In this document: in pieces, positions 1-32,122 of the stretch
Position numbering within the stretch: the stretch's first letter is position 1
Layout of the letters: each line of letters begins with the position of its first letter
Assembly: GCA_030167865.1 (NCBI GenBank)
Contig: JALAGF010000154.1
Location: 1-32,122, forward strand
Source: Craspedostauros australis
Taxonomy: Eukaryota
Direction of reading: 5' to 3'
DNA length: 32,122 nucleotides
Program-made: the position numbers and the translations under genes
The notes under the pieces: model-generated
What the model was told of the DNA's origin: nothing
Seen by the model: the letters and a program-made list of their open reading frames with translations, nothing else
The model's database searches: none

Positions 1-124
1 TCTGAAATGATATCTATTGTACAGATTGAGCCAAAGAATGCTCAGCGCGGAGACTTCAAAGATGGAGGGTCGAATTTCTCGAAACAAGAGGCCAGATCCT
101 ACCAGACCCCTGTAGAATCCTACT

Positions 125-391
125 TGTAGCCAAATGTAGCCAATGAAAACCCGGTCCGTCCTTCGTCCGAAGGCAAAACCACACCAAGGGGGTCAACAAA
201 CACAAAAAGATCGATGAGATGGTAGTAACAACATTATAATGTTAACACTTGCCTGGATAGCCCTGGCTCTTAAGTTTACGTAGATGTGAAGAGATGTTGG
301 ATTGAGTGTCTATNAAACGAAGGCGGAGTTTGGGAAAAACTGATCCAAAATCTGTAGCCAACTGTAGCCAATAATCGCCAATAATCGCCAA
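125..391. repeat. Two clusters of short 10-bp-period repeats with a GCCAA core (TGTAGCCAA / AATCGCCAA)
   Basis: GCCAA occurs at 129 and 139, and at 357, 367, 377 and 387, spaced exactly 10 bp apart within each cluster, in non-coding sequence. Confidence 0.75.
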
Positions 392-1795
392 TTTTTGGGG
401 TCCGTTTGTTTGAGGCACTAGAGTGCGGTGATCACATCTGTGCTGACACATCATCTCAATGCAGGTGCTCTGTATTCGTGCTGGTATGTGCGTTGGTGTC
501 ACGGTGGAAATGCCCGCATCATGGTACAAGAAGTCCAGCGACCCTGCGCTGTTGATTCCGCAATTTTTGAGTGCCGCTGTGGCCCCCCTGCATTTCGGAT
601 GAGGAGAAACCCTGTTCGAATTGTCCGAAACGAGACGGTTCCTGACTTCGCTGGGAGTGCTCCTACGAGTGCCGCATGCAATTTAACAGCTTAGGCCTTG
701 GCGGTGCCAATTTGGCCTTGGGAGCTTTTAGATCATTCGTCTGACGTCCGCAGGAACAACAGGAGGTGAAGAAGGCAGACTCGCACGCCTGCCATCCTGT
801 TGGTTAATTATTGAGATGAACGTTAAGCCAAAGATCATATGCAGACATTCAAAGAGACTTTTTTTGTGTTTTGAATAAGTGGTAAGCATGATTATGATTA
901 ACGCCGCCTTCTTGTTTCTGCGTCTGGGCACGGAAACGAACATCGGAATAGCACGGTGTGTGTTCAGGTGACACGAGCTGATACGTTGAAGGGACAGTGA
1001 GAGAGGAAGTTCTGACGTTCGGAAACGGCGACTTCGGCGCAGCGAAACGCGTCCAATGCACAAACGCTCTGGTGGGGCTGAACGAATCCGGCCAAAAAAA
1101 AGCAAAGCGCAACCACAACGTAACGCTGTGCAGGACGATGCAACAGAACTCGACATGCTGCGACGTTTGCGTTGTGCAGTGTTGCGCCGTACTTTGCTAT
1201 GACACGGACCGGCGAAACACACAGTGCTGATGTCCGTTGCAACATCTGATGCTTCTGCCCATCCGTCCAGCAAACCAAGCACACGACCACATCCTCATCC
1301 TTCACACCCCAGGCAACCACCCGTGCACCTCTCGCCGTTCCATTGCTGCGGACAGTGTCGACTGACTCCACAACTACCTCCTACGCGAAGACGACAGTGC
1401 AACTTGCACAGGCGTTCTTGTTCCGGTGGTCCATTCGAAGGAAACTCTGTTGTTGCCCCACTTCAGAAAGGACACACAATCCTCACCCCTTTCTACGCAC
1501 CAGCGATACCGCCACCGTGAGCTACAAGGACACAGACACAGACACAACCACAATCACAATCACGACGAGACATTCTCGTACTCATAGTCGCACTTCCATC
1601 CTTCCCTGCAATTGCATTTCCATGGACACGCACATACACATGCACAGCGCACACAAAAAAACAAAGTCATCAACCCGCACCATCAAGCATCTTCTCCTCC
1701 AACGGCGGACACTGGAGGAAAGCAGAAGCGCCACCAGCACAAAAACAAACTTCAACAGCACAAGCGCGAACACTTCCTGTCAACACCTCGTTGCC

Positions 1796-4700
1796 ATGCG
1801 TACGCGGACCAAAGGCCTGTCCTTTGGGGAGACACAGGAAGACAATGAGGATGGCCACAAAGGCGATGACAGGGCCATAGCAGACGATGGTTCCGCAGAC
1901 CGGAACGAAAATAACGAAAATAACGACGACGACAGTGACACAACGGAAGAAGAGGAACTCGAAAATGAGTCCTCCGCCACCAAATCATCACAAGCAGTCT
2001 CCACGCCAGATCCACACGGAAGTTATATGGAGAACGAACAATGCAGTCCAAGTGACGCAGAGGCGAGTGGACAAGAACATGAAGGCGCTGAGGATGGCAA
2101 AGATCCAGCGGGAGCGACAGACGCTCACCACGACAGCGATGAGCTCCACGAGGACACTGAGACGGAGAACGAGACGAATATGAACAAGGACGAGAACGAG
2201 GACGAGAACGAGGACGGCAATGATGACGACGACGACGACGACTGGGATGAACACGAACATGAGCATGAGCGTGAGCACGACGAGGGGGAAGAACAAGAGC
2301 AAGAGGAAGTAAAGCAAGTTCAAAAGCAAAAGCAAAAGGAAGCCAAACAAACGGCCGCAGCGAAGCGAAGAAAGAAGCCGGGCAATGGAACAACGCTGGC
2401 CAGGTTACTGACAAAGGAAGAAGAGGCGAAGGTGTGGGAAACGTTGGACGCAAAGTACGCGCACGTGTTGAAATGTGAGGAACCTCTCGAACATGACAAA
2501 AAGCGTGGGATCACTATCCTGGACGCCAAAACGAATAGGAACTGGGAGGCAAACTTCAGAGAGTTGCTGGTGTTCAAGGAGGTGTATGGTCACACGGTCG
2601 TTCCTAAGCTGTTCCCTGAAAATGAACGTGTCTCCAGATTCGTCGTCAACAACCGCAAATGGATGCAAAAGATGATCAAGAACAACGAAAAGACCCGGCT
2701 TTCCCAGTCCCGAATCGATCGTCTGAATGCCATCGATTTCGTGTGGCAACCAAAGAAAAACAAGGGATTCTGGATGGCGCACTTCAACCGTAAGGTAAGA
2801 CTGAAATCCGCGATACGGCCAGCCCAAAACGAAGCACGCCACAGCAATACTTTGCCCCGATGCAGGTCAGCAGCAATTACCAGCGGCGACCATCGGAAGG
2901 GTCGAATGAACGCGCGTGTGATTGCATCTTCTGTGCGACGTTGACAGTAACCATGTTGGCGACTGCAACGCTGACGGTACCAGCAGCGGCGCTATGCCTG
3001 TTGTTGTTGTCGTCGTCGTCGTCGCCTTCTTTGGTGCTGTTGTGCAATACGATCTACTTGTAACCAAGCGCATCTTCGATCCCATCTTCGCGCTCCACAA
3101 CTCCCACGCATTCCGTGCCGACCTTCTGTGACTCACCACTATTTTTCGTTCGCACCACTGTCTTCCACTACAATATTAATATTATTGTATGGTATTCTAT
3201 TCTATTATATAATACCACTCCATATCATATTCCACATACCACCACGCAAAATCGCTACTGACACTCGCACACCACAATATTGGTGCTGTGTACAGGAAAG
3301 CGTTGAGAAATTCCTGGATATGCTGGAGGAATTGAAGAAGTACAAGGAGAAGCACGGCACTTGCCTGGTTCCGAAAGTCTGCACAACACACGTCGTAAGT
3401 TCAAGGGCACGCTCACGCGTTGCAACACCACGCCACCGACGGGAACATCATCTGCGAGTTTCCCACTCCGTTGCTTTCGTCATTGTGTTGCAGGGTGCGA
3501 TACCACACGAGTACACCCCGATCCATTATTCTGAAGAGAGGAGTATGACGTACACATTCGATCCCTGCATGCCATTGCTCCATGTGAAAATGTCCATTGA
3601 CTCTTCCTCACAAACGTTGCATCCGTTCTCCTCATTCGCTTTCTCAACGGATGTGAATGGTGCCCTCACTGTCGCGTATTACGACTATATCATGTTACGA
3701 TGCATCCATTTTTGGCTTCAATCATCAGGAGCTGTCCAAGTGGGTCGTCCGACAACGAGCGTTATACCGAAACAAGACGAGAGGACAATTCAGCAGTCTC
3801 ACTGACGAGAAGGAAAAAATGCTGCGAGACATCGGGTTCGTATTCAATTCACACAAGTCGGTACGTCAACGCGAATGCGCCCATGATTACGAAGCTGAGA
3901 TGTCTCGTGAGACAGATCTACGCACAGCATTGCCCGTATTCAGCTCGTTTCGTGTTCTGTCGGTGGCCTTCATTGTCTTCACATCATGAGCTTTCGTGGA
4001 CGCAACCTCTCGTGCACCTTTCTGTGCTCTGTTCATGTGTGATCAAGACCATCCTGTGATGGCTACAACGATGCCTACGACGATGGATCGTACGATTGGC
4101 CAAACAGTATCGCCTCGTTATTGCGCGCTTCAACGGACGCTCACCTGCACACTTGCACTTCGTCATTCTGCGCCATTCGCTCAATACAGGAGCTCCCTCG
4201 CCGCAGTCTGTACACGTTGTTCGCTGGAAAATGGGAGGCGAAGTATGCTGAACTCGTCAAGTTTCGTGAGAAAAATGGTCATGTTCACGTCCCTCGCCGG
4301 CGCAAAGGATGCGAAGCCCTGGGTTCGTGGGCGCAACGTCAGCGTCAGCACTACAGGTTGAAGCTGGCTGGCAAACCAAGTTGCCTCACTCCATATAGGT
4401 ACAACAAGCTCAAGGCGATCAACTTTCCATTCTCGGTGGACGGCAAAGGTATTGGTGTGCCGGACACTGAGGATGGAAGTTGGGAAGAACTCGAATTTAA
4501 CGAGAACGAATTGTACGAGAGTCGCTGTCATGAAGCCAACGTGTGAGTCGATCATGTGTCGTGGTGGGATCCAACGCAACACAGTGTAACAAGCTTTGTG
4601 GTGTCGCATGTGCTTTCATGCCCATCGAGCTGTGCTCGTGACTACCAGCAAAAATGCAGCTTCCGTCGATGTTGCAGTGGCTCCATTCTGATTCACATTC

Positions 4701-6139
4701 GTGCCCACACAAGCAGTCCAAACTCACATGTCACCATGTTTTCAATATCGTTTGTCATGGCATGCTTCGTGATGGAACGCAATGAATTGCTCTGCTTTGC
4801 GACGGATGGCCTCTGCGTCCACTTCTGTGTCTGTTTCTGCTTCCATCTCCACAAATTGCAATCGCGTAGCTCTGATGACGACGAAGGTTCCAAGGCAGAC
4901 ATGGCAGAAGAAGAGCAACAATCCAACGCCAAGAATACGGGCAGCGACAACGAGGGAGAGGTCGAGGTTGAGACGGAGAAGGAAGACAAGGGGGATTTTG
5001 GAAGACCACTGTATGTCAACAACTACAACTACTACCAAAATGATGAGTTGATCAACAAGGAGCTCGGCATAGACGACATAAAGGTGGCAGCAATGAAAGA
5101 ACCGGAGAAGAAGGAAGATGGACGGAAAATACGAACCGTGGCGAAGAAGAAGACTGCTCGTAAGAGTAGCACGAGATCGCGGCGGAACACTAGGTACCAA
5201 CCACAAGCGCACAGCGACGAGTCGGATTCCGACAATTCGATCGACGATTTCATCTTGGCACTTGAGCTGGCGGATGAGGAAACCGCGGTACATCATGATG
5301 CCATGGTGGGCAACACTGGAAAAGCGCCAGAGCAGGAGCAACAGCAGGTAGTGGAGGAAGACGAGGAAGAAGGAGAAAAGCAAGATAGCAAACCCAGGGC
5401 TGCAGGTTTTGCCAAAGAGAACACGCAAGCAGCATCGCCTGACAATGAAGATGATGAAACGGAAGATGAGCATATGCTTGGAGAGAGTGACGGCCATGTT
5501 AGCGAGGGCATTCACGATGAAGAAGAAGAAGAAGAAGAAGCGGAGGAGGAGGCAAATCGACATGCTGCCGTAGTTGCTGTGGCTGCCCGCCGCAAAGCTC
5601 CGTTGGCAAAGAAAGTAAAAACAGAGGCAGCGAGATCAACGCATGGAGCCAAACAGCGACCAGCGCGAACGCTTGTGAAAATGGTGGCATTGAAACAATC
5701 TCCCGAGAAGCCGAAGCCGACCAAACCCACTCGCTTGAAACAATCGCAGCGGGGTGTGGAACCAAGGAAACAGGATCGACCAACGAGATCAAAGCCTTCA
5801 CAAGCGAAAGCACAGCGGGAACTCAGCAGAAATCGTAGTAGAAGCAGAAACGCAGAGAAGGCCACAGCACGTTCCAAACGAGCTCGACAGCCCGATGTTG
5901 AAAGGCTGAAGCCGACTCAACGCATTTCAAGAAAGAGCACGAAACCTCCCAAACGGAGCAGATCGCCGGCCGGAAAGTCGACCAAGAGGCGGAGGATCGG
6001 TCCCGCTGTCAGCCGCAGCAGCACAGAAACTTGGAGCAAGCCCTTCAATTGCTCCGTTTGCGGCACGAAAAATTCTGGCTCGTACATTGACCATCAGGTA
6101 CACATGGTCCGGTGCACTAATTTTGAATTTGCACACTGA
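1796..6139 (+). CDS. Helicase-associated (HA) domain protein with 3 HA repeats, acidic N-terminus, basic C-terminal region and terminal C2HC zinc finger; ~950 aa, 5 exons: 1796-2794, 3296-3394, 3729-3860, 4190-4542, 4870-6139
   Basis: Three HA-type repeats: WEANFRELLVFKEVYGHTVVP...RIDRLNAIDFVW; FLDMLEELKKYKEKHGTCLVP/ELSKWVVRQR...LRDIGFVF; WEAKYAELVKFREKNGHVHVP...LGSWAQRQR...LKAINFPF. Donors GTAAGA (2795), GTAAGT (3395), GTACGT (3861) and GTGAGT (4543) pair with YAG acceptors ending at 3295, 3728, 4189 and 4869 and keep the frame (2853 nt = 951 codons). The start ATG at 1796 is inferred. Confidence 0.85.
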
Positions 6140-6296
6140 TGGTGAAGCGCAGTTATCGCGGGTGAAAGGAGCGGGCAAGTATGGCATGGTCGCCGGATGA
6201 TACAGGATGCACACTCAAAGAGTAGAGAAAGAGTAGCCTCCATTTAGGGTTATTGTTCGTGATATTCCCTTGAATTGAATTAGTCGTCACGCCACG

Positions 6297-7754
6297 TTAA
6301 AGTTCATCGTCGTCGTCGCCACCACCCTCCTCTTCGTTTTCGCGAATGTATTCATTGTTGTGAAAGCCGCCAAGTTCGCCATTCCTGTTGGCGCCATGGC
6401 TTGGAGATTGAGCACATGTGGCTATTTCTGCTTCTATGAGGTTTCCATGCTCGACTTCCCCTGTGTTGCTGGTTGCGTCTTCCACTTTTGACTGCGGTCC
6501 TTGCTGCGCTGGTAGTAACTGTTGCTGTACTGGTAGTTTCGGTATCCAATTTGCGTGTTCGTGGAGATTCATGACGAAGTTCGGACTAGAAACGTGGATG
6601 CGCAACCAATCAAAATCCTTGACATCGATCGGGTCCACGACGTCAAACGTGACCTTGGTGCAACCTTCAAGGATGGCGGTGGAGGAGAGTCTGGACACTT
6701 GCAGGATAAATTGAGTACACTCGTGCAACCGGATCTGCTGACACGACAGGTTTTGAACCCTTGACTGGTGACAGCCGGTGGCGTGCAATGCGGTGCGAAT
6801 CTCGTCGTAAAACACAACGACACTGTTCTGGATGTTGCGAATGTAAATGGCCTCCATGGATTTTTGAATCTCGATGGTGCAATCTCGCAAGTCTTCAATG
6901 CACAGCGCAGACATGGAGATAGGATTGAGGGTCTCTTCGCTGCCGCTGTTGCTATTGTAGCTGCTGTCTTTGGAGGCACGTTGCAGGCTCCCGTGTTTCG
7001 ACACGCTGCCGTCGCGGTGGACTCGAATCGTGCAGTTAAAGTAGCCCGTGATGACTGATCGATTCGTGTGCAAGATCGGTGCAGTTGGCCTGTTCGGCGC
7101 GGTTGCAGATGATACCGATGCTTCTGATGCCGAAGCTGATTCTGATACATCGACGCCTGCGGTCCCCGCATTTTGCTGCTGCTGCTGCTGCTGTTGCTGT
7201 TGCTTTGCGATCGCTTCACGATACCGGCGAAACACGAACTTGCCCTTGGGCAGTATCTGTTCCTTGATGGTCTCCCACCGTTCGAAGTGCTTCGAGAATT
7301 CGGTATGCAGCAATTTCCATTCCGTGGCAGGTAGTTTGGGAACGTCCATTGTCACGATGGTTGCTGAGGTTGAATCTGTACTCTGTGGCGTGGTCGCCGT
7401 GGACGTCATCGAAAAGCAATGGCTTCGAAGGTTGTAAAGTTCCTGACGTAAACCGATCAGATCTTGGCGAACGTTTGCATCCGACGATCTCGGTGTGCCA
7501 CTGACAGCGCCGTCGCCATCATCAGCAACATGATCTGGGCCACCCTGCGCTGCTTGCTGCTCCTGCAATCCCTCAAGGCGTTGATTCCAGTCGTCCAGCT
7601 CCGATCGCAATGCTGACCAAAAGACCAGCAATCCGTCGGCGGCTTTGCGACGTTGTTCCTGCTTTTCACCTTGTGAGGCCTGCTTCAGCCGCTCCCGTTG
7701 GCCGGCAAGGAATCGTTGCTCCCTGAGGTTGCACTGGGATTCGCTATCGATCAT
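6297..7754 (-). CDS. TBCC: Tubulin-specific chaperone C (tubulin-binding cofactor C)
   Basis: C-CAP/cofactor-C beta-helix with CQQIRLHEC (catalytic Arg motif), AILEGC and VKDFDWLR..SPNF. The N-terminal helical region ends in LPKGKFVFRR, like TBCC_N. Single exon; the start at ATG 7754 is inferred (ORF open to 7973). Confidence 0.88.
   Translation of the reverse strand: MIDSESQCNLREQRFLAGQRERLKQASQGEKQEQRRKAADGLLVFWSALRSELDDWNQRLEGLQEQQAAQGGPDHVADDGDGAVSGTPRSSDANVRQDLIGLRQELYNLRSHCFSMTSTATTPQSTDSTSATIVTMDVPKLPATEWKLLHTEFSKHFERWETIKEQILPKGKFVFRRYREAIAKQQQQQQQQQQNAGTAGVDVSESASASEASVSSATAPNRPTAPILHTNRSVITGYFNCTIRVHRDGSVSKHGSLQRASKDSSYNSNSGSEETLNPISMSALCIEDLRDCTIEIQKSMEAIYIRNIQNSVVVFYDEIRTALHATGCHQSRVQNLSCQQIRLHECTQFILQVSRLSSTAILEGCTKVTFDVVDPIDVKDFDWLRIHVSSPNFVMNLHEHANWIPKLPVQQQLLPAQQGPQSKVEDATSNTGEVEHGNLIEAEIATCAQSPSHGANRNGELGGFHNNEYIRENEEEGGGDDDDEL
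7174..7204 (-). repeat. CAG/CAA trinucleotide repeat encoding poly-Q in TBCC
   Basis: TGCTGCTGC... on the + strand, translating to KQQQQQQQQQQN. Confidence 0.9.
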
Positions 7755-8636
7755 GGCGCCGAGATGTTTGGTTCCCCTCGGACAAGAGAGACAGACAGAG
7801 GGAGAGGCTTTGTTTGACCTTTGGCGTGCGTCACTACGACTATGTTGTGGGAGCAACATGGGAGTGATTTTGCTGCGTTGCTGTTGGTGTCCTGCGATCA
7901 TTGGTGTGGCATGGAGTTGTAGTTTGATGCTGTGGTTTGTTTTGAGTCGCGTGACAGACAACCACAACCACATGCTAGTAGGTCTTGGGTAGGTCCGGTA
8001 CTTGAATAGAGGGAACGTGCGTATCTGATGTTGGTGCTTCAGTCAAGCGTACTCGTACTTTCTGCTACCCTTCATGGAGCACGCCCATCTGACCAAGAGA
8101 CACGAGACAACCGGATACTCCATACCTTTCACCTACACATACACTCGTATGGGTAATTCCTGTCCTGCTTCCGTGCCAAACGACCATTCTCATCACTGCC
8201 AGTGCCGGCACAGACAATCTTCAGACCAGGTGTATTCTCCTCACGTCATCAAAATCGTTTCGCTTATTTATTGAGTTGCTCTACGAGTACAGGTACCATC
8301 CTATTGCGTATGTGTGGTCATGTATGAATGCTTGCTTGCTTGTTTGTTTGCATCTTCATTTGCTTGTGGAGTCCCACCGCTTCCATGTCGAGATCTACTG
8401 CTGTCAAGAAAAGTCGACGTGGAATGCGCCGCCGGAGCCTTGCGCAATCCAGGGACTCGGCGGCATTGCCTGTGCGCCATTCTACAAATGCCGATGCCTC
8501 GGAAGCCATCTATCATATTAGATTAAACATTGATTTGAGTGACCACGGACTTAGCCCCGGCGATCATATTCGTACGGTACATCCAATACTGACAATCGCG
8601 CGCTCAGTCCTGCTGCGTTCACTCTGCTCGCTGCGA

Positions 8637-10390
8637 TTAACGTTGTTGCGGCTGCTCGACATCAGTGACATCTGCAGCATTCGTTAGATGGTTGTCACTG
8701 GCCTGCGTTGTCAGGGGAAGGTTTGGATCTCTGGTCGGTAGAAAGGAAATGGAGGACCGTGGTCCAGTTGTTGTCATTGTTGATGTGACCTCAATGATGG
8801 TGGCTGGCCCAAGACCACGATGCACCGTGCGCAGGGGCAGAATTCCAAAGTTGGTGGAAAAATTGGAAGGGATTCGTGGCCTTGTGACGTGCATGCTGAA
8901 CGGGTCGTTGGATGTGATGGGCTCAATCGTGCAGAATTCCTGCCGACAGCATGGGCATCTCGGCTCGTCCTTCTTGGCTAACCAAGGGATGATGCAGTCC
9001 TTGTGGAATGCATGTTGGCACTCCACCTTCTTCGAGAAGCAAACCACGTCATCGATCTCGTATGAAGACAAACAGATGGCGCATCCACCGAGGACGTCAC
9101 GATTTCCGTTGGGCGAGATGTCTGGCAACCGCAGCACGGCATCGTCAAAATCGCTATCCATGGGAATGTCATCTGTCTCCGTATCTTCCGTTACTGTTGT
9201 CACCGCTGGCGCTGCTGGTACCGCCGCTGCTGTTTTGACTGATGTTGCGGTATCCCCAGTTTCTATGTCGTCAGCTTTCGCTGCACTGGCAGCAGCTGTA
9301 TCTGCGGTCACATCCACGATGTCATCCGGCTTTGTTTCCACTTCGTCGACATCATCATTGGCAGCGACTTTCCTGTCATCTTCCTCTGCAGCTTGTGTTG
9401 CTGTGGCATCTTCTCTGGGATCGGTGGGTGTGACCGTGGCCGTGGCCGCGGCAGGTTGCGGGACGGAAGAAGATGAACTGGTTTCACCTTCTTCCCTCTT
9501 CGCGATGTGTTCTGCTTTAACAAGCTGTGCCCATGAGGGGATGGTGCATGACGGGTGGTGGATGGTGGAACACCAACGCAAAAGCGCACGTGAATGCATC
9601 GAGAAACATCGAACGGTACACCAGGCATCGACGTGGGGTCGAGCAGACAAACGAAAAGCAGAGGAAGGGAAAGAAGCAAGGAGCATGTGTGCGGTACCAT
9701 GGTGTTGGAAAGAGGTGTTTGGGTACAGTCAGCGATTCGGTAAGATGGATGCGACGAAGAGAACCAAGGAGGGAGAGGTGCCGTGCTCGTAGGCAGCAGC
9801 TCCCGAGCCAACCCTGAAGGCAGCAGCATCGGAATGCGAATGGGGCAATACCCAGACCAATCGGCAGCAGCAGATGGAAGCGCAGATGAATGCATTCTCG
9901 ACTGGCCGGCCTCGAACGGCCGAACGAATGGAAGGAACGAAAAGAATACAATGCAACTTACAAATGTGGTCTCTTTGAGTTCTTCGGCGAGGCGTCTCGT
10001 GCGCTCGGCGCGAACCTCTTCTCCATCCCTCCGATGGCTAGATCTCTGTATTTGCAAATTGTTGAGAATGAAGAGGCTCTGCTGCTGGATCTGCTCGAAG
10101 TCTGCCTGCTGCTGCTGGATCCTGGCCTCTATGAGACGTCGTCGGCGGTAGGCACAGCATGTCGGGAGCACGCAGCAGATGACCAGGAAGACGTACCAGA
10201 GAAGAAATGCAACGAATTCGTATGCGTCGCTGCTGTCATCCGAATTGGGTGGAGTGGGGTCAAGAGTGGGCCCACCATCACTGCCTGTGCTGTTCGAAAA
10301 GCGACTACCCAGATGATCAAGGACCCGCGAAGTGATGACGCTCGCAGGCATTTGCGCAGTGACATCGTTGTAAGGTGAAGGGCTGTCCAT
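8637..10390 (-). CDS. Transmembrane RING-H2 E3 ubiquitin ligase (ATL-like); ~438 aa, exons 10390-9962 and 9524-8637
   Basis: RING-H2 motif CAICLSSY...ECQHAFHKDCIIPWL...RCPCCR. An N-terminal TM helix (FVAFLLWYVFLVICCVLPTCCAY) is followed by RRRR. A phase-0 intron at 9961-9525 (GTAAGT...CACAG) joins the two long ORFs in frame. Confidence 0.88.
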
Positions 10391-11603
10391 CGTGATTGCA
10401 AAGGTTCCTATCGTCCCTTCGTTCTTTCTTTCTGTCTTCCTCTCCAACCGATGGAACGGTGTACTCGTCGAGTATGTGCGTGTGCAATTGCTTGTCCTTC
10501 TTTGTGTTGGTTGGTACGACTGCGGCCGTCGGTGTGAGACTTTAATCAAGCCTCTGGTGTCGGCTTCAACGATGCCGAGTGCGCGGGTTGCCGCTGCGGG
10601 ATCCAAAACCGGCGCCAACGTCGCAGAGCGTTTGGAAGATGGCGCCTGCGGAGTGGAGGGCTGGAGCGTTGTCGTGGGGGCAGTGGCTTCGCGTCAAACA
10701 GAACCTCTCCTGTGTTGTGCGCGCGCAGTCTTGGCGGCGCTTTTTGCTTCGCTTCGCGAGGCTTGTTTCCTTGGCCCTCTGGAGAGCCAGGTATTCTGGC
10801 ACCGTTCGCTGTCTGTTCCTGTCCTTTGTCTTTCCTTCACGCTGCACTTGAGTATAGTAAGGAGGCGATGGGACTGGAACAAGCTTGCGCTTCGAGAGTG
10901 ATTGCGGATGTGCTTGTGCTTCTGCTTCTGCTTGTGCTTGTGATGCTGTGAGTGGTGATGTCAGCGATGATGGGGGCAGGAATGATCAGATGGGTTCAAT
11001 CCCCGACCTTGGTCAGAGCCGGAAGCAGTCGCAACCCGTAACTCCTGTTCATGCAGCATCGGTCGTGTCGGTGGTGGCGTCGTTGGAGTCGTTGCTGGTG
11101 GACGAATCGTCCTTGTCCCCCTTGTTTTTCGGCCTCGTTCGTGTTCGGCGGCAAAGGTGGAGAAGGGAAATCCAACAGGAACCGTGCACGCGACATTCTT
11201 CTGTTCTCTCCTGTTCTGTTTCCCTCCAATTCCAGTCGCGGATAGGCCCTGAGTCAGGCCTTTAATCCCACTGTGTTGACTGGACGGATTCAAAGACAAC
11301 TCCACAAACAATCGTGATACAACACACTCGTGAATGGGTGTCCTCGCCACTCATTTTTCGTCGCGAACGATGTCGGCGAGATGGTGATAACCATGGCGGC
11401 GATGGTGGCGGTGGGCAACACGCTCCAACGCCGTCTTCGAAGTGATGGCACATTCTCCGTCGCAACACGCACAGATCCGACTTCGCTGGTGCTGTGCTTG
11501 TTCCTCTCTGAAGCATCAACGCTACCATCATTGGCGTGACTGTGCGCAGAAGCCACCTCTATCAGTACAGACAACCAAAAGCCACCGGCCGACCTGATTG
11601 ATT

Positions 11604-12611
11604 ATGACAGACGAATCTGGACAGACCAACAAGAAGCGATCTCGTGATGATGACGAGAAGCTGAAGCAGGAGGCATCTGCTGCTGCTGCTGCCAACGATG
11701 GCAACGATGGTAACGACGGCAATGACGGTGACGACGCCAAAATGGAGACGTCTCAGTCAGAGCCATCGGTCGCGCCGGAAGCAGCCGAGACGGAGGGCGA
11801 AACCAAACGCACGACCATCACGCTGGACGGCGAAATGCCCAAAAAGAAGTTTTACCGCCAACGCGCACACTGCAATCCGCTGTCGCACAACGACTCCTTC
11901 AATTATCCCGTGCGTCCCGACCTCATGGATTGGTCCACGCATTACCCTGGCATAGCGTCAGACAGCCGAACCCCCACGGTCCTCGACATCGGCTGCGGTT
12001 TCGGCGGACTCACCATGGCGCTGGCCAGGCTGCTGCCGGACGAACGCATCCTGGGCATGGAGATCCGCGCCAAGGTCACGGAGTACGTGCGATTGCGCAT
12101 CGTCGCGCATCGTAAGGATCATGCGGGGCAGTACGAGAATGCCAGCGTCATGCGCACCAACTCCATGAAGTACCTCATCAACTACTTTGGCAAGGGCTCC
12201 ATCCACAAGCTCTTCTTCTGCTTCCCCGATCCGCACTTCAAGCGCAAGAATTGGGGACGGCGCATCGTGTCACGGCGATTGCTGTCAGAATACGCATACG
12301 TGCTCAAGCTGCATTCCAAGCTGTACTGCATCACGGACGTCAAGGAGTTGCATGATTGGCATGTGCGGGAGTGCGATGCGCATCCTCTGTTTCGACGGTT
12401 GAGCGATGACCAAACGAACAACGATCCTTGCGTCGAGGCCATGAAGGTGGAGACGGAGGAAGGCAAGAAGGTTGCCCGCAACGGTGGTTCCAAGCACTAC
12501 GCTGTCTATGAACGCATCGAGATGCCGCAGACGGAGCTGACGAGCGTTGATGAATTCTTTCAGCAAGCGCACGAGGATGATCAGTATCCAGCAGAAACCA
12601 AGCAGGAGTAA
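11604..12611 (+). CDS. TRM8: tRNA (guanine-N7)-methyltransferase catalytic subunit (m7G46), eukaryotic TRM8/METTL1 type
   Basis: Motifs KKKFYRQRAHCNPLS, LDIGCGFGGL (SAM motif I), LGMEIR, FFCFPDPHFK, ITDV and TEEGKKV. Single exon; first ATG at 11604. Confidence 0.96.
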   Translation: MTDESGQTNKKRSRDDDEKLKQEASAAAAANDGNDGNDGNDGDDAKMETSQSEPSVAPEAAETEGETKRTTITLDGEMPKKKFYRQRAHCNPLSHNDSFNYPVRPDLMDWSTHYPGIASDSRTPTVLDIGCGFGGLTMALARLLPDERILGMEIRAKVTEYVRLRIVAHRKDHAGQYENASVMRTNSMKYLINYFGKGSIHKLFFCFPDPHFKRKNWGRRIVSRRLLSEYAYVLKLHSKLYCITDVKELHDWHVRECDAHPLFRRLSDDQTNNDPCVEAMKVETEEGKKVARNGGSKHYAVYERIEMPQTELTSVDEFFQQAHEDDQYPAETKQE

Positions 12612-13152
12612 ATCCGTGGACTCTGCAGGTCGTACTCTGTTGCAGTAGAGACAGATAGAGGGACATTCACGAATACTCTCGTGCCATTGTGTGATTAGTT
12701 GAGTATGAGTATAGTACATGCACTTAATGATATCGGTCGAGTGCAGTGGCACAATGATGCATCTGTAATATATTATATGTAAGTTTAGGTTGTTAACCGA
12801 CCACGTGGTCTTGAAGTAATTTAATTCATATTGATGATGTAGCCTGCCCCCATTCCATTGCTGTTGGGTTGCGTCGTGTCGCATTGCGTACCTGCGTGCT
12901 TGCTGTTTCCGTGTCTATTCTATCCCATACCGAGTTGCCGCCGTCCATTCCTCGCTGATCCCGCGGCTATCTTTGCTTGTCCTTTTGTTTTCATTATTCT
13001 GATTGTGATTGTCGTTGTTTGTGGAAGATCATGTATCGGACTTGTGCAAGCAGCAGTACTTGAGGTATCGTGTGCGCCATATTCCTCCATCCGAACTGAT
13101 GCACCATGCGTCTGTACCGCACTGCTCGCGCTGCACTAGGAGAGTACGATGA

Positions 13153-14921
13153 TTACGGAGACATCATCTTGGCCTTCTTGGTCGCCAGCTGACCGCACGC
13201 CGCTGTCTTGTCGTCGCCACGCGTTACCCGCACGTGCGAGAACAGGCCTGCATTCTGGATTCGTTTTTGGAATAGTTGCACGGATTCATCGGTTGGTCGT
13301 GTGTAGAGTTCGTGACCGATGTCATTGAAGGGGATGAGGTTGACGATCAATTTGCATCCCGGCACCTGATCGACGATGACCTTCGAGAATTCGATGAGAT
13401 CATCGGCGCATTCCATGGAGTCGTTGACGCCTGCCATGAGAGCGACCTCGAGCATGATGCTGCGGTGTGAGCTGTTGATCGGTCGTGTGAGGAGGGCGTC
13501 GATGAGGCCTTGGCGCAATTCGGCCATGGAGTACTTCGTGGTGGGCACCAGCCTCTTGCGAAGCTTGTCGTTGACGGCATGGACACTCCATGCCAACGCA
13601 ACTGGCGCCTTAGCGAGCTGGTGGAAGACATCTGGCGATGGACCGACTGTGGAGACGACGACCTTTTTCTGTGACAGCTGGAACAGCTCTCTGGTTGTGA
13701 GAACTTCTGCAGCATTGATCACATTGTCGAGGTTATCTGCGGGTTCTCCCATCCCCATGAAGACGACATTGGAGATCTTTGGCAATCCGTCGAGGCGGGA
13801 GATCTTTTGCGCGTAGAACATCTGGGCCAAAATCTCGTCGGAATTCAAGTTGCGGAGCTTTCCCATGCGTCCAGTAGCGCAGAATGTGCAGCCTGCAGGA
13901 ATTTATCGAAATGTGCATTGCCACAAGAGCAATCATGACATGAGTTTGTGAAAGAGACATAAGAATGAGGATGGAGGTCAGGATTGGGTTGGGTTGACGG
14001 AAGTGCGAGTACCAATATGCTCTTGTTGTTCTGCCACTCATCGATGTAGAGCACGCAGGATGAACACCAAAGAAGACCAATGTAGTCGACCTGCATCAGC
14101 TTGATTCCACTCCGCACGCGGAAAAGCAGCATCTGGAAATACATGTCCGAGTATTAATGGTACGAACAGATCCCACCGTCCAAAAGCGAAGCAACAACAA
14201 ACGTACCTTGACGACAACCAACTTGCGAACTGATGCAGAGAGTGGATCGCTGATCCTTCATGGGGATGATGACAGTCTCGACCTCCAATCCATCTTCCAA
14301 CCGCAGCAGCAGCTTGGTGGTGGAATCGGCAGCCCTTGAGATGTGGCTGAGCTTGGCGACCCCGCCTTCCACCTTGCCGCCGGCGGTGGGGTAGCAGGCT
14401 GCCAGCTTCTCCAACGTAGCATCCCCCAGCAGCTGCCCACGTCGTGACGATGGCAGCATGTTGTAGATGGTCTCGTAGTCATCGTATCCCAACTGAATGA
14501 CGGAGCCAAAGTAGTTGGCAGGATCGATGCCAATGGAGTAGCAATCCCATGCGATCTTGGCACGTCCTGAGCCACCGAGAATGCGTGCCAGTTCATCGAT
14601 CTGCATGGAGAGCGCTCCCTTTGCACGCAGGGGCTTGATGACATCCTCGGTCTTGGTCCTGGCCTTGGCGCTGGGGCTATTTCTCTCTTCTTCAGTGCTA
14701 TCGTCTTCGTCTCTGTGGTTTGCTGACTCTGCAACTTGCTCCAGCGTGCTCATCTGCAGCGGAGAGACATCGCGTGGGGCTCCTGCTGTCACTGACGGTG
14801 ACGATGACGTTGATGGCAGCAATGACAATGACCGTGTTTGGCCGACTGCGAATGCGTCGACGGACGATGCCAAGAGCACCGTTGAGAGTACGGATGATAT
14901 GCAGACCGTTGAGAACTTCAT
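13153..14921 (-). CDS. rlmN: RlmN-family radical-SAM RNA methyltransferase, probably plastid-targeted; ~484 aa, exons 14921-14207 and 13892-13153
   Basis: Splicing the intron at 14206-13893 (GTACGT...CTGCAG, phase 1) restores [20 protein letters not shown], including the CxxxCxxC motif. Also [19 protein letters not shown] and [12 protein letters not shown]. The N-terminus [26 protein letters not shown] is a signal peptide with an ASAFAP-like Phe, followed by a Ser-rich transit region. Confidence 0.92.
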
Positions 14922-15537
14922 GATGATTGGCGCGTTGTTGCTTTCAATTGGATTGCGTTTGCGTTTGCTGATGCTGATTTTGAGAAGGGGTGGCTCCGCT
15001 TGATTTTGTGGGATTTTTCTTCTTTGGGTTGCACTCGGATGATTGTTGCTTGTGTTCCCCCCTTGGGTGTGGTGAGCCATGGGTTGATGTTGGTGAGTTG
15101 GGATGACTTTCTGTCCTTGTTTGGATGGTTGGCTGTCTGCTTTGGTTCTTCGGAACTGTTGTGGCTTTGTGATGCGCGAAGTTTTGTGATGGGCGATGTG
15201 TTCTTCGAAGACTCGATGGATTGGAGCTCGCTCTTTTCATTGGGTACATTCGTGTCTCGTTCATGTCTTACTTGGTGATTGTTGACACATTTGGAGATGT
15301 TGCTGACGTCAGCCAGATGTTTCTCACAGATGACGCCATCCGTTGGACGTGACGTTGCAAAGACGAACCGAACTTCCGCACCCCGCCAGAAATTGGCGTG
15401 AAACACGCGAAGGCGCTTCCGCTCCTGGCGCGAAAGCTCCACCAAACATCCACGAAACCAAGAATGATCGGACGATCCAAACACTCTTTCCCACCCTTTG
15501 CGAACTTGATTGGCATGTTGTGGAGAATATAGTAGAC

Positions 15538-15563
15538 AGAGAGAGAGAGAGAGAGAGAGAGAG
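15538..15563. repeat. (AG)13 microsatellite
   Basis: Perfect dinucleotide run in the divergent rlmN/DnaJ intergenic region. Confidence 0.95.
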
Positions 15564-16419
15564 GCTTAGACCAACAACATGCTGTCGAACGATCTCCATC
15601 TCACATGGTTTGGTCAAGTCGTAGGCATGGGTATCTCGAGATCGTATTGTTTGAAGTGAGACGAATCGAGCAAATCAACCTGAACTCTGCCACACGCTCA
15701 CTCGAATGTCGTGCAAGCTGCTTCTCCGCAATTTCACTGCATTGACATTGTTCGATGATAACCTCCCCTTCATGAGAAACATCTGATGGGCAATGCCAAG
15801 GGGTCTTTCTGATCGCCCTTCCCTCCCATCCGATCAAAACCGCTCTTCTCGTGCGGCCTTCTGTGGTGGTGCTGTTCTTCTTCCAGCAGTGTTGATGAGC
15901 CATCTAGGAATTCCTCTTCGTTGCGGTCCTTTTGGCTTTGTCCGCAACAGTGACTACGAACACAGAGCCTCTGCCGATGGGCATCCTGGCCAAGGAAGCA
16001 GACGTCCACAACTGGACGAGGCCCAAGATGCTCTTGGAGACCATAGTGGTCGCCATTGGTAGTCGTAGTTCGCACGAAGGCGATTGTCTTGCTCACGAGC
16101 TTTGAAACGAGGAAAGAACATCACAATACAGAACACCTCTACATTCGTTCGCAGTAGTCTGTCCTTTCGATTCCATCGCCGAACTCGCAAACGCGAAAAA
16201 TGGCGCAACATCACGTTCTGGACATCTCGCCAACACAAGATTTCGCGGAACGAAACCTCATTCACACAACAAGGAGCGACCAAACAACCCATCAATCACT
16301 CGTTCAACGAAGGAAGCAGACAAGGCATCAAGGCATCAAGCCAACATCGAACAAGAGAAGCGCACTGGGTCAGATCATATTATAGATAACTGTACGAAAA
16401 GGAAGGAAGCACCGCCAGC

Positions 16420-18228
16420 ATGTCCCGAAGAACGCATTACGAGGTGCTGGGAGTCGATCCCAGTGCGGAGCAGGCAGAGATTCGAAAGGCCTACCTCAAG
16501 GCATCCTTGAAGCACCAGTGAGTTACCATACATACAATACGGACTAGTCCATCATTTGCTTTCTCCGGACAACAGACCACTCGTATTGCTCAAACATTCA
16601 GTGGCATCGCATGCCCCAAGGACTCGGCGTAGGCGCATTACGTTGCATTTGTCGTTAGCTGCATCGAGAAATGAAGAAGTCAAACAGTGATGTGTTTTCT
16701 CAGCATGCAGCGTGATGCACCCATGATTCAACGCAATGCGTACGATTTCCGCTGGACGACTCAACTCTATCACACTGCATACTGACCAATTGCTTGTCAC
16801 CAATACCACGTTCAATTGCATGATACAACATCACATACCATTGTATTCTATAATGCACCATGTGCGAACAACAGCCCAGACAAAAATCCCAACGATGTGG
16901 AAGGCGCCAAGGCACGTTTCGTTGAGTGCGGACAGGCGTACGAAGTGCTCAAGGACCCTGCGCAGCGTTCTGCCTACGATCGAGAATTGCGCAGCGGACG
17001 ATCAAGCAACTTTGGCAGACGAACCGGAGGTGGTGGCACGGCCAACCGCGATAACTTCTCATCCGGCTTCTCAGGCGGTGGAGGTGGATACGCATCGTCA
17101 GCGGGAGCATCCAACTCTTCGGGACCACAGTCGGCGTCGTCGGCGGACTACGAGAACTACCGCGACTTCTTCGATGCCAACGTGGCTGGCATGTCGGAGG
17201 CGGAGTTTGCGATGGCGGTCGGGGCCGTCTCTGCGATTGCGAGCGTCGTGGGCAGCATCGTCGGCAGTCGGTTGCTTGGAGGTCAGCAGGAAGGTGCCAG
17301 GCGCAGCGCCGTGTCGGGCGTGCTCACAACTGCGGGGTCCATGGCAGGCAGCATGATCGCATCCAAGTTGGCTGGTGATGCCGTTCAGGCCATCCATCAG
17401 AGCAGCGTCGAACGTGTGACCTACCGGCAGCAATGCAAGCGTGCGGTGGAGATGGGTCAGCCGATGCCGGAACCGCCACGGAAAGCGGAATGGGAACACG
17501 GCCTCGAGCAAGCCCTGGATTCTGTCAAGCGAACCTTCATGGACGGGATCTCGGGCAACAACACTGGCGGCGGTGGCGGAGGAGGAGGAGGAGGCGGCAA
17601 CTTCAGCGCTGGCAATAGCAACAATCAAGGCGCCTACAACAATCAACAGCAACGACAACAGCAGCAACAGCAACAACAACCACAGCAGAACTACCGATCG
17701 GCTGGTCCAACTTCCAACAATCAGAACAGCAGCAACAACAGGAACAAGTACAGTAGCAATAGCAACAACGGTGGTGGTGCTCGTGCGAGCGGATCGACGA
17801 ATGGCAAAGGAGCGTTCGGTGGCATGCAGGACGAGTTTGAAAGGAATGTAAAGAACGCTCAAGAAGATGCCGCCAAGGCCGCAGCAAAGCAATTTGCAGG
17901 AAGTATGTGGCAGTCAGCAACCGGCGGCAATTCCAACAACAAGAAGAACAGAGGCAGCCAACAGCAGCAATACCAGAACAATCGATCGGCTGGTTCCAAT
18001 TACAACAGCGGCAATCAAGGCAATGGCCGATCGAACGGATCCAGAACCGGGAATGGTGGAGGAATGTTTGGTGGCATGCAACAAGAGTTTGAAAGGAACG
18101 TGCAGGAGGCCCAAGAGGAGGCTGCCAAGGCCGCAGCAAAGCAATTCATGGGAAGCATGTGGAAGTCGACCAAGGATGGAGTGCGCAACAGCACATCTGG
18201 TGCGAATGCAGGTGGATACAGAAGGTGA
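16420..18228 (+). CDS. J-domain (DnaJ/Hsp40-family) protein with Gly-rich linker, Gly/Ala hydrophobic segments and duplicated Q/N/G-rich tail; ~483 aa, exons 16420-16517 and 16875-18228
   Basis: Exon 1 (too short for the ORF track) reads MSRRTHYEVLGVDPSAEQAEIRKAYLKASLKH. A phase-2 intron at 16518-16874 (GTGAGT...ACAG) restores HHPDKNP, followed by AKARFVECGQAYEVLKDPAQRSAYD. Confidence 0.92.
17660..18180 (+). repeat. Intragenic tandem duplication (~250-290 bp unit) in the J-protein C-terminus
   Basis: FGGMQDEFERNVKNAQEDAAKAAAKQFAGSMWQS vs FGGMQQEFERNVQEAQEEAAKAAAKQFMGSMWKS (GGCATGCA at 17821 and 18073). Each copy is preceded by QQQ..RSAG. Confidence 0.9.
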
Positions 18229-18599
18229 TGAGAGCATACCCTGATTTATTATGATATCGTGCTGAATGCGGCACTTGGCACAGCAACAGGCAGTGCAAAA
18301 AAAAAAATGGAGATACGTATGCAGAGTCACACACGAGGGGCGCGTGGGCATGGTCTCAGACAGTACTTGTGGCGCTCACTGAGAAAATTAGATCACAGCA
18401 TTCCATTCGACACTACCAACCCCAACGTCACGGCAACTTTCCGGAACAAATGCGCAGCAGAACACACGCCGTCACACATGAAGCTGATTGAGCATGAACA
18501 CATGAAGATTGGATACAACAATACAAATACTATTAATACTAATATTCAACGCTCCACTCTACCATACATACGAGTAGAATACGCCATTAGATTCGCCCG

Positions 18600-21500
18600 T
18601 CAATCATCGTCTCGCCGAAATGCCCGCCCGAGAATGCCCCACTCATTGCGCCCCGGCTCCTGGCGATCATCCGGCCGTTCAAACCATCCACCGAATCGGC
18701 TCTGGCCCCGTCTGCCAGATTTGCCACGAGATGAGGACCACAACGAACGTCCCGATTTGCCCGAGTTCCGTCTTCCCGTCGCGCTCTTGCGATTCCCCCT
18801 GTTGGAACCTCTCTGTGACGACGAGGATGTTCTGCGATTGCGTGACTTGGGGCCTTTCTTGCTCGCACCACTGGCACCCCTGGAAGCTGATCGCCGACTT
18901 GGCTTGCCATCTTTCATGCGCCCACGCTCCTGGACTTCATCGCGGAACTGTCCCAGACGACCAAAGAGCTCGGATACCCATGACGGCCAGATAATGGTAA
19001 CAACAGCTGTGGTGATGGCGACGAAGGAGGGTGAGATGGTGTAGACGGCGCCCACGAGGTTCACGAGGATCAAGGAAGCGAGAATGGTTCTAATCCTCCG
19101 ACCCCAAACACCCCGTTCCTTCGTCAAGACATCGCCTCGCACGCCACGGACCAATTCCTTCCATGTCTGCCCATCGCCCTTGGCGATGGATTTGTATGCA
19201 TTGCGACATGTGCGACGGAACCAGTACCACACATCGTACACTGTCTGGATGACGCGATATCGCGACTTGCCCTTGCGGCCTCTTCTCAACGATTTCTCTT
19301 CGACCAGCCAAGCGGTACGCAACGTGGCCAACACTCTGCGGCCGACCTCGTTTTCCTGTTCCCACCGATCGAATTTCACCTTGCCGGCTTGGAATCGCGC
19401 ATTCCAGGCATCCATCTTATCCTGGATCTTGAACTTGCCATCCAGTTCTTCGTACGTCTTGTAGTACTGGTACGACAGCTGCCCGGTCTTGTACAAGAAC
19501 CAAATGGTCGAAAAGGTGTCGTACGCCCTGATGTAGAGATCGGTCAATCGACGTCCGCTGCCGACAAGCAAACGTCCCAAGGCATTGTCAGGCGTTGTCT
19601 TGGGTCTGCCACCGTTGTTCGGATTCGGCTCGCCCAGATTGTTCGTAATGTCGTATCCGTACATGGCCCCGGCCAACAACCCGACAAGCCAGAGGTTGGG
19701 CAGCAAGGTCGTTGCCATGATGGTTCCAAACAGCGCGCTTGAGATAACCGTCCCTCGCTGCAAATCCTTGTCCTGCATCTTTCGTGGTTGCGGAAAAGCG
19801 ACGGCCTTGGAACGCTTCCCGCTTTCGTCAGCGGATCTTTCTGTCGCCATCCCGTTGCCATTGCTGGATGGAGCCACAGGCAGCATGGATAAGTGATGGA
19901 AGTTCCCGTTGCTTGTGAACTTCCCGGTGGTGGAATCGAACACCTGGCCGTATCCTCTCTGTTCCAAGATGGCCTCCAGGTATGACATCGTGATTGTATC
20001 GTTCGGTCCGAGCTTGGGCAACGCCGTCATTTGCACGGGCGGGCTTTGTGGCTGCGCGGCATCTCCAGGGCTCTTCAACGATGGCTTCTTCGTCTTCGTG
20101 ATTGGCTTGTACGACAGACTCTCCAAGAGGCTGCCGGCATTGGCCGATATCACACCCGTGTCGAAATACGGCAACGCGTACGCTGTCGACGCAAAGTATA
20201 TCTTGGACGGGTCCGTGGACTTTGATGTCTTGAATTTGGTGCCCCCACCTTGGGCGTACGTTGTTTGATTGACTCCGAGCAACCTGTCAACAGCATGAGA
20301 AGCCGATGACATCTGCTCTGCTTCATTTGTAGGGGGCGCCTGCAACAGCTCTGGGACCTCGTTTGGTTTGTCACCATGCTTGTGAATATATTGGTGATGA
20401 TGATGATGATGACGCAGTGATCTCCGTTTGCCGCGGAGGAGAAGCTTCAAACCCCTTGCTCTGTCACGTACCATCACATGCGGTCGTAGGAAGCTGCTGA
20501 TGCGTTTGGTGCTGGTTTCGGTTGCTGTCGACGCATCAGTTGCTGGTGGACGTGTCGCTGTCGAGTATTTGGATGATCCTGTGAGTCCCAACGAATACCG
20601 CTGGGACGCGTGCATAGGGTATTTTCCGTTTGCCTCGCCGGAAGTTGAATTGCCAAGTGTGTTGGACGCGGCTGACGTATCATTCGCTGCCAAATGACCA
20701 TCGAGTGCTGCCGTTTGATTGAACGTGACAAAGGGCGATCCTGGCTGTACAGACTGTGCGATGACATCCATAATCTGCTTCACGGCAGCATCATCCAACC
20801 CTCCAGATGATCGTAGAAGAGGTTCAAGATCATCCACCAGCACCATGGGCGGTATTTGGAAGGACGAGGATACGTTGTTCGCATTCAACGAGGCGTTCAG
20901 CAAGTACATCATGCCAGATACTGACGACAGAGCGCTCTCCACGATGGGCAACGATGATGCATTCAATGATGGGATTTTGTAAGGTCCGATGGAGAAGAAG
21001 GCATCATCGCCGTTGCCACTCTGCTCGGCTGCGGTGAAGTTTTTGAATATGATGCTCTGCGTTTGATCGATAGTCCTGCCGAGTGACTCGATGAGATCGT
21101 TGTCCGCTGGCCAGTACTCATAGATCGTGCTGTCCCACGGGCTGGAGCCATTCTTGACATTGGACACGTTCGTTTCGTTCGCTCCATTCGTCTCGTTCGG
21201 TTCAGACGTCCCATCATCGGATGAAGAAGGAAAGGAGGAATTTGAATGGTTGGATGGCTCTATTGCGACCATGGTTTGAACCTCATCTGCGGATCTTGGA
21301 ACGTAGCTTGGCTTGAAGGAATCAAACTTGTTCTTGATCCTGCCAAACGCGGATTGGAGCGGCCCTCGTCGGCTATTCTTCAACACGTTGCTCTGGCTGT
21401 CACCTTCCGTGCTTAATTCGGTTGCTGTTGTTGATGACGCTGCCATATGTGCGTTGGTGTTGTTGGAATTGTTGGAAGTGTTCGTGATGATGCTCTCATC

Positions 21501-21719
21501 CGTCGGAGCGATGGAACCAAGCAACGCATTTCCGGACGGTTTCACGGTTTGATGCCTGGGCATTGCGACGAACCCATGTGATGTTTGGAAGGGCATGCAG
21601 AGCAGGAAGCATGACATCACCATCGCCACCCCTGCTGTGCATTTCCGCGCCTTCTTTCGCTTGCCACCACCCGAGGCGAACGCCAACTTGGCAGAGCCAT
21701 TCTCTCGTTGCAGCAGCAT
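18600..21719 (-). CDS. Uncharacterised 1039-aa membrane protein, probably plastid-targeted
   Basis: Uninterrupted 3.1-kb ORF. The hydrophobic stretch AGVAMVMSCFLLCMPFQTSHG-FVA resembles a signal peptide with +1 Phe. It has a low-complexity middle, TM pairs (GTVISSALFGTIMATTLLPNLWLVGLLAGAMYG; ILASLILVNLVGAVYTISPSFVAITTAVVTIIWPSW) and an Arg/Ser-rich tail. I recognise no family. Confidence 0.8.
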   Translation of the reverse strand: MLLQRENGSAKLAFASGGGKRKKARKCTAGVAMVMSCFLLCMPFQTSHGFVAMPRHQTVKPSGNALLGSIAPTDESIITNTSNNSNNTNAHMAASSTTATELSTEGDSQSNVLKNSRRGPLQSAFGRIKNKFDSFKPSYVPRSADEVQTMVAIEPSNHSNSSFPSSSDDGTSEPNETNGANETNVSNVKNGSSPWDSTIYEYWPADNDLIESLGRTIDQTQSIIFKNFTAAEQSGNGDDAFFSIGPYKIPSLNASSLPIVESALSSVSGMMYLLNASLNANNVSSSFQIPPMVLVDDLEPLLRSSGGLDDAAVKQIMDVIAQSVQPGSPFVTFNQTAALDGHLAANDTSAASNTLGNSTSGEANGKYPMHASQRYSLGLTGSSKYSTATRPPATDASTATETSTKRISSFLRPHVMVRDRARGLKLLLRGKRRSLRHHHHHHQYIHKHGDKPNEVPELLQAPPTNEAEQMSSASHAVDRLLGVNQTTYAQGGGTKFKTSKSTDPSKIYFASTAYALPYFDTGVISANAGSLLESLSYKPITKTKKPSLKSPGDAAQPQSPPVQMTALPKLGPNDTITMSYLEAILEQRGYGQVFDSTTGKFTSNGNFHHLSMLPVAPSSNGNGMATERSADESGKRSKAVAFPQPRKMQDKDLQRGTVISSALFGTIMATTLLPNLWLVGLLAGAMYGYDITNNLGEPNPNNGGRPKTTPDNALGRLLVGSGRRLTDLYIRAYDTFSTIWFLYKTGQLSYQYYKTYEELDGKFKIQDKMDAWNARFQAGKVKFDRWEQENEVGRRVLATLRTAWLVEEKSLRRGRKGKSRYRVIQTVYDVWYWFRRTCRNAYKSIAKGDGQTWKELVRGVRGDVLTKERGVWGRRIRTILASLILVNLVGAVYTISPSFVAITTAVVTIIWPSWVSELFGRLGQFRDEVQERGRMKDGKPSRRSASRGASGASKKGPKSRNRRTSSSSQRGSNRGNRKSATGRRNSGKSGRSLWSSSRGKSGRRGQSRFGGWFERPDDRQEPGRNEWGILGRAFRRDDD

Positions 21720-21843
21720 TTTCTGCTGTCGTCACGTGATGTGGCAGTATCGTATCGTGGAATTTGTCTGAGTCTGCGGTGCAGGTATTATATATGACTT
21801 GCTTCAAGTCGGCGTGCATCGAACACTGCGGTTGTGCCTTTCG

Positions 21844-21978
21844 TATGAGTATGGGTATGAGTATGGGTATGAGTATGGGTATGAGTATGGGTATGAGTAT
21901 GGGTATGAGTATGGGTATGAGTATGGGTATGAGTATGAGTATGAGTATGGGTGTGGGCGTGGGCGTGGGTGTGGGTGT
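21844..21978 (+). repeat. Hexamer/dodecamer minisatellite (TATGAGTATGGG)x7 grading into (TATGAG)n and (YGTGGG)n
   Basis: Seven exact 12-bp units at 21844-21927, then TATGAG x3, TATGGG, TGTGGG, CGTGGG, CGTGGG, TGTGGG. Confidence 0.95.
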
Positions 21979-22415
21979 CAGTCTGGTTGTGGTTGTGTTG
22001 CGCCAGTCTCGATGACCGCGTCGGCGTCGGAGGCTGGACGGAAAATGAGGAAAAGCCGCCGACGCCGACGCTGACGCCTCTGTTGATGTGGCATCAGTAC
22101 CTCCTTCAGCTTCTCTTTGAGGTTGTTTTGGGTACGCATTTCTTCGTGTTCTTTGTCGCAGTTGATGTTTGGCGATGTGTCCATTCAAGCTTCCATGACT
22201 GGATGACGTAAGTATGATGTCATGAAGGAGATTCGTAGGCTTTGAACGGATATAGACATCGTCACAATCAACACCGAAGTCGGATCGATGAACGGATCAT
22301 ATCAGCAACAAAGACATAACTTGCGCCAGTAGAGCAGGCGGCACTGACCAAGACTGATTGGGACCACAGCTACTGAATCGTATTGCATGACATAACATCC
22401 TCTAACATATAATAT

Positions 22416-22590
22416 GACCCGTGTGAGCGAAAAGCGGTGCGGTCCATCCAGAATGCATTTTGGCCCAAGCTTGTACGGCCCCTCATAAAAATCAAAACCT
22501 ACATTTATATACTTTATCATGCTGGTAACATCATTCAGGTGTTAGATGGTGAGTCCAGGCCTTAGTTATAAAATTATAAGGGTGGCAGTT
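22416..22590 (+). repeat. Left terminal inverted repeat (imperfect, ~170 bp)
   Basis: 36-bp core, then ATTTTGG, TATATACTTTATCATGCT (22506-22523) and TTATAAAATTATAAGG (22566-22581), each with an inverted counterpart at the right end. Confidence 0.8.
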
Positions 22591-24229
22591 TACTGTTTTA
22601 GAGGCAATATACGGTGCAAGCGGACAGACGTTGGTTGTGTGGGGGGCTCATGTCACGACATGTGGAACCCATTTCTATCTGATTTTCGCTTTCTTTGTGT
22701 TTTGCTTGGTGGGAAGCTTGATGGAGAACAAGAATGTGTGCTCATTTGAACGTTACGGACGTTAATCGGAGTCGAGCCTGCGATGACGTCGTTCTTGTTT
22801 TCGTTAAGTACGGTGTGATGTCACATGATCCGTGGTGCTTGACATCGCCAAAGTTGCGTGTGGTTGGACAGACGTTCGAATTGACGTCTTCATTCCACCT
22901 GGTTCAGATCAGAGCTGATTTTCGCGTGTTTTTTGGTCGCAGAAGTGTGCGTTTGCCAATCCATTTCGAAGTGTGTGTTTGCGAGACTGGTTGCGGCGTG
23001 CGAATGCAATCGACAGTATTTGAAGTTTGTATGCTCTGCCGCAGCGATGCATTGTGGTCACTGTGAAAGGACAATCGCCATATTATTTTGCTTCGGTTCG
23101 ATTCTCGCTTTCTCTTCCTTTTTTGCACCGCACGATTTTGCTGAGTGATCTCGTATCATACTCTTCTACATTCGTCACAACATCATGTGCGCTGCATGCT
23201 CGACTCGCACCCTACTATTCTACTCTGTGTGATTTTGATTTTCTGTGTAGAATAGATCTGGATTGTTTGCCAACTGTTATCTTGCCGTACCAGCGTAGCA
23301 CACACATTCACCTGCGCTGCTGAATGGGAACGAGTATGATTTTTCGTGGATTCTTGTTCCTGTGTAGTTTGTGCATGTCCAAGCGATTGCCGACTCCTCT
23401 GACAAAGTCATGTTGTGATCATTCATGTCAACAAACAACGCAGACCGTACACATCACCACATCCAACATCACACACTTGCAAGCACAAACATCAACACAT
23501 TCACCCAAACGCCAAAACATGCTCAGGAGGGCACTCCGAACTCCCAAGTGTGAGTAAACCTGAGAGAGAACCAATTGAAGGAAATGCTGATGTCCCAAAC
23601 TACTCTGCTCTCCCACCACTATCTGAATGGTGTCTGAATGTATCTACCTACCAACACTTACACTCGGGGGTTACCCGTGGTCACCCAGGCATCCGGAGAC
23701 TGGAAATAGTGACATTCCCTTCCCTCTCAGCAGAGACAAATTCATTGCAGCTCCATCGCAACTCCAACAGCAATCCCTTCAGGGCAATACCCACCATACC
23801 CACAAATCCACCCATCAAGCGTAGAGACAGCCTACCCATCAACACCAAAAACCAAATGCAGGAGCCAACCACAAGCAACCAACAAAGAGTGAATGTCCAG
23901 AATACAGAATCCAGCAAGACAATGATCCAAACCATGATGATAACAGAGGCAGCCAGAACCGTATCTATGTCTGTCTTTTCCCCCCACCTTGATCAGGACA
24001 ACTCATGTGCCCGACTCACACACATTCTCTACCATGGCCAACAAGCTTCTCCCTCCCATGACAATGGTGATTAAAGGCCCCATGCTGAGACCTACCCCCC
24101 TCAGCTCCACCTTTGTTATCCTTGTAACAACCATCCACTGCCTCCAGATTCATCTCATTGATGCCTGTTGCACTAGCACCACCCTCATCCTTGCCCATTG
24201 GTGTCAGCTTTGCCAACTGCAATGATAGT

Positions 24230-24620
24230 GATCTGGTTCTGGTCTCCATGCACAGTCCCATGGCAGCAACACACCAACCCAAGACATGGAAGCCAATGAC
24301 GCCAAACAAACAACAGTGGACCAAGTCATGGAAGAGGTGATGGAGGGCATTGCTGACAAGCTCTACAATAGTTCACAAATGCCAAGTTCTGGGAAGTTGA
24401 TCTGAGCAATGAGCAAGTCAACAACTTGGTCATTCGCAATGTATTCACCCCCAGATGGTCATTCAAACATTGAACTCTGGGACTCGGTGCTTGCAACTCA
24501 AAAGGAGAGGTTTGAACATGTACAAACAGGAGAGGGCAACTCAGGTGCCACATTACCGTGCACAGCAAAGGGCAGTTATTCATCTGCAAAACCTGACGAC
24601 CCTTGTCGAAATGTGTGACA
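24230..24620 (+). pseudogene. Possible frameshifted coding remnant inside the transposon
   Basis: Protein-like pieces in successive frames: DMEANDAKQTTVDQVMEEVMEGIADKLYN / FTNAKFWEVDLSNEQVNNLVIRNVFTP / DGHSNIELWDSVLATQKERFEHV. No family recognised. Confidence 0.35.
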
Positions 24621-24762
24621 TCAGAAATTCCTGATCGTACAGGACTGAACCAGAACAGAGGACAGAAATAACAAAATCCCCCTCACTATCAACATGGCAA
24701 GTGTGGGATCCATCACTCCTGAGCGTTACAGAAGCATGTTCCTGTTGGGACAACGGGGAATT

Positions 24763-26139
24763 TCAACAGAGAATTGGGTGATGGGTACGTGTAGGCCATG
24801 AGTCTGTGATGTAGGCTAGCATTGTTGACGGATTTGGTAAAGAGGAGGCAGTTGTGATCTCGCTTGCATTCAAAACATCATCATGAATAGTACTTGCCTG
24901 GATCCCTGTGGTGAGAAAATTGAACTCTGGAAGGGAGAGCATTGCTTCCAGAGTGTTGATGATGTTGTTGATGATATCCTTCAGGACGGCCTTCAGCATA
25001 TCCTCCTTGGTGGCTTTGTCAATGCTGTTGCCACCACTGACATCGCATCCCTTGCTCTTGAGCTGTTGCAGGATAGCCTTGGCCACGCTGAAGGTGTTGA
25101 AGGAGGTGGCAGTATCAACATTGATCTTGCAGGATGGGAAGGAGAAGGCAGCGATGGCAATCTTCTTCTGCTGATTCTCTTTGCACTTGGGAGTGGCTCA
25201 CTTCATTCTGCTCTCAGCATGTGGAATGCTGCATCTGGTGGCTCTTCCATGTTCTGAAAGGATGCTCCCACAAAGTGGGCGAAATCGATGAGGTTCATGG
25301 TGGTATCAACGCCTGGCTTGCGCATGATTGTAGTGACAGTTGGGTTGATGCCAGCATATGGACAGAAGTTGGTGTTGATTGAGGCGAAGTAGTTCTTGCA
25401 AGTAGGCCTGTGTACTATGTGCTGCGTGAAGAGTGCGGTGTGTTGTGTGCTGCATGGCTGTGGCGACAAGGAACTGGAGGTTGTCTGGAAATCCTGCAAT
25501 TGTGTATTGCATTGCATTTGGTTCCATCAGGATGATGTGGAGTGGATGAATAGTATGGATGAAGATAAAAGGAGAAGGAGAGAATGGGTGTGATTGTGTT
25601 GGTGTGCAAGTGTTTGAAGTGCAGCACATAAACGCATGATGGGCAATTGCTACAGTGATGGTGATGGGTTGCTGCGACTGCGGTTGTGCGTCAACACTTA
25701 CCTCCAAGCCAGCGCATGTACTGGAAGCGCATGACCTCCACGATTGCATGGATGAGAAGACAAGAACTGCATCCAGGTTGGCACAAGTCAACCTGATGAC
25801 GCAGACGAGGATGCCTGGGTCCTCGGCGACATTCTTCATTAACTGCTTGTCGGCATGGCCATTGCAGAGCTCCTCGAGAAGGTACCCTGCGCACTCCACG
25901 CATCCCACGATCATGTTCTCAGATAATCCTTTCATGTGTGCGACAGTGGCAATGGCATGGAAGGAATAGTACAGACTCTCAAGGACAACGCAGGCACAGA
26001 TGATCTTTGTGATTTAGCCACAGTGGACATCCTTTGGTATGACATGATGGCTTTGACGCATTGATGGTACCATGCATTCCACCATTTCTTGCTGGACATG
26101 CAGGAGGATTTGGTCGGTTGTTGATGGCATTGATGGCAT
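24763..26139 (-). pseudogene. Decayed intron-containing gene of unknown family inside the transposon
   Basis: One frame runs MPSTTDQILLHVQQEMVE...VHCG*(TAA 26016-26014)ITKIICACVVLESLYYSF...STCAGLE. A canonical phase-0 intron follows at 25701-25494 (GAG|GTAAGT...TTGCAG|GAT), then DFQTTSS...HMLRAE*. After a frameshift it continues KIAIAAFSF...AKAILQQLKSKG...EDMLKAVLKDIINNIINTLEA. Confidence 0.6.
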
Positions 26140-28908
26140 TGACGGCTGTGGGGGACTGGCCAATGAGCACAGTAGTTGACCATTGCTGCGAAAGATCTTT
26201 GGATGCGAAGAGCGGTATCGTATGTTTGGTTGGCATCTATTGGTGCAGCAGTTTGTCCATTCCGTGTGTTCTGCCATTCGTGGATTCGGTCGTTTGTCTG
26301 TTGGTTGATTTGCGCTGCTGAATTGTGAATGTTGTTTGTTGTTCGGAGTGATCACTTGTCTGCCCATTCATTTGCGTTCGTTTGTGTTGGTTAGTTCATG
26401 CGTTTGGGAGCGACGAGCGGCGACAGTTTGGAATGGATTTTGTGGATGGAATTGTTGATCGTACGATGCTCATGCTGTTTGACATTTGAGCCACGCAGAA
26501 TCTGTAGTGTGTGCGGGTGCGCATCCGCATCAGACAGCATTCCATGGGATGCCAGAGGAGCAACATTGAATAGAACACAATGATCAATGAGTGGCATTGA
26601 TGTAAGTGATGACAAATCAAACTGGAACAAGTGATTGTTGCCAAATACTCTGCTGATTTGTTGGTTGCAGCCAGCAGAACTCAGTTGGGTGTTCTCTGTT
26701 ATGTACCCTGCAGGCTCCGCAGCTGTGACCTGTGGGCTCTGCTCTCTGCCAAATGATGCAGAGTGATCTGTTGATCGCTTTGAGATACTTTGCTGCATGT
26801 ACTATGGTCTTTGTTGGGTACTCTGGTGTTGGGGATTTGTAGTTTCTTGATTGTTGCCAATTACTTTGCAGTATATTCGATGCTTGATCCTTTTCTGCTG
26901 CTGGTTGCTTCCTGTTGGATCTTCTCTGTGAATTTGGTTGTGGTTGGATGCTCCTCGTTCTGAATGTNCTTCATTGCTTCACTACTGGTTGCCAAATGTC
27001 ATGTGGTGGTGCTCACTACTAACCCACTAGTACCTGGTTGAAGCCAGATACTCTTCTCAATATTGAGCCATGTATGAATTCATTGGCTGTGGTTGGAAGC
27101 CCTTTTGCTTCTTCTGGAAACTGCCTACTACTTGTTGATCAACAACAATATTCCCGGATCTTGCTGAATGCAGTCTTCTCATCAGTTGGTTGCTTCAGGA
27201 AGCAGTCTGTGCTCTGCATTCTGTGTGGCACCGGTGACTAGTATGTGTGTTGGCGTCAGCCGGATGTTGCCTTTCATGCTTTCGACGGGATGTGGTGCTC
27301 TCTGTCTGTTGCGACATACACTGATGAGATCTGTACTATATGCTGTGCTCTCTGCCCATCAGCTGCTTCCAGCCAGATGATCTGCTATTGACCATCAGCC
27401 GAATATACAACTTCTGAAGACTACTGTGATGTTCATTCCACATGCTCAATGCTCAGCCATCCACAAGGCTCTGAATGCACCAACTCACGGAGCATTGTCC
27501 TTGCCGCTGTGATGTCAGTGTTGTTGAGGTTGTTGTTGCCCTGATGCACGGCATTCGCAGCTCGTTGTGCATTGCTGACTGCTCTTCACTGCCCTTTGCC
27601 CATTGACATCATAGAGGATGAGAATTTGGTCTGCAGTGGGAGTGCAAGGAGATGCAGCTCCAGATCCACCATTGCCCTTCAACCATACTTGTATTCCTTG
27701 TGTGTCGGTACAGAGTGTTGACGATGGTTGCTGCATCCGTTGACGATGCTGCGGTAGGCGTTAGTGGAGTAGCTTGGTAGATTTCTCTGCTGGTGTGTTC
27801 ATGAGATGGTGGTGTCTCATGGTCGTCGACGATGCTGTCGGCACTGAACTACGCAGTATCATTCTGCTCAGCACACACTGAGCATATCTTCGATGGCCAC
27901 AATGGAGTTGTTGTTAATGATATAGTTGACCTGCAGCCCTGGTTGACTTGCTGTGATGGATGCAATTGCGTTGTTGTTCAGTTTCTGTGGTGGATGGTGT
28001 TGTTGGGACGAATCTGTTGGTCCACCCAACGCCTCCCACCAAACCATGCGTTGAATTTGTTGCGTTTGAAGGCTTTGCGAGAACCATCTACCGTCTGTCC
28101 GTGCACCCACATACACACGTCATGATGGTGAGACGAAGTGATTGGACAAGGAATACTGATGATGACGTTTGACAAATGTCAATGATAAAATACGAGAGCC
28201 ATCGGTACATTTCAAATTTGAATTTCAAACGTTCACATGTATCAGTAGTTGAAATTGCGTAGATTGTTGCCATGAAACACGAATGACGTTAATGGAGGTT
28301 ACGCGAGTCAATATTTAAAATGGCCTCTCCCGCTTTGGATTGATGGTGACTAAAGGGGTTCCACCATTGCTTCTTCCCCAGCTTGCTTACTGCCACCCAG
28401 AAGACTACGTGTACTTCAATACTTCCTAAATGATTTCCTTCAAAGACTTGGGACGATTTCTTCGACAAGGGTTGAATTGAACGACTGAGATCGAACACAT
28501 GTGAACAAGGACATTCGCCACAGTACAAGACGGCAATGCACGAGACTGAGGATGTCAATCCAATTCTCCATCGTTGCCTCACTCTTTCAGAAGCTATTGT
28601 ACTCGATTACCCCCTGTCCATTAGAAGTACCGCCTTCACCATCAGAATCCTGTGCGCAATGAATCGAGAATGAGCAGGGGAAGAGCAGTTGGGACAGCTT
28701 CCCACGTTGACACCGCGAGTTGATCATGTTGTGAGCACCCAGAAATTTGCCGTCTGCCCGTCTGTGCGGCAATTGGCATCATGTTTTGCCTCCAACCCAC
28801 CAAAAACAGATTCTCGAACTCGTGAACAAACCCAAATGTCATGAGATAGTCCCAAACTCGAGAAAAACAACACGACAGATCGTGGGCTCCATTAGAGGTA
28901 GCCTGCTC

Positions 28909-29073
28909 AACTTCATCACCTCATAACTTTATAAACAAGATTCCCCTGGAGCTTTAATCTCGGATTATGAATCTAAGTATGTTAAAGTGTATATGAGCCA
29001 AGTTTCATCTGAATCGAAGGACCAAAATCAAAGAATCCTGGAGGGACCGCACCGCTATTGACTCACACGGGTC
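28909..29073 (-). repeat. Right terminal inverted repeat (imperfect, ~165 bp)
   Basis: The reverse complement contains the 36-bp core, ATTTTGG, TATACACTTTAACATACT (28993-28976; 15/18 with the left copy) and TTATAAAGTTATGAGG (28934-28919; 14/16 with the left copy). Confidence 0.8.
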
Positions 29074-29158
29074 ATATAATGTATCCCCTCCAGGCAGGAC
29101 CTCAGCGCTTGTCCAAATCACTCAGTGTGTCTTGGCGTGTTGTCCTTGTCGCAACCGT

Positions 29159-31138
29159 TCATTGCTTGTGCGTCACATCACTATCTTCGTCGACGACCGC
29201 TGCTACTGTTCCCGCCAGCGGCGCTTCCGGCATTGCGGCTGCTACCACTTCGTTCACAGGCGTAGTGCGCACGAGATTTGTCATTTGGAGAATGCTGCGC
29301 TGCACGACGGAATCAAGGTTGTTGTTGGAGACTTCCGGCGCAGGAGAGCTTATGCTGGAGACGCTGGAATGTCTCGACACGGCGATATTGTATTCGGGGA
29401 CGTATCTGTCGCCAGGTGCGTCCATCGGCACGTCGCCGTGAGCGGCAAGGGAAGATCCACCCATGCGTCGCGAGCCGCCATCGAGATTGGATGAGGTGCC
29501 GGCCTGGGATGGACTCCATGCGCCGCTGGACATGTAATCCTGCGCCTGCGCCAGCGAGAAGATCCGCTGCTCGTCGAAGACTGGTTGGGAACTCGCGGTG
29601 TTGTTGATTGACAAGTGTGATGGCGAGGGAATATCTTGCTGGGTGTGGGTGGATTGCAAAGCAGCCGCCGCCCTGTGGGGATGCCGGTGCGCCGACGAGA
29701 ATGCGGACGCCAGGGACTGTCGCAGACTTGACGTTGTCGCTGCTTCGGTGGGTATGTTGTTTCGCACACCACCACCGATACGGACCGTCGACGCCGAGTA
29801 CGCGCCCCTTGACTGGGAGATGCCGCTGTCATTGTGGACCAAGCTGTTCGCACGAGCGGACATGGGCAGGCTGCCGGCGGGCTCCACCGCCTGGTCCACG
29901 CGTCCGCATTGCAGATTCGTTCGAGCGGCGGCCCGTATTATCGTTCCCTGACGTTCCGCCAGCGGTCCGACCCAGCGAAGGCACATGCCGCCGATGTTGT
30001 ACAGGAACAGCGAGAATGGCCACAGCACGAACGCCCCTGCTCCGACGCTGACCCATCCGTACGTCTGCTGTCTCGGCCTGCATCGTAGCACAGCGTTCTT
30101 GGCACCCCAAAAGGAAATGGCGACCAATATGAACGCAACACCGATGCTGCACCCTCTCATCCACACCTGCTGCGGTTCCTGCAGCTGCTTCTGACGTGAC
30201 TCCAGCAACCAATCTGCCTTGAGCACGGCGATGGTCGGATCGTCTTCCAGCACCAGCAATTCCACGTTGAAGAATCCCTCCTCCACGAACTGCCTCGTTT
30301 CAAAGGTCTTGCGGATCTGGATGGGCTCTTCCGTGGTTTCCACGATGTAATCGACCACCGCATGGTACACGGGGATGCCCGTCCCGTCGGGATCCTGTCC
30401 CAGCGTCACCTGCAGCACGTGCCCGCGCACCAGCTTGCTGTTCTGCTCGCGGAAGGGGTCCGTCTGAGGGTCCTCCTGCAGCGTGCTGATGATCCAAACG
30501 GTCCACCCGACTGCGCATGCCAAACACAGCCACACATCCGAAAGGCTGCCGTACACCACCTGCTGACGCCCGCGCAGCTGTCGTCTCTGCAGTGTTCTGG
30601 CTTGCGATGACAATGATGATAGCACAGATGACCGTCGCTGGTCTTCGCTTGGATCGACATGGTCGTGATCGTTGTCGTGCTTGTTGTCGTTGCGGAATTC
30701 ATAATCATGCGAGTTTTGCAACCAGGAGCCCGATTCGTCATTGATTCCCAACCCCATGTCAACATCCACCTCGGAATCGGACGCCAGAAAGGCGTAGTCC
30801 TTGATGTCAATCTTCTGCATGGAATGCGAGTACTCATGTTCGTAGCCATGGCCATACTGGTAGTCATGATCCTGGTAGTAGCTGTGCTCGTAACCGTGAC
30901 CTGATGTGACAAATGACGGCATCGATGGATAGCTGATGGAAATCCAACCATCGCAATGTCCCTCCATGCACACCCCCAACGTCAATACGATGGTAACGAA
31001 CAGAAGGATGATGCTGCGAATGGAGATAGTATTCGCATTGCTGATGCCATCGTTGTCGTTGTTGTCATTGTTGTCGTTGGTGATGGTGATCGGATGCGTC
31101 GTGGCCCATCTTGACTCAGAGGCTTCAACATCCATCAT
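29159..31138 (-). CDS. Uncharacterised multi-pass membrane protein (~659 aa) with His/Tyr/Asp-rich N-region, RxL motif and a TM-beta-TM module loosely resembling DUF3592
   Basis: Single long ORF, first ATG at 31138. Hydrophobic segments: IILLFVTIVLTLGVCM, VWLCLACAVGWTVWIIS, SIGVAFILVAISFWGA, WVSVGAGAFVLWPFSLFLY. The beta-rich loop VRGHVLQV...VYHAVVDY...VELLVLEDDP lies between TMs. The DUF resemblance is inference only. Confidence 0.78.
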   Translation of the reverse strand: MMDVEASESRWATTHPITITNDNNDNNDNDGISNANTISIRSIILLFVTIVLTLGVCMEGHCDGWISISYPSMPSFVTSGHGYEHSYYQDHDYQYGHGYEHEYSHSMQKIDIKDYAFLASDSEVDVDMGLGINDESGSWLQNSHDYEFRNDNKHDNDHDHVDPSEDQRRSSVLSSLSSQARTLQRRQLRGRQQVVYGSLSDVWLCLACAVGWTVWIISTLQEDPQTDPFREQNSKLVRGHVLQVTLGQDPDGTGIPVYHAVVDYIVETTEEPIQIRKTFETRQFVEEGFFNVELLVLEDDPTIAVLKADWLLESRQKQLQEPQQVWMRGCSIGVAFILVAISFWGAKNAVLRCRPRQQTYGWVSVGAGAFVLWPFSLFLYNIGGMCLRWVGPLAERQGTIIRAAARTNLQCGRVDQAVEPAGSLPMSARANSLVHNDSGISQSRGAYSASTVRIGGGVRNNIPTEAATTSSLRQSLASAFSSAHRHPHRAAAALQSTHTQQDIPSPSHLSINNTASSQPVFDEQRIFSLAQAQDYMSSGAWSPSQAGTSSNLDGGSRRMGGSSLAAHGDVPMDAPGDRYVPEYNIAVSRHSSVSSISSPAPEVSNNNLDSVVQRSILQMTNLVRTTPVNEVVAAAMPEAPLAGTVAAVVDEDSDVTHKQ

Positions 31139-31420
31139 TATAGTTGGATTATACAATATAAGAGTTGGTATTGTGTGGCTGTTGCTTGAGCCGACGTGAT
31201 GCGTTTTGTTTTCTTATGATGTGTTGAGTACGATGATGGCGATGGTTCAACACAACAACTACGACAACAACCACAACTACTGTATGCTAGCGTGTGATGC
31301 TGATGACAATGATGATGTCCCGCAAGATCGACTGTGCTCTTCCTGTCGTCTTCCGAACGAACTGTCCAATTGCGTGATGGATGTTGTCCACGCTCAATCA
31401 CAAGTGTATGCCTACGAGTA

Positions 31421-31486
31421 TGGTTGAGTCTCAGAGCGTGGATGTTAGCGTGGTTGAGTCTCAGGGCGTGGATAGTACCGTGGTTG
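31421..31486. repeat. 30-bp tandem repeat (~2.2 copies)
   Basis: TGGTTGAGTCTCAGAGCGTGGATGTTAGCG vs TGGTTGAGTCTCAGGGCGTGGATAGTACCG (26/30), then TGGTTG. Confidence 0.85.
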
Positions 31487-31727
31487 GTAGCGCGGATGAT
31501 GGCATGAGATGGTTGGGTTCACAATGTGCGAGTTGGAAGCAAGGAAGGATGGCTCCCTTCTTGGTCGAGTTCTTCACATCGTTCTTGTGTCGTTCTTTTC
31601 GCCGTCTTTGGTTCCTCCTCCAATTCACCAGTCCGCTCTCGCGCAACTCTGGCAGAGGTAACGGCTGAACTGGTTTGGCTCGGGTTCTGTAACGGCGAAT
31701 TTTCTCCACTGGAGGTGGTTGTAAGGG

Positions 31728-31907
31728 TCATAATTTCATAATCTGGGCCTCTTGACCAATCATATCGCTCCATTTAGGGCACAAGATACCTTTCGGCTCC
31801 TCGTTGAATTGGGGGTCAACGTCGACATAACGTCAATCGAAATAATTATGAACTCATTGTCCGCGAATATGAACGCTCCTCGGAGACCGTTCATAATTTC
31901 ATAATCT
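31728..31907. repeat. Exact 17-bp direct repeat TCATAATTTCATAATCT with inverted half-sites in between
   Basis: Copies at 31728-31744 and 31891-31907. AATTATGAAC near 31844 and AATATGAAC near 31866 are reverse-orientation partial copies. Confidence 0.75.
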
Positions 31908-32122
31908 CTCTGAGGAGTCGCGGTAGTCCAAAATTCGTTCTCAACGGCTACATCGGAGCAAAACTTTGTGCTCACACCAGATTGATCCGATGTGCTCTAC
32001 TGCAAATTGATTATTCGTGCCCACCCATTGCATTGCACCTCTCTGTTGCAGTTCAACTCCTTCTTTACATGCACCTAGTGTAACTCTGTATTTATCATCT
32101 GATGAACTCCAGCGGATCATAT

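What the first reader, a model, noticed from the sequence alone, without database searches (positions are those of the whole stretch)
22407..29082. A 6.66-kb MULE-type element with no transposase but gene-like cargo: candidate diatom Pack-MULE
Seen: inverted ends matching at 32/36 nt, patchy inverted similarity for ~170 bp, and a 9-bp near-duplicate flank (ATATAATAT/ATATAATGT). Together these bracket the whole gene-free interval, which the ORF track shows only as short ORFs. Known: G-initial long imperfect TIRs with 9-bp TSDs define Mutator-like elements, and Pack-MULEs that capture host gene pieces are best described in flowering plants. Inference: I see no DDE/SWIM transposase remnant but do see an intron-bearing gene relic, so this may be a gene-capturing non-autonomous MULE in a stramenopile, or a MULE family with an unknown accessory gene. 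A less likely reading of the ends is a TA-TSD element starting TGACCCG.
Basis: partly seen in the sequence, partly recalled or inferred. Interest (0 to 1): 0.8.

Follow-up and report, generated by a model that had tools for sequence, protein, structure and literature searches.

The report
Transposase-less transposon carrying a chlorophyll-gene relic
A 6.66-kb stretch between two genes of a diatom-like alga is a single insertion of a cut-and-paste transposon that has no transposase gene of its own but carries a broken piece of a magnesium-chelatase (chlorophyll synthesis) gene; it is an ordinary kind of element, though such cargo carriers have hardly been described in diatoms.

Summary
The ends are real inverted repeats: 32/36 nt match, the core runs about 44 nt, and weak similarity reaches about 185 nt. 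They are flanked by ATATAATAT/ATATAATGT. This inverted pair is the only significant self-similarity found in the window.

No transposase was found in 136 ORFs or in six read-through frames. The "gene relic" is a fragment of the Mg-chelatase H subunit (ChlH) on the minus strand, 26064→24919. It covers ChlH residues ~70-360 and ~499-586 at 35-43% identity to diatom ChlH. It has two in-frame stops, frame changes and a ~138-residue gap. The supposed intron is not supported.

Best reading (0.5): a non-autonomous Mutator-like element with old ChlH-derived cargo, mobilised in trans.

Two caveats:
- The 9-mer is a perfect palindrome, so a 3-bp TAA duplication (PIF/Harbinger type) predicts the same empty site.
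- No genome, sequencing run or related contig was available. Copy number, an autonomous partner, the parent gene and an empty site are therefore all untested.

"Pack-MULE" is plausible but unproven. Cargo-carrying non-autonomous transposons are already reported in another stramenopile (Ectocarpus). Interest is moderate to low.

The parts
22407..22415 (.). Left flanking 9-mer ATATAATAT (candidate target-site duplication)
   Evidence: Matches the right flank at 8/9. Only 7 of 32,114 9-mers in the window lie within 1 mismatch.
22416..29073 (.). Whole element, 6,658 bp, lying between two minus-strand ORFs (29159-31213 and 18600-21731/22296)
   Evidence: Bounded by the only significant inverted repeat of the window. 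G+C is 0.45-0.50 inside and 0.52-0.60 in the flanks.
22416..22459 (+). Left terminal inverted repeat, core ~44 nt, starting GACCCGTGTGAG
22460..22600 (+). Left subterminal region with weak inverted similarity to the right end
   Evidence: 78 of 151 columns identical; 12 of 1000 shuffles reach the score.
23403..24074 (+). 223-aa stop-to-stop ORF of unknown meaning. It is low-complexity, C/A-rich, and has no Met before residue ~152.
   Evidence: No Pfam hit. Codon score 0.03-0.12 bits/codon.
24919..26064 (-). Mg-chelatase H-subunit (ChlH) pseudogene fragment. Block 1, 26064->25747, covers ChlH aa ~70-183. A weak piece, 25515->25450, covers aa ~252-275. Block 2, 25403->25269, covers aa ~316-360. 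Block 3, 25218->24919, covers aa ~499-586. In-frame stops lie at 26014-26016 and 25198-25200.
   Evidence: Pfam PF02514, E 2.7e-6. PDB ChlH 4zhj, E 0.0086. tblastn with 7 diatom ChlH proteins, E down to 2.7e-14. Own ChlH HMM, E 9.6e-15 / 1.1e-9 / 0.1.
28889..29029 (-). Right subterminal region with weak inverted similarity to the left end
29030..29073 (-). Right terminal inverted repeat, core ~44 nt
29074..29082 (.). Right flanking 9-mer ATATAATGT (candidate target-site duplication)

Best explanation
The interval 22416-29073 is one insertion of a non-autonomous class II (cut-and-paste) transposon, most likely of the Mutator-like (MULE) superfamily.

Proposed mechanism: a transposase made by another, autonomous family member binds the two inverted ends. 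It excises the whole 6.66 kb and reinserts it at an AT-rich site by a staggered 9-bp cut. Repair of that cut left ATATAATAT on both sides, and one copy has since mutated to ATATAATGT.

The element encoded no transposase when it landed. About 1.15 kb of its interior is a disabled fragment of a Mg-chelatase H-subunit (ChlH) gene, picked up by an ancestor of the element well before this insertion. That makes it a Pack-MULE-like cargo.

Shown: the ends, the flank repeat, the absence of any Pfam-recognisable transposase, and the identity and broken state of the ChlH fragment.

Inferred: the superfamily, mobilisation in trans, capture from a host gene, and the order of events.
For: Ends and flanks:
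- The TIR pair is unique and far beyond chance.
- Weak similarity extends to ~185 nt (12 of 1000 shuffles reach it). This suits the long degenerate TIRs of MULEs.
- The 9-bp flank match is 8/9, and 7 of 32,114 9-mers in the window are that close.

Agreement with published MULE features:
- MULE TSDs are 8-11 bp and MULE TIRs are commonly long (passages of PMC6446971).
- An active Phaeodactylum tricornutum MULE has 9-bp, low-GC TSDs and ~200-bp TIRs (passages of 10.1101/2023.01.02.522487).
- MULE families are known in both model diatoms (passages of PMC2806351).

No transposase:
- 19 ORFs, 136 of 139 ORFs >=35 aa and six read-through frames gave only PF02514.
- The two arms differ at only 6 of 44 core positions and the flanks at 1 of 9. 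Decay since insertion is therefore small, and a transposase gene present at insertion should still be visible. This step is inference.

Cargo:
- Collinear ChlH blocks lie on one strand.
- A stop sits where ChlH has a conserved Trp, and another sits inside the conserved N-terminal stretch.

Setting:
- The element lies in an otherwise short intergenic gap of a gene-dense window.
Against: - Only one copy could be examined, so nothing shows that the ends are repeated in the genome.
- The clear TIR core is ~44 nt, which is short for a MULE.
- ATATAATAT is a perfect odd palindrome. A 3-bp TAA duplication with ends starting TATGACCC needs no mismatch and predicts the same empty site.
- Pfam is not very sensitive to decayed genes here. 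It detected only one of the three ChlH blocks, and no diatom transposase sequences were at hand for a tblastn check.
- The ChlH fragment is far from every ChlH in 1.84 billion representatives: the best three hits are ChlH fragments at 44-49% identity and the fourth is a repeat protein. A recent capture from the host's canonical gene is therefore excluded, and the source remains unknown.
- About 5.5 kb of the interior is unexplained.
Confidence: 0.5

Rival explanations
1. It is a non-autonomous PIF/Harbinger-type element. The ends start TATGACCC...GGGTCATA, the target-site duplication is the trinucleotide TAA, and the rest of the 9-mer resemblance comes from AT-rich palindromy of the target. 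The ChlH cargo is the same.
For: With the boundary moved 3 nt outward, both flanks read TAA (3/3) and the inverted repeat gains 3 perfect pairs, so no mismatch is needed (arms extended to 22409/29080). The ~44-47-nt core suits Harbinger TIRs (recalled). Harbinger-like elements make up a significant share of the transposons of Thalassiosira pseudonana (passages of PMC2806351). The classic TNA duplication is seen in the stramenopile Ectocarpus (passages of PMC12477816).
Against: This reading requires that 5 of the 6 bases outside the TAA match the element's own termini by chance. The weak similarity out to ~185 nt and the G-initial terminus under the 9-bp reading fit MULEs better (recalled). No Myb-like or DDE_Tnp_4 relic was found, although a non-autonomous copy would not need one.
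Confidence: 0.2
2. It is a non-autonomous element of another or an undescribed TIR superfamily, for example Merlin, which also makes 8-9-bp duplications. The cargo is the same.
For: The same end and flank evidence applies. Superfamily cannot be read from a transposase because there is none. The Merlin TSD length is recalled and comes from no call.
Against: In the papers I searched and read, no Merlin or other 9-bp-TSD superfamily is mentioned for diatoms, whereas MULEs are.
Confidence: 0.1
3. It is a decayed autonomous element whose transposase gene has eroded beyond recognition in the ~5.5 kb of unexplained interior. The ChlH piece is an accessory or a later insertion.
For: Pfam detected only one of the three ChlH blocks, so weak relics can escape it. 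The 223-aa ORF at 23403-24074 has gene-like codon usage and no assignment.
Against: The arms (38 of 44) and flanks (8 of 9) show little decay since insertion, so a transposase present at insertion should still score. There is no hit in six read-through frames. Codon-usage scores are non-coding-like over nearly all of the interior outside the ChlH block.
Confidence: 0.06
4. It is not a transposon. Instead, a ChlH pseudogene region or rearranged segment happens to be bounded by an inverted repeat and an AT-rich microhomology, for example from a repair or duplication event.
For: There is only a single copy and no empty site or second copy was seen. The AT-rich flanks are of low complexity.
Against: A 44-nt inverted repeat abuts an 8/9 direct repeat exactly. 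Each is improbable on its own (0 of 100 shuffles; 7 of 32,114 9-mers), and together they are the signature of transposition. The interval interrupts an otherwise compact gene array.
Confidence: 0.07

Closest known systems
Phaeodactylum tricornutum MULE that disrupted UMPS (Abbriano et al., bioRxiv 10.1101/2023.01.02.522487; abstract and passages seen)
   Same: The host is of the diatom type. It has terminal inverted repeats, 9-bp duplications of low G+C, and it inserts near or in genes.
   Different: That element is 3,707 bp and has ~200-bp TIRs. It encodes a MULE/SWIM transposase plus a UBR-type E3 ligase, and its authors state that it is not a Pack-MULE. The element here is 6,658 bp, has a ~44-nt clear TIR core, and has neither gene. 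Its sequence and TSD table are in supplements or a repository that I could not read, so the ends could not be compared.
Pack-MULEs of flowering plants (Jiang et al. 2004, recalled; definition seen in passages of PMC6446971)
   Same: MULE-like ends, no transposase, and host-gene-derived fragments inside.
   Different: Plant Pack-MULEs are defined in families, with an identifiable parent gene of high nucleotide identity. Here there is one copy, no parent gene is in hand, and the fragment is only 35-43% identical in protein to canonical ChlH. The element is also larger than typical Pack-MULEs (recalled).
Giant non-autonomous DNA transposons of Ectocarpus that carry only non-transposase genes (PMC12477816; passages seen)
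   Same: The host is a stramenopile. These are transposase-less TIR elements with cargo, and their authors call them analogous to Pack-MULEs.
   Different: [quoted passage not shown] The element here is 6.66 kb, has a 9-bp (or 3-bp) duplication, and its cargo is a broken gene fragment.
Non-autonomous PIF/Harbinger elements (Harbinger-like elements of Thalassiosira pseudonana, PMC2806351; Harbinger-N families of Ectocarpus, PMC12477816)
   Same: Short to medium TIRs, a possible TAA duplication, and no transposase.
   Different: The 8/9 match over 9 bp, the weak similarity out to ~185 nt and the G-initial terminus are not expected of Harbinger.
Mg-chelatase H subunit (ChlH/GUN5), e.g. Synechocystis ChlH, PDB 4zhj
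   Same: The stretch 26064->24919 is homologous to ChlH N-terminal parts. For one block, the same ORF 24763-25197 scores E 2.7e-6 against Pfam PF02514 and E 0.0086 against 4zhj residues 467-531.
   Different: Only ~40% of the protein length is represented. It has stops, frame changes and a ~138-residue gap. The conserved FSFPPDKGNVGTAAYLDVF motif reads FSFPSCKINVDTATSFNTF. It is not a working ChlH gene.

Membership tests
Mutator-like element (MULE), non-autonomous | Target-site duplication of 8-11 bp, usually 9 | tested here: inconclusive
   The 9-bp flanks match at 8/9, and 7 of 32,114 9-mers in the window are that close. However, the 9-mer is a perfect palindrome, so a 3-bp TAA reading fits equally. 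One copy cannot decide.
Mutator-like element (MULE), non-autonomous | Long terminal inverted repeats (commonly >100 bp) | tested here: inconclusive
   The clear core is ~44 nt (32/36, then 38/44). Positions 45-185 are 52% identical, and 12 of 1000 shuffles reach that score. There is nothing beyond 185.
Mutator-like element (MULE), non-autonomous | Shares its ends with an autonomous element that encodes a MULE DDE transposase (PF10551) | not testable with these tools
   No genome is held. No transposase domain was seen in the element or in the 15 large ORFs scanned in the rest of the window.
Mutator-like element (MULE), non-autonomous | Repeated family with independent insertions | not testable with these tools
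   There is no second copy in the window. No genome is held. No run was listed. The metagenome and viral scans gave 0 hits or chance hits.
Pack-MULE | No transposase gene inside | tested here: met
   Pfam scans covered 19 ORFs, 136 of 139 ORFs >=35 aa and 6 read-through frames. Only PF02514 was found. Sensitivity to decayed genes is limited.
Pack-MULE | Carries fragment(s) of host genes | tested here: met
   ChlH-homologous blocks are present, with E down to 2.7e-14 (tblastn) and 9.6e-15 (HMM). That the source was this host's own gene is not shown.
Pack-MULE | Identifiable parent gene in the same genome; different interiors between the same ends | not testable with these tools
   No genome is held.
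PIF/Harbinger, non-autonomous | 3-bp TNA target-site duplication | tested here: inconclusive
   TAA/TAA is obtained if the boundary is moved 3 nt outward. This cannot be told apart from the 9-bp reading on one copy.
   TA/TA is possible at a 1-nt shift. It would leave the 8/9 direct match in another register unexplained, so this is the least economical reading.
Functional Mg-chelatase H subunit gene | Uninterrupted ~1,300-1,400-aa protein with PF11965 and PF02514 | tested here: not met
   Only aa ~70-360 and ~499-586 are represented. There are two in-frame stops and frame changes, and nothing lies beyond aa 586 above background.

The most novel reading that the evidence does not exclude
This would be a diatom family of Pack-MULE-type elements that captured a ChlH (GUN5-type) N-terminal gene piece long ago. 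The family would have kept it under coding constraint while transposing, so that copies could express a truncated ChlH-like protein or RNA near host promoters. The oddly low number of stops (2 in 251 codons against ~11 expected) and the gene-like codon usage of the relic, despite 35-43% identity, leave this reading open.
Probability: 0.1. Interest if true: 0.6.

Novelty: new member of a known kind. Interest (0 to 1): 0.35.

Why it matters
If a whole-genome search confirmed it, this would be a documented case of a transposase-less DNA transposon moving host-gene-derived sequence in a diatom. That behaviour has been studied mainly in flowering plants, and among stramenopiles it has only recently been noted, in brown algae.

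Diatom genomes are compact. A 6.66-kb insertion about 80 bp downstream of one gene's stop codon and upstream of the next gene could well affect their expression.

As it stands the finding is a single, probably old and inert copy. It is useful for transposon annotation of this genome, and it warns that the ChlH-like stretch is not a second chlorophyll-synthesis gene.

Tried and rejected
Searches that gave nothing:
- Whole genome: none is held.
- Sequencing runs: none was listed for 21900-29600, so no reads could be laid. No RNA holder was listed.
- Earlier findings of this scan: there is nothing for this genome, for the TIR sequence or for look-alikes. A word search gave only two Ostreococcus MULE notes.
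- Metagenome contigs: a 26-specified-base consensus of the two arms gave 0 hits.
- Metagenome contigs, looser 21-base pattern: 5 loci. All are the same G+C-rich sequence and match only the specified bases, so they are chance matches.
- Viral contigs: 0 hits.
- Rfam at gathering scores over 22000-29500: 0.
- Tandem repeats inside the element: only a 26-nt array.
- Other internal repeats or nested inverted pairs: none above chance.
- The search for homologous proteins with the 144-aa ChlH-like ORF against longer proteins: none scored.
- The neighbouring 684-aa ORF: relatives reach at most 54% identity over short local stretches (12-39% of the query). This genome's own proteins are therefore not in that collection, and the organism could not be named.

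Readings considered and rejected:
- An intron at the GTAAGT site (~25700). Weak ChlH homology continues at 25515-25450 with the expected spacing.
- Extra ChlH pieces at 27564-27460 (-), 28765-29043 (+) and 15683-15483 (-). Their scores are at or below 4.7 bits, the same as background pieces.
- A composite of two small elements. The terminal 12-mer occurs only twice in the window.

Full report
THE OBSERVATION

The claimed ends are in the sequence as described. The left end reads ...AACATATAATAT|GACCCGTGTGAGCGAAAAGCGGTGCGGTCC... and the right end reads ...GGACCGCACCGCTATTGACTCACACGGGTC|ATATAATGTATCC....
- The repeat finder reports arms 22409-22459 and 29030-29080, 51 nt, 84% complementary. This is the longest inverted pair listed for the whole window.
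- The 30-mer of the left end is found exactly twice in the window at up to 3 mismatches, and 0 of 100 shuffles gave two matches.
- The terminal 12-mer also occurs only twice.
- A word-7 blastn of the element against the window returns only this pair at E<=0.01.
- Beyond the core the similarity is weak but probably real up to about 185 nt: 78 of 151 columns are identical and 12 of 1000 dinucleotide shuffles reach the global score. From 185 to 300 nt there is none (618 of 1000).
- The abutting 9-mers ATATAATAT and ATATAATGT match at 8/9. Only 7 of 32,114 9-mers of the window are within one mismatch of the first, including these two.

THE JUNCTION IS AMBIGUOUS

ATATAATAT is a perfect palindrome around its central A. 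Three other readings are therefore possible on this one copy:
- AT or TA as a 2-bp duplication.
- ATAT as a 4-bp duplication.
- With the boundary moved 3 nt outward, a perfect TAA/TAA duplication with ends TATGACCC...GGGTCATA.

The 9-bp reading and the TAA reading predict the same empty site.
- The 9-bp reading needs one substitution. That is expected, because the arms themselves differ at 6 of 44 core positions. It also needs a palindromic target.
- The TAA reading needs no substitution, but it needs 5 of 6 neighbouring bases to resemble the element's own tips by chance.

I judge the two readings to be of comparable likelihood on the junction alone. What tips me towards the 9-bp (Mutator-like) reading:
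- The weak long-range end similarity.
- The G-initial terminus (recalled as typical of MULEs).
- The described diatom MULE with 9-bp, low-GC duplications (passages of 10.1101/2023.01.02.522487).

Harbinger-like elements are also known in diatoms (passages of PMC2806351), and TNA duplications are seen in a stramenopile (PMC12477816). That rival keeps 0.2.

WHAT IS INSIDE

No transposase was found. Pfam scans covered:
- 19 larger ORFs.
- 136 of the 139 stop-to-stop ORFs of at least 35 aa. Three minus-strand ORFs that contain the single N at 26969 were left out.
- All six frames read through with X at stops, which also covers those three.

The only family found was PF02514, CobN/Mg-chelatase, in ORF 24763-25197 on the minus strand (E 2.7e-6, 26.0 bits against a cut-off of 24.5).
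- The same ORF matches Synechocystis ChlH (4zhj and three further entries) at residues 467-531 (E 0.0086).
- Against 1.84 billion representative proteins it has only four hits at E<=0.001. Three are ChlH fragments at 44-49% identity and one is a repeat protein.

I then fetched diatom-type ChlH proteins and used 7 of the 124 proteins held at that point as tblastn queries. From 84 of them I also built a ChlH HMM.

Collinear pieces on the minus strand:

| Window (minus strand) | ChlH residues | Support |
|---|---|---|
| 26064→25747 | ~70-183 | tblastn E 3e-7 to 9e-11 (from residue ~118 only, E 4e-6, for the N-terminally truncated query P0006); HMM 1.1e-9 |
| 25515→25450 | ~252-275 | E 0.01-0.07 in a 450-nt search |
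| 25403→25269 | ~316-360 | E 0.002-0.2; HMM 0.1; 8.7 bits in 67-aa pieces, against at most 4.7 bits outside the element |
| 25218→24919 | ~499-586 | tblastn E 3e-10 to 3e-14; HMM 9.6e-15 |

Nothing beyond residue 586 rises above background.

The relic is broken:
- A TAA stop sits inside the conserved N-terminal stretch (VIPKDVHCG*ITKII against VVPEDVRGRPTMKIV).
- A TGA stop replaces the Trp of the conserved LKW motif.
- The frame changes between blocks.
- 14 residues are missing in block 1.
- About 138 residues are missing between blocks 2 and 3.
- The invariant FSFPPDKGNVGTAAYLDVF motif reads FSFPSCKINVDTATSFNTF.

The other ~5.5 kb has no match in Pfam or Rfam. Its codon usage is non-coding-like, apart from a 223-aa low-complexity ORF at 23403-24074 that I could not assign.

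TIMING (INFERENCE)

The arms (38 of 44) and flanks (8 of 9) have diverged little since insertion. A transposase gene present at that time should therefore still be visible, so the element was already non-autonomous when it landed.

The ChlH piece is far more diverged: 35-43% identity to diatom ChlH proteins, which are at least 79% identical to the query fragment in that stretch. It therefore diverged before this insertion, either inside the transposon lineage or in a divergent paralogue that served as the source.

One thing is unexplained. The relic has only 2 in-frame stops in 251 aligned codons, where shuffles give 11.0 +/- 3.2 and only 2 of 2000 shuffles give two or fewer. Block 3 also has gene-like codon usage (0.22-0.25 bits per codon, against 0.05-0.18 for four real ORFs of the window). 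Long neutral decay does not fit this. A diverged but recently still-coding source does.

SETTING

The window is gene-dense and includes helicase-associated-domain ORFs (recalled as expanded in diatoms).

The element lies 77 bp downstream of the stop of the 684-aa ORF 29159-31213 and upstream of the 1043-aa ORF 18600-21731, both on the minus strand. It is also ~440 bp from a 12-bp microsatellite.

The 684-aa ORF has relatives reaching at most 54% identity over short local stretches (12-39% of the query). This organism's proteins are therefore not in that collection.

WHAT COULD NOT BE TESTED

- No genome is held.
- No run was listed.
- Scans of metagenome and viral contigs found no relative.

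As a result, the copy number, duplication lengths in other copies, alternative interiors, an autonomous partner, the parent ChlH gene and an empty site are all open.

COMPARISON WITH WHAT IS KNOWN

- MULEs occur in diatoms (PMC2806351; the 'MULE-Diatoms' group with 123-124-bp TIRs in PMC6446971). One is active in Phaeodactylum, and its authors say it is not a Pack-MULE.
- Of the papers that hold both 'Pack-MULE' and 'diatom' (9 papers), I saw only listings apart from that preprint and PMC6446971. None of the titles describes a Pack-MULE in a diatom.
- Further searches gave none either.
- In another stramenopile, Ectocarpus, giant transposase-less families carrying other genes were reported in 2025 and likened to Pack-MULEs (PMC12477816).

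The kind of element is therefore known. A diatom example with ChlH-derived cargo would be a new member.

VERDICT

- A real transposon insertion: about 0.85-0.9 (summing the transposon readings).
- Mutator-like with old captured ChlH cargo: 0.5.
- Harbinger-type: 0.2.
- Other superfamily: 0.1.
- Decayed autonomous element: 0.06.
- Not a transposon: 0.07.

'Pack-MULE' is a fair working label but not a demonstrated one. Interest: 0.35.

Noticed in passing
window 21843-21976: A 12-bp microsatellite, (GTATGAGTATGG)n, with ~9 copies at 97% match that grade into GTGTGG-type units. It lies ~440 bp left of the element and inside the 266-aa stop-to-stop ORF 21496-22296, which is therefore probably not coding there.
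   Followed up: no
window 1250-2944 and 2975-3805 (+): Two neighbouring ORFs with the helicase-associated (HA, PF03457) domain. The first scores E 5e-10. The second scores E 4e-5, below the Pfam cut-off.
   Followed up: no
window 23403-24074 (+): A 223-aa stop-to-stop ORF inside the element. It is Pro/Thr/His/Ser-rich and has no Met before residue ~152. Its codon score is in the range of real genes, and it has no Pfam hit.
   Followed up: partly
window 26969: A single N inside the element. It is an ambiguous base and not a gap. It falls in the unexplained part of the interior.
   Followed up: no
window 27564-27460 (-), 28765-29043 (+), 15683-15483 (-): Several ChlH queries give the same weak alignments to ChlH residues ~810-930 and ~1090-1160. 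The scores (at most 4.7 bits in 67-aa pieces) are no better than background.
   Followed up: yes
window 17799-17915 and 18051-18167: A 117-nt direct repeat (79% identity, 252 nt apart) with Gln/Asn-rich codon repeats. It lies inside the DnaJ-domain ORF 16786-18228.
   Followed up: no
window 29159-31213 (-): The 684-aa ORF next to the element has 29 relatives. All are unnamed or 'hypothetical', and they reach at most 54% identity over short local stretches (12-39% of the query). It looks like a lineage-restricted gene family.
   Followed up: no
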